DNA from: an uncultured Candidatus Saccharibacteria bacterium | GTDB taxonomy: Bacteria > Patescibacteriota > Minisyncoccia > Phycocordibacterales > Zambryskibacteraceae | Length of the DNA stretch: 64,000 nucleotides | NCBI GenBank assembly: GCA_964509605.1 | Contig: CAZDXF010000001.1 | Span: 79,619 to 143,618, forward strand | Direction: 5' to 3' | Shown: in pieces, positions 1 through 64,000 of the stretch | Numbering within the stretch: the stretch's first letter is position 1 | How the letters are laid out: every line of letters begins with the position of its first letter | Made by a program: the position numbers and the translations under genes | The notes under the pieces: generated by a model | Told to the model about the DNA's origin: nothing | Database searches by the model: none | The model's input: the letters and a program-made list of their open reading frames with translations, nothing else

Positions 1-1016
1 AACTAGAAGAACTTTCAAAAGAGTTTATTGATAGGGCAATTGAAATTACAAAAAGAGCCGTAGAAGCTTCTCCTTTTAAAGTGTCTGAAATTGAAGAAGT
101 TATTCTGGTGGGAGGACAAACCAGAATGCCAGCTATTGTTGAAGCAGTAAAAAACTTTTTTGGAAAAGAGCCCAACAAATCTATAAACCCAGATGAAGTG
201 GTTGCTTTGGGGGCCGCTGTTCAAGGTGGAATAATAGCGGGTGATGTAAAAGACATTCTTCTTTTGGATGTCATTCCTCTTTCTTTGGGGATTGAAACCT
301 TGGGAGGTGTTGCAACAAAACTGATTGAAAAAAACACCACAATTCCGGCATCAAAATCACAAATTTTTTCTACTGCAGCAGATAATCAAACTTCTGTTCA
401 AATACATATAGTGCAGGGAGAGCGCCCAATGGCAAGCGACAACAAAAGCTTGGGTCAATTTATACTTGATGGCATTCCTCCGGCTCCAAGAGGAATGCCC
501 CAAGTTGAAGTCGTCTTTGATATAGACGCTAACGGAATTCTAAATGTAAAAGCTAAAGACAAAACTAGTGGTAAAGAACAATCTATAAAAATAGAAGCTA
601 GCTCTGGTCTTTCTCAAGAAGAAATAGAAAGAATGAAAAAAGAAGCTGAACTTCACGGAGAAGAAGATAAGAAAAAAGCAGAACTAGTAGAAGCTAAAAA
701 TTTGGCAGAACAGCTTATATATACAGCTGAAAAATCTTTAAAAGACGCTCAAGATAAAGTGCCAGCAGATTTAAAACAAAATATAGAAAGTAAGATTGAA
801 ACTCTTAAAAAAGAAAAAGAGGGAAATGATCTCCAACAAATTAAAAAGACGACGGAAGAATTATCTTCAGAAGTCTCAAAAATTGGACAATTTATGAATC
901 AAGCCCAATCTCAGGGCGAACAAAAATCGGAAGGATCTTCTTCTCAAGAAAATGTTAAGGACGCAGAGTTTGAAGAGAAAAAACCAAACGAAGAACCTCC
1001 AAAAGAAAATCAGTAA
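1..1016 (+). CDS. dnaK: Chaperone DnaK (Hsp70), C-terminal ~338 codons; 5' end lies outside the window
   Basis: The reading frame is open from position 3. The translation [45 protein letters not shown] matches the conserved Hsp70 substrate-binding domain. A charged, EEKK-rich C-terminal tail follows, and dnaJ lies immediately downstream. Confidence 0.95.
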
Positions 1017-1045
1017 TTTAATGATATAGTGTAAAACATCATAAG

Positions 1046-2107
1046 ATGTCTAAAGATTATTACAAAATATTAGGTGTAGAGAAAAATGCTTCAAAAGATG
1101 AGATAAAAAAAGCCTTCAGAAAACTGGCTCACCAGTACCATCCTGATAAAAAAGAAGGAAACGCAGACAGATTTAAGGAAGTAAACGAAGCTTATAGCGT
1201 TCTTTCTGACGAAACAAAAAGAGCTCAGTACGACGCTTATGGCCAGACTTTTTCAGGAGCAACTGGAAGTGGTTTTGAAGGATTTCAAGGTTTTGATTTT
1301 TCTAATTTCAAAGATGGGGGAGTAGAGTTTGATTTGGGAGACATATTTGGCGATATATTTGGCGGAGGGGCGAGAGCTCGAAATAAAAGAGGGCGAGACA
1401 TCTCTATGGATATCGAACTCTCTTTTGAAGAATCTGTCTTCGGGGTGGAGAGAGCGATTCTTTTGAACAAAGTTTCTAAATGTCTTTCTTGTGAGGGAAG
1501 CGGGGCAAAAAAAGGTTCCAAAATGGAAACTTGTTCAACCTGCAATGGAAAAGGACAAATAAGAGAAGTACGCAGATCAATAATCGGATCATTTGCATCA
1601 GTTAGAACTTGCGAAATTTGTCATGGAAAAGGAGAAATACCGAAAGATAAGTGTCCTGATTGCAAGGGCTCTGGAGTCTTGAAAAGAGAGCAAGAGATAA
1701 AAGTAACAATACCTCCCGGAGTAGAAGATGGAGAAATGGTCCGTCTTTCTGGTATGGGAGAAGCTTTATCTCACGGAGTTGCCGGTGATCTGTATATAAA
1801 AATTCATGTTAGAGATCACTCTACTTTTAAAAAAGAAGGAAACAATTTAACAATGACGCTTCCTGTTAAACTTTCTGAGGCGCTTTTGGGCGGAGAACAA
1901 ACAATAAAAACACTGGATGGGGAAATTACAATCAAAATTCCAGAAGGCGTCGGGTTTGGCGAAATTTTGCGTGTAAAAGGCAAGGGTGTGCCACATGATA
2001 AAGGAAAGCGCGGAGATTTGCTGGTTAAAATTCAAATAGAGCTTCCTAAAAAACTTTCAAAAGAAATGAAAGAGGTTGTAGAAAAATTAAAAAAAGGTGG
2101 GATATAA
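1046..2107 (+). CDS. dnaJ: Chaperone DnaJ
   Basis: N-terminal J domain (DYYKILGV...HQYHPDKK), a G/F-rich region, four CxxCxGxG zinc-finger repeats and the C-terminal domains. It is adjacent to dnaK. Confidence 0.95.
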   Translation: MSKDYYKILGVEKNASKDEIKKAFRKLAHQYHPDKKEGNADRFKEVNEAYSVLSDETKRAQYDAYGQTFSGATGSGFEGFQGFDFSNFKDGGVEFDLGDIFGDIFGGGARARNKRGRDISMDIELSFEESVFGVERAILLNKVSKCLSCEGSGAKKGSKMETCSTCNGKGQIREVRRSIIGSFASVRTCEICHGKGEIPKDKCPDCKGSGVLKREQEIKVTIPPGVEDGEMVRLSGMGEALSHGVAGDLYIKIHVRDHSTFKKEGNNLTMTLPVKLSEALLGGEQTIKTLDGEITIKIPEGVGFGEILRVKGKGVPHDKGKRGDLLVKIQIELPKKLSKEMKEVVEKLKKGGI

Positions 2108-2303
2108 ATCAAAAAAATGAAAACGGAAAATTTTGGAGAACATTTTATGATATAATCACAACAAATGTTTTTGAAAAATAAATTTAAAATTTTTGTTTTC
2201 CTAACTATATTGATAATAATTTCAATTTGTATAACCTTCTATAAAAGCGTAGTTAAGAAAGACTTTGAAATTTTCTTGCCGCCCAAAGGAGAATATCCAG
2301 AAA

Positions 2304-2786
2304 ATGTATAAAGTTTATCCAAAAAAAACAAAAAGAACTGGAATAGGAATATTTGCTAAAAAGAATCTAAAAAGAGGGGAAGTTATTTTTATAGTGAAAG
2401 GAAACCTGGTTCATTTTATAGTAAGAAATAAGAAAGGGGCTCTATATGGAGATCGTTGGCTCAGCATTAAAAAAAACACTTGGATTAATCCAAGAGAAGA
2501 CAGCCCTTGGTATTTTATAAATCATTCCTGTAAACCCAATGCTGGAATAAAAGGCAAAATATCAATAGTGGCATTAAAAAATATAAAAAAGGGAGAAGAA
2601 ATTACAATAGACTACTCAATAACAGAAGCGGAAAAACTCTGGAGCATGAAATGTAACTGTGGTTATAAAAATTGCAGAAAAGAAATAAAATCGATTCAGT
2701 TTCTCCCTGAAAAAATATATAGAAAATATTTACCTTATATACCAAAGTATATACAAAAGGTAAAAAAACAAATTCAAAAAAAATAA
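2304..2786 (+). CDS. SET-domain protein (putative protein-lysine N-methyltransferase)
   Basis: Carries an NHSCKPN motif, ITIDY, and a post-SET-like Cys cluster (CNCGYKNC). The ORF track starts at a TTG at 2265. The ATG at 2304, preceded by GGAGA, is the more plausible start. Confidence 0.7.
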   Translation: MYKVYPKKTKRTGIGIFAKKNLKRGEVIFIVKGNLVHFIVRNKKGALYGDRWLSIKKNTWINPREDSPWYFINHSCKPNAGIKGKISIVALKNIKKGEEITIDYSITEAEKLWSMKCNCGYKNCRKEIKSIQFLPEKIYRKYLPYIPKYIQKVKKQIQKK

Positions 2787-2787
2787 A

Positions 2788-3336
2788 ATGGAATCTCTTT
2801 TCAACATAATAATTAAAAAATTATTTAAAAAAGAGACTGCAAAAAAGGGACTAAATATAAGTAGCTATCTACTTCTAGATTATTTTTTTGATTTTGTCTT
2901 ATATTACATAATGATAAGACAGTTTGGTCCCGTAGTAGGTGGTGGTTCTGTTATGTTGCTCGGTCTTATAATTGATTTGGTAATATTGCATCTATATGAC
3001 AAAAGCGGAAAAGACCATTTTGGCTTGGAAGATTTAAAAAATCTTAGAGATTATGACGGAAACAATCGTTGGAGAATCTGGATTTCAAAAACTTTAAAAA
3101 AGGGGGATCTCGTAGCTATGGTTATTCTGGCTTTTTATTCCAATCCCTGCCTGACGACCATATACATGAGACCTAAAGATGAGAAGCGCAGAAAAATGAA
3201 CTGGAAGGATAGTCTGATTTTCTCTTTCAGTGTTTTTATTGAAATATCTTGGATAATAATAGTGTATGGATTTGTATTATTAGAAGGTTTGATAAGAAGA
3301 CTATTTGATTATATAAATATGATATTATTCTCTTAA
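2788..3336 (+). CDS. Hypothetical multi-pass membrane protein
   Basis: 182-aa ORF with several hydrophobic segments and AT-rich native codon usage. No motif recognised. Confidence 0.45.
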   Translation: MESLFNIIIKKLFKKETAKKGLNISSYLLLDYFFDFVLYYIMIRQFGPVVGGGSVMLLGLIIDLVILHLYDKSGKDHFGLEDLKNLRDYDGNNRWRIWISKTLKKGDLVAMVILAFYSNPCLTTIYMRPKDEKRRKMNWKDSLIFSFSVFIEISWIIIVYGFVLLEGLIRRLFDYINMILFS

Positions 3337-3344
3337 TAATTTTT

Positions 3345-5009
3345 ATGGACATTTCGGAACTACAGGCTAGTTGTGAGTGGAGTACTTCTAAATTTCTTAT
3401 TTTGTCTGAGAATGTTTTTTCCCCTTTAATATATTATTCTCACCTTCTTCCAATTTTAGTATCTCTTTTGCTCGGGATGTTTCTGTTAATAAAAAATAGA
3501 GAATTGCTTGCTAGCAAAATACTAAGCCTTACACTTATAATTTTTTCGATTTGGACGTTTTTTGATTTGATTTTGTGGGCAAATGAAAAAGAAGATTTGA
3601 TTGTTTTCTTTTGGTCAATGCTAATTTTATTTGAGCCAATTATTTATGCTGGCTTGCTATATTTTTTGATTGTATTCGTAACTGGAAAAGATCTTGAATC
3701 AAAATCAAAGATAATAATAAGCATTCTTCTGTTGCCGACTATAATCTTCGTTCCAACAAAACTAGCCATTCTTGGTTTTGATCTAACGAACTGCAATAGG
3801 GAGGTTTTGGAAGGTCCCTTGGTTTACTACGGCTATTTGATTGAAGTGATATTCTCATTATGGGCAGCATTATTTATTTTTAGAAATTATTTCTCCGTAC
3901 CCAAACAATTTAGAAGCCAATTATTATTGTCGGGAATTGGAGTTCTTCTCTTTATGCTTGCTTTCGCTTGGGGAAATATTTCCGGAAGTCTGTCCGAAGA
4001 TTGGGCAATAGGTCAATATGGTTTACTAGGAATGCCAGTGTTAGTAGCTTTTTTGTTCTACTTGATAACTAAATTTAACACTTTCAACATTAAACTCCTG
4101 GGGTCCCAGGCACTGGTTATAACTTTGTGGGCTTTAGTAGGAAGTCTTTTATTCCTACAAACCATAGAAAATGTAAGAATTATAACTTCCATAACATTAA
4201 TAATACTTTTTGTTTTAGGAATCCAGCTGATCAGAGGTGTCAAAAGAGAAATTGAACAGAGAGAAAAGATAGAACGATTGGCATTGGACTTAGAGAAAGC
4301 AAATGCAAGACTCCGAGAACTGGATCAGCTTAAGTCTGAATTCTTGTCTTTTGCTAGCCACCAAATAAGGTCTCCACTAACAGCCATAAATGGATACTCA
4401 TCTATGATACTTCAGGGAGACTTTGGAGAAATTCCGGAAAAGATAAAGGGGGCCATTCAAACTATGGATGAATCTTCTCGAGGGCTAGTAAAAATAGTAA
4501 ATGACTTCCTAGACATATCCAGAATTGAACAAGGGAGGATGAAATATGATATGACTGACTTTGATGCAAAAGAGCTTGCAAAAGAAGTTGTTGCTGAGCT
4601 CAAACCCAATGTTGAAAATAAAGGGCTGAAAATAGATTTTTCATATGAGGGGGAAAACTTTCTTGTTAATGGAGACAAGGGAAAAATAAAACAAGTTATC
4701 GGAAACATAATAGACAATTCAATAAAATACACACCTGAAGGAATGATTCATGTTGATGTTTTAAGAAAAGCAAAAACAATAACGATTTCAGTTTCAGACA
4801 CTGGAATCGGGATACCAGAAGAAGAAATACCGAAACTGTTTTCAAAATTTAGTCGTGCCAAAGAAGCCCACAAGACAAATGTCTCTGGAACAGGCCTCGG
4901 TCTTTATGTTGCAAAACAAATGATTGAAGCACACAAGGGTAAAATCTGGGTTGAATCACAAGGAAAAGGTAGGGGCTCTACATTTTTCATAGAAATTCCA
5001 GCGAAATAA
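3345..5009 (+). CDS. Sensor histidine kinase (multi-TM N-terminus, HisKA + HATPase_c)
   Basis: About 7 N-terminal TM segments, an H-box (SFASHQIRSPLTAI), an N-box (IIDNSIKYT), and G1/G2 boxes (DTGIGI, GTGLGL). No adjacent response regulator is present in the window. Confidence 0.85.
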   Translation: MDISELQASCEWSTSKFLILSENVFSPLIYYSHLLPILVSLLLGMFLLIKNRELLASKILSLTLIIFSIWTFFDLILWANEKEDLIVFFWSMLILFEPIIYAGLLYFLIVFVTGKDLESKSKIIISILLLPTIIFVPTKLAILGFDLTNCNREVLEGPLVYYGYLIEVIFSLWAALFIFRNYFSVPKQFRSQLLLSGIGVLLFMLAFAWGNISGSLSEDWAIGQYGLLGMPVLVAFLFYLITKFNTFNIKLLGSQALVITLWALVGSLLFLQTIENVRIITSITLIILFVLGIQLIRGVKREIEQREKIERLALDLEKANARLRELDQLKSEFLSFASHQIRSPLTAINGYSSMILQGDFGEIPEKIKGAIQTMDESSRGLVKIVNDFLDISRIEQGRMKYDMTDFDAKELAKEVVAELKPNVENKGLKIDFSYEGENFLVNGDKGKIKQVIGNIIDNSIKYTPEGMIHVDVLRKAKTITISVSDTGIGIPEEEIPKLFSKFSRAKEAHKTNVSGTGLGLYVAKQMIEAHKGKIWVESQGKGRGSTFFIEIPAK

Positions 5010-5052
5010 CCTTCTTTCAAAAAAGCCCTTGTTTTGCTATGATTTTCAGCGT

Positions 5053-6039
5053 ATGAATGATGCGAAAACACTGCTGTCTGGAGTAAAACCGACAGGAAGA
5101 CCTCACATAGGAAACTATCTTGGAGCAATGAAACAGTTTGTTGAACTGCAGAGCGACTACAGAAGCTTTGTGTTTATTGCTGATCTACACGCACTTACAA
5201 CTCTCCAAGACCCCAAAGAGCTTAAGCAAAACATAATTGATGTTGCCTTAGATTACTTGGCGATAGGACTTGATCCCAAAAAAGTCGTTCTTTACAAACA
5301 ATCAGATGTCCCACAGGTAGCGGAGCTGTCCTGGATATTCAGCTGTATCACGACGATGCCATATCTTATGAGAGCGCACGCTTTTAAAGATGCTGAAGCA
5401 AAAAAGAAAGAGATAAGTGTTGGTACATTTAACTATCCAATGCTAATGACAGCGGACATATTGATTCAAGAGCCAGACATAGTGCCTGTTGGACTGGATC
5501 AAAAACAACATTTAGAAATAGCCAGAGACACAGCTTCAAAATTTAACAGATTGTTTGGTGACACTTTTAAAGTTCCAGAACCGATGATATTAGAAAATGT
5601 GCAAACAGTACCTGGAACAGATGGACAAAAGATGAGCAAAAGCTACAAAAATACGATTGGATTATTTTCGTCTGATTCGGAAATAAAAGAAGCTGTTATG
5701 AGTATAAAGACAGATTCAAAAGAAGTAGAGGAGCCAAAAGACACGGAAACTTGCAATGTTTTTGCATTGCACAAATACTTTACGGAAGGGCCTGAATTTG
5801 AAGATCTTAGAGACAGATATGAAGCTGGGGGAGTGGGATATAAAGAGTCCAAAGAAATTCTCATTAAAAATATAATAAAGTTCATGGCTCCACTAAGAGA
5901 GAAAAGGTTGGAATTGGAAAAAGACACTGACAGTGTTTTAGAAATCATAGAAAATGGAGGAAAAACAGCGCGCAGAGAAGCTGAGGAAAAAATGGAAGAA
6001 GTGAGAGAAAAAATAGGAATAAATATATATAAAAAATGA
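5053..6039 (+). CDS. trpS: Tryptophan--tRNA ligase
   Basis: HIGH-type motif TGRPHIGNYLGA and a KMSKS motif. The ORF track begins at a TTG at 5029; the ATG at 5053 is the likely start. Confidence 0.9.
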   Translation: MNDAKTLLSGVKPTGRPHIGNYLGAMKQFVELQSDYRSFVFIADLHALTTLQDPKELKQNIIDVALDYLAIGLDPKKVVLYKQSDVPQVAELSWIFSCITTMPYLMRAHAFKDAEAKKKEISVGTFNYPMLMTADILIQEPDIVPVGLDQKQHLEIARDTASKFNRLFGDTFKVPEPMILENVQTVPGTDGQKMSKSYKNTIGLFSSDSEIKEAVMSIKTDSKEVEEPKDTETCNVFALHKYFTEGPEFEDLRDRYEAGGVGYKESKEILIKNIIKFMAPLREKRLELEKDTDSVLEIIENGGKTARREAEEKMEEVREKIGINIYKK

Positions 6040-7331
6040 CAAACTGCACACACTCTTCGGAAATCAAAAACTTCATTGGAAAAGAAATCTGCGTCCAGGG
6101 ATTTGTTCAAGCTTTAAGAGTTCAAAGTAAAATAATATTCCTTGTTTTAAGAGACATAAAAGGAACCGTCCAGGCGGTGATACTTAATAATTCTCCAGAA
6201 TTTGAAAAAGTTAAAAATATTACAACCGAATCGGTCGTAAGAATATATGGAAAGGTAAAAGAGGAAAAAAACGCACCAGGCGGAGCCGAAATTGAACCTG
6301 AAAAAATAGAAATCTTATCTTTGGCAGAACCAGAACTTCCAATACCTGTAGTAACAATAAAGGGAGGAGAAGAAACGGAGGCGCCACTCAGACTTGATTA
6401 CCGATGGATAGATTTGAGAAAACCCGAGAAAGCCCATGTATTTAAAATCTGGACCGAGTTTGAAAAAGGTTGGAGAAAGTTTTGGGATGAAAACAATTTT
6501 ATACAAATATACACCCCTTCTTTTATGAGTACGCCAAGCGAATCTGGTGCGGATGTTTTTTCAGTAGATTATTTTGATAGAAAGGCATATCTGGCTCAGT
6601 CTCCACAGTTTTACAAACAAATGGCAATAGCTTCAGGTCTCGAAAGGGTATTTATGACTGGACCAGTATTTAGGGCGGAACTTTCTTTTACAACCAGACA
6701 CTTAACAGAATTTACCGGATGGGATTTTGAAATCGGTTTTATAGATTCTCACCACGACATCATGGATATGGAGGAAGGTATGATTGTCTCCGGCTTTGAA
6801 CAAATTCTAAAAACATTTCCGGACACAAATATAGAGATACCGAAACAGCCATTTCCAAGAATACCTATGGTTGAGGTGAAAGAAATTCTAAAAAAATTGG
6901 AAATACCATCTCCAGAAGAACACGACCTTTCTCCCGAAGAAGAGAGGGCCATTTCTGACTATGTAAAAAAAGAAATGAATCATGATTTTGTTTTTATAAC
7001 TGATTATCACAAATCTAAAAGCGCCTTTTATCATATGAGGCATCCAGAAGATAATGATAGGTCCAGGCGAGCAGATTTGTTGTACAGAGGCGTAGAGGTC
7101 ACTACATTGGCGCAAAGAGAACACAGGCCGGACATACTTGAAAAACAGGCAAAAGAGAAAGGGATGGATTTAGAATCCATAAAAGATTATATAAATTTCT
7201 TTAGATATGGATGCCCGCCACATGGAGGAGGGGGAGTTGGGCCTGGAAGGTTTGTAATGAAAATTTTAGATTTACCAAATGTCCGCGAGGCAACCTTTTT
7301 GCCTAGAGACGTAAAGAGACTTAATCCCTAA
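6036..7331 (+). CDS. aspS: Class IIb aminoacyl-tRNA ligase, type-2 AspRS (possibly non-discriminating) or AsnRS
   Basis: N-terminal OB anticodon-binding fold, QSPQFYKQ, FRAE, and motif 3 GGGGVGPGRFVMKIL. Its 431-aa length fits archaeal-type AspRS or AsnRS. Its start codon overlaps the trpS stop. Confidence 0.8.
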   Translation: MTNCTHSSEIKNFIGKEICVQGFVQALRVQSKIIFLVLRDIKGTVQAVILNNSPEFEKVKNITTESVVRIYGKVKEEKNAPGGAEIEPEKIEILSLAEPELPIPVVTIKGGEETEAPLRLDYRWIDLRKPEKAHVFKIWTEFEKGWRKFWDENNFIQIYTPSFMSTPSESGADVFSVDYFDRKAYLAQSPQFYKQMAIASGLERVFMTGPVFRAELSFTTRHLTEFTGWDFEIGFIDSHHDIMDMEEGMIVSGFEQILKTFPDTNIEIPKQPFPRIPMVEVKEILKKLEIPSPEEHDLSPEEERAISDYVKKEMNHDFVFITDYHKSKSAFYHMRHPEDNDRSRRADLLYRGVEVTTLAQREHRPDILEKQAKEKGMDLESIKDYINFFRYGCPPHGGGGVGPGRFVMKILDLPNVREATFLPRDVKRLNP

Positions 7332-8101
7332 TGTCCTTATCTCAATTTACAGTCAAAACTTCTTCATTTGAAGGTCCGTTAGATTTACTGCTTTCTCTTA
7401 TAGAGAAAAGAAAGCTTTTTATAAATGATATTTCACTTTCTAAAGTTGCTGATGATTATATTGAACATGTAAACAAGATGGGTGATCTACCAATGGGAAT
7501 GACCGCTCATTTTATACTCATTGCTTCAACTTTGATTTTAATTAAATCTCGCTCTCTACTACCATCCCTAGAACTATCTCAAGAAGAAGAAAAAAGTATT
7601 GAAGATTTGGAAGAAAGGTTGAGACTTTATAAAAAATTTAAAGAGCTCTCGCTTCATGTCCAAAAAAGATTTGGCAAAAAAATAATTTTTTCTAAATCTA
7701 CCGGTCCCAACATACCAATAATATTTTCTCCTGATAAAGAAATATCCACACAAGCAATTTTGCAGGCAGTCCAAAACACAATATCCAACTTGCCGAAAAA
7801 AGAATCGCTACCAAAGACTATCGTGGAAAAAATTATAAGCCTTGAAGAAATGATAGAGCGCCTAACAGAGAGGGTGTCTGATGAGTTGAAAATGAATTTT
7901 AGTGATTTTACAAAAAATCATGGTACTGCTAAAGGTTCTCGACACAAAGCAATCTCCAGAGAAGAAAAGAAAAATATTATAGTAAGTTTTCTGGCGCTTT
8001 TAGAGCTAGTAAAACAAGGAATTCTTGAGGCAACACAAGAAAAAATGGAGGAAGATATAAATATAGAAACCCCAAAACTATCCCTGCCTAATTATATTTA
8101 A
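7331..8101 (+). CDS. scpA: Segregation and condensation protein A
   Basis: N-terminus FEGPLDLLLSLIEKRKLFINDISLSKVADDY is typical of ScpA. It is followed by scpB. Confidence 0.85.
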   Translation: MSLSQFTVKTSSFEGPLDLLLSLIEKRKLFINDISLSKVADDYIEHVNKMGDLPMGMTAHFILIASTLILIKSRSLLPSLELSQEEEKSIEDLEERLRLYKKFKELSLHVQKRFGKKIIFSKSTGPNIPIIFSPDKEISTQAILQAVQNTISNLPKKESLPKTIVEKIISLEEMIERLTERVSDELKMNFSDFTKNHGTAKGSRHKAISREEKKNIIVSFLALLELVKQGILEATQEKMEEDINIETPKLSLPNYI

Positions 8102-8659
8102 ATGAAAATTGACCTAAAATCACAAATTGAAGCTGTGCTTTTTTTCAAAGGAGAACCTGTCTCTTTTTCTAAACTTTCTCAGCTTTTAAAAGTATCGAAA
8201 GATGAAATAGAAAAAGCCCTACATCAATTGGAAGAAAAGTTGAAAGACGGTGGTTTGGTTTTGATAATTAGCAACGAAACAGTGATGCTTGGAACATCGC
8301 CGGAAGCCGGAAAAATAATCGAAGAAATCACAAAAGAGGAACTGCATAAAGATCTGGGAAGAGCAGGAATGGAAACCTTGGCAATAATTCTTTACAAACA
8401 CCCGATATCAAAAAAAGAAATTGATTACATAAGAGGAGTAAACTCTTCTTTCATAATAAGAAATCTTTTAATAAGAGGGATGATCCAAAGAAAAGATGTA
8501 GAGGGGGAGAGGGGATATTCATACGAACCAACATTAGAACTTTTTGCCTTTATGGGAATTTCAAAAAAAGAAGATTTGCCAGAATATTCGGAAGTCTTGA
8601 AAGAATTTGAAAATTTTAGTAAAAATGAGAGTCAAAAAGAGGCAGAGGAAAATATTTAA
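8102..8659 (+). CDS. scpB: Segregation and condensation protein B
   Basis: Winged-helix ScpB signature (EAVLFFKGEPVS...LS). It forms an operon with scpA. Confidence 0.85.
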   Translation: MKIDLKSQIEAVLFFKGEPVSFSKLSQLLKVSKDEIEKALHQLEEKLKDGGLVLIISNETVMLGTSPEAGKIIEEITKEELHKDLGRAGMETLAIILYKHPISKKEIDYIRGVNSSFIIRNLLIRGMIQRKDVEGERGYSYEPTLELFAFMGISKKEDLPEYSEVLKEFENFSKNESQKEAEENI

Positions 8660-9622
8660 ATGGTAGAAAATAAAGGAAATTACTTTGAGATAGAAAACAA
8701 ACGTCTGATTAGTTTGGGATTTTTGTTGTTGATATTTCTCTCAATAATATTTCTTGTCTCACTGTATACATCCAGAGGAATAAGAACTTACGAAGAAAAA
8801 AAACTGGCCGAAATAGAAAAAATTAATCCCTTCGAAAACTTGGCAATAGAAGCGCGTTCAGCGATTGTCTGGGATGTAGTAAACTCTCAATCAATTTTTG
8901 AAAAAAATCCCGATGAAAAATTGCCATTGGCTTCAATAACCAAACTGATGATGGCTGTAACGGCTTTGGATTTGGTTCCGAAGTATACCGTAGTAACTAT
9001 TGATAAAAAATTCTTGGAGGAAGAAGGAGACAGCGGTCTTTTTGCAGATGAAAAATGGGAACTTAAAGATCTGATAGATCTTTCAATGGTTGTATCTTCA
9101 AATGACGCAGCATCAGCAATTGCCGCTATTTCAGGAGGAGTCTCAGCGGGTTCTGAAGTTTTTGAAATAGGAAGACAGGAATTTATAAACAAGATGAATG
9201 AAAAAGCGCTCTCTATTGGAATGGAAAAAACTATTTTCTATAAAGAAAATGGACTGGACAGAGACAAAGAAAATAGTGGTGCCTACGGTTCTGCAAGAGA
9301 CATAGCTAAACTTTTTGAATATGCTCTCAAAAACCACCCGGATATTTTAGAGGCCACAAAATATGAAAACATCAAATTAAAATCTCTAAGTCAAATATCT
9401 CATGAAGTAAAAAATACCAACCAAATAGTCGGGGAAATACCTGGTCTTATAGGCTCAAAAACGGGCTATACAGAGCTTTCGGGGGGAAATTTGGGGGTAA
9501 TCATAGATCCGGGAATAGGAAGGCCTATAATAATAATCGTGCTGGGATCTGGCTATGAAAAGAGATTTGAGGATGTGGCTCTTCTTTCAAGGAAAACTCT
9601 AGACTATTTGGGGTCAAACTAA
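8660..9622 (+). CDS. D-alanyl-D-alanine carboxypeptidase (class C PBP, S11)
   Basis: N-terminal TM anchor plus SxxK (SITKLM), SxN (SSND) and KTG (KTGYT) active-site motifs. Confidence 0.8.
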   Translation: MVENKGNYFEIENKRLISLGFLLLIFLSIIFLVSLYTSRGIRTYEEKKLAEIEKINPFENLAIEARSAIVWDVVNSQSIFEKNPDEKLPLASITKLMMAVTALDLVPKYTVVTIDKKFLEEEGDSGLFADEKWELKDLIDLSMVVSSNDAASAIAAISGGVSAGSEVFEIGRQEFINKMNEKALSIGMEKTIFYKENGLDRDKENSGAYGSARDIAKLFEYALKNHPDILEATKYENIKLKSLSQISHEVKNTNQIVGEIPGLIGSKTGYTELSGGNLGVIIDPGIGRPIIIIVLGSGYEKRFEDVALLSRKTLDYLGSN

Positions 9623-9660
9623 TCCCTTTTACAATCATGGGCTAATGTATAATAAAGCCC

Positions 9661-10737
9661 ATGATTATTGCTGATATCGTAAAAGTTTTTCTTCCTGCAG
9701 TTCTGGCTTTTTGTATTGGAGTTTTAATAACTCCCATAATCACAAACTATCTCTATAAAAATGAGATGTGGAAGAAAAAAGCTGGCAAAATGACGCTCGA
9801 TGGAAAAGAAACTCCAGTCTTTAACAGTTTGCATAAAGAAAAAGAAGTAGGTACTCCTAGAATGGGCGGGCTCGTCATTTGGTCTTCTTCTGTAATTACG
9901 ATTCTTGGGATTTGGATAATCTCACTCACACTTCCATCTGACTTAAGTTCCAAACTTGATTTTCTAAGCAGGAATCAAACTTGGCTTCCTCTTTTTACTT
10001 TAATCTTGGGATCTCTAATTGGTTTACTTGATGATTATTTGGAAGTAAGCGGTGGAGGAGGACATGTTGCGGGGGGACTTTCCCTTAAAAAAAGACTTTT
10101 GGCCGTTGGAGCTATTGGTATTGTTTCTGGATTTTGGTTTTTTTCAAAACTTGATGTATCGGGAATAGGACTGCCAAACGATGGATTTATAAATTTAGGT
10201 TGGTTCTTTATTCCTTTCTTTGCGTTAGTAATGATAGCCATATATTCAGGAGGAGTGATAGACGGAATAGACGGATTGGCGGGAGGAGTTTTTGCGACAA
10301 TGTTTAGTGCATATGCAGGCATAGCTTTCTATCAACAACAAATAAATCTCGCTGCTTTTTGTCTAACGCTTGTTGGAGGAATCCTCGCTTTTCTTTGGTT
10401 CAACATTCCGCCAGCAAGGTTTTATATGTCAGAAACAGGGACAATGGGGCTAACTATAACATTGACTGTGGTGGCATTTATGACCGACTCCTTGGGTGGT
10501 GGATACGGAATTTTAGTTCTTCCAATAATTGCAATGCCTTTGGTAATAACAACCCTGTCCAACATCATCCAAGTAATTTCAAAAAAAATGAGAGCGGGTA
10601 AAAAGGTTTTCCTTGTTGCCCCAGTTCACCACCATTTTGAAGCAATTGGATGGCCCGGATACAAGGTTACAATGAGATATTGGATATTTGGTGTTGTTTT
10701 TGCAATTCTCGGAGTCATTTTGGCCATAACGGCCTAA
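9661..10737 (+). CDS. mraY: Phospho-N-acetylmuramoyl-pentapeptide transferase
   Basis: 10-TM protein with a DDxxD-like LLDDYLE motif and the PVHHHFE motif. It sits in a dcw-like order with ftsW and murG. Confidence 0.95.
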   Translation: MIIADIVKVFLPAVLAFCIGVLITPIITNYLYKNEMWKKKAGKMTLDGKETPVFNSLHKEKEVGTPRMGGLVIWSSSVITILGIWIISLTLPSDLSSKLDFLSRNQTWLPLFTLILGSLIGLLDDYLEVSGGGGHVAGGLSLKKRLLAVGAIGIVSGFWFFSKLDVSGIGLPNDGFINLGWFFIPFFALVMIAIYSGGVIDGIDGLAGGVFATMFSAYAGIAFYQQQINLAAFCLTLVGGILAFLWFNIPPARFYMSETGTMGLTITLTVVAFMTDSLGGGYGILVLPIIAMPLVITTLSNIIQVISKKMRAGKKVFLVAPVHHHFEAIGWPGYKVTMRYWIFGVVFAILGVILAITA

Positions 10738-10750
10738 GAAAAAATTTGAA

Positions 10751-11857
10751 ATGCGTAAACTGACCTATGACAAACCATTCATAGTTTCCATAATTATTCT
10801 AGTGGTTTTTGGTTTTGTAATATTTAATTCGGCGTCTTTGGGACTTTTAGCAAAAGGTGGAGAAAAATACTCAAATGTGGCTTTTTCTCAAACTTTTTTT
10901 GGGCTTTTCCTCGGAACTGTTGCTCTATTGATAACTTCAAAAATAAACTATAAAAATTGGAAAAAATACTCATTTTATCTTCTTTGCTTTTCAATATTTC
11001 TAACTCTATTAGTTTTTACCGGCTTAGGTTTTGAGCATGCTGGAGCAAAAAGATGGATCCTAATAGGCAATTTTTCATTTCAACCTTCAGAATTGTTAAA
11101 GATAGCGTTTGTTATATACATTGCAGCTTGGCTGTCTGGTGTGAGAGAGAAGGTTAAGACTTTTAAATTTGGGATGTTGCCACTTGTTATTATTCTGGCA
11201 ATTTGTGGGGCAATTTTATTGAATCAGCCAGATACTGACACATTCGTAGTAATGTTTACGGCAGGACTCGCTGTTTATTTGTCGGCTGGAGGAAGTTGGA
11301 AATCAATACTAACAATGGTAATAATAGCTGTCTTGGGAATACTTTTGATCGCCAACTTTAGACCTTATGTAAAACAGAGACTGATGACTTATATAAAACC
11401 GACCGAAAACAGCTTGAGCTCTGGTTATCAACTCCAACAATCTTTAATAGCCATAGGATCTGGTGGCATAACCGGTAGGGGCTTTGGACAGAGCATACAA
11501 AAATTCAATTTTCTACCGGAACCGATAGGAGATTCGATCTTTGCGGTAGCGGCGGAAGAATTTGGTTTTGTTGGAGGAGTTTTTCTAATTTTTATGTTTA
11601 TATTTTTTGCTTTCAGAGGACTAAAAATAGCCACCCGTACAGAAGATTCCTTTGGTAGACTCCTAGTTGTTGGGATTGTTATAATGATAGTCTCACAGGC
11701 ATTTATAAACATAGGAGCAATGCTTGGAGTTCTGCCACTTACCGGAATACCTTTGCCATTTGTAAGCCACGGAGGAACCGCGCTTCTTATAACACTGGCT
11801 TCTGTGGGAATTGTTTTAAATATTTCAAAGAACCAAAGAAATCAATCTGCTAATTAA
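10751..11857 (+). CDS. ftsW: SEDS-family peptidoglycan glycosyltransferase FtsW/RodA
   Basis: Polytopic membrane protein carrying the conserved SEDS C-terminal region (GIPLPFVSHGGTALL). It lies between mraY and murG. Confidence 0.9.
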   Translation: MRKLTYDKPFIVSIIILVVFGFVIFNSASLGLLAKGGEKYSNVAFSQTFFGLFLGTVALLITSKINYKNWKKYSFYLLCFSIFLTLLVFTGLGFEHAGAKRWILIGNFSFQPSELLKIAFVIYIAAWLSGVREKVKTFKFGMLPLVIILAICGAILLNQPDTDTFVVMFTAGLAVYLSAGGSWKSILTMVIIAVLGILLIANFRPYVKQRLMTYIKPTENSLSSGYQLQQSLIAIGSGGITGRGFGQSIQKFNFLPEPIGDSIFAVAAEEFGFVGGVFLIFMFIFFAFRGLKIATRTEDSFGRLLVVGIVIMIVSQAFINIGAMLGVLPLTGIPLPFVSHGGTALLITLASVGIVLNISKNQRNQSAN

Positions 11858-11860
11858 ACT

Positions 11861-12991
11861 ATGAAAATACTATTTACGGGCGGAGGAACTGGAGGTCACT
11901 TTTATCCAATAATCGCCATTGCTCAAGAGATAAATGCAATCGCAAAACAAAATAAATTAGCTCAAGTCGAGCTTTTTTACATGTCTCCGACTCCATACAA
12001 TGCCGGCATTCTTTTTGATAATAAAATTACATACAAAAAAAATTCGGCCGGAAAAATAAGAAGGTATTTTTCTATAATGAATTTCTTTGATTTGTTTAAA
12101 ACTATATGGGGAACCATAAAATCTATTTGGGAAATATTTCTGATTTATCCTGATGTTATTTTTGGAAAAGGTGGTTATGCAAGCTTTCCAGCAATCTTGG
12201 CTGGAAGAATTTTAAGAATTCCAATAATAATTCACGAATCTGATTCTGTCCCTGGGCGAACAAATGCATGGGCGGGAAAATTTGCTGAAAAAATAGCTGT
12301 TTCCTACCAAGAAGCCTCGAAGTATTTTAAAAAAAATGAGCGAGTTGCTTATACCGGGCAACCTGTAAGAAAAGATATACAACTTGCTCTTTCTACAAAT
12401 GCCCACGAATTCTTGAATTTAGATAAAAACATACCAACAATTTTTGTTCTCGGTGGATCTTTGGGGGCTAAAAAAATCAATGACATAATTCTAGAATCTA
12501 TACCTCAACTGGTGAATAAATACCAAGTTATTCACCAAACAGGGAAGGCAAATTTTGAAGAAGTGAGACAAACAGCCGAGGTTGTCTTGCAAAAAAATCC
12601 AAACAAAGAGAGATACAGGTTGTATGACTATATGGACGATCTGACACTTAGATCAGCGGCTGGAGCAGCCAATTTGATAATATCTCGAGCGGGCTCAACA
12701 ATATTTGAAATAGCGCACTGGGGAATTCCTAGCATTATAATCCCAATAACAGACTCAAACCAAAACCATCAATCCAAAAATGCGTTTGCTTATGCGAGAA
12801 CTGGATCTGCTGTAGTCATAGAAGAAGAAAACCTGACTGACAACATTTTAATCGCGGAAATTGGTAGAATCTTAGAAAATCCAGAAATATACAATAAGAT
12901 GGAGGAATCTACGAAAGAATTTGTAAGACCAGAAGCTTCAAAACTTATTGCTGAAGAGTTATTAAAGATTGCCTTAAAGCACGAAAAATGA
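11861..12991 (+). CDS. murG: UDP-GlcNAc:lipid I GlcNAc transferase MurG
   Basis: G-loop GGGTGGHFYP and a GT28 C-terminal domain. Confidence 0.9.
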   Translation: MKILFTGGGTGGHFYPIIAIAQEINAIAKQNKLAQVELFYMSPTPYNAGILFDNKITYKKNSAGKIRRYFSIMNFFDLFKTIWGTIKSIWEIFLIYPDVIFGKGGYASFPAILAGRILRIPIIIHESDSVPGRTNAWAGKFAEKIAVSYQEASKYFKKNERVAYTGQPVRKDIQLALSTNAHEFLNLDKNIPTIFVLGGSLGAKKINDIILESIPQLVNKYQVIHQTGKANFEEVRQTAEVVLQKNPNKERYRLYDYMDDLTLRSAAGAANLIISRAGSTIFEIAHWGIPSIIIPITDSNQNHQSKNAFAYARTGSAVVIEEENLTDNILIAEIGRILENPEIYNKMEESTKEFVRPEASKLIAEELLKIALKHEK

Positions 12992-14340
12992 AACCTGTAG
13001 TAAGAATAGCTCCATCACCAACTGGAAATCTCCACATAGGAACAGCTCGAACTGCTCTTTTTAATTTTCTTTTTGCCAAAAAATATGGAGGAAAATTCAT
13101 AGTCAGGATTGAAGATACTGACACCCAAAGAAGCACAAAAGAATTTGAAAAAAACATAATGGAAGGTTTTGAATGGCTTCGCTTAAAAGAAGATGAGTTT
13201 TTTAGACAATCCGAAAGAACAGAAATATATAAAAAATATTTATCAGAAATGATAAAAAACGGAACTGTTTATTTTTCAAAAGAAGATGGTGGGGAAGGGA
13301 AGAGGGCGGAGGTAATACGATTTAAAAATCCAAATAAAAAAATAAAATTTAATGATTTGGTAAGAGGAGAAGTAGAGTTTGACACAACAGAGTTAAAAGA
13401 TTTTGTCGTTGCGAAAAGTGAAACGGAACCTCTTTATCATTTGGCTGTGGTCATAGATGATCATGAAATGAAAATCACTCATGTCATAAGAGGTGAAGAT
13501 CATATATCAAACACACCGAGGCAAATTCTCATACAAGAGGCGATAGGAGCAAAGAGGCCGGAATATGCCCACATACCGCTCATACTAGCCAAAGACAGAT
13601 CAAAACTTTCAAAGAGACATGGGGCAACATCTATAAGTGAATACAAAGAAAGAGGATATTTGCCGGACGCAATAAATAATTATCTGGCTCTCTTAGGTTG
13701 GAATCCTGGGGACGATAGAGAAATATTTTCTATGGAAGAACTCATAAACAGTTTTGAGATAGAAAGAGTGCAAAAAGGTGGCGCAATATTTGATGAAGAA
13801 AAATTGAAATGGATAAACAAAGAACATATTAAAAGAATTGATCCCGAGGAACTCAAAAATAAAGTTTTGGAGCAATTTAAATCATCCTTTTTAAAAAATA
13901 AAAAACTAAACAACATAGATGAAGAAATGCTCAACAAAATACTTCCTCTCATACTTGAAAGATCGAACACCTGGAAAGATATAGATATTTTAATAGAAAA
14001 CAGTGAGTTTGATTATTTTTTCAACAAACCAGAAATAGGGGACACGAAAAAAATATTATGGAAAGATGAGAAAGATTTTGACAAGACCGCTCGTCTAATA
14101 GATGAGGTTGTGGAGATATTGAGCAACATAGAAGAGAATAATTTTACCCACAACACAATAAAAGAAAGTGTTTGGCAACTTGCTGAAAAAGAGGGGAGAG
14201 GGACCGTGCTTTGGCCAATGAGATTTTCTCTCTCTGGAAGAGAAAAATCACCAGATCCTTTTGTTTTAGCCGAAATACTAGGGAAGACAGAAACTTTGGA
14301 GCGACTAAAGTCTTCGTCCGTAAAATTAAAAAATAAATGA
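12988..14340 (+). CDS. gltX: Glutamate--tRNA ligase
   Basis: PSPTGNLHIGTARTALFN (HIGH motif) and KLSKR (KMSKS motif). Confidence 0.9.
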   Translation: MKPVVRIAPSPTGNLHIGTARTALFNFLFAKKYGGKFIVRIEDTDTQRSTKEFEKNIMEGFEWLRLKEDEFFRQSERTEIYKKYLSEMIKNGTVYFSKEDGGEGKRAEVIRFKNPNKKIKFNDLVRGEVEFDTTELKDFVVAKSETEPLYHLAVVIDDHEMKITHVIRGEDHISNTPRQILIQEAIGAKRPEYAHIPLILAKDRSKLSKRHGATSISEYKERGYLPDAINNYLALLGWNPGDDREIFSMEELINSFEIERVQKGGAIFDEEKLKWINKEHIKRIDPEELKNKVLEQFKSSFLKNKKLNNIDEEMLNKILPLILERSNTWKDIDILIENSEFDYFFNKPEIGDTKKILWKDEKDFDKTARLIDEVVEILSNIEENNFTHNTIKESVWQLAEKEGRGTVLWPMRFSLSGREKSPDPFVLAEILGKTETLERLKSSSVKLKNK

Positions 14341-15629
14341 GATATATTTCATTTTTTATTACACTTTTAATATCCACCTCTTTTTTCCTAAATGTTGGAG
14401 TGGTTTATTCGCAAACAATAGAAGAACTCCGAGCTCAAATAGAGGCAAAGAGAATAGAAAAAGAAAAACTGGAAGAAGAAAATAAGAGACTTGAAGCGCA
14501 AATACAGACGACGCAAAGAGAAGCAAAAACTCTACAAAGTGCAGTGTCTTCGCTTGACGCTACTCAGAAAAAACTCCAGAACGATCTTCAGGTGACTCAA
14601 AACAAAATAGGAAGTACTGAATTGTCCATAAAACAACTTTCAATTGAAATAGAAAATAAAGAAAAACAAATAGTCTTGAACAAGGAAGCGGTAGCAGAGA
14701 GTCTGAGGAGTTTATATCAAAAAGAAAATACTTCAATTATAGAAACAATGCTTCAACACAAAACAATTGCGGAACTTTGGGACAGCGTTGAGACACTAAA
14801 AAGATTTCAAAACACGGTTGAAAGACGAATTGTAGATCTTCAGGATTTAAAAAATCAGCTAGAAGACAAAAAAAGTGAAAGTGAGGGGCAAAAAAGAAAC
14901 CTCGAAGGTTTAAAAGTTGAGCTTGCTGATAGAAAAGAAGTTGTTGAGGATAACAAAAAAGCAAAAACTGTACTTTTAAATCAAACTAAAAATCAAGAAG
15001 CTGAATACAAGAAACTTTTAGAAAAAAATCTAGAGCTCGGCAGAAAATTTGAACAAGAACTTTTTGAATTTGAATCTCAACTTCAAATTAAAATTGATCC
15101 TTCGAAAATTCCAGGTGCAAAATCTGGAGTTCTTCAGTGGCCTTTAGATAATATATTTATAACTCAAAGATTTGGCAGAACGGTTGATTCTAAAAGACTA
15201 TATGTATCAGGAACTCACAACGGAGTTGACTTTAGAGCATCAATGGGAACTCCAGTAAAAAGTGTTTTAGCGGGTGTTGTTCAGGGTGTAGGAAATACCG
15301 ATGACCAACCGGGTTGTTTTTCCTATGGCAGATGGGTTCTTATAAAGCATAACAACGGGCTATCCAGTCTTTACTCGCATCTATCGAGCTCAAAAGTGAG
15401 TTCTGGACAAACTGTTGGAACTGGGGAAGTCATAGGATTTTCCGGAGGCCAACCAGGAACACCAGGGGCGGGATATTCTACGGGCCCACACCTTCACTTG
15501 GGTCTATATGCTTCTGAGGGTGTTGAAATAAAAAAATACACCAATAGCAATTTCTGCAAACAAGTTTCAATACCAATATCAAGCTCTAGCGCTTATCTTG
15601 ATCCGCTTTCATACTTGCCACCAATATAA
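14337..15629 (+). CDS. M23-family peptidoglycan endopeptidase with N-terminal coiled coil (EnvC-like)
   Basis: Signal/TM segment, a long coiled coil, and a C-terminal LytM domain (GTHNGVDF...HLHLG). Confidence 0.85.
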   Translation: MRYISFFITLLISTSFFLNVGVVYSQTIEELRAQIEAKRIEKEKLEEENKRLEAQIQTTQREAKTLQSAVSSLDATQKKLQNDLQVTQNKIGSTELSIKQLSIEIENKEKQIVLNKEAVAESLRSLYQKENTSIIETMLQHKTIAELWDSVETLKRFQNTVERRIVDLQDLKNQLEDKKSESEGQKRNLEGLKVELADRKEVVEDNKKAKTVLLNQTKNQEAEYKKLLEKNLELGRKFEQELFEFESQLQIKIDPSKIPGAKSGVLQWPLDNIFITQRFGRTVDSKRLYVSGTHNGVDFRASMGTPVKSVLAGVVQGVGNTDDQPGCFSYGRWVLIKHNNGLSSLYSHLSSSKVSSGQTVGTGEVIGFSGGQPGTPGAGYSTGPHLHLGLYASEGVEIKKYTNSNFCKQVSIPISSSSAYLDPLSYLPPI

Positions 15630-15648
15630 ATGTAATACAATAAGAAAT

Positions 15649-15930
15649 ATGAAAAAGAATGGGCAAAGAGGTTTTATAGGTTTAATCATAACTTTAGTAG
15701 TTGCTTTGGCGCTTTTAAAATACTTTTTTGATTTCAATATAATAGATTTTATAAAATCCCCAAAAGTTGCCGAGGTTTTTGATTATATAAAAAGAGCAGT
15801 CTTGCTTGTTTGGAATAAGTTTCTTTTGTATCCTGTTGTCTGGTTTTGGGACACAATAATCATCGGCTTGGTCTGGGAAGGACTTAAAATGGGTTACGGA
15901 ATCCTTACTGGGTGGGTAGACGGTCAATAA
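15649..15930 (+). CDS. Small hypothetical membrane protein
   Basis: The ATG at 15649 follows the M23 peptidase stop. Two predicted TM helices. No motif recognised. Confidence 0.4.
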   Translation: MKKNGQRGFIGLIITLVVALALLKYFFDFNIIDFIKSPKVAEVFDYIKRAVLLVWNKFLLYPVVWFWDTIIIGLVWEGLKMGYGILTGWVDGQ

Positions 15931-16206
15931 GTTAAAAATGAAGATAGTAAAGACAACAACATTTTATCTTTTAGCTGTGGTTTATATTCCACTCTATATT
16001 TTTATGCACCTAACATACAGTTGGTGGGAAGGGCTTTTGGATTAATAAATTAATAAACCGTACACAAAGAATAGCAAGGTGGCCCCTGAAGCCAAAGCCC
16101 CTCTAGATATATAGTACCGCAAAGATATATTGTGCGACATACTTATATTCTAAGGGAGTGTGCTCCCCCACAGCAATAAGCGGTAATACCTGAACAAATA
16201 AAGTAA

Positions 16207-16240
16207 ACAAAAAACCCGGGAACTCCCGGGGTTTTTGTTT
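16207..16240. terminator. Bidirectional rho-independent terminator
   Basis: AAAAAACCCGGGAACTCCCGGGGTTTTTG, a GC hairpin flanked by A-tracts and T-tracts, lying between convergent genes. Confidence 0.6.
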
Positions 16241-16424
16241 ACTGGCATGAATCGCAAATGTTTCTTTCTGCTGGATCTTCAATTTCAGGAAAATCGTCAG
16301 ATCTCAAAGAAACCGGTTCATGACTATAATTTTCTTCTGGCATAGCTTTTATATTATCTACCAATCTTTAAATCTTAAAAATGTGGATATTGCTCTTCAA
16401 AACAATTTCCCTACCCTGTCCATA

Positions 16425-16997
16425 CTAAAACTTCCTTATAACGGCCTTTACAATAGCTGCAACCTGAAAACTTTCCTGAGGATACATTGGCTTGTAATTT
16501 TTATTGGCTGGTTCAAGCCAGACTTTTTCTCCTTTTTTTCTAAAGTATTTCATAGTCCAACCACCATCAATTTCAGCAATGACAATGTCTCCATCGCGCG
16601 GATCCCCCTTTCTCTCCACTAAAACATAATCACCCTCATCTATGTGAGCTTCTATCATTGAATCTCCTTTAACTTCCAAAATATAGGTTTTATCTTTTTC
16701 TTCAACGAGAAAATCTTCCAGACTTATTGTGTCCAAATTTTGCTCTTCGGTTTCTGTTGGAAGACCGGCCTCAACCAAACCCAAAATGGGTATTTCATCA
16801 AAAACTTTTGCCGGAACAATGCGTCCTTGTGGGTCTTTTGAGACAATTCCCTCCTCGACTAGCCAAGAAATTAGTTTATGAACCGAATTTTTGGATTTAA
16901 AACCCAAAAGAGCCATTACCTCTTTATATCCTGGCATTCGCCGATTTTTTCTGTAAAAATCCAGAATTCTCTCTTTTTGTTCTTGTTTTTTGTTCAT
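16425..16997 (-). CDS. lexA: LexA repressor (S24 peptidase)
   Basis: N-terminal winged HTH (ILDFYRKNRRMPGYKEVMALLGF) and a C-terminal S24 domain with GDSM and the catalytic Lys region. A GAAC-N4-GTTC box lies upstream. Confidence 0.9.
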   Translation of the reverse strand: MNKKQEQKERILDFYRKNRRMPGYKEVMALLGFKSKNSVHKLISWLVEEGIVSKDPQGRIVPAKVFDEIPILGLVEAGLPTETEEQNLDTISLEDFLVEEKDKTYILEVKGDSMIEAHIDEGDYVLVERKGDPRDGDIVIAEIDGGWTMKYFRKKGEKVWLEPANKNYKPMYPQESFQVAAIVKAVIRKF

Positions 16998-16999
16998 TT

Positions 17000-17197
17000 T
17001 TATAAAAGAAAAGACATAAAACTAAAGGACGACCTGGTTGATGAGCTTCTTGAAACATCGTTCAGCATTGAAAGGAGCATCTTATGTCTTCTGGCTTCCC
17101 TTCTGTAAGGAAAACCTTTTATGATTTTGAAATCAATTTCTTCATTTATTTTTTCTATTTCTGAAGAAATTTCTTGAATGAGTTTTTGTTGGCTCAT
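17000..17197 (-). CDS. Small ORF (65 aa) immediately upstream of and co-directional with lexA
   Basis: Its stop abuts the lexA start, and the LexA-box-like palindrome lies ~45 nt upstream of its ATG. No homology recognised. It could be an SOS-induced small protein. Confidence 0.3.
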   Translation of the reverse strand: MSQQKLIQEISSEIEKINEEIDFKIIKGFPYRREARRHKMLLSMLNDVSRSSSTRSSFSFMSFLL

Positions 17198-17237
17198 AAT
17201 TTTTAAAATGATTTCTTAATATGTATATATTATAAGT

Positions 17238-17253
17238 GAACTCTGGTTCACCT
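17238..17253. promoter_or_regulatory. Putative LexA operator (GTGAACTCTGGTTCAC, GAAC-N4-GTTC type)
   Basis: Perfect inverted repeat matching the Gram-positive-type Cheo-box core. It sits in the divergent intergenic region between the small-ORF/lexA unit and the dsbA-like gene. Confidence 0.5.
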
Positions 17254-17324
17254 TTCAATAGATAATTGTGGATAACTTTAATCTTTGCTAAAATAAGCCT
17301 TTAAACGCTTAAAATAAAACAAAA

Positions 17325-18005
17325 ATGAGCTTTATAAAGAGAAACATTTGGGTTGTAGGGTTTGCGGTGCTTTTAGTGGGAGCAATATTTGCAATGTGGG
17401 CCTCAGGCAGAAACTCTGCTATTCCACCCACCGCTCCAATAGTTCAAGAAAACGCGGATATTTCTGTAAATGAAAATGATCATATAAAAGGTAGCCCAAA
17501 CGGAGTTATTACATTGGTTGAATTTAGCGATTTTCAATGTCCAGCTTGCAAAGCTTATGCTCCCATACTTTCCGAACTTTCCCGTCAGTTTCCTGATGAT
17601 TTGAGAATTGTTTATAAACACTTCCCACTAAGATCTATTCACCCTGGGGCAGAACCAGCGGCCAGAGCATCTGAAGCCGCTGCTTTACAAGGAAGATTTT
17701 GGGATATGCACGATATTCTTTTTGAAAACCAAGATGCGTGGGGCCGTGCACCAAGTAGAAACCTTTTTGAAAAATATGCTGGAGATATTGGATTAGACAC
17801 CGAGCAATTCAAAAGAGATTATGATTCTTCTATTGTCAGAGACAAAGTGACTGCAGACTCAGCCCTTTCAGCCGAGCTTGGTTTGAATTCAACACCAAGT
17901 TTTTATCTTAACGGTAGAAAAATTAACAACCCTCTTTCAGTTGAAGAATTTGCGGATCTCATAAGAGCGGAGCTTGCCGTCACTCAAGGTCCAGGCCCTC
18001 AGTAA
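17325..18005 (+). CDS. DsbA-family thiol:disulfide oxidoreductase
   Basis: N-terminal TM anchor and a thioredoxin fold with CxxC (FQCPACKAY). Confidence 0.85.
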   Translation: MSFIKRNIWVVGFAVLLVGAIFAMWASGRNSAIPPTAPIVQENADISVNENDHIKGSPNGVITLVEFSDFQCPACKAYAPILSELSRQFPDDLRIVYKHFPLRSIHPGAEPAARASEAAALQGRFWDMHDILFENQDAWGRAPSRNLFEKYAGDIGLDTEQFKRDYDSSIVRDKVTADSALSAELGLNSTPSFYLNGRKINNPLSVEEFADLIRAELAVTQGPGPQ

Positions 18006-18456
18006 CAAAATGTCTAAGAAAATATTACTAGGATTGTTTCTTCTAATAGCTCTTATAGGCTTTACGGACGCCTTCTATCTAACAATAAATGCCTTTTCAA
18101 ACACAATTCCACCCTGCTTTATAGCGCAAGGTTGCGATGTTGTGACCACGAGCTCATATTCAAGATTATTTGGTATCCCAATTGCACTTTTAGGAAGTCT
18201 CTACTATTTAACCCTGTTTATTCTTGGTCTTTATTACCTGGATAAGAAGAGTCTTGTCATCGCTTCCGCACTGCCGTTAATAACCGCTGTTGGTTTTGTA
18301 TTTTCTCTCTACCTTGTTTATCTTCAAATATTTGTAATAGGAGCTCTTTGTAGCTATTGTCTATTCTCAGCAGGGTCTTCAACTGCTTTATTTATCTTAT
18401 CGCTCTTCCTGAAAAAAGATTCTAAAAAAATAGAAACTAACGCTGTAATTGAATAA
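17974..18456 (+). CDS. VKOR-family membrane protein (DsbB functional analogue)
   Basis: 4-5 TM helices, a loop Cys pair (CFIAQGC) and an active-site CxxC (CSYC). It overlaps the dsbA-like gene. Confidence 0.7.
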   Translation: MPSLKVQALSNKMSKKILLGLFLLIALIGFTDAFYLTINAFSNTIPPCFIAQGCDVVTTSSYSRLFGIPIALLGSLYYLTLFILGLYYLDKKSLVIASALPLITAVGFVFSLYLVYLQIFVIGALCSYCLFSAGSSTALFILSLFLKKDSKKIETNAVIE

Positions 18457-18500
18457 AAAACAAAACAAAAGCCCTCCCGATTATCGGGAGGGCTTTTGTT

Positions 18501-18857
18501 TTATCTCTTAGCTATTTCAGTGTATTTAGCCCAACAGTTTGAAGATGCAAGCCAAGGTCTAGCTCCTTCTCTTTCGTAGAGATATCTGGCATAAGCCATA
18601 TTCCCTTCAAGAGAGTGGATGTCATACCCGAGCTTTTTGGACTTCTCAAGGTGAAAATACTCGTTTATCTGCATTACTCCTACGTCATATCGATTCTCAA
18701 TCCCCCTAAGAACGCTTCCGTTCTTGTTGAATTGTCTGAAACTAGACTCGCAGTATGCGATATCGATCATTATTGGAATATCCGAAAAATATTTCGTAAC
18801 CAATTGTTCAGTTGTGAGAGGTGCTTCTTCTTTCTGTTCTTCGACTACCGCTTCCAC
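18501..18857 (-). CDS. Lytic transglycosylase (SLT/GEWL-like domain)
   Basis: Catalytic-region motifs AYCESSFRQF...GVMQIN...AYARYL. Upstream to ~18960 the frame stays open and encodes a signal-peptide-like stretch (KFIFNLATVGILAVVSGFS) with no ATG. The true start is probably a non-ATG codon upstream. Confidence 0.7.
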   Translation of the reverse strand: MEAVVEEQKEEAPLTTEQLVTKYFSDIPIMIDIAYCESSFRQFNKNGSVLRGIENRYDVGVMQINEYFHLEKSKKLGYDIHSLEGNMAYARYLYEREGARPWLASSNCWAKYTEIAKR

Positions 18858-19249
18858 TTTCTGTAAAGAAAGAGTGGAAGAATCGGCTGGAAGAGAAAGT
18901 GTGCTAAACCCGGAAACGACTGCTAAGATTCCTACGGTTGCAAGATTAAATATAAATTTAAAGGTTAGGAATAATTCTGGTTTTCGCTTCTAAAAAAGAA
19001 GCCGGAAGTCAGAAAAATTTCTGTTCTTTTCCATATCACGACTATATTGAGTTTGGAAAAGCAAAAATCCAGCTCTTCACTGGACTAACACAATTGTAGC
19101 AGGTTTCATTAAAAAAGTCAATGACTTTTATGTATTTTATAGTATAATAATCCTTATTTTAAGCCATATTTTTATTATTTTAAATTAGACAATTTTTATC
19201 ATTTTTTGTCCAAAATCAATTTTTTCTGATTTTTAAAAATTTTCTTCAA

Positions 19250-19690
19250 AAAACCACCCATTCCGACTGTATCGGCGGGCGGTTTTATCACCTACGGAGT
19301 CATTTTAACCGTAGGAACTGGCAGAGGACCCGCTTTCAAAGAGTCTTTCGACATTGAAAGCAAGTTCTGCAAGGTATCAAAGATCGCGAGGAGGGTGTTT
19401 TCAAGCCCCGCGAATATTCTCGGAACCAAAAACTTGAGCATGACTATGGCGAGCCCAAACGCCACAACTTGTAGTATTTTCATACTAATTTCGTTGAGAG
19501 GTGCTTGGTTGCGGTCCGACAGAACCGCACTTGCCCTAATCAGGCGCCCCCCTCTTGTCAGTGGACTAGTTTTTAGCTTCTAGGTGTTAGCTTTAGAGCG
19601 AATCCAGAGACAAGAAGGGGGGTTTTCGGTAATTTCAAATATCTTCAGTATTTATATAACACACTTTAACCAAAAATGCAAGTAAATGAC
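19250..19690 (-). other. GC-rich stand-alone transcription unit, either a small membrane-protein gene or a structured ncRNA
   Basis: Minus-strand promoter-like TTGCAT-N17-TATATA at ~19655-19685. A 13-bp G/C stem-loop lies near the 5' end. A strong terminator (CCGCCCGCCGA..UCGG..GGGUGG + U6) lies at 19256-19290. About 50% GC in a 35% GC genome. It contains the 63-aa ORF 19292..19483. Confidence 0.45.
19292..19483 (-). CDS. Possible small membrane protein (63 aa) within the GC-rich unit
   Basis: MKILQVVAFGLAIVMLKFLVP... has a TM-like N-terminus. There is no Shine-Dalgarno sequence, and an anti-SD-like CACCUC lies upstream. The alternative is that the locus is noncoding RNA. Confidence 0.3.
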   Translation of the reverse strand: MKILQVVAFGLAIVMLKFLVPRIFAGLENTLLAIFDTLQNLLSMSKDSLKAGPLPVPTVKMTP

Positions 19691-20572
19691 TTAAACAACT
19701 ACTCCCTCCACCTTTTCTTTGCATTTTTCTCCACAAAAAACACCTTTTTCTGTCTCACAAGATTCACAAACTAGAAAATGAGCGTTGCATTCTTTATTTT
19801 TACAATTCACATATTTCTCCGTTGGAGATTCACAAATGTCACACTTCCCTACTACCGTATGATTGTCTGGGCTATCAAAGTCCACCGCAATTCTTTTATC
19901 AAAAACATAAAGTTTCCCTTTGAAAGCTTGGTTTGGAAACTTTTTCATATAGCTCACTATGCCATTTTCAAGCTGATAAACATCTTTAAATCCTTTTTTA
20001 ATTAAATATCCAGAAGCTTTTTCGCATCTCACACCGCCAGTACAAACAGAGAGAACCGATTTCTCTTTTACTTCCTCAAGATTAGAAACTACTTTGGATA
20101 AATCTCTAAAATTATCCATTTTAGGATTTATGGAATTTTCAAAGTGCCCAATCTTGTATTCATAATCATTGCGCATATCCACGATTACAAAGTCTTTCCC
20201 CGACTCTATCCAATTTTGTAGTTCATCTGCCGAAAGGTGCTTGCCTGTAGACTCCCAAGGTTTTACATCTTCACTCCCTAGATGCGCAGACACTATTTCT
20301 TTTCTTAGCTTTACAGAAAGTTTTGGAAAGGATTCACCTTTACTTTCATCTATCTTAAAGTTCATATCAGCAAATCTTTCATCAGAAGAAAGAATTCTCA
20401 TATACTCCTCTGTTGCCTCTTTCGTGCCCTCTACAGTGCCATTTATACCCTCACCGGCCACAATAATCCTGCCCTTAAGATCCAAGCGCTCACAAATATC
20501 TCTCTGTGATTTCATCAGAGATTCTGGATCTTCTATAGGCACATATTTGTAATATAGAAGTATTTGGTGCAT
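19691..20572 (-). CDS. trhO: Rhodanese-domain protein, TrhO/YceA (UPF0176) family
   Basis: N-terminus MHQILLYYKY, a central rhodanese domain with the active Cys, and a C-terminal Cys-rich zinc ribbon. Confidence 0.8.
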   Translation of the reverse strand: MHQILLYYKYVPIEDPESLMKSQRDICERLDLKGRIIVAGEGINGTVEGTKEATEEYMRILSSDERFADMNFKIDESKGESFPKLSVKLRKEIVSAHLGSEDVKPWESTGKHLSADELQNWIESGKDFVIVDMRNDYEYKIGHFENSINPKMDNFRDLSKVVSNLEEVKEKSVLSVCTGGVRCEKASGYLIKKGFKDVYQLENGIVSYMKKFPNQAFKGKLYVFDKRIAVDFDSPDNHTVVGKCDICESPTEKYVNCKNKECNAHFLVCESCETEKGVFCGEKCKEKVEGVVV

Positions 20573-20578
20573 TCTTTG

Positions 20579-22081
20579 TTACTTTTCAAACCTCACAATG
20601 TCCCCTTCCCCAAGTCCCTCTAAAATTTCCAAATAACCCTGAGAGCCGACAAGTCCTACAGACACTTCAGTTTCTATTATATTTCCATTTTCAACTTTCT
20701 GAACAAATTTTTTTCCATCTCTTTCAAATACTGCAAATTGCGGAACAGTCAGTACCCCCTCCTTCTTTTCACTTTCTATTTTTATATCAGCTGTAAGACC
20801 GCTTTTTATTTCAGCCGGTGATCCATCAAGTTTTATTTTTACTTTATAATTCACCACTCCATCTACCAAGGTTTCAGCCGGATCTATAAAAAATATTTCG
20901 CCACCAAAATCCCTTTCAGGAAAAGCGTCAAAAACAATTGTCGTTTTATTGCCAATGGCAATTTTTCCAATATTTACTTCTGAAACATTTGCCTCTATTT
21001 CCATTTCTCCAGCTGAAATTACCGAAACTAAATTCACATTTGGAGAAATAATTTCTCCCAGTTTTGCGTCTTGTTTTGAAACTACCCCTGAAATCGGAGA
21101 TCTCAATACCAGTTTTTCCATCTGAGCCTCTATAGCTTCAACCTGAGCTCTCAACTGTGCAACTCTTGCTTCTTGCGCCAATACCGCTTCAAACCCTCCG
21201 TTTTCAATTTCTCTTGGTGCAGAATTATATTTTTCCAACGCCAGATTGAAATTTGAAATTGCTGTACTGACAGAAGTTCTGGCCAATGCAACTGAAGCTT
21301 TATATCCGTTAATAGTAGTCTCGTATTGGAATTCTGGTGCGGTTAGCAAATTTGCCGCTTTAGAAACATCGTCTAGAAAAGAACGAGCTTGATTTAAGAC
21401 AACCTTAGCTTCCTCTATAAATGGAGATAGATCTTCAGCATTATAAATATTAAGCAAATTAGAATTCCATTTTTGGAGTGCAATTTCTAGTGAATATCTT
21501 TTGTTAGAAATATCTGCTTTTATGTCAGCCGAAAGTGGAAAAGTATAAACGGTGTTTCCGTCAATGAAAGAAAAATCAATATATGTGGTTGAAGTTCTGG
21601 GATTTTTGAAAAACTGGTCTACATTGTTTCTAATAGCGTCGTCTGTTTTAACATAGGAATCTTGAATCCTGTCTACAAGAGCCAAACGAGCATCTGAAAA
21701 AGATCCTGAGCTAGTCCTTTTTATTTCTTGAAGTCTAACAAGCCCTTCATTTAGATTTGCATTTGCTCTTGAAAGCTCGGCAGAAACTTCTGTTTGATCC
21801 AGTCGAGCTAGTACCTCTCCTTTTGATACCTCTTCTCCAACTTGAGCTCCGACAAAAGCGACTCTTCCTGCTTTCTCAAAAGCCAAATCGGCGCTCATTA
21901 CAGACTTAGCCTGCCCAGTAGCCAAAACCTCTCGCACAACATTTCCTTTTACAACAGCGATGTCCTCAAAACCATTCTTATTGCCATTTCCAGACACTAC
22001 AAAAATAATTATTAATACAACTGCCAGCAAAAACAGAAGTTTCTTTCTTTCTCTCAAAATCTTTAATATTTTTTCTTTCAT
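20579..22081 (-). CDS. Efflux transporter periplasmic adaptor (HlyD/MacA family)
   Basis: N-terminal TM segment, a long coiled-coil hairpin, and beta-barrel/lipoyl-like domains. It forms an operon with the ABC ATPase and FtsX-like permease. Confidence 0.8.
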   Translation of the reverse strand: MKEKILKILRERKKLLFLLAVVLIIIFVVSGNGNKNGFEDIAVVKGNVVREVLATGQAKSVMSADLAFEKAGRVAFVGAQVGEEVSKGEVLARLDQTEVSAELSRANANLNEGLVRLQEIKRTSSGSFSDARLALVDRIQDSYVKTDDAIRNNVDQFFKNPRTSTTYIDFSFIDGNTVYTFPLSADIKADISNKRYSLEIALQKWNSNLLNIYNAEDLSPFIEEAKVVLNQARSFLDDVSKAANLLTAPEFQYETTINGYKASVALARTSVSTAISNFNLALEKYNSAPREIENGGFEAVLAQEARVAQLRAQVEAIEAQMEKLVLRSPISGVVSKQDAKLGEIISPNVNLVSVISAGEMEIEANVSEVNIGKIAIGNKTTIVFDAFPERDFGGEIFFIDPAETLVDGVVNYKVKIKLDGSPAEIKSGLTADIKIESEKKEGVLTVPQFAVFERDGKKFVQKVENGNIIETEVSVGLVGSQGYLEILEGLGEGDIVRFEK

Positions 22082-22761
22082 ATTTTTTTATTCTTAATAT
22101 CAGACACAATTTCACCATCAGACAGCGTTATGACTCTGTGAGAAAGTCTCGCATATTCCGGCTCGTGTGTCACCATTATAATTGTTTGCCCTTCCTTGTT
22201 AAGATCCAAAAAATTCTTCAAAACAATTTCTGAAGTTTCGCTGTCCAAGTTGGCTGTCGGTTCGTCCGCAAAAATTATTTTTGGATTATGCGCCACAGCT
22301 CTGGCAATAGAAACTCTTTGCTGTTCACCGCCAGAAAGTCTAGAAGGTGTGTGATCCATTCTATGTCCCAAACCAATTCTCTTCAAAGCTTCTTCGGCTT
22401 TTCTTGAAGCTTCATCCTTTGAAAGCCCTTGCATTAAGAGCGGGGCCATTACATTTTCAACGGCATTCAATTCTGGCACCAAAGCATAGTCTTGAAAAAT
22501 ATAACCAAGCTCGTTTAGTCTTATGTCTGTCCTTTCTTCATTTGAAAGACTTGTCGCCTCTCTTCCATCAATAAAAACTTTTCCAGAATTTGGATAGTCT
22601 AATAAACCAAGCTGGTACATAAGTGTACTCTTGCCCGATCCAGACCTTCCAGTAATGGAGACGAATTCTCCAGTAGACACCTCAAAAGAAACGCCTTTAA
22701 GAACCGTGAGCTCTGTGTCCCCGCTTTTGAAAGACCTGACAATGTTTTCTGCTTTTATCAT
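22078..22761 (-). CDS. ABC transporter ATP-binding protein (MacB/LolD-like)
   Basis: Walker A GRSGSGKST, signature LSGGEQQRVSIARA, Walker B IIFADEPT, and an H-loop. Confidence 0.9.
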   Translation of the reverse strand: MIKAENIVRSFKSGDTELTVLKGVSFEVSTGEFVSITGRSGSGKSTLMYQLGLLDYPNSGKVFIDGREATSLSNEERTDIRLNELGYIFQDYALVPELNAVENVMAPLLMQGLSKDEASRKAEEALKRIGLGHRMDHTPSRLSGGEQQRVSIARAVAHNPKIIFADEPTANLDSETSEIVLKNFLDLNKEGQTIIMVTHEPEYARLSHRVITLSDGEIVSDIKNKKI

Positions 22762-23033
22762 TTACCCGCTTTAATTTTTAATGAATTACGAAGCATTTTT
22801 TTCAAGTGATTTCGTCCCCAACCAGTTTTCAACCATTTCTCTCTTATAAACGCATCGTCCCTGCTCAAAAATGCTTCGTAGTGTAGTAATGATAAGGGGG
22901 TTCTGGTAGAAGTCGAAGATACTTTCTTTTGATTATGAAGTTTCAGCCTCTGCTTCAAATCAACAGCACAACCAGTGTACATTTTTCCGTCCTTTTTACT
23001 TTTTAAAATATATACATAATACATATTATTCAT
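22758..23033 (-). CDS. GIY-YIG nuclease superfamily protein (UPF0213/YhbQ-like)
   Basis: YYVYILKSKKDGKMYTGCAVDLKQRLKLHN is a canonical GIY-YIG core. The 91-aa ORF is wedged between the permease and ATPase genes of the ABC operon. Confidence 0.8.
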   Translation of the reverse strand: MNNMYYVYILKSKKDGKMYTGCAVDLKQRLKLHNQKKVSSTSTRTPLSLLHYEAFLSRDDAFIREKWLKTGWGRNHLKKMLRNSLKIKAGK

Positions 23034-23051
23034 TAAAAATTATGGCGGGTG

Positions 23052-24335
23052 CTATTTTCTTCCTAAAATTGAATCCAGAATATTTTTCTTTACGACTATT
23101 CTAGCTGGAATGTAGCCAGCAATAAGCGTTGCAATAACCAGAATAAGAGCCCTTCTTGCTGTGTTGGGCACTTCAGCAACTAAAATTCCATCGCTAAACG
23201 GAAATTTAATCGGATGTGCATCTATAAACGGAACAAGAAAACCGTACAATATCAAAAGCCCGATTGCTATTCCAATGACGGCATAAAAAATGGACTGCAA
23301 TACATACGAAAATTCTATGGCAATTGAGTCTATTCCGATGCCCTTTAAAATTCCTATATATTTTCTTCTGGTAATTGCATTAATAAAAATAACAATAAAA
23401 ATTGTAATAGAAGACGCGACAAGACCTATAGAACCAACCACATTTCCGAGAAGGCCAAAAGTGTTTTGAATATCCAAAAGAAACTTAGGCAAAGACTCTT
23501 CCCAAGTCTGAACTCTGGCAAACTTGTCGGCTCCGGATGAAATAAGAGCAGATTTTGCCAGTTCACTGTCGGCTCCGTTTTTCAAGACAACAGTTATCTC
23601 ATCAACATTAAAATCTCCTCTACCAATAAGCGGTCGCATTGTAGAATCCAACATAAACACTCTGAAATCCACCTGATCCACTTTGCTTTGAAGAATTCCC
23701 AAAACCGTAAATTCTTTTCTATTCTCGCCAAAACTAATTCTCACTTTATCCCCCACCTCAACATCTTCCAGCAAAGAAATTCCCGGAGCTTCAATATCCA
23801 AAAATCTTCTCAAAAGATTTGCTCCTATCAAAATACCTTCGGAATCATCTTTGGTAAGGTACCTACCTTCGATTACGGTCGAGGAAAGATTAGTCGCTTC
23901 GTTTTCAAGAATTGGATCAATTCCTACAATAGACGCACCGGCCGAATTTGGATTGTCTGTGAGTCTTGTTCTGGTCTTGTAATTTGCTTCAACAGTACCT
24001 CCTTCAACATATCTATAAGTAATCTTATCCGTCCAAGGAAGATTTCTTGCAGTTTCTATTACAGTGGAACTATTTTCTATAAAATTTTTCTGCGGGAGAT
24101 TCGTAATTATTATGTCGCCAGCATATCCAGATTTATATACATTTGTCGAACCTTGCAAAAGCCCAACCAAAATACCTCTGATAACCACCAGATTTAGAAA
24201 AGTCAGCACCATTATAAAAATAATGAGAGCGGTGGTCGCCTTGCTTGATCTCCTAAGTTGCCTTAACGCCAAGAAAAAACCCACAGAAAGAGAGACAGCT
24301 ATTTTGGAGAGCTTTTTTTGGGTTTTTTGCATCAT
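23052..24335 (-). CDS. ABC transporter permease (FtsX/MacB family)
   Basis: N-terminal TM segment, a large periplasmic domain, and three C-terminal TM helices typical of FtsX-like permeases. Confidence 0.85.
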   Translation of the reverse strand: MMQKTQKKLSKIAVSLSVGFFLALRQLRRSSKATTALIIFIMVLTFLNLVVIRGILVGLLQGSTNVYKSGYAGDIIITNLPQKNFIENSSTVIETARNLPWTDKITYRYVEGGTVEANYKTRTRLTDNPNSAGASIVGIDPILENEATNLSSTVIEGRYLTKDDSEGILIGANLLRRFLDIEAPGISLLEDVEVGDKVRISFGENRKEFTVLGILQSKVDQVDFRVFMLDSTMRPLIGRGDFNVDEITVVLKNGADSELAKSALISSGADKFARVQTWEESLPKFLLDIQNTFGLLGNVVGSIGLVASSITIFIVIFINAITRRKYIGILKGIGIDSIAIEFSYVLQSIFYAVIGIAIGLLILYGFLVPFIDAHPIKFPFSDGILVAEVPNTARRALILVIATLIAGYIPARIVVKKNILDSILGRK

Positions 24336-24365
24336 TGAGGGCTTATTCTAGCTCTTTTTAGCCCT

Positions 24366-24962
24366 TTATTCAATGGAAATCCAAGGTATGGAGAAAGTTT
24401 GAAATTTATCTAAAAGCGATTTGTCGTATATAAGCCGACTAAAAGCTTCCGCCTCCCAAATGGCTCCATTTATCCCAATGTGGGGTTTTGGTTCTGTCGG
24501 AATTCCAACATATTCCATTACTTTATCCGAATCTAAATCTGATTTGCGATTTTTCATCGGAATCTCAATTCCTCTTTTGAGCATATGAGCAAGGCAGACG
24601 GAGTGTAAATCAATAATTCTTTTTGAAAGAGGGGCGAGCAATCCAGCACGAGACGCTCCAGCTTTTACAAAACTTACATCAAAATCAACATTGTGTCCAA
24701 AAATGAGCATGTCCTCTCGACTATCGGCCCATTTCAAAAAATTAAAAACCAAATCACCTTCGCTTTGTTTTCCAGAATCTTTGATTGATTCTTCGCTCAT
24801 CCCATTTACCTCTAAAGCTACAGGATCAATGTGGGCGCCATCCCAGATTTTACATTCCTCATAAAATCTTTCGTCCGGATTTTTAAAATCCAATGCGCCA
24901 ATTGACACTAGCGAGTGCTTTTGCGGATCTGTACCTGTGGTCTCTACATCTAATACAATCAT
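24366..24962 (-). CDS. DEDDh 3'-5' exonuclease (DnaQ-like)
   Basis: Exo I MIVLDVETTG, Exo II FGHNVDFDVSF, and Exo III with the H...D region. Confidence 0.8.
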   Translation of the reverse strand: MIVLDVETTGTDPQKHSLVSIGALDFKNPDERFYEECKIWDGAHIDPVALEVNGMSEESIKDSGKQSEGDLVFNFLKWADSREDMLIFGHNVDFDVSFVKAGASRAGLLAPLSKRIIDLHSVCLAHMLKRGIEIPMKNRKSDLDSDKVMEYVGIPTEPKPHIGINGAIWEAEAFSRLIYDKSLLDKFQTFSIPWISIE

Positions 24963-25005
24963 TTTAAAAAATATTTTCTAAATTATATCATTTTCACAAC
25001 TTTTT

Positions 25006-25031
25006 ATTTCGTTCGATATATCGAACGAAAT
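25006..25031. promoter_or_regulatory. Perfect 26-bp palindrome ATTTCGTTCGATATATCGAACGAAAT (putative operator) abutting the -35 of the downstream GC-rich gene
   Basis: An exact palindrome. A TTGACTTTTTT-N16-TATAAA promoter follows within 12 bp. Confidence 0.5.
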
Positions 25032-25119
25032 TTACGATGGATATTGACTTTTTTTATATATTTAGTATAAAAAAGATAGACATGTTCTAATCAAACTCAA
25101 TACTCAACGGGGAGGAAAA

Positions 25120-25953
25120 ATGAGAAGGCTCCAGAATTGGTTCAGGAAAATAGGTTCGAAAAAAGTTCTGATTGCCGTGATTGGCGTCGTTTTCGGTACC
25201 TTCCTTGGTTCCTTTTTTACTTTCATGTTTGGTCCAGTCATGGGTCTCGTGCCGGGTCTCGTTATCGGTATCATCGGAGGTCTCTTCCTAGGTCTCTTCT
25301 GGGGTTTTGGATCCACCCTCGGCGTTCTTTTAGCTGTTGCTGTGTGGTTATATCCCGGTCCAATGATTTACACTTGGTTGATGGTAACTTTGTCGCTCGT
25401 CATTAAGAGCTGGTTCTTGGTAAGGGGAGAAATGAGGTGGAAAAAGATAATCTGTACAGAGAATGCTCAACACTACCCTTCCCTTTCCGACCTGAGGCAA
25501 AGCTCTCTTCGGCTGATTGAAGTAGAGGGATTCTCCGTTTTTAAGAAAAAGGCGGAGGAGGTGTACCTAGATCTACCGAAGATCGCCCGAGAGCTCTTAG
25601 ATCTGCATTCCGCCTACAACAAAAGCACTTCCCAAATCAAGACAGAGATGTACAGAGGTGAAATACTTAAGACTGTCGAGAGACTTCTGGAGATGAACGA
25701 GATATTCTCCCAAGAACTCGTCCGTCTTGAGCGTGAACAACCGAGTAGAGAAGCTGACGAATCAAAGATTGTAGTTTCCAAGCTCGCCACAATAGGCGGT
25801 CTTGAAGACACTCTTGATGAACTTCGTCGCCTCAGAGATGGAATGGTTGAAGCGGAAGATGAAACACCTCAAGGCACAGCTCTTGAAAGAGAGATTGATG
25901 GCTTGAAGCAAGCTTCCCCATTGCCGTTTCCTCGCGTGAAAGGCAACTACTAG
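25120..25953 (+). CDS. Hypothetical membrane protein (glycine-zipper-rich 3-TM N-terminus plus cytoplasmic coiled-coil domain); GC-rich cassette gene
   Basis: GGGGAGG Shine-Dalgarno sequence. GxxxG-rich TM helices followed by a ~170-aa charged helical domain. About 50% GC. Own promoter and terminator. Confidence 0.6.
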   Translation: MRRLQNWFRKIGSKKVLIAVIGVVFGTFLGSFFTFMFGPVMGLVPGLVIGIIGGLFLGLFWGFGSTLGVLLAVAVWLYPGPMIYTWLMVTLSLVIKSWFLVRGEMRWKKIICTENAQHYPSLSDLRQSSLRLIEVEGFSVFKKKAEEVYLDLPKIARELLDLHSAYNKSTSQIKTEMYRGEILKTVERLLEMNEIFSQELVRLEREQPSREADESKIVVSKLATIGGLEDTLDELRRLRDGMVEAEDETPQGTALEREIDGLKQASPLPFPRVKGNY

Positions 25954-25954
25954 A

Positions 25955-25999
25955 ACCCCCACGATAACCCCCGCAGGTTGTCGTGGGGGTTATCTTTTT
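25955..25999 (+). terminator. Rho-independent terminator
   Basis: CCCCCACGA...UCGUGGGGG stem followed by UUAUCUUUUUU. Confidence 0.6.
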
Positions 26000-26039
26000 T
26001 ATTTATTAAAATTAATTACAAAGTTTTCCATTTCGTTCA

Positions 26040-26065
26040 ATATATCGAACGAAATGGACTTCTAA
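26040..26065. promoter_or_regulatory. Second copy of the 26-bp palindrome (one mismatch: ATTTCGTTCAATATATCGAACGAAAT)
   Basis: Same sequence as 25006..25031 except G->A at one position. It lies ~70 bp upstream of the next GC-rich ORF. Confidence 0.5.
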
Positions 26066-26133
26066 ATTTATTTCTTTGTGATAGTCTTCTCGAAAGAAAT
26101 TTGCTCTAAACCAAATCCCCCCATGGAGGCTAT

Positions 26134-26382
26134 ATGCCGATGAAGAAGAAGCCCGGCAAGAAGCTCACGCGAAAGCCGAGAAAACCCAAGAATCCACCAA
26201 AAGGTGATTTTGGCAAGGGGTTCGATGACGGTCTCGCCGGGAAATCTCCCATGCTAACAAGTGATAAGTATATCGAGGGATATCGTCTCGGACGAGCAAG
26301 GAGACGGGCAGATATGATTTACCACAACCACGGAGTTCTTAACCCTCGATATCCAGAATACTTGGATGAGGAATTTAAGTAA
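26134..26382 (+). CDS. Hypothetical small, highly basic protein (82 aa); GC-rich cassette gene
   Basis: GGAGG Shine-Dalgarno sequence 5 nt upstream. N-terminus KKKPGKKLTRKPRKPKNPPKG. Followed by a perfect 15-bp-stem terminator. Confidence 0.5.
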   Translation: MPMKKKPGKKLTRKPRKPKNPPKGDFGKGFDDGLAGKSPMLTSDKYIEGYRLGRARRRADMIYHNHGVLNPRYPEYLDEEFK

Positions 26383-26394
26383 CCAAAACCACAC

Positions 26395-26437
26395 CCCGCA
26401 CGGTCGTAGCGCTACGACCGTGCGGTTTCTGTTTTTT
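26395..26437 (+). terminator. Rho-independent terminator (15-bp perfect palindromic stem + U-tract)
   Basis: CCGCACGGUCGUAGC/GCUACGACCGUGCGG followed by UUUCUGUUUUUU. Confidence 0.65.
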
Positions 26438-26450
26438 CTCTTCTGTCTAC

Positions 26451-26500
26451 TTATTACTGTTTACTAATTACTATCTATTAACTCCTGCCTACTATTTTAG
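26451..26500. repeat. TACTGTTTACTAATTACTATCTA...CCTACTATTTTAG motif, copy a of a 3-member repeat family
   Basis: Related copies lie at 34467..34535 and 38600..38637. Each lies just after a GC-rich terminator and overlaps or abuts the stop codon of a convergent minus-strand gene. Confidence 0.5.
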
Positions 26501-26974
26501 TCCCTTACAATTAGAAGCTGGTACATAACCAGCTTTTCTCGCCTCTTCTATTGAAGCGAAAGTTATTTTATTTTCTTCTGCAATTCTTTTTGCGCCCGAA
26601 CACCATGGATAATGATACTTATCACTATTTTTGGAACCAACAACAATTCCATTTTCCTGACTTTCAATTTCATTTTTTATAGTTTTTTGAATTTCTGAAG
26701 AATTGAGCTCGTCTAAAGATAGAACTGCGGAAGCCGAACTATTATCAAAAAACAGCACTTCCGGAGCCGTCTTCTGATCTTTATAAAAAGACAATCTTCC
26801 CAAACCAAAAGAGCCCAGAGCGACCAAAATAATCAAAACTCCTAAAAATAAGTGTTTTTTGACATCATCCCCCCTATCTTTTGGCTCCAAATCAAAAACC
26901 TCCTCTTCATAATTAGCCTTGTTTTGAGGGTCATCTAGGGGGTTGATTTTATTTGACTCTTCTTTTATACTCAT
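26492..26974 (-). CDS. Membrane-anchored protein with C-terminal Ada-N-terminal-like (sunset-like) metal-binding domain
   Basis: One TM helix and a C-terminus KYHYPWCSGAKRI...FASIEEARKAGYVPASNCKG, which resembles the Ada zinc-binding pattern (x..CRPSC...F.S..EA..AGFRPCKRC). Confidence 0.55.
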   Translation of the reverse strand: MSIKEESNKINPLDDPQNKANYEEEVFDLEPKDRGDDVKKHLFLGVLIILVALGSFGLGRLSFYKDQKTAPEVLFFDNSSASAVLSLDELNSSEIQKTIKNEIESQENGIVVGSKNSDKYHYPWCSGAKRIAEENKITFASIEEARKAGYVPASNCKGLK

Positions 26975-26976
26975 CC

Positions 26977-27110
26977 CGTTAGAAGCAGGTCGCGGTCAAG
27001 CGATCTGAGGATTGAAAATAGGTTGTTAATTATCTAATATTTATACTTCTTAATGGTCTGTTTCCTGTTATAACCACGACTGTGGCTTCTAACGGGACTC
27101 ATATCCTGTA
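26977..27110 (+). promoter_or_regulatory. Structured leader upstream of rpmA, closed by a 12-bp long-range inverted repeat
   Basis: CCCGTTAGAAGC (26977-26988) pairs with GCTTCTAACGGG (27099-27110), enclosing ~110 nt directly upstream of the L27 gene. Confidence 0.35.
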
Positions 27111-27153
27111 TTAATCAGCTTATAGGCAAAAACCTAAAGCATCAAGTAAAGCA

Positions 27154-27426
27154 ATGGCATCGAAAAAAGCAGCTGGATCAACAAAAAACGGAAGAGATTC
27201 CAATCCGAAATATCTCGGAATCAAAGTAAGCCCAGGAGCACTAGCTTCTGTTGGTTCTATTTTGGTACGACAAAGAGGAACCGATGTACTCCCTGGTAAA
27301 AATGTTGGTATGGGAAGAGACCACACCCTATTTGCTCTCAAGAATGGAAAGGTGGAAATGAGTCACAAAAGAAAGACTCACTTTGACGGCAAAATAATCA
27401 GAAAGAAAATAATAAGCGTAAACTAG
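27154..27426 (+). CDS. rpmA: 50S ribosomal protein L27
   Basis: [24 protein letters not shown]...VRQRGT...[15 protein letters not shown] is a canonical L27. Confidence 0.9.
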
Positions 27427-27429
27427 AAA

Positions 27430-27460
27430 AACCCTCCAATAAATTGGAGGGTTTTTTGAA
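27430..27460 (+). terminator. Rho-independent terminator
   Basis: AAAAACCCTCCAATAAATTGGAGGGTTTTTTG. Confidence 0.65.
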
Positions 27461-27540
27461 TTTGACTTTTTTGAATGAGATTGTTATAAAAGCTCGAGCT
27501 GTTCTGCAGGAAACCTTCTGCCCCCAAAAGGAGCTGGACT

Positions 27541-27918
27541 ATGCATCTAGCAACCGCAGGTGAAGCGAAGGCACAGTTTATGACAATCCTCATGAGTGAA
27601 GCGGTATCAACAGATGCTATCCTGTCTCTCATCGAGGATATCGAAGCCGGACAAGTGGTGGGTCGAGATTGCGAGAGATGTCCAATCGCTCTTCTCGCCT
27701 ACTACTCTGAGAAGACCTACGAGTCTTTTCGAAGGAGGTTCGGATTTTCTCCCAACTGGAGAGAGAATCCGTTTGAGGTTTTCGTACAGGGAATCTTCTC
27801 CGGACACACTCCGGCGAAAAACTCTGATCTGGCCCATGTCCTCGTGTGGTGCGACGAAGCGCTTATCATGAGGGCCGAGCGAAGTGTGCTGGAAACCTCA
27901 GAGGTCCTCGCTTCCTGA
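27541..27918 (+). CDS. Hypothetical protein (125 aa); GC-rich cassette gene
   Basis: TTGACTTTTTT-N16-TTATAA promoter at ~27466-27498. AAAGGAG Shine-Dalgarno sequence. About 55% GC. A GC hairpin terminator follows. No motif recognised. Confidence 0.5.
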   Translation: MHLATAGEAKAQFMTILMSEAVSTDAILSLIEDIEAGQVVGRDCERCPIALLAYYSEKTYESFRRRFGFSPNWRENPFEVFVQGIFSGHTPAKNSDLAHVLVWCDEALIMRAERSVLETSEVLAS

Positions 27919-27927
27919 ATCAATTCA

Positions 27928-27960
27928 AAAGGCCGTCCCGATGTACCGGGACGGCCTTTC
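27928..27960 (+). terminator. Rho-independent terminator
   Basis: AAAGGCCGTCCCGATGTACCGGGACGGCCTTTC. Confidence 0.6.
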
Positions 27961-27967
27961 AACTTTA

Positions 27968-28411
27968 TTATTTAGCTTTTACTGAGAGTTTAAATTTAAC
28001 TGAAGCGTCTTGAACACTCACTTCTATTTCGTGCTCGCCCACTTCTTTTATGGGCTTCTCCAAAATAATGTGTTCTGGCAGAATTTCTAATCTTGTCTGT
28101 CTTTCAAGCTCGACTACAATCTCTTCTTTGTGAATTCCGGCAAAAAGATGCCCCTGTTCATTTGCAGTTTCTTCCATTTCAAGCACCACACCCTCAAGTG
28201 AGTGAAGATTCTTTGAAAGCAAGTCTTCCTGAATTTTTCGATTCTCTTCCTCTTTGGTCTTCAAATCTTCCAACTTCTTAATAGCTCCACCCAAAGCCGG
28301 CTCTGCAATACCTTTAGGAATTAAAAAATTCAAAGCGTATCCGTCAGAAACTTCCTTTACATCATATTTTTTGCCAAGTTTGGCAACATTTTTAAGCAAA
28401 ATAACCTGCAT
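27968..28411 (-). CDS. rplI: 50S ribosomal protein L9
   Basis: MQVILLKNVAKLGKKYDVKEVSDGYALNFLIPKG is the canonical L9 N-domain. Confidence 0.9.
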   Translation of the reverse strand: MQVILLKNVAKLGKKYDVKEVSDGYALNFLIPKGIAEPALGGAIKKLEDLKTKEEENRKIQEDLLSKNLHSLEGVVLEMEETANEQGHLFAGIHKEEIVVELERQTRLEILPEHIILEKPIKEVGEHEIEVSVQDASVKFKLSVKAK

Positions 28412-28448
28412 AATTTTTATTGTTTAAGGCCTATCATTCTACTCATTT

Positions 28449-29681
28449 TTACCAATTGAGCAAGACTTCAATAGCTTTCTCTTTAGCTGGATCCAACCCC
28501 TTTTCAAAATCTTCCCTAGATGGTTTTACTAGAAAATCCGGCTCTACCCCATTTTCAGAAAGAGAGACACCGTCTGGAGTAAGCCATCTGGCAATAGTAA
28601 CCTTGAGAGATGTCTCTGGAGTTATTTTCACCAATTCTTGAACAGAGCCCTTACCAAAAGTTTTATCTCCGACAATTTTTGCTCTTCCGTGCTCTTTCAA
28701 AGCGCCCGCCAAAATTTCTGAAGCCGAGGCAGACCCTCCGTCAACCAAAATTACAAATCTCAAATTTTCAGAAAAAATATCGTATCCCCTACTCCTATAT
28801 ACAACCTCATCTCTCTTGCCACCAAAATCTTCCCTAACAATCACCTTGCCGGGTGGAAGAAACCAACTCGCCATATCTATCGCAGCTTCCAGATACCCTC
28901 CCGGATTTCCTCTTAGATCAAGAAGGATTTTATCAGCACCTGATTGATAAAATTCTCTAAGAGCGCTTCTAAACAAATCTGGAGAAGTGGCAGAAAAACT
29001 GTAAAGTTCAATCAAGAAAATTCCGTTTTGCAACACCTCGGTGTTTATTGTCGGTATGTCTATAATGTCTCTAACAACAGAAATATCTTCTGGATCTTTT
29101 TCTCCATTTCTAATTATTGAAAATGTTACCGAAGTCCCCCTCTTTCCTCTTATTAAAGTAACAGCTTCTTCGGTTGTCATATTGAGAGTGCTTTTCCCTT
29201 CAATACTTATTATCCTATCTCCAGGTTTAATACCTGCCCTATATGCAGGAGTCCCTTTAAGAGGAGCTATTACAGTGAGCACTCCGTCACGCAAGCCGAT
29301 TTCCATTCCCACACCTTCAAAATTTCCCCGCACATCAGCTTCAAATATTTCATTTTGAACTGGTGGTAAAAAAATAGTATAAGGATCGCCAAGAGACGCT
29401 GCCAACCCTTCAATGGCTCCCCACACTTTTTCCTGATCAGTCGCCATCTCTCCAGAGGAACCTTCTGTCGGAACATACTTTTCATTTAAAACATTCCACG
29501 CTTTCCAAAAAGGAGAAAAATCTACAGAGGAAGGTTTATTTGCTTCTTTGTTTTCTAGAGTCGTCGCTTTCTCAACTGGACTTTCCTTTATTTCTCCAAA
29601 ACGGACTCCGGCAAAAAAAACGACCAGAAGCACTAGGGCTCCTGCCAAAATTGTTGAGAGATTTTTTTGATAGCCATCCAT
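28449..29681 (-). CDS. ctpA: Carboxy-terminal processing protease (S41, CtpA/Prc) with PDZ domain
   Basis: TM/signal segment, a PDZ domain (GIKPGDRIISIEG), and an S41 catalytic region (GGSASASEILAG...K). Confidence 0.9.
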   Translation of the reverse strand: MDGYQKNLSTILAGALVLLVVFFAGVRFGEIKESPVEKATTLENKEANKPSSVDFSPFWKAWNVLNEKYVPTEGSSGEMATDQEKVWGAIEGLAASLGDPYTIFLPPVQNEIFEADVRGNFEGVGMEIGLRDGVLTVIAPLKGTPAYRAGIKPGDRIISIEGKSTLNMTTEEAVTLIRGKRGTSVTFSIIRNGEKDPEDISVVRDIIDIPTINTEVLQNGIFLIELYSFSATSPDLFRSALREFYQSGADKILLDLRGNPGGYLEAAIDMASWFLPPGKVIVREDFGGKRDEVVYRSRGYDIFSENLRFVILVDGGSASASEILAGALKEHGRAKIVGDKTFGKGSVQELVKITPETSLKVTIARWLTPDGVSLSENGVEPDFLVKPSREDFEKGLDPAKEKAIEVLLNW

Positions 29682-29812
29682 AAAAACAAAATATTACAAA
29701 AAGTATACCAGACCTCGGTCTTTTTTGCAGTTAAAATACCTCCCCTTGATAAGATTTGACCGACCAAAGTTTGCACAAGCCGAGACCTGTCGTGTGATAT
29801 AATTTCAAAAAT

Positions 29813-30730
29813 ATGATAAACAGATACCAATACAAAGACACTGTTTGGGTGGATTTAATAGAACCGACACCCGAAGAAGCAAAAGAGGTAATGGACGAAT
29901 TTGGAATCGACCCTTTTGTGGCAAATGAGCTGACTTCACCTTCGTTTAAATCTAGAGCTGAATTACGCCGTGATTTTATATACCTCATCCTCCACTTTCC
30001 GGCTTTTAAGCACAGCCACAAACAAGAAGAGCTGGCTCAAGAAATAGATTTTGTTATAGGAAAAGATTTTCTAATTACCGCTAGATACGACACTATAGAC
30101 GCAGTAGACAAATTTGCAAAGACAATAGAGGTAAACACTATTCTTGATAAAACGACGGAAAAAAATTGCACTGGCTTTATTTTCTTCGGAATAGTTCAGG
30201 AAATTTACCGATCTCTTGGAAATGAGTTGGACTACATTAGAGACTGGTTGGGGAAAATTGAAAAAGAAATTTTTGCCGGAAAAGAAAAAGAAATGGTTGT
30301 TTCCCTATCACACGCCAGCAGAACTCTTTTAAATTTCAAAAAAACTACAGACTTTCACAAAGAGGTCTTGGAATCGCTGGACGAAATCGGAAAGAAAATT
30401 TTTGACGAACATTTCTCTTATCATGTCCACCGACTTTTAGATGAATACCACAAACTTAAATATGTCATAAGAAATAGTATGGATTCTGTGATGGAGCTCC
30501 GAGAAACAAACAATTCTCTGGTATCAACAAAACAAAATGAAATTATGAAAGTTCTAACAATCCTTGCTTTCATAGGATTGCCACTTTCAATAGTCGTCTC
30601 TCTTTTACAAATTGATACCCAGACAAGACCTATCGTTGGAATAGAGAATGATTTTTGGATACTTCTTTCAGTACTTGCCGGAATAGGAATAATTATCTTC
30701 TTGTTTTTCAAATACAAAAAGTGGCTTTAA
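29813..30730 (+). CDS. CorA-family divalent cation transporter homologue with non-canonical signature
   Basis: The C-terminus KVLTILAFIGLPLSIVVSLLQID...FLFFKYKKWL aligns to the CorA TM1-loop-TM2 region, but the YGMNF motif is replaced by LLQID. Confidence 0.6.
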   Translation: MINRYQYKDTVWVDLIEPTPEEAKEVMDEFGIDPFVANELTSPSFKSRAELRRDFIYLILHFPAFKHSHKQEELAQEIDFVIGKDFLITARYDTIDAVDKFAKTIEVNTILDKTTEKNCTGFIFFGIVQEIYRSLGNELDYIRDWLGKIEKEIFAGKEKEMVVSLSHASRTLLNFKKTTDFHKEVLESLDEIGKKIFDEHFSYHVHRLLDEYHKLKYVIRNSMDSVMELRETNNSLVSTKQNEIMKVLTILAFIGLPLSIVVSLLQIDTQTRPIVGIENDFWILLSVLAGIGIIIFLFFKYKKWL

Positions 30731-30742
30731 AAGTGGAGAATT

Positions 30743-32176
30743 GTGAATAAGGAATTAGGAATAATGAAACTCGTAAATACGCTAACTGGGAAAAAAGAAA
30801 AATTTGAACCAATCCACGAAAAAGAGGTGGGGATGTACAACTGCGGTCCAACGGTCTACAACTACGCCCATATTGGCAATCTGCGCGCTTATGTTTTTGC
30901 CGACACTTTGAGAAGAGCTTTGGAATACAGCGGATTTAAGGTAAACCAAGTCATAAATATCACCGACATTGGCCACCTTTCAGGAGACGGAGATGAGGGA
31001 GAGGACAAAATGACAAAAGCTCTCAAGCGTGAAGGAAAACCTTTTACACTTGAGGCGATGCGAGAGTTGGCAAATTTTTATTTCAAAGCTTTCAAAGAAG
31101 ATTTGAATAAACTCAACATAAAAGAGCCTGACCACTTCCCTTTCGCAAGCGATCATATAAAAGAAGATGTCAGTTTAATTGAAAAGTTGACTGAAAAAGA
31201 TTTTGCTTATAAAACAAGTGATGGAATTTATTTTGATATATCAAAAGACAAAAACTACGGCAGACTTGGTCGCCAAAACTTTTCCCAAGAAAATTTAGGC
31301 GACCAATATAGCGTATCTAGAATAGGAACGAATCCAGAAAAAAGAAATCCGAGAGACTTCGCGCTTTGGAAATTTAATTCCGAGCTTGGTTTTGAAGCAC
31401 CTTTTGGAAAAGGATTTCCCGGCTGGCACATAGAGTGCTCTGCAATGTCTATGAAATACCTGGGGGAAACTTTTGATATTCATACCGGAGGGACAGACCA
31501 TATTCCTGTTCACCATAATAATGAAATAGCGCAATCAGAAAATGCTACCGGAAAAGAATTTGCTCGTTTTTGGCTCCACTCTGCATTTGTAAATATGGGC
31601 GAAGAAAAAATGGCGAAGTCCGAAGGAAATACCCTCACTTTAAAAGATCTTGAAGAAAAAGGAATCCACCCTCTTGCCTATCGCTTTTGGCTACTTCAAG
31701 CAAAATACAGCTCACCAATAAATTTTTCTTGGGAGGCGGTAAAGTCAGCACAAATAAGCTATTTAAAAATACTTAGACATTGGGGACTACTACAAATTAC
31801 AATAACACCAACAACCCTTGATGCTGATTTTGAAGGTTACCAAAAGAGGTTTAGACAGACGATTGAAGATGATCTAAACACCCCACAAGCCATAGCCTTA
31901 ATTTGGGAAATACTCGAAAACGATAATTTGAACAATTTCTACAAAAAACAACTTATTGCAGATTTTGATAAAGTCCTTGGTTTAAAAATAGAGTCTATGG
32001 AGGCATATGTTGATCTAAAAAAAATCCCTGAAGAAGTTAGAAAGATGATAGAAGAAAGAGAAAGCGCTAGAAAAGAGAAAGATTGGGAAAAATCGGACAA
32101 AATAAGAGAGGAGTTAAAATCAAAAGGTTATGAAATAGAAGATACTCCAGAAGGGGTGAGAGTTTCAAAAATCTAG
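30743..32176 (+). CDS. cysS: Cysteine--tRNA ligase
   Basis: CGPTVYNYAHIGNLR (HIGH motif), KMAKSEGN (KMSKS motif), and the zinc-binding Cys/His residues. Confidence 0.95.
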   Translation: MNKELGIMKLVNTLTGKKEKFEPIHEKEVGMYNCGPTVYNYAHIGNLRAYVFADTLRRALEYSGFKVNQVINITDIGHLSGDGDEGEDKMTKALKREGKPFTLEAMRELANFYFKAFKEDLNKLNIKEPDHFPFASDHIKEDVSLIEKLTEKDFAYKTSDGIYFDISKDKNYGRLGRQNFSQENLGDQYSVSRIGTNPEKRNPRDFALWKFNSELGFEAPFGKGFPGWHIECSAMSMKYLGETFDIHTGGTDHIPVHHNNEIAQSENATGKEFARFWLHSAFVNMGEEKMAKSEGNTLTLKDLEEKGIHPLAYRFWLLQAKYSSPINFSWEAVKSAQISYLKILRHWGLLQITITPTTLDADFEGYQKRFRQTIEDDLNTPQAIALIWEILENDNLNNFYKKQLIADFDKVLGLKIESMEAYVDLKKIPEEVRKMIEERESARKEKDWEKSDKIREELKSKGYEIEDTPEGVRVSKI

Positions 32177-32181
32177 CCCTC

Positions 32182-32241
32182 ATTTCGTTCGATATATCTA
32201 ATTACCCTTCCCCTTACTATCGATATATCGATAGTAAGGGG
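32182..32241. promoter_or_regulatory. Half-copy of the 26-bp palindrome (ATTTCGTTCGATATATC) followed by a distinct perfect 32-bp palindrome CCCCTTACTATCGATATATCGATAGTAAGGGG
   Basis: It shares the TCGATATATCGA core with the 25006 and 26040 sites. It lies between cysS and the dnaB promoter (TGTGTTAAAAT). Confidence 0.45.
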
Positions 32242-32422
32242 AAAGTACTTCTATTTCTCCATCCTTTATTCGCCATTCCTCATTCTTTATTTTTTTCCCC
32301 ATTCCTCCTAAAAGCTAACAACTAGTAGCTAAAAGCTGTCGCTCCCTCTCCCCACTCTCCCCACAACTTTTTCCCTTATAAATATTTTCCTTTTCCTGCC
32401 ACCCTTGTGTTAAAATGCTCGC

Positions 32423-33805
32423 ATGCCGGACAACCTCATCAAAGAAAAAGTTCGCATCCCCCCTCAAAACATAGAAGCCGAAATGGCTCTTTTGGGTTCA
32501 ATAATGCTTCGCCCAGAAGCGATTTATGAAGTTATAGACATAGTCAGCCCAAAATCTTTTTATGCCGAAAAGCACTCTCTCATATTCGGCACAATGCTTG
32601 AACTTTTCAACAAGAGAGAACCCATAGATCTACTATCTCTATCTTCTCGTCTAAAAGAACGAAAGCTTTTAGACCAAATAGGTGGCGCGAGCTATCTAAC
32701 AGAGCTTGTAAACACAGTACCCTCGTCTGCAAACCTAAAACACTATGCAGAAATAGTTCAGAAAAAGTTTATGATGCGCCGACTGATAGAAGTGTCTGAA
32801 CACATATCTGGTCTCGGCTTTGAAGAGGCGCACGACCTGGAAGAAATTTTAGACAAAGCAGAAAAAGCAATTTACGAAATCACTGGAGCCGGAGCCACAA
32901 GAACTTTTACAGAAATCAGAGATGAGCTTTCTGAAGCTTGGGAAAGATTGGACAAACTTCACAATGCAAAAGGAGAGCTTCGCGGAGTACCTACTGGTTT
33001 TGCAGAGCTTGATCACAAACTGGCAGGATTCCAAAAATCAGACCTCGTCATCATTGCTGCTCGCCCATCAATGGGAAAAACTTCTTTGGCTTTGGACATT
33101 GCGCGCCAGACCGCAGTAAACCACCAAGTACCTGTCGGAATATTTTCTCTTGAAATGAGTGCTCAACAACTTGTGGATAGAATGCTCGCCGCTCAATCAA
33201 ATGTGGATGCTTGGAAACTTCGCACAGGAAAACTCTCGCGCGAAGAAGATTTTGCATCAATCCGCCAATCTCTAGACAAGCTCTCTCAAGCTCCAATTTA
33301 TATAGACGACCAGCCGGCAAACAATATTATGAAAATGCGCTCTGTTGCCAGGCGCCTTAAAAGTGAGAAAAATCTTGGCCTCGTAATAGTGGACTATCTT
33401 CAGCTTATGGTCCCCACCCAATCTCGTTCAAGCGACAATATGGTCCAGCAAGTCACGGAAATATCCAGATCTCTTAAAAACCTCGCCAGAGAGCTAAATA
33501 TCCCTGTTATAGCCCTTTCCCAGCTTTCTCGTGCCGCCGCCCAGACAGGAGAAAAGCCCAAGCTCCACCATCTAAGAGACTCTGGATCCATTGAGCAGGA
33601 TGCCGATGTTGTGATGTTTATTCACAGAGAAGACAAGTTTAAAGAAGAATCTGAAAAGACAAATATTGCCGAAATTCTCATTGAAAAACACAGAAATGGA
33701 GAAACTGGTAAAATAGAACTTTATTTCAACGAAAAGAAAGCTACTTTCCAAAGTATAGAAAATTCAAAATTTGGAGGAACAGAAAAAGAGTTTGAGAATT
33801 TCTAA
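32423..33805 (+). CDS. dnaB: Replicative DNA helicase DnaB
   Basis: N-terminal primase-interaction domain, a RecA-fold with Walker A ARPSMGKTS, H1/H4 motifs, and the characteristic Arg finger. Confidence 0.95.
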   Translation: MPDNLIKEKVRIPPQNIEAEMALLGSIMLRPEAIYEVIDIVSPKSFYAEKHSLIFGTMLELFNKREPIDLLSLSSRLKERKLLDQIGGASYLTELVNTVPSSANLKHYAEIVQKKFMMRRLIEVSEHISGLGFEEAHDLEEILDKAEKAIYEITGAGATRTFTEIRDELSEAWERLDKLHNAKGELRGVPTGFAELDHKLAGFQKSDLVIIAARPSMGKTSLALDIARQTAVNHQVPVGIFSLEMSAQQLVDRMLAAQSNVDAWKLRTGKLSREEDFASIRQSLDKLSQAPIYIDDQPANNIMKMRSVARRLKSEKNLGLVIVDYLQLMVPTQSRSSDNMVQQVTEISRSLKNLARELNIPVIALSQLSRAAAQTGEKPKLHHLRDSGSIEQDADVVMFIHREDKFKEESEKTNIAEILIEKHRNGETGKIELYFNEKKATFQSIENSKFGGTEKEFENF

Positions 33806-33808
33806 AAA

Positions 33809-34423
33809 ATGAGCGCTGTTCAAAAACTTACAGAATTGTTTAAAGATTTTCCAGGGATTGGTCCGAGACAAGCCAAGCGGTTTGTATATTTTCTTCTAAC
33901 AAGAAACAAAGATTATTTAAAAGACCTCACTGACGCTATTGAAGAGCTGAAAGCTGAAACGGCTTCTTGCTCATCTTGCTTCAGATTTTTTACAAAAGAA
34001 AAAAACGGATCTTTGGTCTGCCCTATCTGCTCTTCTGCAAACAGAGACAGTGCTTCTTTAATGATTGTCTCAAGAGATGTTGATTTGGAAAATATAGAAA
34101 AGACAGATACCTACAACGGTATGTATTTTGTATTGGGAGGGACCGTGCCAATACTTGAAAAAGAACCCGAAAAAAGAATCCGTATTAGAAATCTGATTAG
34201 AAAAATAGAGGACGGTAAAAAAGATATAAAAGAAATAATTTTTGCCTTGAGTCTTAACCCTGAGGGCGAAAATACAGAAGATTATGTCAGAGAAAAAATT
34301 AAAGATGTTTGTGAAAAAAATTCAATAAAAATTTCTGTTCTTGGCAGAGGTCTCTCCACAGGACTTGAGCTTGAATACTCCGACTCCGAAACCTTAAGAA
34401 ATGCTTTGAAAAATAGAACATAA
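33809..34423 (+). CDS. recR: Recombination protein RecR
   Basis: HhH (FPGIGPRQAKR), a C4 zinc finger (CSSC...CPIC), and a Toprim domain. Confidence 0.9.
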   Translation: MSAVQKLTELFKDFPGIGPRQAKRFVYFLLTRNKDYLKDLTDAIEELKAETASCSSCFRFFTKEKNGSLVCPICSSANRDSASLMIVSRDVDLENIEKTDTYNGMYFVLGGTVPILEKEPEKRIRIRNLIRKIEDGKKDIKEIIFALSLNPEGENTEDYVREKIKDVCEKNSIKISVLGRGLSTGLELEYSDSETLRNALKNRT

Positions 34424-34425
34424 AA

Positions 34426-34470
34426 AAACACCCCGTTTCGCGATTCGCGAAACGGGGTGTTTTTTTCTAC
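34426..34470 (+). terminator. Rho-independent terminator
   Basis: AAAAAACACCCCGTTTCGCGATTCGCGAAACGGGGTGTTTTTTT. Confidence 0.7.
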
Positions 34471-34535
34471 TGTCTACTAACTACTTCCCACTATTTACTG
34501 TCTACTGTTTACTAACTACTGTCTACTATTTTATT
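34467..34535. repeat. TACTGTCTACTAACTAC...TGTCTACTATTTTA motif, copy b (tandemly reiterated)
   Basis: Contains several iterations of TACTGTCTACT / TTTACTAACTACT. It abuts the rplU stop codon. Confidence 0.5.
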
Positions 34536-34935
34536 TTATTCCCACAATTTCTACTTCAAAATATGGTTGTCTGTGTCCGTATTTTTTAAAGTATCTGCTC
34601 TTCTGTTTGTATTTTATTGTCGTCACTTTTGCATTCCTTCCAATTTTCACCAAAGTCCCCTCTATCTTTGAACCACCTATAACCGGAGTGCCGATTGTGG
34701 TTGTTCCTTTTCCATCATCAAAAAGCAACACTTCATCAAAAACAATTTTGTCTCCAGCTTTATAATCCCCCTTTATTTTTTCAACTTTAATTTTATCTCC
34801 ACTGGAAACCTTGTACTGCTTTCCGCCTGTTGCAAAGACTGCAAACCACCCCTCTTTTGGCAGAGAAGTTTTACTCTTTGCTGGAGCTTTTTTCGCCTTT
34901 TTTTCGGTCTTTTTTACTTGAGTTTCTTTAGACAT
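34531..34935 (-). CDS. rplU: 50S ribosomal protein L21
   Basis: The C-terminal 100 aa match L21 (FAVFATGGKQYKVSSGDKIKVEKI...). A Lys/Ala-rich N-terminal extension begins at MSKETQ. The longer track ORF 34531..35076 is an in-frame read-through of the structured leader. Confidence 0.85.
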   Translation of the reverse strand: MSKETQVKKTEKKAKKAPAKSKTSLPKEGWFAVFATGGKQYKVSSGDKIKVEKIKGDYKAGDKIVFDEVLLFDDGKGTTTIGTPVIGGSKIEGTLVKIGRNAKVTTIKYKQKSRYFKKYGHRQPYFEVEIVGIK

Positions 34936-35267
34936 AACGGGCTCTATTCTATATAAAATCAGGAAAATGGCAAGGCCCTCGAATCGCTCGAGGGCCCGTG
35001 CACCACCCCTTGCTGGGAGTGACCTAAAACTTAAGATTTCACCAACAAGGAGAGACAGTTGGTCACCCCCTCTCAAAGGTTGAGGTTTTGACCTCTAGCC
35101 GATGAGAGAGAGCTTACGGACGACTGTAGCCCATGGTGCATCTCCAAAGCTGGGGTAGGAGGAGAACTGCGGAAGGGTGTTGCGGTTGTCTAAACCTTTT
35201 TCGGAATAAGACCCCCTTTGGTTCAGTCTTTCTTTATTATAACCCCGACTTCACTTAAAACTGGGGA
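34936..35267 (-). promoter_or_regulatory. ~330-nt GC-rich, highly structured 5' leader of rplU (possible ribosomal-protein autoregulatory leader or embedded ncRNA)
   Basis: TATAAT at ~35225. Multiple nested helices, e.g. GGGGGUGACC/GGUCACUCCC, GAGGUCAAAACCUC, and GGCCCUCGAGCGAUUCGAGGGCC. No plausible ORF other than the artefactual rplU N-extension. Confidence 0.4.
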
Positions 35268-36353
35268 TTATTGATCATCAGCGATATCAGGCTTTTCAAG
35301 TACGAGAGATTCCACTCCTACAGCTGTGCCCGTAATTCTTAAAACATCTTTATCTATTTTCCCTAGCTCTTTCCTAGAAGAATTAAAATGATTTACCACA
35401 GTACCAAGAGATGTGCCGAGTTTATCGTGATATTCTTCGTAACTTTTTATATGCTTCCCTAGTTCACTCACGCGCTTTATAATATCTTGCGCCGTTTCCT
35501 CTATTTGCAGGGCCTTTAGACCCTGAAGTACTGTTTGGAGATACGCCAAAAAAGAAGTTGGAGAAACGATAATTACCCTCTTTTCTTTAAATGCATATTC
35601 AATCAGATCTCTTGTATTGACCTTCACTGCACCCACTTGAGATATTAGCAAGTCATAATATATTGCCTCATGAGGAATGAACATAAAAGCAAAGTCCATA
35701 GTCCCCTCCATCGGTTTAACATATTTTGAAGTCTCATCTATCCGGTTTTTTAGGTCCGTTCTAAAAGCTTTTTCCAAGCGCTCTTTTTCTGCGGAGTCTT
35801 TTTCTTCCACCAGACGGTTATAGTTTTCAAGAGAAAACTTAGAATCAACTGGTATTATTTTATCTTTTACAAAAACTACCGCATCAACAATCGTTCCATC
35901 AGAAAAAGGATACTGCATTTGGAAACTCTTTGGCGGTAAAACATTTTTAAGGAGAGTTTCCAAATAATATTCTCCCAGTATCCCTCTTTGCTTTGGATTC
36001 TTTAAAATATCCTGGAGAGATTGCAGTTGGTCGGCAAAAGACACCACCTGCTTATTTGTTTCATCGAGTCGTGTAAGACGCTCTGTAATATCGCGAATAA
36101 TTTTTACAGATTCGCTAGACTGGTGTCGCATCGTTTCGTGTAGCTCTCTGGCATTTTCTGCCATCTTTGAATCAAGTGTTTTTGTAAGATCATTTAAATT
36201 GCGAGCCATTTCATTAAACTGATTTTGGATAAGCATAAGCCCTCCTTCCGGTTCACTTTCTTTTTTGCGACCTGAAAAAATGCGCCACAAAAAAACCGTG
36301 TTCAACACGAGAATAACCAAAAGAAAAACAAAAAAATAAGCGCTGTTTATCAT
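35268..36353 (-). CDS. rmuC: DNA recombination protein RmuC
   Basis: N-terminal TM segment, a long coiled coil, and a C-terminal RmuC nuclease-like domain (VDAVVFVKDKIIPVDSKF...FAFMFIPHEAIYYDLL). Confidence 0.8.
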   Translation of the reverse strand: MINSAYFFVFLLVILVLNTVFLWRIFSGRKKESEPEGGLMLIQNQFNEMARNLNDLTKTLDSKMAENARELHETMRHQSSESVKIIRDITERLTRLDETNKQVVSFADQLQSLQDILKNPKQRGILGEYYLETLLKNVLPPKSFQMQYPFSDGTIVDAVVFVKDKIIPVDSKFSLENYNRLVEEKDSAEKERLEKAFRTDLKNRIDETSKYVKPMEGTMDFAFMFIPHEAIYYDLLISQVGAVKVNTRDLIEYAFKEKRVIIVSPTSFLAYLQTVLQGLKALQIEETAQDIIKRVSELGKHIKSYEEYHDKLGTSLGTVVNHFNSSRKELGKIDKDVLRITGTAVGVESLVLEKPDIADDQ

Positions 36354-36421
36354 CTTTTTATTATACCAAGAACATCCTGACAGCTAGTGGCTAAAAGCTA
36401 AAAGCTGTATAATGTCTCATT

Positions 36422-36868
36422 ATGTTGCATAAAGAGATACAAAAAGAAATCGCCGAGGCAATGAAGGCCAAAAACACCGTAAAGCTTAATACCGTTAGAG
36501 GGCTGTTGTCCTCATTTACAAATGAGCTTGTCGCAAAAGGCAGAAAACCCACAGAAGAGCTCACGGACGAGGAAGTGCTTGAGGTAATAAGACGATCTGT
36601 AAAACAAAGAAAAGATTCTATAGAGCAGTTTAAAAAAGGAGGAAGAAATGATTTGGCAGAAAGCGAGGAAGCAGAGCTAAAAATTTTGGAAGTATATCTA
36701 CCACAGATGATGAGTCAAGATGAAATCCGGCCAATCGTTGAATCAAAAATAAAAGAGCTTGGAGCTGACAAAAGCAAGATTGGTCAACTTATAGGAGCGA
36801 TAATGAAAGAACTAAAAGGAAAAGCGGACGGGGCTGATGTCAAAGCGGTAGTGGAATCTATTTTATAA
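36422..36868 (+). CDS. GatB/YqeY domain protein
   Basis: IAEAMKAKNTVKLNTVRGLLS...EVYLP is the typical YqeY signature. TGTATAAT extended -10 upstream. Confidence 0.8.
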   Translation: MLHKEIQKEIAEAMKAKNTVKLNTVRGLLSSFTNELVAKGRKPTEELTDEEVLEVIRRSVKQRKDSIEQFKKGGRNDLAESEEAELKILEVYLPQMMSQDEIRPIVESKIKELGADKSKIGQLIGAIMKELKGKADGADVKAVVESIL

Positions 36869-36934
36869 AAATTTCCACTTGATTTTCGTTAGATGAGTAT
36901 ATACTAGAATACAGAACCCTTTCATGGAGGAATT

Positions 36935-37423
36935 GTGCTGACACTTTCCGCATGTTCCTTTGACATCCAAGTGAGCTCGATGAGTTTGAGTAGGGTCATA
37001 ACCGCTGGAGATTACGATGTCCTGCACCCTCACATCGGGAAAATAGACCTTTCTGTCTGTGACGTGCCCCTCAGTACCAAGGACAGTGGTGTCCGCGTCA
37101 TAAGCTTTGCAACGGTGCGATCCTTAAACGGCAAAGCCGAAGAAGCATACAGGTGTTTCAAAAAGTTCAAAAAGAAACGATTGGCATTGCTTCGCGAATT
37201 TCTTCACATCGGAGTTTGCAAGCCGGAAATTCAAAGGTTCTATCAGATCTTTTGTCTTACGGCGATGTTTCCAGTAAGAAGGTTGAATGGCAAGTGGACC
37301 TCAGTCGTCCTGTTTCTTGATACGGACAAACTCGGAAGAAGGTGTATCGGTCTGCACGATATAGAGAACCCTCTGCCAATGAGTGCTGTGGTTGCCTATG
37401 TGCAATACCCAGAAGTAAGCTGA
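36935..37423 (+). CDS. Hypothetical protein (162 aa); GC-rich cassette gene (GTG start)
   Basis: GGAGG Shine-Dalgarno sequence 4 nt before the GTG. About 50% GC. Own TTGATT...TATACT promoter and a terminator at 37445-37490. No motif recognised. Confidence 0.5.
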   Translation: MLTLSACSFDIQVSSMSLSRVITAGDYDVLHPHIGKIDLSVCDVPLSTKDSGVRVISFATVRSLNGKAEEAYRCFKKFKKKRLALLREFLHIGVCKPEIQRFYQIFCLTAMFPVRRLNGKWTSVVLFLDTDKLGRRCIGLHDIENPLPMSAVVAYVQYPEVS

Positions 37424-37444
37424 CCATCACCAGCGTATCCAGAC

Positions 37445-37490
37445 AGCCCTGGCCCGTTTTAAACGGACCAGGGCTTGCTCTTTTTCATTA
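37445..37490 (+). terminator. Rho-independent terminator
   Basis: CAGCCCUGGCCCGUUUUAAACGGACCAGGGCUUGCUCUUUUUC. Confidence 0.6.
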
Positions 37491-37579
37491 TCCACAGTTT
37501 CTTGACTTTTTCTTTAAAATATGATAGTATTAAGATCGGAAAGCTCCACTACACTCTAACCGAGGGAAGGAGGGGGGGT

Positions 37580-37849
37580 ATGATTCCCCAGGTTTCGTTC
37601 CAAGACCTCGTAAAAGAGGTCAAGGAGCGCCACATTTCGACCGGTGCTCCTCTCACCCTGCTGGTGGGAGAGGCACTCGCAAGATGTGGTACTGCTGATC
37701 CAGAAGCGAAGTGCAAGCTTCTGTCGGCGGTCGTAGGCGAAGTCCCCTCTTGGAAGCAGGTTCGGAGGGGACTCGTGGAAGAACGGCGGGGCCGTAGTGG
37801 CGTGGTATATCGCGCCGAAAACGGCTTCCAGCCAGAGCGGGACGACTAG
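37580..37849 (+). CDS. Hypothetical protein (~90 aa); GC-rich cassette gene
   Basis: Canonical TTGACTTTTT-N17-TAGTAT promoter at ~37501-37535. GGAGGGGGGG Shine-Dalgarno sequence. A hairpin terminator overlaps the stop (GGGACGACUAGUACAGUCGUCCC + U-tract). Coordinates are ±1 nt. Confidence 0.45.
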   Translation: MIPQVSFQDLVKEVKERHISTGAPLTLLVGEALARCGTADPEAKCKLLSAVVGEVPSWKQVRRGLVEERRGRSGVVYRAENGFQPERDD

Positions 37850-37971
37850 TACAGTCGTCCCGTATTTTTTATTTTAAAAATTAAAAAGCGCGCCGTTGAC
37901 TAACTAAATATTTTATACTATTGTTTGCGCTAGCAGTTCCTAAACAAACAAAAACTACTTTGGAGGTATAT

Positions 37972-38544
37972 ATGTCCACCGAAGGACAGACCAACGACTC
38001 AGCCAACGAGCTGATTCGAAGTTTTCCGAAGGACAGAAGGCTCTTTTTGGGCGACACGGTGGATGCAAAAGAGTCTCGCAGACTCATTTCAAGCATCGTA
38101 TCGCTCTCTGCAACTGAAGACCCAATTCTTCTTACCATCAATTCTGGTGGAGGAGGTTTTTGGGAAGGACACTATCTCTATGATGCAATCAGGGTGTGTC
38201 CAGTATCTGTCACAGGTCTTGTGATTGGTACGGCCTCGTCTGTGGCTTGCGTTATCCTGCAGGCCTGCAATCGAAGATTGATCACCAAACACTCCAGAAT
38301 TCTGGTTCACCCTCCGTCTTTCAGAGGAGATGTGGAGTTTGACATTCACTCTGACAACGAGAGGACTCTCCGAGAAATGCGACACTGGTACAAGGAATTC
38401 AGGCGCAATGTGAGGAGAACTGAAGAACTCCTTCTCAATCATTGCAACCTGAACAGGAACCAGCTTCGCAGTCTTATGGAAAAGGAACTGTATCTCGAGT
38501 CTGACGAAGCGCTAAAAATGGGCTTCGTGGATGAAGTGGTTTAG
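37972..38544 (+). CDS. ClpP-family serine peptidase (S14), stand-alone; GC-rich cassette gene
   Basis: RLFLGDTVD...LTINSGGG...YDAI...GTASSVACVIL (Ser)...SRILVHPP (His)...ESDEALKMGFVDEV (Asp) aligns to the ClpP catalytic triad. GGAGG Shine-Dalgarno sequence, TTGACT promoter, and a GC hairpin terminator. About 50% GC. Confidence 0.8.
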   Translation: MSTEGQTNDSANELIRSFPKDRRLFLGDTVDAKESRRLISSIVSLSATEDPILLTINSGGGGFWEGHYLYDAIRVCPVSVTGLVIGTASSVACVILQACNRRLITKHSRILVHPPSFRGDVEFDIHSDNERTLREMRHWYKEFRRNVRRTEELLLNHCNLNRNQLRSLMEKELYLESDEALKMGFVDEVV

Positions 38545-38550
38545 GTTTGG

Positions 38551-38590
38551 AAAGTGCCCGCGACGCCTTGGCGTCGCGGGCCTTTCTCTT
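38551..38590 (+). terminator. Rho-independent terminator
   Basis: AAAGTGCCCGCGACGCCTTGGCGTCGCGGGCCTTTCTCTTTTTC. Confidence 0.65.
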
Positions 38591-38599
38591 TTTCTTATT

Positions 38600-38637
38600 T
38601 TCTGTCCACTGTCTACTAACTATTGTCTACTATCTTA
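38600..38637. repeat. TCTGTCCACTGTCTACTAACTATTGTCTACTATCTTAA motif, copy c
   Basis: Matches copies a and b. It overlaps the stop codon of the convergent Ogt-like gene. Confidence 0.5.
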
Positions 38638-38881
38638 AATACCCCTCTTCAATAAGCTTTTTTCTCTTTGCAAAATTTCCGCCATTGTACCCTCCAATTT
38701 TTCCATCGCTTTTGACAACTCTATGACACGGAATTTTTGAATCGTGATTTTTATTTAAAATATTCCCTACTGCTCTGTATGCTTTTGGTTTCCCCGAAAG
38801 CTGTGCAACCTCTTTGTAAGTCAAAACTTTTCCGCGAGGGATCTTCTTTACCACTGAATATACTTTTTCTTGAAATGTCAT
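38630..38881 (-). CDS. Methylated-DNA-protein-cysteine methyltransferase family protein (DNA-binding/active-site domain only, 83 aa)
   Basis: TYKEVA...AVGNILNKNHDSKIPCHRVV carries the PCHRV active-site motif. It lacks the N-terminal domain. Confidence 0.8.
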   Translation of the reverse strand: MTFQEKVYSVVKKIPRGKVLTYKEVAQLSGKPKAYRAVGNILNKNHDSKIPCHRVVKSDGKIGGYNGGNFAKRKKLIEEGYLR

Positions 38882-38946
38882 AAATTAATAATAACAAACC
38901 CCCGCCGAGACAAAATCTCGGCGGGGGGCCAGTAATTCGTTCGGGC

Positions 38947-39267
38947 TCAAGCCCTCTGCGAAGCCGAGGCTCCGCTTCGCTTCCTCTGCCTTCTCACCCT
39001 CGGATGAAAACGCCACTTGCGAATGGCCCCACCCCCACGCTGGACAAAAACTCCGAAGCGCAGAGACCTCTCCCCTTCAAGCATCTGAACAATCTTGTGG
39101 GGCATCTCCCAGAGATTTCTCCTCTCCCCGTCACCGCAGAGCTTGTCCATATGGAGATTCTCTTCGCAGACGATCTGGGCGATGACTTGGTTGGTGTGAC
39201 TGTCCATCGGCTCCACGAACCAGCGATACTCCCGCCTCTTCTTCTCCAACAAATATCTCGTCGGCAT
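38947..39267 (-). CDS. Hypothetical protein (106 aa); GC-rich cassette gene
   Basis: About 58% GC. GGAGGAG lies immediately upstream of the ATG. A strong terminator (CCCCCGCCGAGA/UCUCGGCGGGGG + UUUGUU) lies downstream at ~38895-38935. Overlapping alternative-frame ORFs make the frame call tentative. Confidence 0.4.
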   Translation of the reverse strand: MPTRYLLEKKRREYRWFVEPMDSHTNQVIAQIVCEENLHMDKLCGDGERRNLWEMPHKIVQMLEGERSLRFGVFVQRGGGAIRKWRFHPRVRRQRKRSGASASQRA

Positions 39268-39329
39268 TTCTCCTCCAAGGTGGAAGTGTGGTGTTCAACT
39301 CTATTTACAATACGATTTTTATATAAAAA

Positions 39330-39370
39330 ATCAAATAAATAAAAACACTGCGCAATTTGAATTGCGCAGT
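39330..39370. terminator. Bidirectional terminator (12-bp perfect stem flanked by A5/T5), plus a second hairpin at 39386-39410
   Basis: AAAAACACTGCGCAATTTGAATTGCGCAGTGTTTTT, followed by CGTGTCGACCTGGCAGGTCGACACG. Confidence 0.55.
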
Positions 39371-39416
39371 GTTTTTATCACCAACCCGTGTCGACCTGGC
39401 AGGTCGACACGCTTTT

Positions 39417-39800
39417 CTATTTAAACCATTCTCTAAAACTTTTTGGCCAACCCACAAGCAAAAGAAGAGCAAGTGGGGCTCCCCAGTTTGACCACCTTTC
39501 AACAAAGTCCCAAATCGGATCAGGTCCGACTGGCCAGCGAATCATTGCTGTCCACAAGCCCCAGATAGCCATCCAAAGCAATGCAATCCTAATTGGCTTT
39601 ATCAATACCAAAATAGCAAGCGCTATATCCAAAATACCAACAATAAGCAAAAGTGTTGTAATTGTCTCTGGATTATTTATACCTACTGAATAAAAATACT
39701 TAAACCAACCCTCTTTCCCCTGCAGAGCGAACATGCCGTGTCCAAAAAATGAACCGGCCGTAGCAATCCGCAAAACCCACATAGCAGATTTTGTATTCAT
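39417..39800 (-). CDS. DoxX-family membrane protein
   Basis: Four TM helices. N-terminus VLRIATAGSFFGHGMFALQGK is typical of DoxX. Confidence 0.7.
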   Translation of the reverse strand: MNTKSAMWVLRIATAGSFFGHGMFALQGKEGWFKYFYSVGINNPETITTLLLIVGILDIALAILVLIKPIRIALLWMAIWGLWTAMIRWPVGPDPIWDFVERWSNWGAPLALLLLVGWPKSFREWFK

Positions 39801-39901
39801 ATTTTTAAATTACTAATAATTAATACCTCTTGTATAAATTGTACCCCCGATTGTATTGAGCCCTGTGAATACAGAAAAATAACTTAGTGTAGAATTAGAT
39901 T

Positions 39902-40159
39902 ATGGAAAATACAAAAGAAGAGAAAGAGTTGATAGATAAAACAACAGAAAAAGTATTAGATGTCTTGGGTAAAAGCCGACCGGTAAAGCACATCCGCAGG
40001 AGCCAAATAATGTCCGCGCTTGCTGGTGCCATCGGCTTTGCATTGTTTATAGACGGAGTAAGTAAAATGTTTGAGGATTTTTCCGCTATTTCTACCCTTT
40101 CAATCGGCTTAGTTTTGATGCTTGCAACAGGACTTCTCTTAAAAAATTTGTATAGATAG
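39902..40159 (+). CDS. Small hypothetical membrane protein (85 aa)
   Basis: Two hydrophobic helices and AT-rich native codon usage. Confidence 0.4.
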   Translation: MENTKEEKELIDKTTEKVLDVLGKSRPVKHIRRSQIMSALAGAIGFALFIDGVSKMFEDFSAISTLSIGLVLMLATGLLLKNLYR

Positions 40160-40175
40160 AGATCTCATCACCAGA

Positions 40176-40195
40176 CACGACCCTACCGGGAATCG
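40176..40195. repeat. Direct repeat of the 3' end of tRNA-Glu (19/20 identical to 40356..40375), att-like
   Basis: CACGACCCTACCGGGAATCG versus CATGACCCTACCGGGAATCG. The upstream copy has no complete tRNA body. Confidence 0.5.
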
Positions 40196-40357
40196 GTCAC
40201 AAGTCCAATTCATTCTGAATTGGCTCGCGACCCCGACTCGGCAACCCCGCCCTCTAATTAGAGGGCGGGGGCTTCGCGCCTCTGTCTTTCGATTCCCAGT
40301 ATGGAACCCTGTGGGTACTAAAAATCCGATGCTCTCGCATCGGATCTTAAGTACCCA

Positions 40358-40429
40358 TGACCCTACCGGGAATCGAACCCGGCTTTGGAGCTTGAGAAGC
40401 TCCCGTCCTAACCGATAGACGATAGGGCC
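40358..40429 (-). tRNA. tRNA-Glu (anticodon CUC)
   Basis: Manual cloverleaf. Acceptor GGCCCUA/UAGGGUC, D-arm GUCU/GGAC with a GG loop, anticodon stem GGAGC/GCUCC with loop UUCUCAA, T-arm CCGGG-UUCGAUU-CCCGG, discriminator A. No encoded CCA. Confidence 0.85.
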
Positions 40430-40527
40430 GTTAAACAGAAGTTAAGAATAAAGAAATAAGAATGAAGAATCAAGAAGTGCTAAAAATCTTTCACCATTCG
40501 CCTTTCGATATTCATTATTCTCCCGCT

Positions 40528-41820
40528 TCAGCGCGCCTTCCATTCCTCCTCCTGCCTGCAAAGCAAAATTTCCTTTTTTTCGGGATGAGCCATCACCTCT
40601 TCTACCGCTTTTTCCATTCTCACCCCCTGCGAACCCTTTATCAAAACAACATCTCCGGACCCCACAATAAGCCCTACTTGTTTTCCTGCTGAAACAGAGT
40701 CTTCAAATTGAAATATCTTTTCTCCCGACATACCAGCATTTATAGCGCCTTCGGCAAAAAACCTTGCACGCACTCCCGCCGTTATTAAGACATCGCAAAT
40801 TTCGGCACACCTCTCCCCCGCTTTTTTGTGTTCTTCAGTAGAGTGAACTCCAAGCTCAAGCATATCTCCAAGCACAGCAATCTTCTTGCCGTTAACTTTT
40901 ATTTCACTCAAAGTATTTAACGCTTCTTCAAGAGCAACAGGAGAAGAGTTGTAAGAATCATCTATAATCACAGATTCTTTAACCCCAGAAATAAGTCTCA
41001 TCCTTCCAGGAGGCAAAGAAAAATCTTCAAACGCTTTGGCCATCTTTTTTAGAGGAAAGTCCAAAGCGTGCCCCACCGACAATCCGGCCAGAGCTATGTA
41101 CATTTGTTGCAAGCCAAGCGCGCCTTTAATAAAAACATCGGCAGTCTCATCCAAATGTACCGCTCTAAAAGAAACTCCCACAGGCCTCCCTTCTTCATTA
41201 TAAGTAATATGAAAATTCTCCCCTCTTATTGTTGCTAAATCATTTTTACCAAAAAATATTTTTTTGTTTTCAGTCAGCCCCTGAAAAGAGTAAACGTCTT
41301 CGTCATCTGAATTTAAAATAGCAATACCCCCTTTGCTCATATTTCTAATCAGGAAACTTTTTTCCTGAAGCACTTCCCCCACCGATCTAAAATATTCAAC
41401 ATGCACGGGAATCTTTGAAAGCTTAGTAACAACAGAAATATCGGGCTTCAGCCACTCTGTCACAACCTGAATATCTCTGGGCCTATCTGCGCCAACTTCC
41501 AAAACAAGCCAGTCCGGATAGTGATTTGGCAATAAAATTAGAGCAAAACCGTCCAAAATGTTTTTAAGCCACCCCAGGGGATTATTCCAAGCATTCGGAC
41601 AATTTAAAATAGTGAGAGGAACTCCAATTTCGCTGTTAAAACTTTTATTGCTTTTTCTAACATAAACAAATTTATTCAAAACAGCATCAATGGCATCTTT
41701 GGTACCAGTTTTCCCAACACTTCCTGTAACCGCAACAATTTTGGGCTTATATTTTCTAAGTACTGCCTTGGCCTGCCAAGTTATTATTGCAACTATTATT
41801 GATTTAAAAACCGATTTCAT
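40528..41820 (-). CDS. murF: UDP-MurNAc-tripeptide--D-Ala-D-Ala ligase MurF
   Basis: Mur ligase P-loop VTGSVGKTGTKD and Mur ligase middle and C-terminal domains. It lies in the dcw block. Confidence 0.9.
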   Translation of the reverse strand: MKSVFKSIIVAIITWQAKAVLRKYKPKIVAVTGSVGKTGTKDAIDAVLNKFVYVRKSNKSFNSEIGVPLTILNCPNAWNNPLGWLKNILDGFALILLPNHYPDWLVLEVGADRPRDIQVVTEWLKPDISVVTKLSKIPVHVEYFRSVGEVLQEKSFLIRNMSKGGIAILNSDDEDVYSFQGLTENKKIFFGKNDLATIRGENFHITYNEEGRPVGVSFRAVHLDETADVFIKGALGLQQMYIALAGLSVGHALDFPLKKMAKAFEDFSLPPGRMRLISGVKESVIIDDSYNSSPVALEEALNTLSEIKVNGKKIAVLGDMLELGVHSTEEHKKAGERCAEICDVLITAGVRARFFAEGAINAGMSGEKIFQFEDSVSAGKQVGLIVGSGDVVLIKGSQGVRMEKAVEEVMAHPEKKEILLCRQEEEWKAR

Positions 41821-41884
41821 TCTTATTTTCTATATTTATACTTCTTTCATCTTTCTATTTTCAGCTTTCCTCATTCCTCCCCCC

Positions 41885-43594
41885 TTATCTATCCGGCGGA
41901 ATTTCGTAATAATTTATAAGAAACTTGGTTATATCCATAAAAGAATGGGTCAATGTCTCAGAGGCATACCTTACACCCTTTGGATAGACGGTGTAAAGGA
42001 AAACTATAAACTTTGGATCATAAGCTGGAAAGTATCCGAAAAAAGAGTGTAGATACCTATCATCATAATATCCAGACTGATTTTCCCTCGCAATCTGAGC
42101 TGTTCCTGTTTTTGCTGCGACAGAATAGTTTGGCAATTTGGCGGTTCCTCCCAAAAGAGCGGTGTCCACAGTGTTTACAAGCATTCTTGTAATTTCTTCT
42201 GAAGTTTCTTCTTTCAAAACTCTTTTAGGCGGATTTGGAGTAATTTTTTTTGATCCGCCAATTTTATAATTTATCCTTTTTACTATATGAGGACTTACAA
42301 GCAAACCTCCGTTGCCTAAAGTAGCTAATGCTCTCACTGTAGCAATCGGAGTAAGAGCAATACCTTGTCCAAACGAAGCGGTGGCGTATTCAATATCACG
42401 AGGGCTACTTAAGTTGGAAACCAGTCCGTGTGTCTCGCTCGGAAGATCAATCCCCGTTTCTTTTCCTATGCCAAAATCGAGCATATATCTGGCAAAATTT
42501 TCTTTGCCCATTTGCTTGACTGCAAATGCGACTCCCGTGTTTAGAGACTGATTCAAAACTTCTTGCATATTCACAGTCCCTCTGGCTTTTCCGTCAAAAT
42601 TGGAAAATGTCCTGTTGTTTAAAGTTATAGCACCAGAGTCGTAATATGTCGTATTTGCTGAAATGGCTCCTGTATCAATACCCGCAGCGATAGTAAGTGG
42701 CTTTATAATAGATCCCATTTCATAGACATTTTCCACCATCGGATTTGAAAAAACTCTTGGATCCTTTTGCTCTTGAAAATTGTTTAGGTCAAAAGAAGGC
42801 GCCATTGACATGGCATATATAGAACCCGTCTTTGGATCCATAATTATTCCGCCAGAATAATCGGAATTCCATTTTTCATTTATTTTTTTAAGCTCTTGTT
42901 CAAAAAAAGCTTCAACAGTCGGCTCTATGCTCGTAACTAAATCGCCTTCCAAAGATTTGTCTTTTGAAAAAGAATCCTGGATGTTTGAAAAAATTTCAGC
43001 AAAAAAGTTTACAAAAACGCTATCGTTTTCTCTATTTAAAACCTCCTCATAATATCTCTCCAAACCATACCTTCCCGCCAATTCGTGCTCTTTATAAGCC
43101 AAAAAACCCAAAACATGAGCCCCCATAGAGCCTCCGGGATAAAATCTCCATCTCTCTCTATAAAGCCGAACTCCGGGCAATTCCATTTTTTCTATTACAT
43201 CGGCCTTGTCCAAAGGAACGCGCCTTGCTATCTCAACATAGCTTTTTGTCTTATCTCTAGCTTTCGCCAAAAAATCTTCTCTGTCTAAGACAACAGCTTC
43301 CGAAAGTTTTTCAAAAACCGCCTCTTCATTTTCAACAAAAGACGGTGCTAAGGCCAAAATAAAACCCGTCTTTAAAGTGGCAGCTGGAATTTGATCCCCT
43401 CCTTTTGATTCAAAAAAAATACTGCCTCGGTTGAAATAGTCGTAGCTAGATCTCAAGTATTGCCTGTCAGCCCTTTCACTAAACTCTTCTCCAGAAACAA
43501 TTTGCACGGCATAAAGCTTCCCAATAAGAATTAGTGCGAAAACAAGTATAAAAATAGAAAGCACTCTTATTCGGGTTACTGAAACCGATTTCAT
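41885..43594 (-). CDS. ftsI: Class B penicillin-binding protein (FtsI-like transpeptidase)
   Basis: N-terminal TM segment, a dimerisation domain, and SxxK (SIIKP), SxN and KTGT motifs. It lies between ftsL and murF. Confidence 0.9.
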   Translation of the reverse strand: MKSVSVTRIRVLSIFILVFALILIGKLYAVQIVSGEEFSERADRQYLRSSYDYFNRGSIFFESKGGDQIPAATLKTGFILALAPSFVENEEAVFEKLSEAVVLDREDFLAKARDKTKSYVEIARRVPLDKADVIEKMELPGVRLYRERWRFYPGGSMGAHVLGFLAYKEHELAGRYGLERYYEEVLNRENDSVFVNFFAEIFSNIQDSFSKDKSLEGDLVTSIEPTVEAFFEQELKKINEKWNSDYSGGIIMDPKTGSIYAMSMAPSFDLNNFQEQKDPRVFSNPMVENVYEMGSIIKPLTIAAGIDTGAISANTTYYDSGAITLNNRTFSNFDGKARGTVNMQEVLNQSLNTGVAFAVKQMGKENFARYMLDFGIGKETGIDLPSETHGLVSNLSSPRDIEYATASFGQGIALTPIATVRALATLGNGGLLVSPHIVKRINYKIGGSKKITPNPPKRVLKEETSEEITRMLVNTVDTALLGGTAKLPNYSVAAKTGTAQIARENQSGYYDDRYLHSFFGYFPAYDPKFIVFLYTVYPKGVRYASETLTHSFMDITKFLINYYEIPPDR

Positions 43595-43638
43595 CTTTAT
43601 TATTCTAACCTAATGATCTAAAACTGACTCGGAAAATT

Positions 43639-43971
43639 CTATTGTCGTGAAGATCCCTGAGAAGCCAAAGCCACCGAAGATTTTCTGGAAACATATTTTA
43701 TATCTTGGCTTGTCTCAAAACCGATAGAGTGAGCCAAGGAAAGATCTATGCCATTTTTAATGGAAATATATTTAAATTCGTATTCTCCTATCTGTGCAGA
43801 AAGGTTTGAAAATTCTGTTTGCAAAGACTGCCTTTTGGCCACATTTCTAACAGTCTTGTTTATCGCGTATATGTAAAAACAAAGCGAGAAAACAATAGCA
43901 AAAACAAGCAACCAGACTAAAGGCTTTATATTTTGTAAAACTAATGTTCTTGCTTTGTAAACTTTTGTCAT
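43639..43971 (-). CDS. ftsL: Cell division protein FtsL-like
   Basis: 110-aa bitopic protein with a single TM helix and a coiled coil. Its position between rsmH and ftsI supports the call. Confidence 0.7.
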   Translation of the reverse strand: MTKVYKARTLVLQNIKPLVWLLVFAIVFSLCFYIYAINKTVRNVAKRQSLQTEFSNLSAQIGEYEFKYISIKNGIDLSLAHSIGFETSQDIKYVSRKSSVALASQGSSRQ

Positions 43972-44862
43972 TTATTTTTTCTCAATAATTCTTAGTTTGG
44001 CACTTCTTGAACGGGGGTTTGAAGAAATTTCTTCTTCTCCTGGAGTAATGGGTTTTTTGTTTATGAGAATTGCCTTTTCATCTTTTGCAAGTTCTCTAAA
44101 GAAGTTTTTGACTATACGGTCCTCTAAGCTATGAAAAGAAATCACTGCCATCCTTCCCTCTTTTGAGAGCTTTTGGAAGCCCTGTTTCAGCCCTTCTGCC
44201 AGAGCACCGAGTTCGTCGTTTACTGCAATGCGTAGAGCTTGAAATGTTCGGGTGGCCGGATGTATTCGTCCGTGGTGATATGCTTTTGGGGTAGCAGACA
44301 AAATTATTTCTACGAGATCGTTTGTGGTTTCAATCTTTTTCTCTTTCCTTCTCTCTTCTATCTTGTTTGCAATCCTCAAAGCAAACCTTTCTTCTCCGTA
44401 ATTTTTTATGACATCTGCAATTTCTTTGGGGCTCCAGTAATTTACGATTTCGTATGCAGTGAGCTCTCCTTCTCTACTCGGTTTGAACATTGTCATCATA
44501 AGGGGTTCATTTCTTTTAAAAGAGAAACCTCTTCCCGACTCTTCTATTTGATTTGAAGAAACTCCAATATCAAGAAGAATTTTGTCTACTGATTTTATTT
44601 CCAAACCGTCCAAGATACTTCCAAGATTTCTAAAAGAGTCTTCCACGAACTCTATGTTTGCAAGAGTGTCTTTCAAGTTTTCTTTACTGCGATCTATTGC
44701 ATCTCTGTCTACATCGATGCCGATAATTCGCACACTTGAACCAAACAACTCTGCGACATACTTTGAGTGGCCTCCACCTCCCAAAGTACAATCTACAAAA
44801 ATATCTCCTGGATCTATATCAAGTCCCGCTATCGCTTCTTTTAAAAGAACACTTTTGTGCAT
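43972..44862 (-). CDS. rsmH: 16S rRNA (cytosine1402-N4)-methyltransferase RsmH (MraW)
   Basis: MHKSVLLKEAIAGLDIDPGDIFVDCTLGGGGHS is the canonical RsmH N-terminus. Confidence 0.95.
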   Translation of the reverse strand: MHKSVLLKEAIAGLDIDPGDIFVDCTLGGGGHSKYVAELFGSSVRIIGIDVDRDAIDRSKENLKDTLANIEFVEDSFRNLGSILDGLEIKSVDKILLDIGVSSNQIEESGRGFSFKRNEPLMMTMFKPSREGELTAYEIVNYWSPKEIADVIKNYGEERFALRIANKIEERRKEKKIETTNDLVEIILSATPKAYHHGRIHPATRTFQALRIAVNDELGALAEGLKQGFQKLSKEGRMAVISFHSLEDRIVKNFFRELAKDEKAILINKKPITPGEEEISSNPRSRSAKLRIIEKK

Positions 44863-44895
44863 GCTAGTTACTAGATACTGATCACTAGCTACTAG

Positions 44896-45354
44896 TTAGA
44901 ACACTCCTATCTCGCCGAGCTTTTCTGCAGCAGAGTCGGCTTGTTTTTCAATACGCCTGCTGTAGTCGCTCCACTCTTTGTCGTTCCATATTTCAACTCT
45001 GTTATAGACTCCCGCCAAGACCACTTTGCTTTTCAAATTTGCATAGTCTCGCAAAAAGTCAGGAATCAAAATACGACCGACAGAATCAACTTCGACCTCA
45101 CTCGCTCCGGCAAGCATGAAGCGTGCAATGTCTCGCTGATCTCTTGAACCCATGAGAAGACTGCCAAGTTTTTTTGCCATTTCATTCCAAACATTTGAAG
45201 TAAACACAAAAAGACAGGCATCGAAGCCTCTTGTTACGATAATTTTTTTTCCAAGATCTCGGCGAAACTTGGAGGGGAGAGATATTCTCTTTTTATCGTC
45301 GACGACATGTGTGTATTCTCCAATAAATGTCATAGCAAATTCCACTTTTCCCAC
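44896..45354 (-). CDS. mraZ: Transcriptional regulator MraZ
   Basis: FIGEYTHVVDDKKRISLPSKFR with duplicated SpoVT/AbrB-like halves. It is the first gene of the dcw block. Confidence 0.9.
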   Translation of the reverse strand: MGKVEFAMTFIGEYTHVVDDKKRISLPSKFRRDLGKKIIVTRGFDACLFVFTSNVWNEMAKKLGSLLMGSRDQRDIARFMLAGASEVEVDSVGRILIPDFLRDYANLKSKVVLAGVYNRVEIWNDKEWSDYSRRIEKQADSAAEKLGEIGVF

Positions 45355-45444
45355 TTCTTCCCACTTAACTACAAGTGTAAAACACTTACTCCCACTCAGT
45401 GAAACTTTTTATCCACATTTTTGGTGAACTTCCGTTCACTAATA

Positions 45445-45490
45445 AAAAGAAAACCCACACGACACCTGGAATGGTGTCGTGTGGGAATTT
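45445..45490 (-). terminator. Rho-independent terminator of the GC-rich three-gene operon
   Basis: On the minus strand: CCCACACGACACCAUUCCAGGUGUCGUGUGGG + UUUUCUUUUU. Confidence 0.65.
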
Positions 45491-45505
45491 AGGAACAACT
45501 TTGTA

Positions 45506-47284
45506 TCAAACGCCAACGGTGAGACGACGCTTCTTTGTCGCCACCTTTTTGGACTGAGACTTGCCATCGGAAGACTTCTGATCCTTAACGTTGCTGTCAA
45601 GAATCTTCTTGCCACGACGTCCTCCAAACTGACGCCCGGCGATGGTATCGCCGTGAATCAGCATGAAAACGTACGGGGCATAGGTCTCCTCCAACACAAG
45701 TTCTGCGAACGGCGCCCAATCGCTCGGGGCGGCCCGGAGAGCCAGCGCCTGTAGCATGACATACTCCTGGAAACGCATCAGAGTTCTGTCACTGTGCTCT
45801 TCGCACTGTTGCCACAGAGGGTGCAGAACATTAATCCTCAGGGTGCCGGTTTCCTCTTCCAATACCCAGAGTCGGTCGCTTCCCTGAATAGCATCATGCA
45901 CCAACTGAAGTCCGAGACTGTTGCTACGGACAATCGTTCGGCGTGTGCCTTTTGGACCAACGACCGTCATGGGACGGTGTTCTGGACGTTCCTTCTCGGG
46001 TTCAAAGTTCTCATTACCCTCACCCTCACCATTTGAGGGCTTCTCGGGACGAAGGTTATTGACGGCCAGAGACGTTTCCGGAGAAGGACTTCCCTTCTTT
46101 TCGAAATGCCCAGGTCCAATCGAACCCTTCTTGAAAGACTCAATGGCCTTGAGAAGCCCAGCAAACTGCGGCCTCTTCAACATCTCTTCGATGACTTTCA
46201 TCGAACGAATGCCGAGTTGCTGGTAGCGCTCCTCTTGCCGCTGATCATTAGCGTCCTGATAATGCTCGGCGCCGTGTTCAGCGAACCACTTTTCGAGGAT
46301 CACACAGAAACCAACCAGCGACTCGTCGGCCTCAAACGACCGGCGACTGGCGTGGAGTGTGATTGCACTGTTGAGGACCTCACCCTCGAAAAGACCAGAA
46401 CCCAGAGCAGACACAAGCTCATCCGAGAGCTTACACGCCTCCGGCAAGGACCGATTGAATGTCGAGAAGTTCAGACGAAAATCGTTGTCCTTCTCGCCAA
46501 CCAAGACCTTACCATTGCGCTTACCCTTCTTATCCTTCTGGGCCAAGAAGAGTCGGAAGTGGGTCTGCCCCGACTCCCTGTCTCGATAATCGACCTCTTC
46601 CAGCTTCCTGCCAGTGAAGTCCTTGGCCCTGATTTCACAACTCTGCCGTTCACCGTCTTCATCGACGACAGTCAACTCAATCACCGACTGGTTCTTACGC
46701 ATGGTGGAAGCGAAACGCTCCAACACACCATCACGAAGGGAATCCATAGTCACGATGTTGATCTGTCGATCGGTCGTGAACCCTTCGATTCTCACCTCAG
46801 TACGCCAGCGAACAGAGGACACTCCACGAACCACTCGCGTCTCTGCCCGAGAAAACTGCAGATCGAGGCGCTCCCTCATGGGGATGCCTTCGATCTTCTG
46901 CTGTTTCAGGAGATCGTCGGTAACGAAGCTCCACTCCAAGAAACCCTTGGGGTTCCGCTTGGTAGTGGAGGTAAAGATGAATCGAGCACACTTGCCCAAT
47001 GGCGAGATAAGCCCAAGACCAAAGCGTCCCAATTTATCCTTCTTCTTGATGGAAGAGGAAACGCTGGTCAGGGCCTTTTCAAACTCTTGCTGACTCACTC
47101 CATCTCCATCATCGCGGACAGCGATCTGACGCTGCTTCTGATTCACAACGATGGTGATAACCTGAGCTCCCTTGTCGAGACAGTTTTGCACGCTCTCGAG
47201 CAAGACATCCAGGATCCTAGGGTAGTACCCCGCAAGTTTGAGCAGGGCCGCTCCCTCATGAAAACTAAAAGGGCTCTGTTTCAC
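45506..47284 (-). CDS. GHKL-superfamily ATPase (MORC/MutL/Hsp90-like Bergerat fold) with unknown C-terminal domains; third gene of the GC-rich operon
   Basis: N-box ESVQNCLDKGA (ExxxNxxD), G1 RDDGDGV, and G2 LGRFGLGLIS, followed by ~450 aa without recognised motifs, including an E/G-rich linker. GTG start with an AAAGGAGA Shine-Dalgarno sequence. About 55% GC. Confidence 0.7.
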   Translation of the reverse strand: MKQSPFSFHEGAALLKLAGYYPRILDVLLESVQNCLDKGAQVITIVVNQKQRQIAVRDDGDGVSQQEFEKALTSVSSSIKKKDKLGRFGLGLISPLGKCARFIFTSTTKRNPKGFLEWSFVTDDLLKQQKIEGIPMRERLDLQFSRAETRVVRGVSSVRWRTEVRIEGFTTDRQINIVTMDSLRDGVLERFASTMRKNQSVIELTVVDEDGERQSCEIRAKDFTGRKLEEVDYRDRESGQTHFRLFLAQKDKKGKRNGKVLVGEKDNDFRLNFSTFNRSLPEACKLSDELVSALGSGLFEGEVLNSAITLHASRRSFEADESLVGFCVILEKWFAEHGAEHYQDANDQRQEERYQQLGIRSMKVIEEMLKRPQFAGLLKAIESFKKGSIGPGHFEKKGSPSPETSLAVNNLRPEKPSNGEGEGNENFEPEKERPEHRPMTVVGPKGTRRTIVRSNSLGLQLVHDAIQGSDRLWVLEEETGTLRINVLHPLWQQCEEHSDRTLMRFQEYVMLQALALRAAPSDWAPFAELVLEETYAPYVFMLIHGDTIAGRQFGGRRGKKILDSNVKDQKSSDGKSQSKKVATKKRRLTVGV

Positions 47285-47301
47285 TGCAGTCTCCTTTTTG
47301 C

Positions 47302-48072
47302 TTATTGCTGGTGGTTGTTGACAAGCTCGCGAGCCTTCTCACTACAGAGTCGACTCGACGCTTTCGACAGGCGAAACATACCATCAGATCCAGTCCGCTT
47401 ACGCAGCTCGTTACGTTGTTCTCGACTGGTTTCAGAAACCGCCCTTTCAAGAAGAGGGGTGATAGCCAAAACCAGATGAGCCAAGACCTCAATTGAAATT
47501 GGGTCTTGTTTCTCAAGATCGAGTGCGCCTTTTGCTACTTGAGTAACTGGTGTACTGGGGGGGTCCGTCTCAACATAAATCTTGATTGACGGAACCCGCA
47601 TCAAAACGCTAAGCAGGGTGGCCTTTTTCTTTGCCAACTCTTCCCCTGCTTCCCCATAGAGCCTTTCTACCTTCTGCGTTCTGGCAGTGTTGGTATCAGA
47701 ATCCGCACGAGCCAAGCGAAATACGCTGTGCGTATCACCGAAACCAAGATGTTCACGGGCTTCTTCTGGCGTCAAAATATCGTACGCCAAAAGCTCGGCT
47801 AGCTTGTGACTGACATGATCAGTACCATGCACATATTCCACAAGCTCGTACCCAACCGCTTCGAGAAATAGACGAAGCTTGATCAGTGGCTCTCCCAACG
47901 GAACATTTCGACCATAAATCCAGGCCGATACCGTGTCAGGATGAACGCGCACAAACTCAACCAGTGGCAATTTCGCCTTGCCAGCTTCCTTGCTACCTTT
48001 CGGTGGTAGAGAATGTTCGGCAAAATGTGCCAAACACTCAATTGTGGTGCCTCGAAACAGTTTACTCATCAC
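47302..48072 (-). CDS. Hypothetical helical protein (256 aa); second gene of the GC-rich operon
   Basis: AAGGAG Shine-Dalgarno sequence 6 nt upstream. About 55% GC. It lies 17 bp upstream of the GHKL ATPase gene. Confidence 0.6.
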   Translation of the reverse strand: MMSKLFRGTTIECLAHFAEHSLPPKGSKEAGKAKLPLVEFVRVHPDTVSAWIYGRNVPLGEPLIKLRLFLEAVGYELVEYVHGTDHVSHKLAELLAYDILTPEEAREHLGFGDTHSVFRLARADSDTNTARTQKVERLYGEAGEELAKKKATLLSVLMRVPSIKIYVETDPPSTPVTQVAKGALDLEKQDPISIEVLAHLVLAITPLLERAVSETSREQRNELRKRTGSDGMFRLSKASSRLCSEKARELVNNHQQ

Positions 48073-48086
48073 TTTCTCCTTGTCGC

Positions 48087-48365
48087 TTATTGCTGGTTTA
48101 TTTCTGCGAGTGAAAAAGGTCTGGCCTCAAATGCGCGCCAACCCTTGGCAAACTTCTGGAGATTACCCAGAAGAACTACTTGACCCTTTCGGACATCTGC
48201 CGAACCTTTCCAATATTCGATCGAAAAGGTTACAGCAGTGCCCTTAGGTAAAACACCGTCGATTTTTGTGAAGGTTACTGCGTAGCGTCCATTACTGGAC
48301 GAACGAATTTCTCCTACAGTTGCCTCCAGAAGAGAATCTCTCTCTTCTCTCTTAACATTTGACAC
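48087..48365 (-). CDS. Hypothetical small protein (~92 aa, GTG start); first gene of the GC-rich operon
   Basis: An internal GAAAGGAGCAAAAAAGUG (Shine-Dalgarno + GTG) lies inside the track ORF 48087..48452. That ORF has no Met and starts with TTG directly after the lysS terminator. A TTGACA-N17-TATTGT promoter lies upstream at 48406-48434. The C-terminal tail and the following junction resemble those of gene 2. Confidence 0.4.
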   Translation of the reverse strand: MSNVKREERDSLLEATVGEIRSSSNGRYAVTFTKIDGVLPKGTAVTFSIEYWKGSADVRKGQVVLLGNLQKFAKGWRAFEARPFSLAEINQQ

Positions 48366-48405
48366 TTTTTTGCTCCTTTCAAAGAACTGTTTAAAAACTG
48401 GCAAA

Positions 48406-48434
48406 ACAATATCAGTAAAATTAATTTTGTCAAG
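48406..48434 (-). promoter_or_regulatory. Candidate sigma70-type promoter of the GC-rich operon (TTGACA-N17-TATTGT)
   Basis: Read on the minus strand. It is located between the lysS terminator hairpin (48462-48498) and the internal SD-GTG start. Confidence 0.4.
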
Positions 48435-48522
48435 ATTAGGGACTTTTATCAAAGAAGATCAGAAAACAAAAAAATACTGAGTAAATATCCTCAGTATTTT
48501 TTTGTTTTTTATTCACTTTTCT

Positions 48523-49998
48523 TTACTCTTTCCTCGGTTTAAGAGTTGGAAACAGGATAACTTCTTTAATATTTTTTGTATCAGTCAGAAGCATTACAAG
48601 ACGATCTATTCCTATACCAATTCCTCCATTTGGTGGCATACCATATTCCATTGCTTCCAAATATTCCTGATCGGACGGAGAAATTTCTGATTCTCCAGAT
48701 TCTCCTTTTTTGTCTTGCTCCAAATATCTTTCTTTCTGATCAATCGGATTATTCAATTCCGAAAATGCATTCACCAACTCCACTCCCCCAACAACAAGTT
48801 GAAATCTGTCTATCAAATCAGGGTTGCCATCTTTTCTCTTTGCGAAAGGATTCATTGCAACAGGATAATCAATTATGAAAGTTGGCTGAATGAGCTTGCC
48901 TCGAGCGGTTTTCTTATAAATATTGTCCAATATTTTTTCTAAAGCATCATCTGAATCAACTTTGACTCCAAGTTGCTGAGCGCGAATAGATGCATCTTCT
49001 CTTGTTATTGATTCTGGATTTGGTATGAGAGCCGTTCTCTTCAAAAGATCGTAGAAACTAACAACTGCAAATTTTTTTCCAAAATCAATCGTGTTTCCAT
49101 CATAAGAAATTTTGCTTTTACCAAACATTTTTTTGACAATGTGTTTGAAGAGGCGTTCTATAAAATCTCTCTGGCTTTTTGCGTCAGCATAAGCTTCGTT
49201 TGACTCAAGCATTGTAAACTCCGGATTGTGAGTGGTATCAATGCCCTCGTTTCTAAATCTCCTTCCCATTTCATAGACTTTTGTAAAACCGCCAACCAAA
49301 AGTTCTTTGAGATAAAGTTCTTGAGCTATTGGCAAATAAAAGTCGGTATCCAGAGCATTGTGGTGAACTGTAAAAGGTCGTGCTGTTGCACCACCGGCAA
49401 GTGGTTGAAGATGAGGCAATTCCACTTCCAAATAACCCTCTTCGTTATAAAACTTCCTAACCTCATCCATGAGACGAATCCTGAAAAGAAATCTCTCTTT
49501 GGTTTCTGGATTCATAAGAGTATCCAGATATCTTCTTCTAAACCTCTCTTCAATATCCTGCAAACCGTGCCATTTCTCTGGCAAAGGGCGAAGAGATTTT
49601 GAAAGCATTCTCCAAGAGTGGACTTGAATAGTTTTTTCTTTTCTTTTTGTTAAAAACAAATTTCCTCGAACTTCAACAAAGTCTCCAATATCAACCGTCT
49701 CTTGAAAAAGAGAAAATTCCTCGTCTTTTATTTTTTCACCCTTTTTAATTAAAGCTTGAAATTTTTCAGTCCCATCTGAAAAATGAAAGAAAATTATTGC
49801 GCCTTGAGGTCGTAGGGAAAGAATTCTACCAACAAGATTTATCGGCTTTTTTTGTTTTGAAAGTTTAGAAAAATTTTTTACTACTTCAGAAAGCTCATAA
49901 TCCTGATTTGAAGAGGTTGGATACGGATCTATCCCTCTGTCTTGCAAAATTTTTAGCTTTTCCAGTCTTGTATTTCTTATGTCGTCTAGAGAACTCAC
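48523..49998 (-). CDS. lysS: Lysine--tRNA ligase (class II)
   Basis: N-terminal OB fold and class II motifs ([18 protein letters not shown]; motif 3 near the C-terminus). Confidence 0.95.
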
Positions 49999-50056
49999 GG
50001 TTGAAATAGTTAGTGTTGGTAATCAAAATGACAACCAGAAAATATCCTTATTTCTA

Positions 50057-50524
50057 TTACTGAATGCTGATTATCTTATAAGTCATTGTACCAGAGGGGG
50101 TCTTGAAAGAAAATGTCTCTCCTTTCTTCTTTCCAATCACAGCTGAACCAAAAGGAGATTTTGCAGAAATCTTTCCGCTACTAGAGTCGGCTTCTTCAGA
50201 GCCAACCATTGTAAAGGTCTTCTTATCTTTTTCCCCATCTTTCTGCACCGTAATAACAGAACCGACAGAAACAATGTTGGTGCTGTGTGAAGAAACAATA
50301 GTTGCAGACTTTAAAATCATCTCCAGCTTTCTGATTCTATCTTCAATATTTGCCTGCATATCGCGAGCTTCGTGATATTCGGCATTTTCAGAAAGATCGC
50401 CAAGAGCTTTGGCATACTCCAAATTTTCAGCCACTTCTTTGCGCTTTACAGTCTTTAGTTCCGTGAGCTCGTTTTTGAACTCATCGTACTTTTCCTGTGT
50501 TAAATATTCGTGTTCGTCTGCCAT
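50057..50524 (-). CDS. greA: Transcription elongation factor GreA
   Basis: Coiled-coil N-domain with the acidic tip (DLSENAEYH) and an FKBP-like C-domain. The start is taken at MADEHEY rather than the upstream in-frame extension. Confidence 0.9.
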   Translation of the reverse strand: MADEHEYLTQEKYDEFKNELTELKTVKRKEVAENLEYAKALGDLSENAEYHEARDMQANIEDRIRKLEMILKSATIVSSHSTNIVSVGSVITVQKDGEKDKKTFTMVGSEEADSSSGKISAKSPFGSAVIGKKKGETFSFKTPSGTMTYKIISIQ

Positions 50525-50587
50525 ATTTGTGGGGCTAAATGCTACAGGAAAATACCTAAAAGTCAATCAAAATAAAGCGAATGATAA

Positions 50588-50616
50588 AGACTAGACTAAA
50601 AACCACTTGACTAAAA
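50588..50616 (+). promoter_or_regulatory. Strong sigma70-type promoter TTGACT-N16-TATAAT driving the downstream noncoding locus
   Basis: ACTTGACTAAAATATTATATTTGATATAATAGG. Confidence 0.55.
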
Positions 50617-50621
50617 TATTA

Positions 50622-50945
50622 TATTTGATATAATAGGATGAGATTGAAGTAATGGTCTGCCCGACCTACGGGGTACAGTCGGGAACAAAACAGGCCGAAT
50701 GGTATCGGTGGAGACTTCCCCGCCATTGATCCGGCACAAGCAGAAAGGCTCGGTACGCCCTATCCAAAAGGATAAACAACGGCCGACACCTCCTGCTCGG
50801 AACTCTGGTAAAGCAAGCTCCTGCGATGCCCCGGCGTGTTTTAGCTAATCTTATATGATTGGCCGCGCCGGAACCGAACAAAATGGGCGCCCAGCGTCCT
50901 GAAATAATAAGGTCCCGACGCGCGTGTCGGGACCTGTTTTTTTAT
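50622..50945 (+). ncRNA. Structured ncRNA candidate (~325 nt, GC-rich, promoter-to-terminator, no ORF); class unassigned (long-form SRP RNA, RNase P RNA or tmRNA are candidates)
   Basis: About 58% GC. Nested helices GGUCUG/CAGGCC and CCCGAC/GUCGGG. A UCCGGCACAAGCAGAAAGG segment resembles SRP domain IV (UCCGGAAGGAAGCAGC). The 3' terminator is GGUCCCGACGCGCGUGUCGGGACC + U7. No forward ORF. Confidence 0.5.
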
Positions 50946-50951
50946 AAAAAT

Positions 50952-52664
50952 CTACCTCACATACTCTAGTGTATTTATATACATCCATTCCAAAAGCTGT
51001 CGCATCACAAAAGTCGCCCCAATAGTGTTTGCTCTCGGCCCCCTTTCCATTATTACCGCAAATGAATATTTTGGATTTTCATAAGGAAAAAAGCCAACGA
51101 CCCAAGAGTTTACAAATTCTTTCAAAGCACCGAGCTCTGCTGTTCCCGTCTTTCCCGCCACCGCAATACCAGGCATAGAAAGTCCTGAAGCCGTGCCTTC
51201 CTGAACAGACATTCTCATCCCCTCTCTCGCTATTTTTAAATTCTCCTCTTTGAAAGACAGTTTCTCCGCTTTATTTCTTTTATTAGGTTCAAGTTTTCTA
51301 ATCGTTGGATTCAACAAATATCCGCCGTTGGCAAGAGATGAAATAGCTCTAACAGCCTGAATTGGTGTAACTTGAAATCCATATTGACCAATTGAAGTGT
51401 TGTAAGTATCTCCCACCCTCCAAACATCTTCACCAAAAGTTTCAAGCTTCCACTGCGGGCTAGGGACATTGCCAAACTGCTCAAGACCAATATCAACTCC
51501 AGTAGGTTTTCCAAAACCAAATCGCTCCATATAATCTTTTATTTTTGTAATTCCCAAGCCAGGCTGATCACCATATCCTCCGCCTATTGAAAAAAAATAT
51601 ACATTTGAAGACACAGCAATAGCTCTCCTCATATCAGTCAAACCGTGAGCTTTCCAGTCTCTAAAAATAGTTGTCTGCGATGGGTTGTAAGGATTTGGAA
51701 TGGTTATTGAACCAGTGCTCAAAATTTCTTTGTTTGGAGAAATAATATTTTCTTCAAGTGCGGCAACAGAAAGAAATGGTTTGATTATAGAACCTGGAAT
51801 ATAGAGTCCAGAAATTGCTCTGTTTAAAAAAGGATTGCTTTTGTTATTCAAAAAATTATTAATCTGCTGGGAATCTTTTCCTTGAGTCATTGTGTCGGAG
51901 TCGTATTCGGGAAAACTCGTCATTGCCAAAATTTCTCCAGTGTGAATATCCATCAATATTCCAGCTCCGCCCTGAAAACCATAGTCCGAAGATGTTTTTT
52001 CGATAATTTCATAGAGCTTGTCAGAAACTCTTGCATCTATTGAAAGAGACAAATTTTCTCCATCTTTTGGAAGTCTAAGGGTATTTTCCGACTGAACTTC
52101 ACCAAAGGCATCTGTTTCTGTAATTTTCAAACCATTTCTTCCAGCAAGAATATCTTCGTAGTATATTTCCACACCATCCCTTCCGCTAAATTTATCATCA
52201 TAATAAATTCCAAATTTATCTTTTGAAGGATATTTCAAATAACCAACAATGTGAGAAATACCTGAAAAATCTGCATATTCACGCAGAGAAAAATCACCAT
52301 CCGGATTCAAACCGTTCCAAACCAAATGCTCTCCATTTCTATCGAGAATTAGGCCTCTGTTGGCAAAAATCGTAGTATGTCGCAAGTGATTGTTCTGACT
52401 TCTGGTTTCAAAAGCTTCCCCTTGAACAACTTGCAAAAACCAAAGCTTCCCTACAAAAATAAGACCTATTAGGACAAAACTTGCCCCAAGAAAAAATACC
52501 GCTCTCCTATCAACAGGTTTCTCTATTCTTCCTTCAAACTGATGGACATCAAACTCTGGCAGATTTTTTGAATCAAGAAAAATCTCATCAGGATCTATTT
52601 CCTTATTGCGATATGAACCGCGGTTGAACATTCCGCGTAAAAATTTTTTCCAAAAGTGAATCAT
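50952..52664 (-). CDS. mrdA: Class B penicillin-binding protein PBP2 (elongasome transpeptidase)
   Basis: TM anchor plus transpeptidase motifs (SIIKP, SSN, KTGTA). It lies downstream of mreBCD. Confidence 0.85.
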   Translation of the reverse strand: MIHFWKKFLRGMFNRGSYRNKEIDPDEIFLDSKNLPEFDVHQFEGRIEKPVDRRAVFFLGASFVLIGLIFVGKLWFLQVVQGEAFETRSQNNHLRHTTIFANRGLILDRNGEHLVWNGLNPDGDFSLREYADFSGISHIVGYLKYPSKDKFGIYYDDKFSGRDGVEIYYEDILAGRNGLKITETDAFGEVQSENTLRLPKDGENLSLSIDARVSDKLYEIIEKTSSDYGFQGGAGILMDIHTGEILAMTSFPEYDSDTMTQGKDSQQINNFLNNKSNPFLNRAISGLYIPGSIIKPFLSVAALEENIISPNKEILSTGSITIPNPYNPSQTTIFRDWKAHGLTDMRRAIAVSSNVYFFSIGGGYGDQPGLGITKIKDYMERFGFGKPTGVDIGLEQFGNVPSPQWKLETFGEDVWRVGDTYNTSIGQYGFQVTPIQAVRAISSLANGGYLLNPTIRKLEPNKRNKAEKLSFKEENLKIAREGMRMSVQEGTASGLSMPGIAVAGKTGTAELGALKEFVNSWVVGFFPYENPKYSFAVIMERGPRANTIGATFVMRQLLEWMYINTLEYVR

Positions 52665-52939
52665 TATTTATGAAAAGAGAAATTTTCTTTTAGAACATAG
52701 GACACCAGAAACAAAAAAGAAAGACCTAAGGTTGTGGCGTAATCTGTCAAAAATTTTCCGCTTATCCCACCATAAAGTGTATCCATAAAGACCCCCACAA
52801 TCAACGCCTCATAAAAAGACCTGAAAACAAATATTCCGAAAGCAGATAGAGCAACTGTAATCCACCAAGGAAAAATAAAAATGGAAATAAATAAAATTAC
52901 AGAAAAAATAATTCTTTTTGAAAAATATTTTTGCATCAC
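52664..52939 (-). CDS. mreD: Rod shape-determining protein MreD
   Basis: 91-aa polytopic membrane protein immediately after mreC. Confidence 0.7.
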   Translation of the reverse strand: MMQKYFSKRIIFSVILFISIFIFPWWITVALSAFGIFVFRSFYEALIVGVFMDTLYGGISGKFLTDYATTLGLSFLFLVSYVLKENFSFHK

Positions 52940-53736
52940 CTTCTTTCTACCTCAACCCATTGCAGACTGAAAATGTTTACGGGAGAAGATAGGAAAAGTT
53001 TTTTAAATGAATCGGTCTCTCTTTGTTCAATCGACTCTACTTTTGCCAATATCTGACTTGGAGAAGAGGGTAAAACGAAAATGTCTCCTACCACAACATC
53101 TGTCCCTGCGGGTACAGAAACTTCAAAGTTTCCACCCCCTCTACCCTTGAGAGTAAATGAGAGTCCGTTTCTTAAAACTTCAGCGACTGTCTCTCTATTT
53201 GCGCTTGAAAAGAGTTCTGCTTTTGAAGTACCGCGACCGACTTCCGAAACCCAACCAACAAGAATTCCTTTGTCCCAAATGTGAGCACCAGAAAAAACCC
53301 CTTCATCGCTTCCAGATTCAATAACCAAAATATCAAAGGGAGACTGAGGGGGTTTGGCCAAAACGCGAGAGATCAAAGAATTTTCCTGAGCTTTTTTGCT
53401 CAAAATTTCATTAAGAAAAAGCTCTTCCCTGTTTAAAGAACGGAGAGACAAAATCTCTGCCTCAAGTTCAGAAACCCTCCTCTCAAGATTATCCTTTTCT
53501 TCCACAAGTTTTTTCTTAGAAGAAATCAAACCTATTGGATGAGAAATTATGTTTGAAAAAAAATCTCTAGTTTTCCAAAAAAAACTTCCGACAGGATAAA
53601 ACGCCCCGAAAAGAAAATTTGGAAAAAACAAATGAAATACAAATAAAAATACAATAAGAGCAGAAGTTATCTTGAAAGCTCTTTTGCCTGGAGAAGAATT
53701 TTTCCTTTTACTTGGTTGGAGGTAATTCATCTTCAT
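52936..53736 (-). CDS. mreC: Rod shape-determining protein MreC
   Basis: N-terminal TM segment, a coiled coil (LERRVSELEAEILSL), and beta-rich C-terminal domains. Confidence 0.85.
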   Translation of the reverse strand: MKMNYLQPSKRKNSSPGKRAFKITSALIVFLFVFHLFFPNFLFGAFYPVGSFFWKTRDFFSNIISHPIGLISSKKKLVEEKDNLERRVSELEAEILSLRSLNREELFLNEILSKKAQENSLISRVLAKPPQSPFDILVIESGSDEGVFSGAHIWDKGILVGWVSEVGRGTSKAELFSSANRETVAEVLRNGLSFTLKGRGGGNFEVSVPAGTDVVVGDIFVLPSSPSQILAKVESIEQRETDSFKKLFLSSPVNIFSLQWVEVERR

Positions 53737-54772
53737 TAGATATGAGAACCTCTTTAAAATTATTTATGTCTTCCAAAATTATTCCTGTCCCTCTAGCAAC
53801 AGTTGAAAGCGGGTCGGGAGCAACATAAACAGGAATTTTTATTTCTTCTTGAAGAAGCTCGGCTAGACCTTGAATAAGAGCGCCTCCTCCAGCCAAATGC
53901 ATTCCCCTATGCATAATATCCGACAGAACTTCTGGTGGAGTCGTCTCCAGCACTTCTCTGGTCGCTTCAACCAGACTCGCTATTGATTGAGATATTGCTT
54001 CCCTGACATCTGCATCAGTAATGACAACTTCTCTAGGAAGACCTGTAACCAAATCTCTCCCTTTTACAGACGCTTCAAGCGGAGCATCCCCCGGCAAAAC
54101 TGAGCCAATTGCTATTTTTATATTCTCGGCGGTTTTTTCTCCTATCAAAATTTTAAATTCACTTCTTATATATGAAATTATGTCGTTGTTAATCTTGTCT
54201 CCAGCGATTCGCAAATTTTTTGAACGCACCACTCCGCCCAGAGAAATTACCGCAATATCTGTTGTACCACCTCCCATATCAAGCACCATACTACCCACTG
54301 GATCGTTCACGGGAAGTCTCATTCCAATAGCTGCCGCCATCGGTTCTTCTACTATATGAACCTCGCCAGCTCCAGCGTTTCTCGTAGCATCACGCACTGC
54401 CCTTATTTCTACATTTGTAATACCAGAAGGCACTCCCACCACCACTCTTGGACCCAAAAGTTTTTTACCGGTTTTTTGAGCTTTATTTAAAAGATAAGTA
54501 ATCATTTCTTCCGTAACTTCAAAATCTGAAATGACTCCATCAACAAGAGGTTTTACAGCTGTAATATGAGAAGGTGTTCTGCCAAGCATCTGTTTTGCCT
54601 CACTTCCAACAGCAACTACTCTGCCGGTCTTTTGATTTAAAGCGACTACCGAAGGTTCATTGATGACAATTCCGCTTCCACGCAAATAGACAAGAGTATT
54701 TGCAGTTCCCAAATCAATACCGATATCGTTAGACAGAAGTCTTCTGAATTTTTCAAATGAATCTTTTTTCAT
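53708..54772 (-). CDS. mreB: Rod shape-determining protein MreB
   Basis: Actin-fold motifs (IGIDLGTANT, DMGGGTTD, LAGGGALI). Confidence 0.9.
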   Translation of the reverse strand: MKKDSFEKFRRLLSNDIGIDLGTANTLVYLRGSGIVINEPSVVALNQKTGRVVAVGSEAKQMLGRTPSHITAVKPLVDGVISDFEVTEEMITYLLNKAQKTGKKLLGPRVVVGVPSGITNVEIRAVRDATRNAGAGEVHIVEEPMAAAIGMRLPVNDPVGSMVLDMGGGTTDIAVISLGGVVRSKNLRIAGDKINNDIISYIRSEFKILIGEKTAENIKIAIGSVLPGDAPLEASVKGRDLVTGLPREVVITDADVREAISQSIASLVEATREVLETTPPEVLSDIMHRGMHLAGGGALIQGLAELLQEEIKIPVYVAPDPLSTVARGTGIILEDINNFKEVLISNEDELPPTK

Positions 54773-54775
54773 ATT

Positions 54776-56038
54776 TTAAGAGAAGAAATCGTGGAATTTC
54801 CAAAGAAGAAGATGGTTTACCGAAAGATGCTGACTTTTTCCAGATTTTCTTTCTTTTATTTCCACCGTATCATCCGCATTTCCTCTTTCACTAACAATTA
54901 TTTGATAAGGAATTCCTATTAGATCGGCATCTGCAAATTTTTCACCAGCCCTCGCATCCCTATCGTCATAAAGTATTGCCTTATTTTTTGAAAGCTCTTC
55001 GTATATCTTTTCAGCTCTTTTTTTGACATTTGAATCAGAACTAGGAATTTCCAAAATGTGAGCATCAAAAGGGGCGACATCTTCTGGCCAGACAATTCCC
55101 TTTTCGTCAGAAAGCACCTCAACGATTGTTCCCATAAGTCTACCTAGCCCAATTCCATAACTTCCCATAATTACCGGCTTTTTATCACCATTTTCATCAG
55201 TAAAATAAAGACCGAGAGCTTCCGAAAACTTTGTTCCCAGAGAAAATATATTTCCAACTTCTATTGCTTTTTCTTCCCTCAAACCCTCTCTTCTTGTATT
55301 AAATTCACTAAAGTCCACCTCATCAACAATCTCTTTGTTGAAAGCAATTTTATTTTCCTCATCAACAAAAATTGTGTCTTCTCCACTTTGAGTTAAAGTC
55401 TGAAACTCGTGAGAATACTTGCTAAAACTTCCACCAGAAGCAAAGGTTATAAAGGTCTTTTCTCCAATTCCCACTCTGTTGAAAACATTGAAATAAGCCT
55501 GTTTTGATTTTTCGTAAAAATCATCATGCTCTTCTTTGCTTTTTGAAAACGAATACAAATCTTTCATCAAAAACTCTCTGCCTCTCAAAATTCCGCTCTT
55601 CTGTCTAAGCTCATTTCTAAATTTTGTTTGAAATTGATACGCATATTTGGGCAAATCTCTGTAAGAAGAGATGTGTTCAGTCATAATTCTCGTCAAAGGT
55701 TCTTCGTGTGTAAGACCCAAACCCACTTCGCTGTTGTTTTTGAGTTTTGTTTTAAACCAAATATCGTCCTCTCCCAAGTCCCATCTTCCACTTTTATTCC
55801 AGACTTCTGGATCTTGAAGTGCTGTAAGAGACATTTCCTGACCTCCAAGAAGATTCATCTCTTGCCTTATAATTTCCTCAATCCTCTTTACCACCCTGAG
55901 ACCCAAAGGTAAAAGAGTATAAACACCCGCCATTTCCTTAAAAATAAAACCGGCCCTTATCAAAAGCTGGGCATTTTTTGCCACCTCATCTTTTGGAGCT
56001 TCTCGCCTTGTTTTTGTAAATAATTGAGACTGCTTCAT
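54776..56038 (-). CDS. proS: Proline--tRNA ligase
   Basis: N-terminus QLFTKTRREAPKDEVAKNAQLLIRAGFIFKEMAGVYTLLPLGLRVVKRIEEIIRQEM closely parallels ProRS. The start is taken at the ATG 12 codons into the TTG-initiated track ORF. Confidence 0.85.
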   Translation of the reverse strand: MKQSQLFTKTRREAPKDEVAKNAQLLIRAGFIFKEMAGVYTLLPLGLRVVKRIEEIIRQEMNLLGGQEMSLTALQDPEVWNKSGRWDLGEDDIWFKTKLKNNSEVGLGLTHEEPLTRIMTEHISSYRDLPKYAYQFQTKFRNELRQKSGILRGREFLMKDLYSFSKSKEEHDDFYEKSKQAYFNVFNRVGIGEKTFITFASGGSFSKYSHEFQTLTQSGEDTIFVDEENKIAFNKEIVDEVDFSEFNTRREGLREEKAIEVGNIFSLGTKFSEALGLYFTDENGDKKPVIMGSYGIGLGRLMGTIVEVLSDEKGIVWPEDVAPFDAHILEIPSSDSNVKKRAEKIYEELSKNKAILYDDRDARAGEKFADADLIGIPYQIIVSERGNADDTVEIKERKSGKSQHLSVNHLLLWKFHDFFS

Positions 56039-56090
56039 CCCCAAAATACTAGCGTATTTAAAGGGAGTCAGCAAATTTTAAGAACCAGTT

Positions 56091-57179
56091 TTAAAAGAGT
56101 TTTAGTATGTCATTTATGGTAACAGCCACCATAAGAAGAATGAGAAGAATAAAACCCAGGCCATTTAAAGTGTTTGCGATTTGAGGTTTTATTGGGCTAC
56201 CTTTTATTGCTTCAATGATTACAAATAAAATTCTGCCACCATCAAGCGCAGGAAATGGAAGTAAGTTTATTATTGCCAAGTTTATAGAAATAAAAGCAGT
56301 AAAAGAAAGGAGGTAAATTATTCCAAGCTGAGAAACATCTCCAACGAGACCCACAATTCCCACAGGTCCGGTAATTTCCGAGAAACCGCCATTTCCAGTA
56401 AAAGCGTCTTTTATGAAATTAAATAAACCGACACTTATTACTCCAATAAGACTGACCGTTGTCTTTCCCGCTTCCCAAAAAGCTTCGTGTGGAGGAAGTC
56501 TCAAAGTTCCGATCATATCCATAGAGACTCCGACTACTGATCTGCCAGAGACAATTCCCTCTTCTGGAGTGAGATTAAATGTTAGTTCCTGCTGACCCCT
56601 TCTTATTTCAAAAAGTATTTCATCTCTACTGTGAGCTTCAATAAAATTGGAAACACCTTGCGGAGAAACTTCTTCCAAAACCCTGTCTTGAGAAGAGACA
56701 GCACTTATCACATCTCCTGGCTTAATACCCGATCTCTCCGCCGGAGAATCTGGTGATATTTGAGTTATGACGAGCTTTGGATCTATGACTCTATCGGGCG
56801 CTTCAGAAACCGGAGTTGGTAATCCAAACATGGAACCAAAAGATATAAGGACCCAAGCAAATATAATATTAAAAAATACCCCAGCGCCCAAAACAGCTGT
56901 CTGAACCAATTTTGGTTTGTAAGCAAAATTTCTACTTCTCTCTTCTTCCGGAATAGGCTCTTCTGTTGGATCTTCTCCTACAATTTTAACAAAACCACCA
57001 AAAGGAACTGCGTTTAGTGAATAGAGCGTTTCTCCAACTTTTTTACTCCAAATTTTTGGAGGAAAACCAATACCAAATTCATCTACTCTAATGCCTGATT
57101 TTTTTGCGACCAAAAAATGTCCGAGTTCGTGGACAAAAATCAAAACACCCAAAATTATTATAAAAATAATGATGCTCAT
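56091..57179 (-). CDS. rseP: Site-2 protease RseP (M50 zinc metalloprotease with PDZ)
   Basis: HExxH (FVHELGHF), a PDZ domain, LDGG motif. Confidence 0.9.
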   Translation of the reverse strand: MSIIIFIIILGVLIFVHELGHFLVAKKSGIRVDEFGIGFPPKIWSKKVGETLYSLNAVPFGGFVKIVGEDPTEEPIPEEERSRNFAYKPKLVQTAVLGAGVFFNIIFAWVLISFGSMFGLPTPVSEAPDRVIDPKLVITQISPDSPAERSGIKPGDVISAVSSQDRVLEEVSPQGVSNFIEAHSRDEILFEIRRGQQELTFNLTPEEGIVSGRSVVGVSMDMIGTLRLPPHEAFWEAGKTTVSLIGVISVGLFNFIKDAFTGNGGFSEITGPVGIVGLVGDVSQLGIIYLLSFTAFISINLAIINLLPFPALDGGRILFVIIEAIKGSPIKPQIANTLNGLGFILLILLMVAVTINDILKLF

Positions 57180-57727
57180 TAGTTCATTATTTCGGCTTCT
57201 TTCCTTTCTGCCATAGCATCAAGATTTTTATTGGCATCATCAACAATCTTCTGCATTTCATTTTTAAGTCTAAACTTGTCGTCTTCGGCAATTTCTCCAG
57301 CTTTTTCTTTTTCCTGTATCTCTTCCCAGACCCTCTCCCTCTCTTTTCTCAAGCTGATTCTGGCCTCTTCGTGTTTTTGATTTGCAACCTTTGTCAAAGA
57401 AGTTCTTCTTTCCGAAGTCAATTCTGGAAATGAAATCCGCAATCCTTTTTCATCCGAAGAAACAGACAACCCGAGATCAGAATCTAAAACAGCTTTTTCT
57501 ATTGATTTGACCTGCGTCATATCCCAAGGAACCACTCTTATGGTCTTGGGATCTTCTACAGCAATGCTGGCCAATTGATTTATGTGCATTCTAGACCCGT
57601 AGGAATCAACAGAAATTGCATCCAAGATTGCTGGAGTTGCTCTACCCGTCCGTATTGAAGAAAACTCTTTTTTGAGCCACTCTTCAATGTCAGATATTTT
57701 TTGTTTGAACTGATTAAAGTTATACAT
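57179..57727 (-). CDS. frr: Ribosome recycling factor
   Basis: Full-length RRF with the conserved helical-bundle and beta-domain layout (MYNFNQFKQKISDIEEWLKKEFSSIRTGRA). Confidence 0.95.
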   Translation of the reverse strand: MYNFNQFKQKISDIEEWLKKEFSSIRTGRATPAILDAISVDSYGSRMHINQLASIAVEDPKTIRVVPWDMTQVKSIEKAVLDSDLGLSVSSDEKGLRISFPELTSERRTSLTKVANQKHEEARISLRKERERVWEEIQEKEKAGEIAEDDKFRLKNEMQKIVDDANKNLDAMAERKEAEIMN

Positions 57728-57760
57728 ATTTTCTAAATTGTATCAGAGAAAAGTACGAAA

Positions 57761-58282
57761 TCAATTTATCTGCAAAGCCATAAAAATAAACAAAGTAGCA
57801 ATAATCATTTGAATTATTGGCCCAATAACATAACGGCCCCTCATTCTTATGTGAGTGTGGATGAAAAGATGAAATTTCTGGAGAGATGTTAGAGGCTCTT
57901 TTCTAATCTTGAAATATAGAAACTGGAGTCCGTCCGGAGCAATTCCACCAAAAGCACCCCACAAAACCGGCCAAAAAAACAGACTTCCAATATCCAAAAG
58001 AACAGAGAAGCCTTGGGGATGAAAAAAGAAAAATATAATGAGGAAACCCAGCGCCAAATCTAAAATCATTTTTGAAATATCAATCAAAAAATTTTTTCCG
58101 ATGACCAAATCACCATCCAAATCATTTTGTCCATCTTTTTTAGAAAGAAGATGATAATCCCAATGAGGTATTGCATCCAAAAGATAGTGGCTAGCCATTC
58201 CAGCAACAAATGCGCCAACTGGATTTGCTCCAGAAATTACTGCCAAGGAACCCCCGACAATTGAATGAGTAGAAAAAACCAT
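57761..58282 (-). CDS. Membrane-bound metal-dependent hydrolase-like protein (DUF457/YdjM-like)
   Basis: Polytopic membrane protein with HYLLDAIPHWDYH (H..D..PH.D pattern). Confidence 0.5.
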   Translation of the reverse strand: MVFSTHSIVGGSLAVISGANPVGAFVAGMASHYLLDAIPHWDYHLLSKKDGQNDLDGDLVIGKNFLIDISKMILDLALGFLIIFFFFHPQGFSVLLDIGSLFFWPVLWGAFGGIAPDGLQFLYFKIRKEPLTSLQKFHLFIHTHIRMRGRYVIGPIIQMIIATLFIFMALQIN

Positions 58283-58284
58283 AT

Positions 58285-58950
58285 TTAAGGCAAGACAGAA
58301 GCTATGTGCTCAAGAAGCATTTTAACAGAAGGTGATCTACTGAACATATATTCTCTAGCTTTCACTATTTCCTGCAGAGCAAAATTCAAATCTTCACTTC
58401 TATTATCTTTAATAAAAAGTTCTGTTTCTAAAGCAGAAAGAAGGTTGATGGCTTTTGCTTTATCTTTTTCGTCCGATATTTCTTTTATAATTTTTGCTCT
58501 TTCTCCCTGATTTGAATTCAAAAAATTCCTAGCCGATTTTTCTTCCTCCAGAGCTTCTCTGCCCAGATCTAATAAAAAAAGACGAGATCGAAGTGTCGGC
58601 AAAAATATTTCATGATTCGGAACAATTATAAAAAAATGATTGTCTGGATTTGGTTCTTCAAAAAGTTTAAGTAGCGAATTTTGTGCTTCAAAAGTTATAG
58701 AATCAAAAACTAAAACAAAAAATTTCTTATTTCCAAATGGTTTTGTTGAATGAAGATCAGAAATCTTTCTACCATCATCAATTCCAAAAGTCTCATATTC
58801 CCCCATCCAAAAATCGGGGTTTCCTCTGATTTTAGTTTTTAGATCTTTTTCTATAAACACAAGCACTTTGGAAAGTGCCGTATTTCTATCTCCGCAAATG
58901 CCATAAGCGTGGTGAATAGATTCCGGTTTTATATAAAGAGAAAGATTCAT
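58285..58950 (-). CDS. holB: DNA polymerase III clamp-loader delta' (or delta) subunit-like
   Basis: AAA+-like fold lacking an intact P-loop, with an SRC-type motif (TLRSRLF). Confidence 0.7.
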   Translation of the reverse strand: MNLSLYIKPESIHHAYGICGDRNTALSKVLVFIEKDLKTKIRGNPDFWMGEYETFGIDDGRKISDLHSTKPFGNKKFFVLVFDSITFEAQNSLLKLFEEPNPDNHFFIIVPNHEIFLPTLRSRLFLLDLGREALEEEKSARNFLNSNQGERAKIIKEISDEKDKAKAINLLSALETELFIKDNRSEDLNFALQEIVKAREYMFSRSPSVKMLLEHIASVLP

Positions 58951-58957
58951 GGTGGTT

Positions 58958-59014
58958 TAGCTTATAGCTTACGTGCCCGTTGGTTTTTTGCCAAGCAAAA
59001 ACCTTAGGGTAGCT
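58958..59014 (-). promoter_or_regulatory. ~50-bp promoter module (TTGGCA-N17-TAAGCT with CCAACGGGCACG spacer) upstream of holB; inverted copy at 63618..63672 upstream of def
   Basis: AGCTTACGTGCCCGTTGGTTTTTTGCCAAGCAAAAACCTTAGGGTAGCTT. Its reverse complement is ~90% identical to 63620-63669. Confidence 0.45.
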
Positions 59015-59070
59015 TATAGTTTATATATAGACCACACAAGCTTCTAATTCGTATTTTGAGCCATTCAAAC

Positions 59071-59162
59071 AAACCGGACCTTAGAAAATATTGCGGAGGC
59101 CGACGGACCGAGCATAACAATTCCGTAGCAACGGAATATGTGCATTTTCTAAGGTCCGGTTT
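59071..59162. repeat. 19-bp perfect inverted repeat (AAACCGGACCTTAGAAAAT / ATTTTCTAAGGTCCGGTTT) enclosing a 54-nt loop that contains the ATTCCGT..ACGGAAT sub-hairpin
   Basis: It lies immediately 3' of the mreB-paralogue stop and ~120 bp upstream of holB. A large terminator, or a MITE-like or sRNA-like element. Confidence 0.5.
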
Positions 59163-59168
59163 CAAAGA

Positions 59169-60191
59169 CTATCGCTTTGCAATAATAGATTTCTTATATG
59201 TATCCAAATGCTCAAGAGCAATTCCTGTCCCCCTAGCAACACAATAAATTGGATCTTTTGCTAAAACCGCTTTCACTCCCGTTCTTCTAAAAATAAGCTC
59301 CGGAAGATTTCTCAACTGAGAAGTCCCTCCTGTCATTATAATTCCACGATCAATAATATCTGAGGAAAGTTCTGGCGGAGTTTCTTGCAATACATCCTTT
59401 ATTGCTTTTACAATCTCGCGAAGTTCTTTGCCGATTGATTTTACAATTTCATTTGTTTTTATTTCCACAGACCTAGGCAATCCTAAAACATAGTCCCTGC
59501 CTTTTATGGTCATTGAAAGCTCCTCGTCCAAAGGAACAGCTGATCCAACTTTTATTTTTATTTCCTCAGCTGTTCTGTCGCCTATCGCTAAGTTAAAAGT
59601 CTTTTTAATATAATCTGCAATCGCTGTATCAATTCTATTTCCTGCACACTTCACCGAAGTTGATGACACTATTCCACCCAAAGAAATTACCGCCACATCT
59701 GTAGTCCCTCCCCCAATATCAACAATCATATGCCCCAATGGTTCATGAATTGGAATACCCGCTCCAATGGCCGCTAAAATCGGCTCTTTAACAACATAAG
59801 CATTTTTTGCTCCGGCTTTTACTGCCGCTTCTACCACCGCCCTTCTTTCTGTTGAGCTGACACCTGCGGGAACAGAAACCAAAACATCTGGCTTTGAAAT
59901 ATTCCATCTTCCCATGGCTTTATTTATATAATACCTAAGCATGGCTTCAGTCGTTCTGTAATCTGCGATAACGCCATCTTTCATTGGACGATAAGCAATA
60001 ATATTTTCTGGAGTTTTTCCTATCATTTTCTTTGCATCAATCCCTATTGCCAAAATCTTATTGTCTTCTTCAGAAACGGCCACCACAGAGGGTTCATTTA
60101 GTACAATTCCTCGCCCAGGAACAAAGACGAGAACACTAGTCGTTCCTAAATCAATACCGAGTTTTTTGGAGAAAATACCCATATAATTCAA
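59169..60191 (-). CDS. MreB/Mbl-family actin homologue (second paralogue)
   Basis: 340 aa with actin-fold motifs (LGIDLGTTSV, DIGGGTTD, MTGGTS). Confidence 0.85.
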   Translation of the reverse strand: MNYMGIFSKKLGIDLGTTSVLVFVPGRGIVLNEPSVVAVSEEDNKILAIGIDAKKMIGKTPENIIAYRPMKDGVIADYRTTEAMLRYYINKAMGRWNISKPDVLVSVPAGVSSTERRAVVEAAVKAGAKNAYVVKEPILAAIGAGIPIHEPLGHMIVDIGGGTTDVAVISLGGIVSSTSVKCAGNRIDTAIADYIKKTFNLAIGDRTAEEIKIKVGSAVPLDEELSMTIKGRDYVLGLPRSVEIKTNEIVKSIGKELREIVKAIKDVLQETPPELSSDIIDRGIIMTGGTSQLRNLPELIFRRTGVKAVLAKDPIYCVARGTGIALEHLDTYKKSIIAKR

Positions 60192-60332
60192 GTTTTAAGA
60201 TACTATCACGACCGCCATAAGTCCAGAAAGGACCTCTTGCCAAAACCTCTTAAAATCTGGCGATAAATCAAAATCCCAAAAAAACATTGATTTTCAAAAG
60301 CTATTTTGCAAGAATTACGACCAAACTAAAAG

Positions 60333-61112
60333 ATGAGGGGCAAAATTTTCAAAAAAGCACTTATAACCATTGGGGTCGTAGCAATATTTGCTTTGGTAAT
60401 ACTAATGCAAAGCGGATGGAGACCTGAAGGTTCTCTTGTTTTGTCGGGGGCAAAAATTTCAATAGAAGTCCCTCTTGAAGGATCTGTTGTATTTTTAGAC
60501 GGCAAAGAGAAAGCTTATACTTCAAAAGATCGCGAATTAGTATCTCTGCCAAAAGTTTCAAAAGGAGAACACACGATAGTCGTGCATAAAGAAAATTTTT
60601 GGCCTTGGGCAAAAACTATTCAATCACAAAAAGGCGATGAATTTTATCTTAAAAGTTTTCATCTGCCACAAAGACTTGATGTTGAAAACTTGGAGCTAGG
60701 AAGTGAAGCCAGAGAAAATGCAAGAAGAAGACTTTTGAGCCACACAGCACCGAGCTCAAACAAACCAGTCTCTTCTGCAGACGAAAAAGCTTCCCTTTGG
60801 ACAGAAAATAATAAAATATTTGTGGAGTGGAAAGGCGGAGACAAACCTCATTATTTCTGTAAAGAAGAAATTTGCGACAGCAGAATAGAGGTATTAAACG
60901 CTCTCTCAAATATAATAAGTGCCGATTTTCTCAAAGATAGAAATGATGTCGTTATCTTTTCAAACGAAGAAGGAATATTCGCTATAGAAGTAGATAAAAC
61001 CGAAACACAAAACTTCCAACCGATATGGAGAGTAAGAAACCCAAAATTTGTCCAAAGCCCAGATGGTCTTTTTGTTGAAGAAGGCGGAGGAATCTATTTT
61101 ATCGCTTTCTAG
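60333..61112 (+). CDS. Hypothetical membrane-anchored protein (PEGA-like beta-sandwich N-region)
   Basis: N-terminal TM helix, then SLVLSGAKISIEVPLEGSVVFLDGKEKAYTS...GEHTIVV. Confidence 0.45.
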   Translation: MRGKIFKKALITIGVVAIFALVILMQSGWRPEGSLVLSGAKISIEVPLEGSVVFLDGKEKAYTSKDRELVSLPKVSKGEHTIVVHKENFWPWAKTIQSQKGDEFYLKSFHLPQRLDVENLELGSEARENARRRLLSHTAPSSNKPVSSADEKASLWTENNKIFVEWKGGDKPHYFCKEEICDSRIEVLNALSNIISADFLKDRNDVVIFSNEEGIFAIEVDKTETQNFQPIWRVRNPKFVQSPDGLFVEEGGGIYFIAF

Positions 61113-61156
61113 ATTTGGAGTTTGTAAAAGGTCTCTGAAAACAATAGTATTTAAGT

Positions 61157-63049
61157 ATGAGAGTCTTTGCTGTTATCCCAATTTCTAAAGGGATATCTAA
61201 AAACCTACTTTCTTACTTTGGCCCTGATTCAATTCCATTAGGCTCTTTAGTTTCTGTGCCACTCAGAGGAAAAGCTACTCCAGCAATAGTGGTAAAAAAA
61301 CAAGATGTCTTACACATAAAAAGCGAGTTGCGAAGTGCCAAATTTGAGCTTAAAAAAATAATTGCTGTAAAAGAAAAACATTTCTTGCCCGATAAGTTTT
61401 TGGAAAGCGCAGAGCAAACAGCAGAATTTTTTGCTTCTCCGATAGGGTCTTTTCTCGGTTCTGTAGTACCAAAATTTGTATTGGAACATTCAAGTAAAAT
61501 TGGAACAAAAGAAACCGGCACAGCCCATGGTGCTGGTGAAAAATTTGTAATACAGGCAGATGACGAAGAAAGAATTGTAAATTACAAAAGTTTTATCAGA
61601 GAAGAATTCGCAAAAAAACGATCTGTTTTTTTCTGCCTGCCGACAATAGAAGACATTAATAAAATAGAAAAGGTTTTGGATAGAGGTATAGAGCAATACA
61701 CTGTTTCTTTTCATAGCGGGCTTTCAAAAAAAGAATTTCTAAAAAGATACGAGGTGGTTAAAGATAGATCCCATCCTGTTTTGATTATCGGGACAGTCCC
61801 CTTTCTCTCTCTGTTTAGACAAGACATAGGATCAATAATTTTGGACAGAGAAAATTCTAGAGGATACAGAACTCTTTCAAGACCCTTTGTGGATTTAAAA
61901 AAATTCGCGGAAATTTTTGCTAAAAACAGAAAAGCTCGCTTTATTTTGGGAGACTCATTTCTCTCTGTAGAAACTCTATGGAGACAAAAAAATGATGAAC
62001 TCTTGGAATTCTCTCCAGTAAAATTCAGAAATTTAAGCTCTGCTGAGTGCGTGCTTATAGATATGAAAAAGAAAAAAGACTCCGAAGAGAAGGAGTTTAG
62101 GGTACTGAGTCCAGAGCTTGAAGAGCTCATCGAATTTAACAAGAAAAAAAATCAAAACCTTTTTATATTTAGTTCTAGAAAGGGTCTCTCTCCAGTGACG
62201 GTATGCGGAGATTGCGGAAAAGTGGTCGTATGCAAATCCTGTGGAGCTGTGTTAGTGCTTCACTCTGGAACACAAAACAAAGAAAATTTCTTTTTGTGCC
62301 ACAAGTGCGGAGAACAAAGAAGCGCTACGGAAAAATGTGAAAATTGCCGAAGCTGGAAACTTAATCCTCTTGGTATTGGAATAGAAAAAGTTGAAATAGA
62401 AATAAAGAAAAAATTCCCAGATGTAAAAATCTTTAGAGTAGACAAAGAATCGGCCAAAACTCAGAAAAAAGCTCGAGAAATTGTTTCAAAATTTGTCTCT
62501 TCCCCAGGGTCTATCCTTCTGGGCACAGAGATGGCTCTACTTTCTCTTTCGGAGTCGGTCGAAAATACAGCGGTCGCCTCTATGGACTCAATGTTTTCAA
62601 TTCCAGATTTTAGAATAAACGAAAGAGTTTTTTATATTCTCCAAAAAGTGAGATCTTTGGCAAAAAACATTTTTCTAGTTCAGACCAGAAACAGCGATAA
62701 CCCACTTTTTGAAAAAGCTATAAATGGTAGTGTTACGGAATTTTTTAGACAAGAGATAGAAGAAAGAGAAAAATTTAATTATCCTCCGTTCAAAATCTTT
62801 GTAAAAATTAGTTTGCAAGGGAAAAAAGCTGTTGTTTTGAAAGAAATGGAAGCTATTGAAAAAATGTTTGAAGGCGAAGACTTGAGCGTCTTTACTGGAT
62901 CTATCTCCGGAACTGGCGAAAAAATATTTTCTGTTCATGCATTAATGCGCTTTTCGCCAAAAGATTGGCCTAAAAAGTCTGTTATTGAAAAGATTCTACT
63001 TCTGCCACCACAATTCAAAATCCAAGTAGACCCAGAGAGTTTGCTTTAG
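61157..63049 (+). CDS. priA: Primosomal protein N' (PriA) homologue with degenerate helicase motifs
   Basis: N-terminal 3'-DNA-binding-like domain and the PriA Cys-rich region (CGDCGKVVVCKSCG...CHKCGEQ...CENC), with the C-terminal domain. Walker A is replaced by GTAHGAGEKF and the DEAH box by ILDRENS. Confidence 0.7.
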   Translation: MRVFAVIPISKGISKNLLSYFGPDSIPLGSLVSVPLRGKATPAIVVKKQDVLHIKSELRSAKFELKKIIAVKEKHFLPDKFLESAEQTAEFFASPIGSFLGSVVPKFVLEHSSKIGTKETGTAHGAGEKFVIQADDEERIVNYKSFIREEFAKKRSVFFCLPTIEDINKIEKVLDRGIEQYTVSFHSGLSKKEFLKRYEVVKDRSHPVLIIGTVPFLSLFRQDIGSIILDRENSRGYRTLSRPFVDLKKFAEIFAKNRKARFILGDSFLSVETLWRQKNDELLEFSPVKFRNLSSAECVLIDMKKKKDSEEKEFRVLSPELEELIEFNKKKNQNLFIFSSRKGLSPVTVCGDCGKVVVCKSCGAVLVLHSGTQNKENFFLCHKCGEQRSATEKCENCRSWKLNPLGIGIEKVEIEIKKKFPDVKIFRVDKESAKTQKKAREIVSKFVSSPGSILLGTEMALLSLSESVENTAVASMDSMFSIPDFRINERVFYILQKVRSLAKNIFLVQTRNSDNPLFEKAINGSVTEFFRQEIEEREKFNYPPFKIFVKISLQGKKAVVLKEMEAIEKMFEGEDLSVFTGSISGTGEKIFSVHALMRFSPKDWPKKSVIEKILLLPPQFKIQVDPESLL

Positions 63050-63123
63050 TTTGACAAATAATTTATATATGTCATGATTGGTAACAGACAACAACATAGT
63101 TCTTCATCAACAAGGAGAAACAG

Positions 63124-63573
63124 ATGCGCAAAACTATATGTGCCCTGATTTTTGGGCTTTCCGTTTTCGCATGCGAAAACGGAGCGTCGGTGGTAGATAG
63201 ACCAAATAGTAGTACCGGTGCTTCGGAGACATTGTTTAGGTTCGAACTGGCCCCGCAAATGAACGGTCATCTTTTCAGGAGCGGAGACTATTTCTTCTAT
63301 GTGATGTGTATGGGGCTTAACAGCCGAACTCGTTTTGAGAACGACCCACCGTGGTGGAACGCTCAGGTTAGGTTCGGACTAAGTCTGGAGAAATTGAAAA
63401 TCGACTCTCTTAGACTGGATATGGTTCAGCCTGGGCACTGGAATACTCACTACGGTAAAGATGAGTGGCGTCAGAATTCACCCAGCGCGACTCCAATCAG
63501 AGATATCAAGACAATCACCATCAACAGAACTGAGGGTTCTGCTTGTTGGCTCCTTCGAACAAAAGAATTCTGA
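63124..63573 (+). CDS. Hypothetical lipoprotein (149 aa); GC-rich cassette gene
   Basis: AAGGAGA Shine-Dalgarno sequence. Signal peptide with a lipobox-like LSVFAC. About 50% GC. A GC hairpin terminator follows. Confidence 0.5.
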   Translation: MRKTICALIFGLSVFACENGASVVDRPNSSTGASETLFRFELAPQMNGHLFRSGDYFFYVMCMGLNSRTRFENDPPWWNAQVRFGLSLEKLKIDSLRLDMVQPGHWNTHYGKDEWRQNSPSATPIRDIKTITINRTEGSACWLLRTKEF

Positions 63574-63577
63574 CCCC

Positions 63578-63615
63578 ACGAAGAACCTCACAGTTCTTCG
63601 TGGGGTTCTTTTCTT
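63578..63615 (+). terminator. Rho-independent terminator
   Basis: CCACGAAGAACCUCACAGUUCUUCGUGG + GGUUCUUUUCUU. Confidence 0.6.
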
Positions 63616-63617
63616 GA

Positions 63618-63672
63618 GTTATTTAAATAAAAGCTACCCTGATCTTTTTGCTTGTCAAAAAGCCAACGGGCA
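63618..63672 (+). promoter_or_regulatory. def promoter module (TTGTCA-N17-TAAGCT), inverted copy of 58958..59014
   Basis: AAGCTACCCTGATCTTTTTGCTTGTCAAAAAGCCAACGGGCACGTAAGCT. Confidence 0.45.
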
Positions 63673-63700
63673 CGTAAGCTAAAAACCAAAAGCTACAAAT

Positions 63701-64000
63701 ATGGCAAAAATAGTTCAAAAAGAAGATAAAATACTTCGCTCTATTGCAAAAGAAGTACCAATAAGCGAAATAAAAAGCAAAAAAGTTCAGAAAATCATAT
63801 CTGATATGAAAGCTCTTTTGGCAAAAGAGCCGGATGGCGTAGCGATAGCGGCGCCTCAAATCGGAGTTCCCTTTAGAATTTTTGTAGTGTCAGGAAAAGT
63901 AAAATCTTTTCTAGAAAAAACTGAAAAAGAGTACCCCGACTCTGTTTATATAAACCCTAAAATAACCAAATTATCAAAAGACAAAAAACTAATGGAAGAA
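63701..64000 (+). CDS. def: Peptide deformylase (5' 100 codons; truncated by window end)
   Basis: GVAIAAPQIGVPFRIFVV matches the conserved GxGxAAxQ motif 1 region of PDF. Confidence 0.85.
   Translation, partial: MAKIVQKEDKILRSIAKEVPISEIKSKKVQKIISDMKALLAKEPDGVAIAAPQIGVPFRIFVVSGKVKSFLEKTEKEYPDSVYINPKITKLSKDKKLMEE

Follow-up and report, generated by a model that had tools for sequence, protein, structure and literature searches.

A horizontally exchanged cassette pairing a predicted HTH-fold protein with a GHKL ATPase in Patescibacteria, and its possible role in inter-genomic conflict

Closest described systems

Patescibacteria (CPR), ultra-small bacteria with tiny genomes, account for a large share of bacterial diversity. 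Among GHKL ATPases, the transducer domain belongs to the MutL/GyrB/Hsp90/MORC subclass, and the clamp ATPase class includes MutL, Hsp90, MORC, and SMCHD1. The paraMORC pattern of conflict systems combines GHKL+S5 ATPases, private C-terminal extensions, and a sporadic, laterally mobile distribution, and the operons of MORC and paraMORC proteins typically contain restriction–modification (R-M), SF-II helicase, methylase, and endonuclease partners (Iyer, Abhiman & Aravind 2008; PMC2292703). Few defence or conflict systems have been recognised in Patescibacteria, and one Patescibacteria-derived system, 'Dallas', has been reported (PMC12366544).

The locus described here encodes three proteins: g1, a small beta-rich protein; g2, a protein with a predicted XRE-type HTH fold; and g3, a GHKL ATPase. 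Its g2–g3 pair resembles the XRE-HTH antitoxins and controllers (HipB-HipA, NatR-NatT/ParS-ParT, C-proteins of R-M systems, CapH of CBASS, and Aca) in gene order, with the HTH gene followed by the effector gene, often with overlapping codons, as well as in having its own putative promoter and an HTH joined to a C-terminal helical domain of partner-binding type. It differs from them in the effector, which is a 570-aa GHKL ATPase and not a kinase, ADP-ribosyltransferase, or nuclease. With type II toxin–antitoxin and abortive-infection modules the cassette is consistent by gene order, 4-nt overlaps, and HTH fold only. Set beside Dallas by description only, the pair may be related to that system (PMC12366544).

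Layout and insertion of the cassette

The window, i.e., the whole stretch of DNA analysed (64,000 nucleotides), contained three co-directional genes in the mraZ–lysS interval, all on the minus strand and in the order g1, g2, g3. Their sizes (about 92, 256, and 592 aa), the gaps of 14 nt (g1/g2) and 17 nt (g2/g3), and the AAGGAG Shine–Dalgarno (SD) sequences ahead of all three starts were re-found as described in the first-pass annotation. The features of the locus are as follows:

48463..48508, no strand assigned: terminator hairpin of lysS (flank), 19-nt arms
48433..48406, minus strand: predicted sigma-70-like promoter, TTGACA-16-TATTGT, TG-extended, 10/12 matches in a consensus scan
48417-48428, between the promoter hexamers: perfect 12-bp palindrome AAAATTAATTTT, read from the sequence
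48365..48087, minus strand: g1, 92 aa from GTG (ORF and SD)
48075-48097: junction repeat, copy 1, from the g1 stop codon to the g2 SD
48072..47302, minus strand: g2, 256 aa from GTG
47290..47312, minus strand: junction repeat, copy 2, from the g2 stop codon to the g3 SD
47284..45506, minus strand: g3, 592 aa
45485..45454, minus strand: intrinsic-terminator-like hairpin of the cassette, 13-bp stem with 9 G-C pairs, followed by the T-run TTTTCTTTTT
45355..45442, minus strand: mraZ promoter region (flank) with repeated GTGG(G/A) boxes, ~85% identical to the cassette-free relative L064

Alternative starts were found for g1 (a mechanical ORF of 121 aa from TTG at 48452) and g2 (ATG at 48069, giving 255 aa, as called in a public assembly). 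The promoter had been annotated with a 17-nt spacer; the site was recovered, with a spacer of 16 in the scan. The terminator placed between the cassette and the mraZ promoter corresponds to the terminator-like hairpin at 45485..45454, with the lysS hairpin (48463-48508) on the other side. Homologous cassettes each carry a comparable promoter-like site, TTGAC(A/T)-N17-TAxxxT, and a hairpin of their own. The best reading of these predicted signals is that the cassette forms a self-contained transcription unit consisting of promoter, g1, g2, g3, and terminator.

The near-duplication of the gene junctions also held, with 21 of 23 nt identical between the two copies. Junctions in homologous cassettes are built differently (in L002 and L005, g1 overlaps g2 by 4 nt); thus, the repeat is a lineage-specific feature. 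The E-[IL]-N-x-QQ tails proposed as similar in g1 and g2 are only loosely alike (..AEINQQ and ..ELVNNHQQ before the stop), and this likeness results from the DNA repeat.

The lysS–mraZ gap in the window is 3168 bp. Relatives keep the greA-lysS-mraZ-rsmH-ftsL-pbp synteny. Among 45 related contigs, this distance was 148–600 bp in 25, and the other 20 carried unrelated cargo; g1, g2, and g3 were absent from the interval in all 45. Because lysS and mraZ are normally 150–600 bp apart in the relatives, the 3.17-kb gap represents an insertion, in agreement with the accessory insertion between lysS and the dcw cluster noted earlier. Alignment with the empty site of L064 indicated that the conserved mraZ promoter resumes at ~45442, right after the cassette terminator. 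The downstream border therefore lies at ~45443–45450, immediately past the terminator-like hairpin, and the upstream border at ~48434–48462, between the lysS hairpin and the -35 hexamer.

The composition of the segment is also distinct. Together, g2 and g3 have a GC content of 52.2%, whereas the remainder of the window has 38.2% (about +14 points); the contrast of ~55% to ~35% reported at first was real, its figures being slightly overstated. The shift survived a windowed analysis (50–56% inside the cassette and 33–42% outside) and was also seen in GC3 (0.57 versus 0.31, or +26 points relative to the flanks). These data support the segment ~45443–48455 being a horizontally acquired accessory insertion between two housekeeping genes. 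Cassette GC3 exceeded that of the flanks in 45 of 50 loci, a systematic excess for which a conflict-module model alone gives no account.

Distribution, neighbourhood, and mobility

Members of the family come almost exclusively from Patescibacteria, and dozens of genomes of this group contain the pair, at sites unrelated to one another. In all 56 genome loci, g2 immediately precedes g3 in the same orientation, and in 15 of these loci there is a 4-nt overlap between the g2 stop and the g3 start. Homologues of g1 directly preceded g2 in 18/56 loci, and no neighbour family besides g1 and g2 was common to more than five. Two genes, g2 and g3, make up the conserved core, and g1 is an optional addition; co-occurrence elsewhere thus holds for the pair, and for the full trio in part of the loci.

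Neighbours were surveyed in 43 loci (L006–L048; 150 nearest neighbours, two on each side where available), and the 25 commonest of 167 families were considered. None of these 25 was an integrase, transposase, recombinase, phage, or R-M family, and none was an SF-II helicase, DNA methylase, or restriction-type endonuclease. The cassette stands singly among housekeeping genes, e.g., those for AlaRS, GroEL, DnaE, and ClpB. The setting in mobile stress or defence islands suggested by the first-pass annotation was therefore not borne out. One locus (L005) had an HNH-like ORF downstream of the cassette, scoring below the Pfam cut-off, and another (L015) adjoins a tRNA gene.

Exchange between lineages was evident at the site downstream of groEL: hosts with 85% identical GroEL have g3 genes only 33% identical, whereas hosts with 74% identical GroEL have 84% identical g3 and 51% identical g2. 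In one genome the flanking genes are the same two, but the cassette between them has the opposite orientation. The cassette is thus exchanged between lineages, and replaced or inverted at fixed spots. It had no match in 50,697 phage records or 72,556 plasmid records and a single match among the 2.9 million contigs of IMG/VR, on a contig whose context looks cellular. No direct repeats flanked the cassette in the window, whose only tRNA gene (40358-40429) is ~5 kb away.

These observations bear on the reading that the cassette is left over from, or was carried by, a larger mobile element, for example as the repressor and accessory gene of a decayed prophage or integrative element, and lacks a function as a unit. 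The foreign composition, the tRNA gene next to the L015 cassette, the IMG/VR match, and the resemblance of g2 to P22 C2, ImmR, and lambda cI would fit such an origin. However, 56 genomes share this compact unit, complete with a promoter-like site and hairpin of its own; the 25 commonest of the 167 neighbour families include none of phage, integrase, or transposase type; searches of phage and plasmid records gave no matches; the IMG/VR contig looks cellular; and both g2 and g3 are under purifying selection. We consider this explanation very unlikely. The ratios of dN/dS, 0.06–0.52 for g2 and 0.05–0.28 for g3, indicate that both are real genes under such selection.

Encoded proteins and their probable working

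No PADLOC or NCBIfam system matched the cassette genes, in line with the initial remark that a name could not be given to this three-gene combination. The two smaller proteins had been described as lacking recognisable domains, which remains true of g1 as regards database matches (none in Pfam, PHROG, NCBIfam, PADLOC, or PDB) and does not hold for g2. By inspection of its sequence, g1 is strand-rich, with the family motif ITFSL..W.G...P..GQVV.L...F.kGWRA..A.P.

The predicted structure of g2 is all-helical: an N-terminal HTH of XRE/Cro-C1 type (~residues 30–72), a second helical bundle (~87–158), a disordered linker (167–189), and a conserved C-terminal helical hairpin (191–255) with the family motif ..TpEdR..LR.L.G.dgvF.LSN.LnRLCSERAR. 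The HTH has the five-helix lambda-repressor-like DNA-binding fold, and the model resembles phage repressors and regulators of ICEs (P22 C2, ImmR, lambda cI), antitoxins, and defence controllers. By sequence the relationship was weak: the window protein had no Pfam match to HTH_3 or HTH_31, HTH_3 was found in 1/16 family members at a non-significant E of 0.017, and the g2 profile matched P22 C2 and Pli0006 in the PDB at E ~0.2. The model thus points to g2 being a regulator of DNA-binding type.

Three parts can be distinguished in g3:

46325..47284, minus strand: residues 1–320, GHKL (Bergerat) ATP-binding domain and transducer/'S5'-type second domain
45617..46333, minus strand: residues 318–556, family-specific C-terminal module
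45506..45616, minus strand: residues 557–592 and stop codon, Lys/Arg-rich low-confidence tail, variable across the family alignment (pLDDT < 50 at 558–560 and 567–592)

The Bergerat motifs reported at first are intact: ExxxNxxD (E30/N34/D37), DDGDG (D58/G60/G62), and GRFGLGL (G86/G89/G91), which together with S106 (the T/S of motif IV) are 95–100% conserved in 174 members. Motifs I–IV of the GHKL superfamily and the transducer/S5-type second domain were all found, and Pfam HATPase_c_3 scored 50.9 bits (cut-off, 25 bits). R314, invariant in the second domain, is a candidate gamma-phosphate sensor. Of the ~450 residues said to follow without a motif, ~190 proved to be the transducer domain; the C-terminal module is indeed family-specific and has no sequence relatives in Pfam or PDB. 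It consists of a long helical hairpin (321–382), a beta-sheet (386–485, with a disordered insert at 411–429), and three helices (489–549), and its conserved polar set comprises W333, R353, Q355, H393, H436, R449, S456, D476, N485, H488, C494, and E/D495. A zincin-like metalloprotease was rejected for this module, as HExxH or an equivalent zinc motif on an active-site helix is absent.

Sequence comparison supports the assignment of g3 to the MutL/MORC/Hsp90 class of GHKL ATPases. Conventional paralogues of MutL, HtpG, and GyrB differ from this protein, for which every NCBIfam score was far below its cut-off and the C-terminal module is specific to the family. MutL (TIGR00585) gave 30.2 bits versus 180 and matched residues 24–78 only, about 55 residues of ATP motifs. 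Compared with MutL and its N-terminal LN40 ATPase fragment, g3 is devoid of the C-terminal dimerisation/endonuclease domain, and its gene is not a housekeeping one and has no mutS context. A host-serving role in DNA repair, recombination, or chromosome organisation, in which g2 would bring a MutL/MORC/SMCHD1-like clamp to DNA, for instance so that CPR with natural competence could compact or process DNA they take up, is therefore unlikely in our estimation. Apart from the short MutL match and the missing C-terminal domain, no MutS, helicase, or nuclease appeared among the commonest neighbour families, and the patchy, horizontally exchanged distribution speaks against a core maintenance function. 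Adjacency to dnaE was observed in five loci, of which at least three (L029, L031, and L035) are not independent because they share extended synteny.

HtpG was likewise rejected as an identity for g3 (PRK05218, 15.7 bits versus 371; PRK14083, 19.8 versus 455). At the level of structure, Hsp90/HtpG proteins were the top PDB matches in Foldseek (E 4e-12 over ~420 columns), yet with a TM-score of ~0.35. The invariant Arg in the second domain is a shared trait, and the three-part N/middle/C layout may be another, with weak separate matches to the middle and C-terminal domains of HtpG. A reading of the cassette as a stress chaperone with its own regulator would have g3 as a divergent HtpG-type client remodeller, g2 as a ClgR/HrcA-like controller, and g1 as a co-chaperone or client adaptor. 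The g3 gene differs from htpG in being accessory, horizontally exchanged, and paired with an HTH protein, and we regard the chaperone reading as improbable.

With paraMORC and MORC proteins g3 shares a GHKL domain with intact ATP motifs, the S5/transducer domain, a family-specific C-terminal extension with conserved polar residues, and a sporadic, laterally mobile distribution. It differs in its partners (g2 with its XRE-type HTH, and the small, beta-rich g1), in near-restriction to Patescibacteria, and in a C-terminal module unrelated by sequence to Pfam or PDB entries; moreover, the typical helicase, methylase, and endonuclease genes are missing from the 25 commonest of the 167 neighbour families. 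PDB matches to MORC2, MORC3, and MORC4 were weak, with E values of 7e-4 at best.

Within PADLOC, the family closest in sequence was TmtA, the Tiamat ATPase, matched by 22 of 29 g3 family members (best E 4e-10) over ~70 residues only. It was rejected as an identity: residues 25–92 alone align, to positions 76–144 of a 1486-position profile (26.7 bits), and Tiamat is a single-gene system from which the cassette differs in size, architecture, and partners. The MzaB profile was matched by 5/29 members; MzaB (MZA/MADS) was also rejected (NF041932, 27.7 bits versus 850), differing from g3 in the same three respects.

In our judgement, there is about an even chance that the cassette is an accessory module not described before and almost entirely limited to Patescibacteria, with g2+g3 as its core and a role in inter-genomic conflict: defence against phage and mobile elements, or addiction. 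Its position outside defence islands and its absence from phage and plasmid collections count against a conflict role. Under the conflict reading, g2 and g3 would form a translationally coupled pair. By analogy with XRE-type antitoxins and the controllers of defence systems, g2 may act as a regulator and as a neutraliser or adaptor, binding the promoter of the cassette and using its C-terminal hairpin to bind g3; the g2–g3 interaction is suggested by gene order and overlap only. The g3 protein would be an ATP-driven, dimerising 'clamp' ATPase, with the C-terminal module holding the dimer together and the N-terminal gates shutting around DNA or a protein substrate once ATP is bound. An effector or partner-binding site could be supplied by the module's conserved H/R/S/D/N/H/C/E cluster, and g1 would be a clade-specific accessory subunit. 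More tentatively, and with some doubt, we propose that g2–g3, with or without g1, is an undescribed immune or addiction system essentially private to Patescibacteria, in which an XRE-type sensor/regulator controls a MutL/Hsp90-like, ATP-driven clamp with a new 240-aa effector domain, perhaps a metal-dependent enzyme (H393/H436/D476/N485/H488/C494/E495).

The cassette is a compact, conserved, horizontally exchanged module, maintained by selection and almost confined to Patescibacteria, and at 2.4–3 kb it is small enough for direct tests in a heterologous host. A function in defence or addiction would mean that the effector domain is new and so is the way in which an HTH protein is coupled to a GHKL engine; if the immune reading is true, a phylum with very few known defences would gain one of a new mechanism. 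Should it instead be a chaperone or DNA-maintenance device, such functions would circulate as mobile cassettes in reduced genomes.

The cassette and its insertion site

The cassette lies between lysS and mraZ and encodes g1, a small protein, g2, an XRE-type HTH-fold protein, and g3, a GHKL ATPase. The first-pass annotation had described three co-directional, GC-rich genes with a promoter and a terminator of their own; ORF, hairpin, promoter and GC scans showed this description to be correct with small numerical adjustments.

Features of the cassette and its flanks in the window
49998..48523, minus strand: lysS, flank upstream of the cassette
48463-48508: lysS hairpin (inverted-repeat scan)
48433..48406: promoter-like site TTGACA-16-TATTGT with TG extension, just downstream of the lysS hairpin (consensus scan)
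48365..48087, minus strand: g1, ORF of 92 aa from GTG, with AAGGAG ahead
48072..47302, minus strand: g2, ORF of 256 aa; an ATG three bases inward gives 255 aa, as in a public assembly
47284..45506, minus strand: g3, ORF of 592 aa
45485..45454: terminator-like hairpin, 13-bp stem with 9 G-C pairs, and T-run (inverted-repeat scan)
45354..44896, minus strand: mraZ, flank downstream of the cassette

The g1–g2 and g2–g3 gaps were 14 and 17 nt, respectively. The reported GC shift survived both windowed and codon-position analysis: sliding windows gave 50–56% inside the segment versus 33–42% outside, g2 and g3 together had a G+C content of 52.2% versus 38.2% in the remainder of the window, and the difference lay mainly at third codon positions (GC3 of 0.57 in the cassette versus 0.31).

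Several short elements were also observed. A repeat spanning the stop codon and the Shine–Dalgarno sequence at both gene junctions (47290–47312 and 48075–48097, 21 of 23 nt identical) was specific to the cassette of the window; in the homologous cassettes L002 and L005, g1 and g2 overlap by 4 nt instead. The repeat may have arisen by local duplication or by conversion. A perfect 12-bp palindrome, AAAATTAATTTT (48417–48428), in the −35/−10 spacer of the cassette promoter could be an operator; being AT-rich, it could also have arisen by chance. The leader TTCTTTGAAAGGAG (48373–48386) was similar to the 13-nt palindrome TCCTTTGAAAGGA, which overlaps the Shine–Dalgarno sequence in cassettes L143 and L144, and in 5 of 56 g3 loci, versus approximately 1 expected, CCTTTGA occurred no more than 25 nt from the start of the first ORF.

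Metagenome contigs scanned with the LysS of the window yielded 80 relatives at 48–79% identity, among which the gene order greA–lysS–mraZ–rsmH–ftsL–pbp was kept. In the contigs containing both lysS and mraZ (n = 45), a gap of no more than 600 bp separated the two in 25, including 16 with 148–231 bp; in the remaining 20 the interval was filled by 0.7–4.7 kb of unrelated cargo, among it genes for membrane proteins, an ArsR-like gene set and an IS-like ORF. The corresponding gap in the window was 3168 bp (45355–48522), and homologues of g1, g2 and g3 were found in none of the 45 related contigs. Comparison of the window with loci L063–L142 identifies the lysS–mraZ intergenic spot as a variable site in the host lineage. 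In L065, for instance, the cargo included ORFs resembling PEP-utilising enzymes beside an ArsR-like regulator and a phosphatase-like gene; L088 had an ORF whose N-terminus is an IS-type zinc ribbon; and an ORF of 181–189 aa, membrane-associated in appearance, recurred in L108, L110, L112, L113 and L142.

The mraZ promoter region (45355–45442) was about 85% identical to the empty site of a close relative (L064), and in the alignment the conserved region started at about 45442, directly after the cassette terminator. Since the L064-like promoter resumes there, the inserted unit corresponds to approximately 45443–48455 and comprises promoter, three genes and terminator. The mraZ promoter region contained repeated GTGG(G/A) boxes (..ATGTGGATAA..GAGTGGGAG..AAGTGGGAAGAAGTGGGAAAAGTGGAA), which we take to resemble MraZ operator repeats.

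Neither a repeat scan of the window nor alignment with the L064 empty site revealed convincing flanking repeats, att sites or a target-site duplication. Integration linked to a tRNA was rejected for the window, its sole tRNA gene (40358–40429) lying about 5 kb off. An exact-MraZ look-up for a same-species strain without the insert returned a single contig, which bears the cassette too.

Recurrence, exchange and selection

In a collection of 5.8 billion proteins, g3 had 72 full-length homologues (501–632 aa), none functionally named. Scanning one genome per species gave the 56 g3 loci, nearly all from Patescibacteria (Saccharibacteria/Saccharimonadia, Paceibacterota, Sungii-, Vogel-, Taylor- and Peribacteria, Minisyncoccia); a few contigs of 3.5–21.6 kb labelled Gammaproteobacteria, Thermotogae and Acidobacteriaceae may be mis-binned. 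Co-occurrence was counted by iterated HMM searches over the six-frame ORFs of these loci. In all 56, g3 was immediately preceded by a co-directional g2 homologue, with a 4-nt overlap between g2 stop and g3 start in 15. The three genes thus co-occur elsewhere, g2 and g3 throughout and g1, immediately upstream of g2, in 18 loci (two more loci end at g2). Pairwise BLASTP with the proteins of a Sungbacteria genome and of the ‘Acidobacteriaceae’ contig confirmed the homology of g1, g2 and g3. There was no fourth conserved gene, no other neighbour family occurring in more than 5 of the 56 loci. Therefore, the conserved unit is a g2–g3 core with g1 optional, standing singly at many chromosomal sites.

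The cassette had been thought typical of mobile stress/defence islands, which was not supported by a Pfam census of the 150 nearest neighbours: it stands singly amid housekeeping genes, the nearest encoding AlaRS, GroEL/ES, DnaE, ClpB and SMC. Integrase, transposase, helicase, methylase and restriction families were absent from the 25 commonest of 167 neighbour families, the only ones itemised, and may occur more rarely. The cassette is very unlikely to be left over from a larger mobile element, given that the compact unit recurs and that mobility genes are missing among the commonest neighbour families.

Some loci had individual peculiarities. One g2/g3 subclade had a co-directional gene for a ~410-aa protein ~150 bp upstream (L034:1756-3051, L036:7911-9122, L046:7909-9144, L050:215-1441); its product had no Pfam or PDB match, and it may be an alternative accessory gene in place of g1. 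The ‘Acidobacteriaceae’ contig contained, two genes past the cassette, a 244-aa ORF (L005:5491-6225) that matched HNH_5 below its cut-off (E 4e-5, 23.8 bits versus 27.5) and was absent from the other loci seen. An orphan g2-like gene of 255 aa (L032:4403-5170, E 6e-42 to the g2 profile) lay 4 kb upstream of a regular g2–g3 pair, without an adjacent g3; two small ORFs and a membrane histidine kinase come after it. In a Minisyncoccia locus (L015:8700-8841), the cassette promoter begins, judged by eye, ~10 nt past an apparent tRNA 3' end, the sole tRNA-adjacent case seen.

Homologous cassettes each bring a sigma-70-like promoter site and a terminator-like hairpin of their own. In three Saccharimonadia genomes the cassette was located directly downstream of groEL, and a fourth carried it at the same place in the opposite orientation.

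Cassettes at the groEL site of Saccharimonadia
L038:9087-11698
L039:9085-11698
L060:5678-8701
L045:553-3839, inverted, between the same two flanking genes as the others

In close hosts sharing this site, GroEL was 85% identical versus only 33% for g3; in more distant hosts, GroEL was 74% identical versus 84% for g3, which exceeded every flanking housekeeping protein, and g2 reached only 51%. This mismatch between hosts and cassette genes shows that cassettes are exchanged horizontally and that alleles replace one another at fixed spots. Linkage to groEL/clpB was set aside as functional evidence because three of the four groEL adjacencies represent one arrangement.

GC3 of g2 and g3 exceeded that of the flanking genes in 45 of 50 loci (from L006–L061), with a median excess of 15 points and values up to 0.88 versus 0.60; at codon positions 1 and 2 the excess was 3 and 1 points. 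It was present at the conserved groEL site too (in L038, 0.53 for groEL versus 0.91 for g3). The excess could reflect the composition of the donor, biased gene conversion or selection on codon usage. Both g2 and g3 are under purifying selection (dN/dS of 0.06–0.52 and 0.05–0.28, respectively), g2 having diverged further in all pairs compared.

We found no g3 match in 50,697 phage and 72,556 plasmid records. The one IMG/VR match (L062, IMGVR_UViG_3300013121_000020) was a 354-kb contig with sulfatase, glycosyltransferase, dUTPase and methyltransferase genes around the cassette, and appears to be part of a cellular genome, not of a phage. A phage or plasmid origin was rejected on these grounds.

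The g3 ATPase and the small protein g1

An AlphaFold2 model of g3 was built with 29 homologues (pLDDT 85, pTM 0.70). Foldseek ranked full-length Hsp90s first (E 4e-12, ~420 columns, TM ~0.35), followed by PMS1 and MutL. Sequence matches were confined to the ATP-motif region of ~55–90 residues: Pfam HATPase_c_3 was above cut-off, MutL matches in the PDB reached E ~2e-6, and the sacsin-like, MutL, MzaB, HtpG and BbrUII models of NCBIfam all scored far under their cut-offs. These scores and a different architecture rejected g3 as a conventional MutL, HtpG or GyrB paralogue, in agreement with the initial reading. Residues E30, N34, D37, D58, G60, G62, G86, G89, G91, S106 and R314 were 95–100% conserved in a 174-member alignment; with its ATP site so conserved, g3 is expected to be an active ATPase. 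R314 lies where the second domain ends, a position that makes it a candidate gamma-phosphate sensor.

The Foldseek ranking, an invariant arginine in g3 and the chaperone genes among some neighbours favour a mobile Hsp90-like chaperone with its own regulator, an explanation made unlikely by the sporadic distribution and turnover of the cassette. For the same reason, we doubt that g3 belongs to a MutL/MORC-like DNA-maintenance device serving the host.

In the model, the C-terminal module (residues 318–556) starts with a long helical hairpin, continues with a beta-sheet interrupted by a disordered insert and ends in three helices; it had no Pfam or PDB sequence match. Its profile alone retrieved 418 proteins (269 at E ≤ 1e-30) from 1.84 billion cluster representatives, with one architecture throughout the best 150 of the 418. 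A conserved polar set (H393, H436, R449, S456, D476, N485, H488, C494, E/D495) suggests a putative binding or catalytic site. A beta-beta-alpha element at 473–497 was inspected by eye and rejected as an HNH/His-Me or GIY-YIG nuclease, its spacing being unfit.

In a word-indexed search, g1 had no relatives beyond the cassette, and it matched neither a protein family nor a PDB entry; its sequence suggests a small beta-barrel.

Relation to known systems and proposed role

As anticipated, no known defence system matched the cassette: PADLOC applied to g1–g3 and to 29 and 16 family members identified no system, only short TmtA and MzaB motif matches. NCBIfam and PHROGs gave nothing above cut-off for g1–g3, and g1, g2 and the C-terminal half of g3 were covered by no PADLOC (2023), NCBIfam (2026), Pfam (2025) or PHROG model. 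The literature searched contained no paper linking GHKL with Patescibacteria and no description of the cassette. The Patescibacteria-restricted defences ‘Dallas’/ddgA and ldgA have been described as without recognisable homology (PMC12366544); compared by description only, they could be identical to the cassette, but its GHKL domain would probably have been noticed.

The cassette combines an HTH protein with a larger coupled enzyme and has a promoter and a terminator of its own. It stands as a single copy inserted between housekeeping genes, is foreign in composition, and undergoes horizontal transfer and replacement of alleles. It resembles toxin–antitoxin and abortive-infection pairs in the order of an HTH protein and a larger, translationally coupled enzyme. 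With the paraMORC-type systems of Iyer et al. (PMC2292703) it shares the conflict-module pattern, a GHKL and S5 engine with a private C-terminal domain; however, the defining R-M-type partners of MORC/paraMORC operons were not among its commonest neighbour families. Since, in addition, no known effector domain was recognised, we would describe the relation as ‘works like’, not ‘is a member of’.

This anatomy is the pattern of prokaryotic conflict modules and favours an undescribed defence or addiction module, a reading to which we give roughly even chances. In such a module, g2 would regulate g3 and hold or target it, g3 would act as an ATP-gated dimeric clamp, and its C-terminal module would be an effector or dimerisation element. 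Although its function is proposed by inference, the cassette represents a genuine and coherent family not yet represented in the profile libraries, and it is small enough for direct testing.

Follow-up and report, generated by a model that had tools for sequence, protein, structure and literature searches.

The 427-nt spacer between greA and mrdA in the window, by which we mean the whole 64-kb stretch of DNA analysed here, holds a candidate RNA gene that lies on the plus strand, opposite in strand to both of its neighbours, and is very probably a genuine gene for a structured RNA whose family is unassigned. It is also probable, if with less assurance, that this structured RNA is restricted to one lineage, acts in trans and belongs to a new family. 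The region displays the features of a generic trans-encoded sRNA gene, with its own promoter and intrinsic terminator and with non-coding, compensated helices between them (Table 1). A preliminary description of this DNA had placed a GC-rich locus between greA and mrdA, and the Pfam-identified neighbours agree with that placement; the segment put there at ~58% GC measures 0.565-0.58 over positions 50641-50940, against 0.388 for the whole window. Further GC-rich inserted blocks are found in the window, e.g. at 45506-48452, and part of the high GC content could stem from a foreign origin. The 64 kb showed no CRISPR-like or tandem arrays. In protein searches, the nearest GreA and MrdA relatives belong to metagenome-assembled genomes labelled Parcubacteria, Zambryskibacteria or Paceibacterota.

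Table 1. Features of the greA-mrdA region, in window coordinates.
Feature	Position	Strand	Description
greA	50057-50524	-	GreA domains PF03449 and PF01272
Promoter-like site of greA	50539-50566	-	TTGACT-16-TAGCAT; back to back with the RNA promoter
Sigma-70-type promoter	50607-50634	+	-35 TTGACT (50607-50612), 16-nt spacer, -10 TATAAT (50629-50634); 11/12 match
Predicted RNA	50641-50943	+	~300 nt, or ~260-270 nt minus the terminator hairpin
5' leader	50641-50653	+	Predicted single-stranded GAGAUUGAAGUAAU; partly conserved in L164/L166 as AAGAUUAAAAACC
Hairpin H1	50654-50696	+	Outer stem GGUCUG/CAGGCC, inner stem CCCGAC/GUCGGG
Hairpin H2	50701-50830	+	130 nt, irregular, ~39 bp in three helical segments
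Hairpin H3	50831-50871	+	CCGGCGUG...CGCGCCGG, inner stem GCUAAUC/GAUUGGC
3' module	50872-50899	+	Linker AACCGAACAAAAU, then GC hairpin H4 GGGCGC-CCA-GCGUCC at 50885-50899
Intrinsic terminator	50910-50943	+	Hairpin 50910-50935 with 10-11 bp stem, U7 at 50937-50943; -20.3 kcal/mol
mrdA (PBP2/MrdA-type transpeptidase)	50952-52664	-	Stop codon at 50952-50954 on the plus strand

Two related loci, L164 and L166, each with a GreA 88% identical to that of the window, were reached by protein search after the loci gathered around GreA had given no relative of the RNA. The former carries a homologue of the RNA in matching position and orientation, and the latter the 5' 88 nt of the RNA at a contig end. 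Both help to delimit the gene. The near-consensus promoter pointed out in the preliminary description has an extended -10 element (TG at 50626-50627, in a TG-n arrangement ahead of TATAAT), with a predicted transcription start at ~50640-50642, and precedes the folded segment by 6-7 nt. The match by itself does not exceed chance expectation for so AT-rich a window: three sites with at least 11 of 12 matches occur in the 64 kb, where 3.1 are expected from shuffles; the call is credible because of its position and conservation rather than its match score, since L164 and L166 each have their own 12/12 TTGACA-17-TATAAT at the equivalent place. The strong terminator that had likewise been noted after the GC-rich segment holds up as a stable hairpin followed by a U7 tract, ending 8 nt short of the mrdA stop codon. 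It scores on the minus strand too and would therefore be bidirectional, and the L164 terminator at the same place is a different hairpin.

The nested helices noted in the preliminary description are borne out by the predicted fold of the plus strand, which has a minimum free energy of -120 kcal/mol (z = -4.7 against dinucleotide shuffles) and consists of four serial hairpins, H1-H4, followed by the terminator, with ~70% of the bases paired. The apex of H1 is the 12-nt CUACGGGGUACA, identical in the window, L164 and L166 and the sole strictly invariant exposed element of the RNA, while the stems below it vary in a compensated manner: a C-G to U-A exchange in the inner stem and a U-G to U-A change in the outer stem, which is 2 bp longer in L164 and L166. 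H2 keeps 39 of 39 pairs between the window and L164, with six changed on both sides and three by G-U-type substitution, and its apical mini-hairpin UAUCC-AAAA-GGAUA is swapped in L164 for another, AACAGC-UCAA-GCUGCUGUU. H3 has 15 pairs, two of which are compensatory in the same comparison. The L164 counterpart of H4 reads ACAAAC-AGGCGC-UUCA-GCGCCU, where a G-C pair has become A-U and a G-U pair G-C. The hairpin loops are the 12-nt segment, AAAA/UCAA, UUAUAU and CCA/UUCA, and the largest internal loops measure 3-5 nt.

That selection acts on this fold is indicated by how the helices have changed between lineages. RNAalifold, run on the window and L164, returns 76 pairs, of which 13 differ on both sides. 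In a curated 60-pair structure comprising H1, H2 and H3, 99.2% of the cells pair and nine pairs are compensatory; 2 of 500 column shuffles were as good, and slid controls gave no compensatory pairs at all. Among the 22 stem substitutions, 21 keep the pairing: 18 make up the nine compensatory pairs, three are of G-U type, and the remaining one breaks a pair. The preliminary description had proposed looking for covariation at homologous loci, and these nine compensatory pairs between the window and L164 come from a two-sequence comparison; the covariation as a whole draws on two full sequences and one partial one, too few for a formal test such as R-scape, and its statistics are limited. Furthermore, identity is 0.82 in paired columns against 0.67 in unpaired ones and 0.57-0.62 at third codon positions of the flanking genes, and this better conservation of paired columns points to selection on the fold. 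Compensatory substitution has maintained the helices over the time that separates the window lineage from L164, which is long enough for synonymous sites to be nearly saturated.

The same comparison speaks to coding potential. Substitutions fall evenly by position modulo three (19/19/17), so that no codon periodicity is seen, and the indels between the window and L164 measure 4, 7 and 1 nt. The earlier statement that the segment contains no forward ORF is nearly right: ORFs of 49 aa and 36 aa, and only these, exist on the plus strand, with one of 71 aa on the minus strand, and the frames of both plus-strand ORFs are broken in L164. Kept pairing, indels that are not multiples of three and the lack of codon periodicity together indicate a structured non-coding RNA on the plus strand. 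The choice of strand is further supported by 5-6 G-U pairs and by a covariance model that scores 262.7 bits on the plus strand versus 12 on the minus strand. A T-box or other leader of greA-lysS on the minus strand was considered and rejected: the strand evidence favours the plus strand, and on the minus strand the terminator would precede the structure rather than greA.

It could be argued that the segment does nothing as an RNA and represents either leftover foreign GC-rich DNA or a small protein gene, given that its GC content lies above the genome average, like that of other inserted blocks of the window, that the same variable spot elsewhere carries orphan ORFs lacking a Pfam match, and that the 49-aa plus-strand and 71-aa minus-strand ORFs do exist. 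We consider this extremely improbable, as the non-triplet indels break the frames, substitutions lack codon periodicity, nearly all stem substitutions preserve pairs, two or three lineages retain promoter and terminator, and a six-frame protein search of the RNA against 5.8 billion proteins found no homologue.

Among relatives, the RNA has a narrow and patchy distribution. The site is empty in L162/L163 (GreA 90%, MrdA 90.5%), which is one of the two closest checkable relatives, and in L165 (81%) and L167 (79%), with 50-70 nt between the mrdA stop codon and greA in these empty sites. The label 'essential' given in the preliminary description is therefore unsupported. GreA-anchored searches yielded 160 related loci, together with the contig of the window itself as represented in another assembly, and no sequence similar to the RNA was present in these 160. 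Across 175 greA/mrdA loci drawn from GTDB, JGI metagenomes and Logan/ENA, nhmmer recovered only the same contig (L081), L164 and L166, and a covariance model of H1-H3 (R1), run over the window and the 175 loci, found no further copy, also with filters off on six loci that hold other RNAs. Searches of phage and plasmid collections by blastn, and of IMG/VR with an exact two-block pattern, returned nothing. In the MrdA protein search, the clade amounts to one 90% cluster with three sequences in the protein collection. Among the loci examined, the RNA thus appears confined to a very small Paceibacteria clade.

The topology ((window, L162), L164), L165 agrees with the protein distances, the three ingroup distances being close. 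On this tree the simplest history would have the RNA gene gained ahead of the three-way split and later lost from the site in L162, and the gene may also have been relocated elsewhere in the L162 genome. An empty site in a relative need not mean that its genome as a whole lacks the gene. Comparison of the insert borders with the empty L162 and L165 sites revealed no evident target-site duplication or terminal repeat.

Viewed more broadly, the junction between the mrdA stop codon and the greA promoter is a variable spot in Paceibacteria. The gap between the two genes is 200 nt or shorter, with no insert, in 103 of 161 loci; elsewhere it holds orphan protein genes without a Pfam match (e.g. 235 aa in L168 and 197 aa in both L057 and L039), housekeeping-like genes (e.g. 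a murF-like ligase and a kinase), or other promoter-to-terminator non-coding RNAs. The protein genes occur in either orientation and the RNAs on the same strand as that of the window. The seven junction RNAs measure 416 nt (L003), 421 nt (L084), 429 nt (L097), 430 nt (L076), 666 nt (L087), 392 nt (L169) and 176 nt (L171). No Rfam family was found for L003 and L076 at gathering thresholds, or for L003, L084, L097 and L076 at E ≤ 2, and neither nhmmer nor R1 detects any similarity between the junction RNAs and the window RNA.

Several of these RNAs (L169, L171, L003 and L084) nevertheless have a small GC hairpin just ahead of the terminator, as the window RNA has in H4. This penultimate hairpin reads GGGCGC..GCGUCC-UG in the window, AGGCGC..GCGCCU-UG in L164 and L169, AGGAGU..ACUCCU-UG in L171 (two compensatory pairs), CGGCGC..GCGCCG in L003 and AGG-U-CGC..GCG-A-CCU in L084, and in many cases follows ACAA(A)C. 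In 837 kb of loci, the strict form of this hairpin occurs only 11 times, three of them at this position.

The shared hairpin suggests that the window RNA may be one form of a fast-evolving, junction-resident RNA gene that would be older than the splits between these Paceibacteria lineages, its central domains turning over while a 3' module remains (ACAAAC, a small AGGNGN hairpin, UGNA and the terminator). Such a reading, which extends the interpretation as a lineage-restricted structured RNA and does not contradict it, is possible if somewhat unlikely. Seven other loci with RNAs in the same place and orientation speak in its favour, the RNAs checked being without an Rfam family, as does the recurrence of so uncommon a hairpin. 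Conversely, sequence and covariance searches see no likeness between the types, short GC hairpins before terminators can arise by chance, most loci are without an insert and others hold protein genes, looser descriptor scans for the 3' module are not specific, and independent insertions into a permissive spot would account for the pattern equally well. It is unlikely that the junction hosts a single ancient, hyper-variable RNA gene whose 176-666-nt body is remodelled nearly in full from genus to genus while promoter, hairpin module and terminator persist. Were this so, the window RNA would be one allele of a new class of large structured CPR RNAs, and turnover of that kind would suggest a part in conflict or in co-evolution with a partner (phage, host or RNA polymerase), and not a housekeeping role.

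To place the RNA among known classes, Rfam release 15 was searched over the whole 64-kb window at gathering thresholds and at E ≤ 5, and over positions 50400-51100 (701 nt) at E ≤ 10. The sole match in the 64 kb at gathering thresholds is a tRNA-Glu, and the locus itself gives no family, with only terminator-like noise even at E ≤ 10, as over the whole window at E ≤ 5; the call of an unassigned class made in the preliminary description thus stands. Its more specific candidates (SRP RNA, RNase P RNA and tmRNA) do not fare as well, as none of the models for SRP RNA, RNase P RNA, tmRNA or 6S RNA matches the 701 nt at E ≤ 10, and ARAGORN finds no tmRNA and only the tRNA-Glu in the window.

An assignment as SRP RNA, tmRNA or 6S RNA, for which the size range would be suitable, is scarcely credible and close to refuted. 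The RNA shares with SRP RNA (RF00169/RF01854) its Bacillus-type size and the loose words UCCGG..AAGCAG..AAGG, and UCCGGCACAAGCAG loosely resembles the helix 8 consensus. However, the segment UCCGGCACAAGCAGAAAGG, earlier likened to SRP domain IV, sits within H2 and is not a helix 8 apex: its UCCG pairs with CGGA and its AGCAG with CUGCU, a helix that becomes AGAGA/UCUCU in L164 through three consecutive compensatory pairs. Pairing and co-varying as it does, AGCAG is not a conserved element and does not lie in a loop. SRP RNA, moreover, has the helix 8 tetraloop (GNAR/GGAA), closed by a short stem, and conserved symmetric and asymmetric loops, and the locus RNA has neither, with no hairpin loop that is GNRA- or GGAA-like. 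The genes ffh and ffs have been reported missing from Parcubacteria (PMC4508563), and ffh was not found among the ORFs of the 64-kb window scanned with Pfam. As to tmRNA, the locus shows no tRNA-like end and no tag ORF conserved between the window and L164.

RNAs of the 6S/Ms1 type bind RNA polymerase and are stable, structured and trans-acting, with fast-evolving sequences. The locus RNA resembles them in being structured, predicted to be abundant and fast-evolving, and its neighbour greA encodes a transcription factor, a link that is positional only. 6S RNA, on the other hand, forms one long rod interrupted by a large central bubble, a layout that the string of hairpins at the locus does not reproduce, and RF00013 does not match.

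RNase P RNA calls for closer attention. Its hallmarks are a long-range helix P4 with a bulged U, CR-I GGAAAGUCC, CR-V ACAGAA..GGCUUA, and helices P1-P3. In a survey of circular CPR genomes, 10 of 35 needed lowered RF00010 thresholds, with helices missing or extended, yet RF00010 still recovered the diverged RNAs, which retained 'many conserved features' (PMC8172020). Since CPR RNase P RNAs can be diverged, we searched the locus for a P4-like long-range helix and found a weak look-alike, GGU-CU-GCCCG (50654-50663) with UGGGCGCC (50884-50891), the latter preceded by ACAAAA (cf. J2/4 ACAGAA).

That the gene is an extremely diverged rnpB would accord with this pairing and its one compensatory change, with the CPR host and the known CPR forms that fall below Rfam thresholds (PMC8172020), with a size of ~265-300 nt that fits a reduced form, and with the finding that no RNase P RNA was detected elsewhere in the 64-kb window. 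We nonetheless judge it very improbable. RF00010 and RF00011 give no match at E ≤ 10 on the 701 nt or at E ≤ 5 on the window, CR-I GGAAAGUCC is not found in the window sequence, and the predicted start lies 13-14 nt ahead of the would-be P4, which leaves no room for P1-P3. The two strands of the look-alike belong to H1 and H4, each of which has its own compensatory changes, and no other long-range helix shows covariation. In addition, H4 recurs in other RNAs at the same junction, and the gene is absent from the site in one of the closest relatives. The predicted architecture of the locus RNA is a string of local hairpins, with no P1-P3, CR-I or long-range core evident.

Turning to how the RNA may work, the independent gene would yield a stable RNA of ~300 nt from its own promoter, ended by the factor-independent terminator, and the folded product would act in trans. 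Most likely it would bind or scaffold a protein rather than serve as a short-seed antisense regulator, because ~70% of the RNA is paired, selection falls mainly on helices, and there is no complementary target nearby: the complement of the invariant H1 loop, searched within the window, matched only the loop itself. The RNA would furthermore be accessory and not core, because a sister lineage appears to have lost the gene from this site. As a whole, this specific mode (trans-acting, protein-binding and accessory) is put forward tentatively.

The locus might instead serve in cis, the bidirectional terminator and convergent strong transcription insulating greA-lysS from mreBCD-mrdA read-through, with the RNA incidental. 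The terminator indeed scores on both strands just past the mrdA stop codon, at a distance of 8 nt, insert-free relatives have mrdA and greA 50-70 nt apart and no terminator between them, and greA retains its own promoter, whose -35 (AAAAGTCAA on the plus strand) is also kept in relatives without the RNA. A terminator alone would suffice for that purpose, however, and the 260 nt of internal helices under compensatory change indicate selection on the RNA fold itself; three lineages, moreover, retain a consensus-strength promoter. A purely cis role is accordingly improbable, and insulation as a side effect is possible.

New orphan bacterial non-coding RNAs turn up regularly, and the locus RNA, here taken as a trans-acting structured RNA, has its closest parallels among those found as GC-rich intergenic regions. 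Like the GC-IGR/DIMPL orphan RNAs (PMC6429828, PMC8632094, PMC11109978; e.g. the raiA motif), it forms a GC island in an AT-rich genome and has its own promoter and terminator, several conserved helices and no ORF. It differs from those families in that no Rfam 15 model matches it and in its far narrower occurrence, on three contigs of one Paceibacteria clade.

The locus is also an annotation trap, and should not carry the label SRP RNA, RNase P RNA or tmRNA. Members of the CPR/Patescibacteria have tiny genomes, in many cases smaller than 1 Mb, whose non-coding RNAs are, to our knowledge, almost unexplored apart from rRNA, tRNA and RNase P RNA. In so small a genome, an RNA of ~300 nt that is predicted to be well expressed and whose fold is under selection probably matters to the cell, and its patchy occurrence points to an accessory role. 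Should the junction RNAs form one family, they would represent an unusual case of a large RNA that is syntenic yet rapidly remodelled, and the mrdA-greA synteny would provide a handle for collecting further examples for covariation and structure work.

Beyond the window's own RNA, the junction between mrdA and greA harbors further promoter-to-terminator non-coding RNAs in five relatives (the L003, L084, L076, L169 and L171 loci), all of them 176-430 nt long and sharing both site and strand with the window's RNA. These RNAs cannot be aligned with one another save for a small GC hairpin that four of them carry directly ahead of their terminator and that was not seen in the L076 representative, and Rfam searches with the L003, L084 and L076 RNAs returned no match.

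Junction RNAs of two other relatives, L097 and L087, have a 3' domain in common, where a Shine-Dalgarno sequence (GGAGGA) and an ATG start codon introduce a 15-codon ORF with the terminator directly after it. The predicted peptide, MTA(H/K)SLMSSR(F/S)GGPP*, ends in a Pro-Pro-stop sequence reminiscent of stalling peptides. Elsewhere (L010 and L032) the junction is occupied by short inserts bordered on both sides by long inverted repeats and sharing the conserved block GGGTC(A/G)TTGACA(G/A)AACCATGCTT. As for the window RNA itself, it carries an internal direct repeat, one copy of which lies on the 3' side of its hairpin H1 while the other runs into H4, the small GC hairpin before the terminator; a related sequence, ACAAACAGGC, lies ahead of H4 in the counterpart RNA of the relative L164.

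Coordinates of features at the mrdA/greA junction of relatives (locus coordinates) and in the window
Feature	Location	Strand	Remarks
Promoter-to-terminator non-coding RNA	L003:2456-2871	-	
Promoter-to-terminator non-coding RNA	L084:1937-2356	-	
Promoter-to-terminator non-coding RNA	L076:2491-2920	-	
Promoter-to-terminator non-coding RNA	L169:403-793	-	
Promoter-to-terminator non-coding RNA	L171:1976-2150	-	
Junction RNA with short ORF	L097:1962-2390	-	
Junction RNA with short ORF	L087:185-850	-	
Short insert	L010:362-618		
Short insert	L032:2699-3000		
Internal direct repeat of window RNA	window 50683-50695, 50876-50888		GAACAAAA(C/U)(A/G)GGC
GC-rich ORFs	window 25120-27918, 36935-39342		277, 82, 125, 162, 124, 112 aa; no Pfam match
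ClpP-like gene	window 37921-38544		amid the GC-rich ORFs
GC-rich stretch	window 34960-35260		GC ~0.5-0.55; flanked by two - strand genes
tRNA-Glu 3' end, two copies	window 40181-40198, 40358-40375	-	cgattcccggtagggtc
GC-rich three-gene block, lysS to mraZ interval	window 45506-48452	-	GC 0.50-0.53

GC-rich DNA recurs elsewhere in the window. One such stretch, able to form hairpins and devoid of an obvious ORF, has no Rfam match and may be a further unannotated RNA, and the GC-rich ORFs surrounding the ClpP-like gene may represent foreign or prophage-like DNA, or in some cases have been mis-called over RNA. Furthermore, the tRNA-Glu 3' end is present twice at a spacing of ~180 nt with GC-rich hairpins in between, a layout that resembles the att-type duplication of an element integrated into the tRNA gene, or of what remains of such an element.

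Finally, the three-gene block between lysS and mraZ encodes a GHKL ATPase-domain (HATPase_c_3) protein of 592 aa that has a weak PADLOC match to TmtA, together with proteins of 256 aa (no family match in Pfam or PADLOC) and 121 aa (none in PADLOC, the only search for this protein). Because locus comparison places mraZ directly after lysS, without the block, in the relatives L162, L164 and L165, the block is accessory, an insertion confined to the lineage of the window.

Follow-up and report, generated by a model that had tools for sequence, protein, structure and literature searches.

Why should nearly the same stretch of about 50 bp stand in inverted orientation before two genes of different families, holB and def, at either end of a 4.6-kb segment? 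The original prediction offered two answers: a shared regulatory module, implying co-regulation, or the termini of a composite or invertible segment. We analysed the repeat within the window (the whole stretch of DNA under study, 64,000 nt), at the corresponding loci of relatives and in sequence databases. The reading that we prefer, with a probability of roughly 0.6, is that one sigma-70-type promoter region gave rise to both arms as paralogous copies, and that the repeat is thus a copied promoter instead of the boundary of a mobile or invertible segment.

The repeat pair and its gene neighbourhood

A repeat search gave rise to a single inverted pair (58956-59021 / 63625-63690; 66 nt, 85% complementary, 4603 nt apart), which is the longest inverted repeat of the entire 64-kb window. 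Copy A occupies positions -6 to -71 relative to the holB ATG and copy B about -11 to -76 relative to the def ATG, and both point outward from the 4.6-kb segment, toward these genes. The features of the locus are as follows.

58285..58950, minus strand: holB (DNA polymerase III delta'), downstream of copy A; heads a long minus-strand gene string
58956..59021, minus strand: copy A, inverted-repeat arm; ends ~6 nt short of the holB ATG
58958..58971, minus strand: two TAAGCTA heptads right of core A; belong to the ancestral (TATAAGC)n array before holB
58966..58971, minus strand: -10-like hexamer TAAGCT of copy A; 17-nt spacer, ATG 15 nt on
58972..59009, minus strand: 38-nt core A (CCCTAAGG...GGGCACG); ~47-50% GC vs 39% for the window; relatives lack the core
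within 58972..59009, minus strand: core A palindrome TTTTTGC-N3-GCAAAAA
58989..58994, minus strand: -35-like hexamer TTGGCA of copy A
59010..59016, minus strand: TAAGCTA heptad left of core A; repeated in direct orientation at 58965-58971; the ancestral-type promoter has its -10 here
59034..59039, minus strand: TTGTGT, -35 for the ancestral-type promoter, whose TAAGCT at 59016-59011 lies 17 nt away; equivalent to TTGTTT of the relatives
59071..59162, minus strand: conserved structured element following the mreB paralogue, some 50 nt upstream of copy A and outside the module; probable 3'-end marker of the mreB2 transcript
63572..63607, plus strand: intrinsic terminator of the lipoprotein cassette; 15-pair stem and T run; copy B begins 17 nt later
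63625..63690, plus strand: copy B; ends ~10 nt short of the def ATG
63637..63674, plus strand: 38-nt core B, 50% GC; between AAAGCTA (63630-63636) and TAAGCTA (63675-63681)
63652..63657, plus strand: -35-like hexamer TTGTCA of copy B
63675..63680, plus strand: -10-like hexamer TAAGCT of copy B; 17-nt spacer, ATG 20 nt on
63701..64000, plus strand: def (peptide deformylase, cut at the window end), downstream of copy B

BLASTN of copy A against copy B aligned a 51-nt core at 90.2% identity (E 1.7e-12), in line with the ~90% first estimated, and the module sequence originally quoted, with its T/G and G/A differences, was correct throughout. A gapped alignment of the 150-nt regions upstream of holB and def covered 72 nt (84.7%, E 1.3e-19). 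The 18-mer CCAACGGGCACGTAAGCT is found in the window only at 58966-58983(-) and 63663-63680(+), where shuffled sequence gives an expectation of 0.01. Judged by these alignments, the copies are homologous and do not merely share a short site. The inverted similarity carries on into the outer flanks of both arms, which show no direct target duplications. With differences at only 5 positions in 51 nt, the copies give no pattern of conservation from which selection could be read. We likewise discarded selective constraint on the module as a reading of the longest exact run (19 nt, spacer and -10): a run of this length is expected in 27-50% of random placements and is uninformative, being not unusual for a 90% pair.

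Pfam searches covered nine genes from 56091 to the window end, four of them enclosed by the arms and five flanking; the families found include MreB, PriA, DNA_pol3_delta2, RRF, Peptidase_M50 and Pep_deformylase. The original gene calls hold, with holB (DNA_pol3_delta2) and def (Pep_deformylase) at the flanks and, between the arms, an mreB paralogue, a PEGA-like gene (a weak PEGA match, E 0.0011, under Pfam's cutoff), priA (identified through the 3'BD domain) and the GC-rich lipoprotein cassette. The 149-aa protein of this cassette has an N-terminal signal/lipobox-like sequence, matches no family and is encoded by a gene of 47% GC; the putative label 'lipoprotein' is a reading of its translation. 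No transposase or recombinase family matched among the nine genes. Between holB and def there is no BLASTN match at 1e-4 and the best BLASTP E is 1.3, and their upstream neighbours, the mreB paralogue and the lipoprotein gene, likewise share no BLASTN match (BLASTP E 2.4).

The additional copies that the original prediction suggested looking for did not appear in the window or in the databases searched. The window holds no third copy (up to 3 mismatches; BLAST word size 7), and two patterns had no match in IMG/VR. All 3 matches to the module in GTDB representative genomes were unrelated chance matches, and the 8 in JGI metagenomes were unrelated, with no flanks in common with the module. Elsewhere in the window, GTGAAC-N4-GTTCAC is a 16-bp palindrome only, with dissimilar flanks, and is likely a transcription-factor site.

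Neither copy reached a gathering score in Rfam 15 (the strongest was a cut-off rli33 match at 23.8 vs 46 bits), and RNA and DNA folds of the module were no better than those of shuffles (z -0.3 to -1.7). Leader, riboswitch and structured-element readings were dropped for these reasons. Inspection by eye against the consensus sequences also led us to reject a parS site, a dif site, a DnaA box, a LexA box, a sigma-54 -24/-12 promoter (the GG-N10-GC spacing is unmet and copy B is without TGGCA) and an integron attC site (no RYYYAAC/GTTRRRY pair and no integrase).

Promoter layout and the loci of relatives

The layout first described, TTGNCA-N17-TAAGCT, is correct in both copies. The -35 hexamers (TTGGCA and TTGTCA) match 5/6 positions of the consensus, and the -10 hexamer TAAGCT matches TATAAT at 3/6 (T1, A2 and T6). 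A simple generic promoter scan flagged neither copy, the hexamer pair falling under its threshold, and the TGnTAtAAT type prevails among the other promoters that can be seen in the window.

In all Parcubacteria relatives examined the gene order is fmt-def<-priA<-PEGA to one side and mreB2->holB->frr->rseP to the other, with identical synteny and orientation down to ~48% holB identity (L004, L005/6, L016, L018/19, L020/21). The repeat is absent from every one of these relatives, and the core from both of their loci, holB and def. The only sequence common to the module and the relatives' holB upstream regions is the 13-mer TAAGCTATAAGCT.

Upstream of holB, four relatives (L004, L005, L015 and L018) each have exactly one match to TTGNNN-16/17-TAnnnT, consisting of TTGTTT with TAAGCT or TAATTT, and the spacers are unrelated. 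In the window the same layout is found twice at holB and once at def. Its recurrence in relatives supports the reading of the module as TTGNCA-17-TAAGCT. In the relatives the -10 and the ATG are 7 nt apart, which is a leaderless geometry; TAAGCT of the module is 15 and 20 nt away.

Upstream of def, the relatives share an extended -10 promoter of the TGnTAAAGT type, ACAATG(A/G)TAAAGTCAT..AGAAATG, downstream of the cassette terminator. In the window this native promoter is absent and no alternative -35/-10 pair lies between the terminator and the def ATG, which leaves the module as the sole recognisable promoter at def. The terminator (63572..63607) is predicted to uncouple def from priA transcription, and since copy B follows this strong terminator by 17 nt, def needs a promoter of its own.

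Of the shared regulatory module first proposed, the promoter half is supported at the level of sequence: the copies stand before start codons and are oriented gene-wise, a terminator lies ahead of copy B, and the geometry recurs in four relatives. Co-regulation is only implied, and neither a regulator nor a regulon was found.

Origin of the two copies

The promoter region that we take to have been copied would comprise an AT-rich upstream stretch, a -35 element TTG(G/T)CA, a 17-nt spacer, a -10 element TAAGCT and a short untranslated start. Copy A would drive the holB gene string leftward and copy B def(-fmt) rightward, and the arrangement is inverted because the two transcription units diverge.

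At holB, the module would be a 45-nt insertion that interrupts the ancestral heptad array shortly after the ancestral promoter and is made up of the 38-nt core carrying a new -35 and a second TAAGCTA. Copy A accordingly has the appearance of the ancestral holB promoter with 45 nt inserted within the (TATAAGC)n array. A tandem duplication of the ancestral promoter unit was rejected as the origin of the core because the two 45-nt units match at only ~13/45 positions (hand count). At def, the module would displace the extended -10 promoter that relatives have kept. The copying appears to be confined to this lineage, after its split from relatives with 74-77% holB protein identity. We infer that RNA polymerase would start at both modules, so that holB and def would be expressed alike, and we likewise infer which copy was the donor.

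A class of repeats defined by Matus-Garcia, Nijveen and van Passel (NAR 2012; PMC3488235) as putative mobile promoters comprises closely similar non-coding stretches (≥50 nt, ≥80% identity, E < 1e-4) in the ~150 nt upstream of non-homologous genes whose upstream neighbours are also non-homologous. Two-member families make up the majority there, with a mean identity of 92% and a mean length of 66 nt, and the activity of the families was untested in that study. By this operational definition the holB/def pair, with 51 nt at 90% or 66 nt at 85%, is a putative mobile promoter. It differs from those families in the comparative detail available here, with one copy in a heptad array by an ancestral promoter and the other in place of a conserved native promoter, and in its host, a member of the Parcubacteria (CPR).

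Other readings and the meaning of the repeat

An unlikely alternative sees in the 38-nt core a miniature insertion element that brings a -35 with it and that would have inserted independently at (T/A)AAGCTA heptads of both loci, duplicating a 7-bp target. Core A indeed lies within a perfect 7-bp direct repeat of TAAGCTA (the match at core B is 6/7), and once the core and one repeat are taken out, an uninterrupted heptad array is left at either locus; at holB an ancestral-type promoter (TTGTGT-17-TAAGCT) then remains intact. The statistically solid 51-nt similarity equals repeat, core and repeat, and the core has 47-50% GC in a genome of 39% GC. Against this, there are only two copies in 64 kb and none in the relatives' loci, GTDB, JGI metagenomes or IMG/VR; the core shows neither convincing terminal inverted repeats nor significant folding (z -0.3 to -1.7); and among the nine genes between 56091 and the end of the window no transposase matched. 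Plain duplication of one copy together with its flanks would yield identical flanks just as readily. The flanks are alike at the two loci and include the palindromic AGCT, which makes them indistinguishable from co-duplicated sequence, and the gapped similarity runs beyond the right-hand repeat.

Correia elements of Neisseria, other MITEs and REP/REPIN sequences are small non-autonomous repeats that carry promoters. They occur in tens to hundreds of copies with clear terminal inverted repeats and are usually >100 bp; REPs are ~35 bp and are accompanied by a RAYT gene. The module resembles them as a short extragenic repeat with an internal palindrome, short direct repeat flanks and a -35 beside a resident -10-like sequence, but it has two copies in the window, lacks clear terminal inverted repeats and is without a partner transposase among the nine genes. 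More doubtful still is the idea that the GC-rich 38-nt core, between its TAAGCTA direct repeats, is a miniature, transposase-less promoter cassette that would target (T/A)AAGCTA arrays and place its -35 exactly 17 nt from a resident TAAGCT. If true, this would be a dedicated 'promoter cassette' mobilised inside a reduced CPR genome.

With the same low likelihood that we give to a miniature element, the module might be a putative operator, on which a dimeric regulator would recognise TTTTTG(C)-N3-5-(G)CAAAAA or the GC-rich spacer and co-regulate the holB string and def-fmt. Both copies contain the palindrome, which overlaps the -35, and 19 nt of spacer and -10 are identical, but an identical run of this length is ordinary for a 90% pair, and the central and outer palindrome positions differ between copies A and B. 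Elsewhere in the window TTTTTG-N3-7-CAAAAA occurs once, within the coding sequence of rseP, and there are no further upstream sites; the same genes in relatives are preceded by unrelated spacers; and Pfam made no regulator gene evident nearby among the nine genes. An operator would be compatible with promoter duplication.

It is improbable, to about the degree of the transposase-less cassette, that the duplication was functionally neutral and the module is a passenger, with transcription of holB and def starting elsewhere. Candidate starts would be the ancestral TTGTGT-17-TAAGCT at holB, intact upstream of core A, and AAAGCT or TACAAA nearer the def ATG. The weak -10 (3/6) is consistent with this, as is the position of TAAGCT in the module (15 and 20 nt from the ATG), which does not reproduce the seven nt of the relatives. 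At def, however, the native promoter is gone, and the interval between terminator and ATG offers no other -35/-10 pair.

Invertible switches (fimS, hin, Bacteroides invertons) have short inverted repeats around a few hundred bp with one promoter, and a dedicated recombinase. The present arms are likewise inverted repeats associated with promoters, but each arm is itself a predicted outward promoter, 4.6 kb of housekeeping genes lie between them, and neither a recombinase among the nine genes nor a flipped state in relatives was found. It is very improbable that the arms terminate a composite transposon or a segment inverting by recombination between them: the inverted repeats bracketing 4.6 kb speak for it, but the mreB paralogue, PEGA-like gene and priA keep one order and orientation at all related loci examined, where the repeats are absent, no transposase or recombinase family matched from 56091 to the window end, direct target duplications are lacking outside the arms, and arms of 85-90% identity with a longest exact run of 19 nt are a poor substrate for homologous recombination. 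The second answer of the original prediction, including an inversion that gene order in relatives might have revealed, is not supported. As both arms face outward, inversion would moreover leave each promoter's gene unchanged.

A promoter copied to a second gene would involve no new mechanism, duplicated promoters before unrelated genes being already documented in thousands of families. It would be a clean, comparatively dated case of promoter turnover in a reduced Parcubacteria genome, in which the conserved native def promoter was replaced by a holB-type copy beside a cassette with its own terminator between priA and def. It also hints, as indirect support, at the form that promoters may take in these uncultivated bacteria: TTGnnn-17-TAAGCT, often at a leaderless distance from the ATG.

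Repeat pair and gene order around holB and def

We searched the window for repeats and found, as the original prediction had described, a repeat before holB and def: its inverted arms (66 nt, 85% complementary, 4603 nt apart) form the longest inverted repeat of the 64 kb. BLASTN aligned the copy before holB (copy A) with that before def (copy B) over 51 nt at 90.2% identity (E 1.7e-12), and gapped alignment of the 150-nt regions upstream of the two genes covered 72 nt at 84.7% (E 1.3e-19). The 18-mer CCAACGGGCACGTAAGCT was found in the window at the two arms only (0.01 expected). Each copy is a promoter-like module with a 38-nt GC-rich core bordered by TAAGCTA-type heptads; the copies read toward holB and toward def, and therefore both face outward from the 4.6-kb interval.

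Features around the pair
58956-59021, minus: copy A, read on the holB strand as ...TATAAGCTA-CCCTAAGGTTTTTGCTTGGCAAAAAACCAACGGGCACG-TAAGCTATAAGCTAAACCACC-ATG (holB)
63625-63690, plus: copy B, read on the def strand as ...AAAAGCTA-CCCTGATCTTTTTGCTTGTCAAAAAGCCAACGGGCACG-TAAGCTAAAAACCAAAAGCTACAAAT-ATG (def)
58994-58966, minus: the module's promoter-like pair at holB, TTGGCA-17-TAAGCT
59039-59011, minus: ancestral-type holB promoter, TTGTGT-17-TAAGCT
59071-59162, minus: conserved structured element between the mreB paralogue (mreB2) and copy A
63572-63607: terminator (15-pair stem and T run), after the lipoprotein gene and ahead of copy B

Pfam identified holB as DNA_pol3_delta2 and confirmed the MreB paralogue, PriA (3'BD domain) and def; the PEGA-like gene gave a PEGA match below threshold, and the 149-aa lipoprotein gene (GC 47%) gave no Pfam match. 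Judged from its holB homologues, the organism belongs to the Parcubacteria/Paceibacterota, within the candidate phyla radiation. We compared loci from six lineages of relatives, with holB protein identities to the window of 74-77% (L004, L005/L006, L015) or ~48% (L016, L018/L019, L020/L021). All share the order fmt-def<-priA<-PEGA-like | mreB2->holB->(170 aa)->frr->rseP, in the window's orientation, and the repeat pair is missing from every one of these loci. Because order and orientation are kept where there is no repeat, the composite segment offered as the other half of the original prediction is removed as a reading and inversion gains no support; we reject both for the pair.

Additional copies, also raised by that prediction, did not emerge: the window holds no third module (≤3 mismatches; sensitive BLAST), and exact scans for the core matched 3 stretches of GTDB representative genomes and 8 of JGI metagenomes. 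The contigs concerned are all unrelated, mostly GC-rich, and dissimilar in the flanks; IMG/VR yielded no match. Elsewhere in the window, a 26-bp perfect palindrome, ATTTCGTTCGATATATCGAACGAAAT, occurs at 25006-25031 and 26030-26055 (1024 nt apart), bracketing a 277-aa gene (25120..25953).

The structured element (L004 9851-9956; L005 9737-9844; L015 410-517; L018 5792-5902) spans ~90-105 nt, lies 3-8 nt past the mreB2 stop codon in the loci examined, 5' of the holB promoter, and consists of two hairpins inside a closing stem of 19 bp. Across five sequences, 18/36 pairs are changed on both sides (1-2 such pairs in slid controls), with 93.8% of cells paired; G-U pairs favor the strand of mreB2 and holB. 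It had no Rfam match, even at E<=10. It occurs once per locus, with a weak partial second copy in L005 and L006, and simple terminator hairpins take its place in L016 and L020. The element could represent an unknown small RNA or, alternatively, a 3' end or terminator of elaborate form.

Heptad array and predicted promoters at holB

In every relative with the structured element, a heptad array immediately precedes the holB ATG (58958-59016 in the window). Tandem (TATAAGC)n heptads, in 3 to 5 copies, abut the start codon in relatives spanning 48% to 77% protein identity.

Heptad arrays before holB in relatives
L018, 5975-6000: TATAAGC x3 then TATG
L004, 9960-10000: TATAAGC TATAAGC AATAAGC TATAAGC TGTACGC
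L005 (9980-10000) and L015 (550-574): TATAAGT TATAATT TGTnAGn

Scanning the holB upstream regions of four relatives for TTGNNN-16..18-TAnnnT gave one match each, TTGTTT with TAAGCT or TAATTT; in 3/4 the −10, inside the array, ends 7 nt before the ATG, a leaderless geometry. Changes in heptad copy number would alter the distance from promoter to start codon. The window gave two matches. The −35 and spacer of TTGTGT-17-TAAGCT resemble those of L004 by hand alignment, and the 51-nt similarity between the copies starts only at its −10 heptad. Given the second TTGNNN-17-TAAGCT pair, copy A reads as the ancestral promoter with 45 extra nt after it: the core and a second TAAGCTA, set within the array. 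Compared with the relatives' upstream regions, the core showed significant similarity to none.

AAAAGCT heptad repeats (GCTAAAAGCTAAAAGCTG), resembling the AAGCTA heptads that border the module, occur at 36390-36406, just before the TATAAT box of gene 36422, and at 32309-32337, in the upstream region of 32423. A second family of tandem heptads (CTGTCTA, CTAACTA and similar) is intergenic, near gene ends (26429-26495, 34460-34529, 38599-38633).

Probable promoter replacement at def

In L016, L020 and L004, def directly follows priA (gaps of 2-15 nt, no inserted gene). In L005 and L018, the two are separated by a small GC-rich gene for a secreted protein, which has a terminator of its own. In L005 this gene is a homologue of the window's; in L018 it is a different gene, whose product has a hydrophobic N-terminus and, judged by eye, is apparently unrelated. 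The junction is a variable slot (window 63050-63610; L005 5285-5860; L018 1470-1930); in the window and L005 it is filled by a small secreted/lipoprotein gene of higher GC (47% in the window) that brings both a promoter and a terminator.

Past this terminator, L005 and L018 share the extended −10 promoter ACAATG(A/G)TAAAGTCAT..AGAAATG; in L004 a related sequence, TGATAGATT, overlaps the stop codon of priA. The L005-type terminator is retained in the window, but copy B stands in place of the extended −10 promoter, which is missing. Between terminator and def ATG, the module's TTGTCA-17-TAAGCT is the only −35/−10 pair found.

Proposed duplication and its alternatives

The pair is best read as a promoter region duplicated in this lineage alone, which would have produced two outward-facing paralogous promoters. 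Common descent is favored over a shared binding site because similarity runs contiguously over 51-72 nt. The window also has two copies of a likely LexA-type box, GTGAAC-N4-GTTCAC, within upstream regions that are otherwise dissimilar. Position, terminator and the geometry conserved in relatives support the predicted shared promoter module, and from these we infer that it functions as a promoter; a main reservation is its weak −10, with only 3/6 consensus positions.

The stretches 17236-17275 (plus) and 45409-45439 (minus) each carry a GTGAAC-N4-GTTCAC palindrome (2 found, 0.07 expected) with TGTGGATAA following within 6-15 nt; they precede gene 17325..18005, of 226 aa, and gene 44896..45354, of 152 aa. 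GAAC-N4-GTTC resembles the LexA (Cheo) box of Gram-positive bacteria, and TGTGGATAA resembles a DnaA box. The DNA at 45000-48000 (GC 48-53%, against 39% for the window; minus-strand ORFs 45506..47284 and 47302..48072) may be foreign.

The direction of copying could be argued either way. The ancestral state of the heptads at holB favors holB as donor. Insertion into holB from def or a third site would fit two other points: the significant similarity comprises repeat, core and repeat, and the core shares its GC-richness with the def-side cassette. Microhomology between AGCT-containing heptads would be a plausible route in both directions.

The module could be a neutral passenger at holB, with the ancestral promoter still in place there; at def this is less likely. 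It is improbable that the module is a miniature mobile cassette that carries a promoter and duplicates a 7-bp target: the anatomy would suit one, but just two copies turned up in the window and the collections searched, and clear terminal inverted repeats are absent. We consider an operator for a regulator common to both genes similarly doubtful; a palindrome, TTTTTG(C)...(G)CAAAAA, does overlap the −35, but it gave no regulon signal within the window, and chance alone would give an identical run of 19 nt 27-50% of the time. Fold z-scores of −0.3 to −1.7 and the Rfam results argue against the module being a structured RNA.

By each sequence criterion of Matus-Garcia et al. 2012 (PMC3488235), the pair is a 'putative mobile promoter', and it resembles the typical case there, a two-member family with a ~66-nt alignment. 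Duplicated promoters of this kind are thus already known; what is mildly new is the CPR host and the comparative resolution, by which one copy reads as inserted into a heptad array and the other as having taken over from a conserved promoter.
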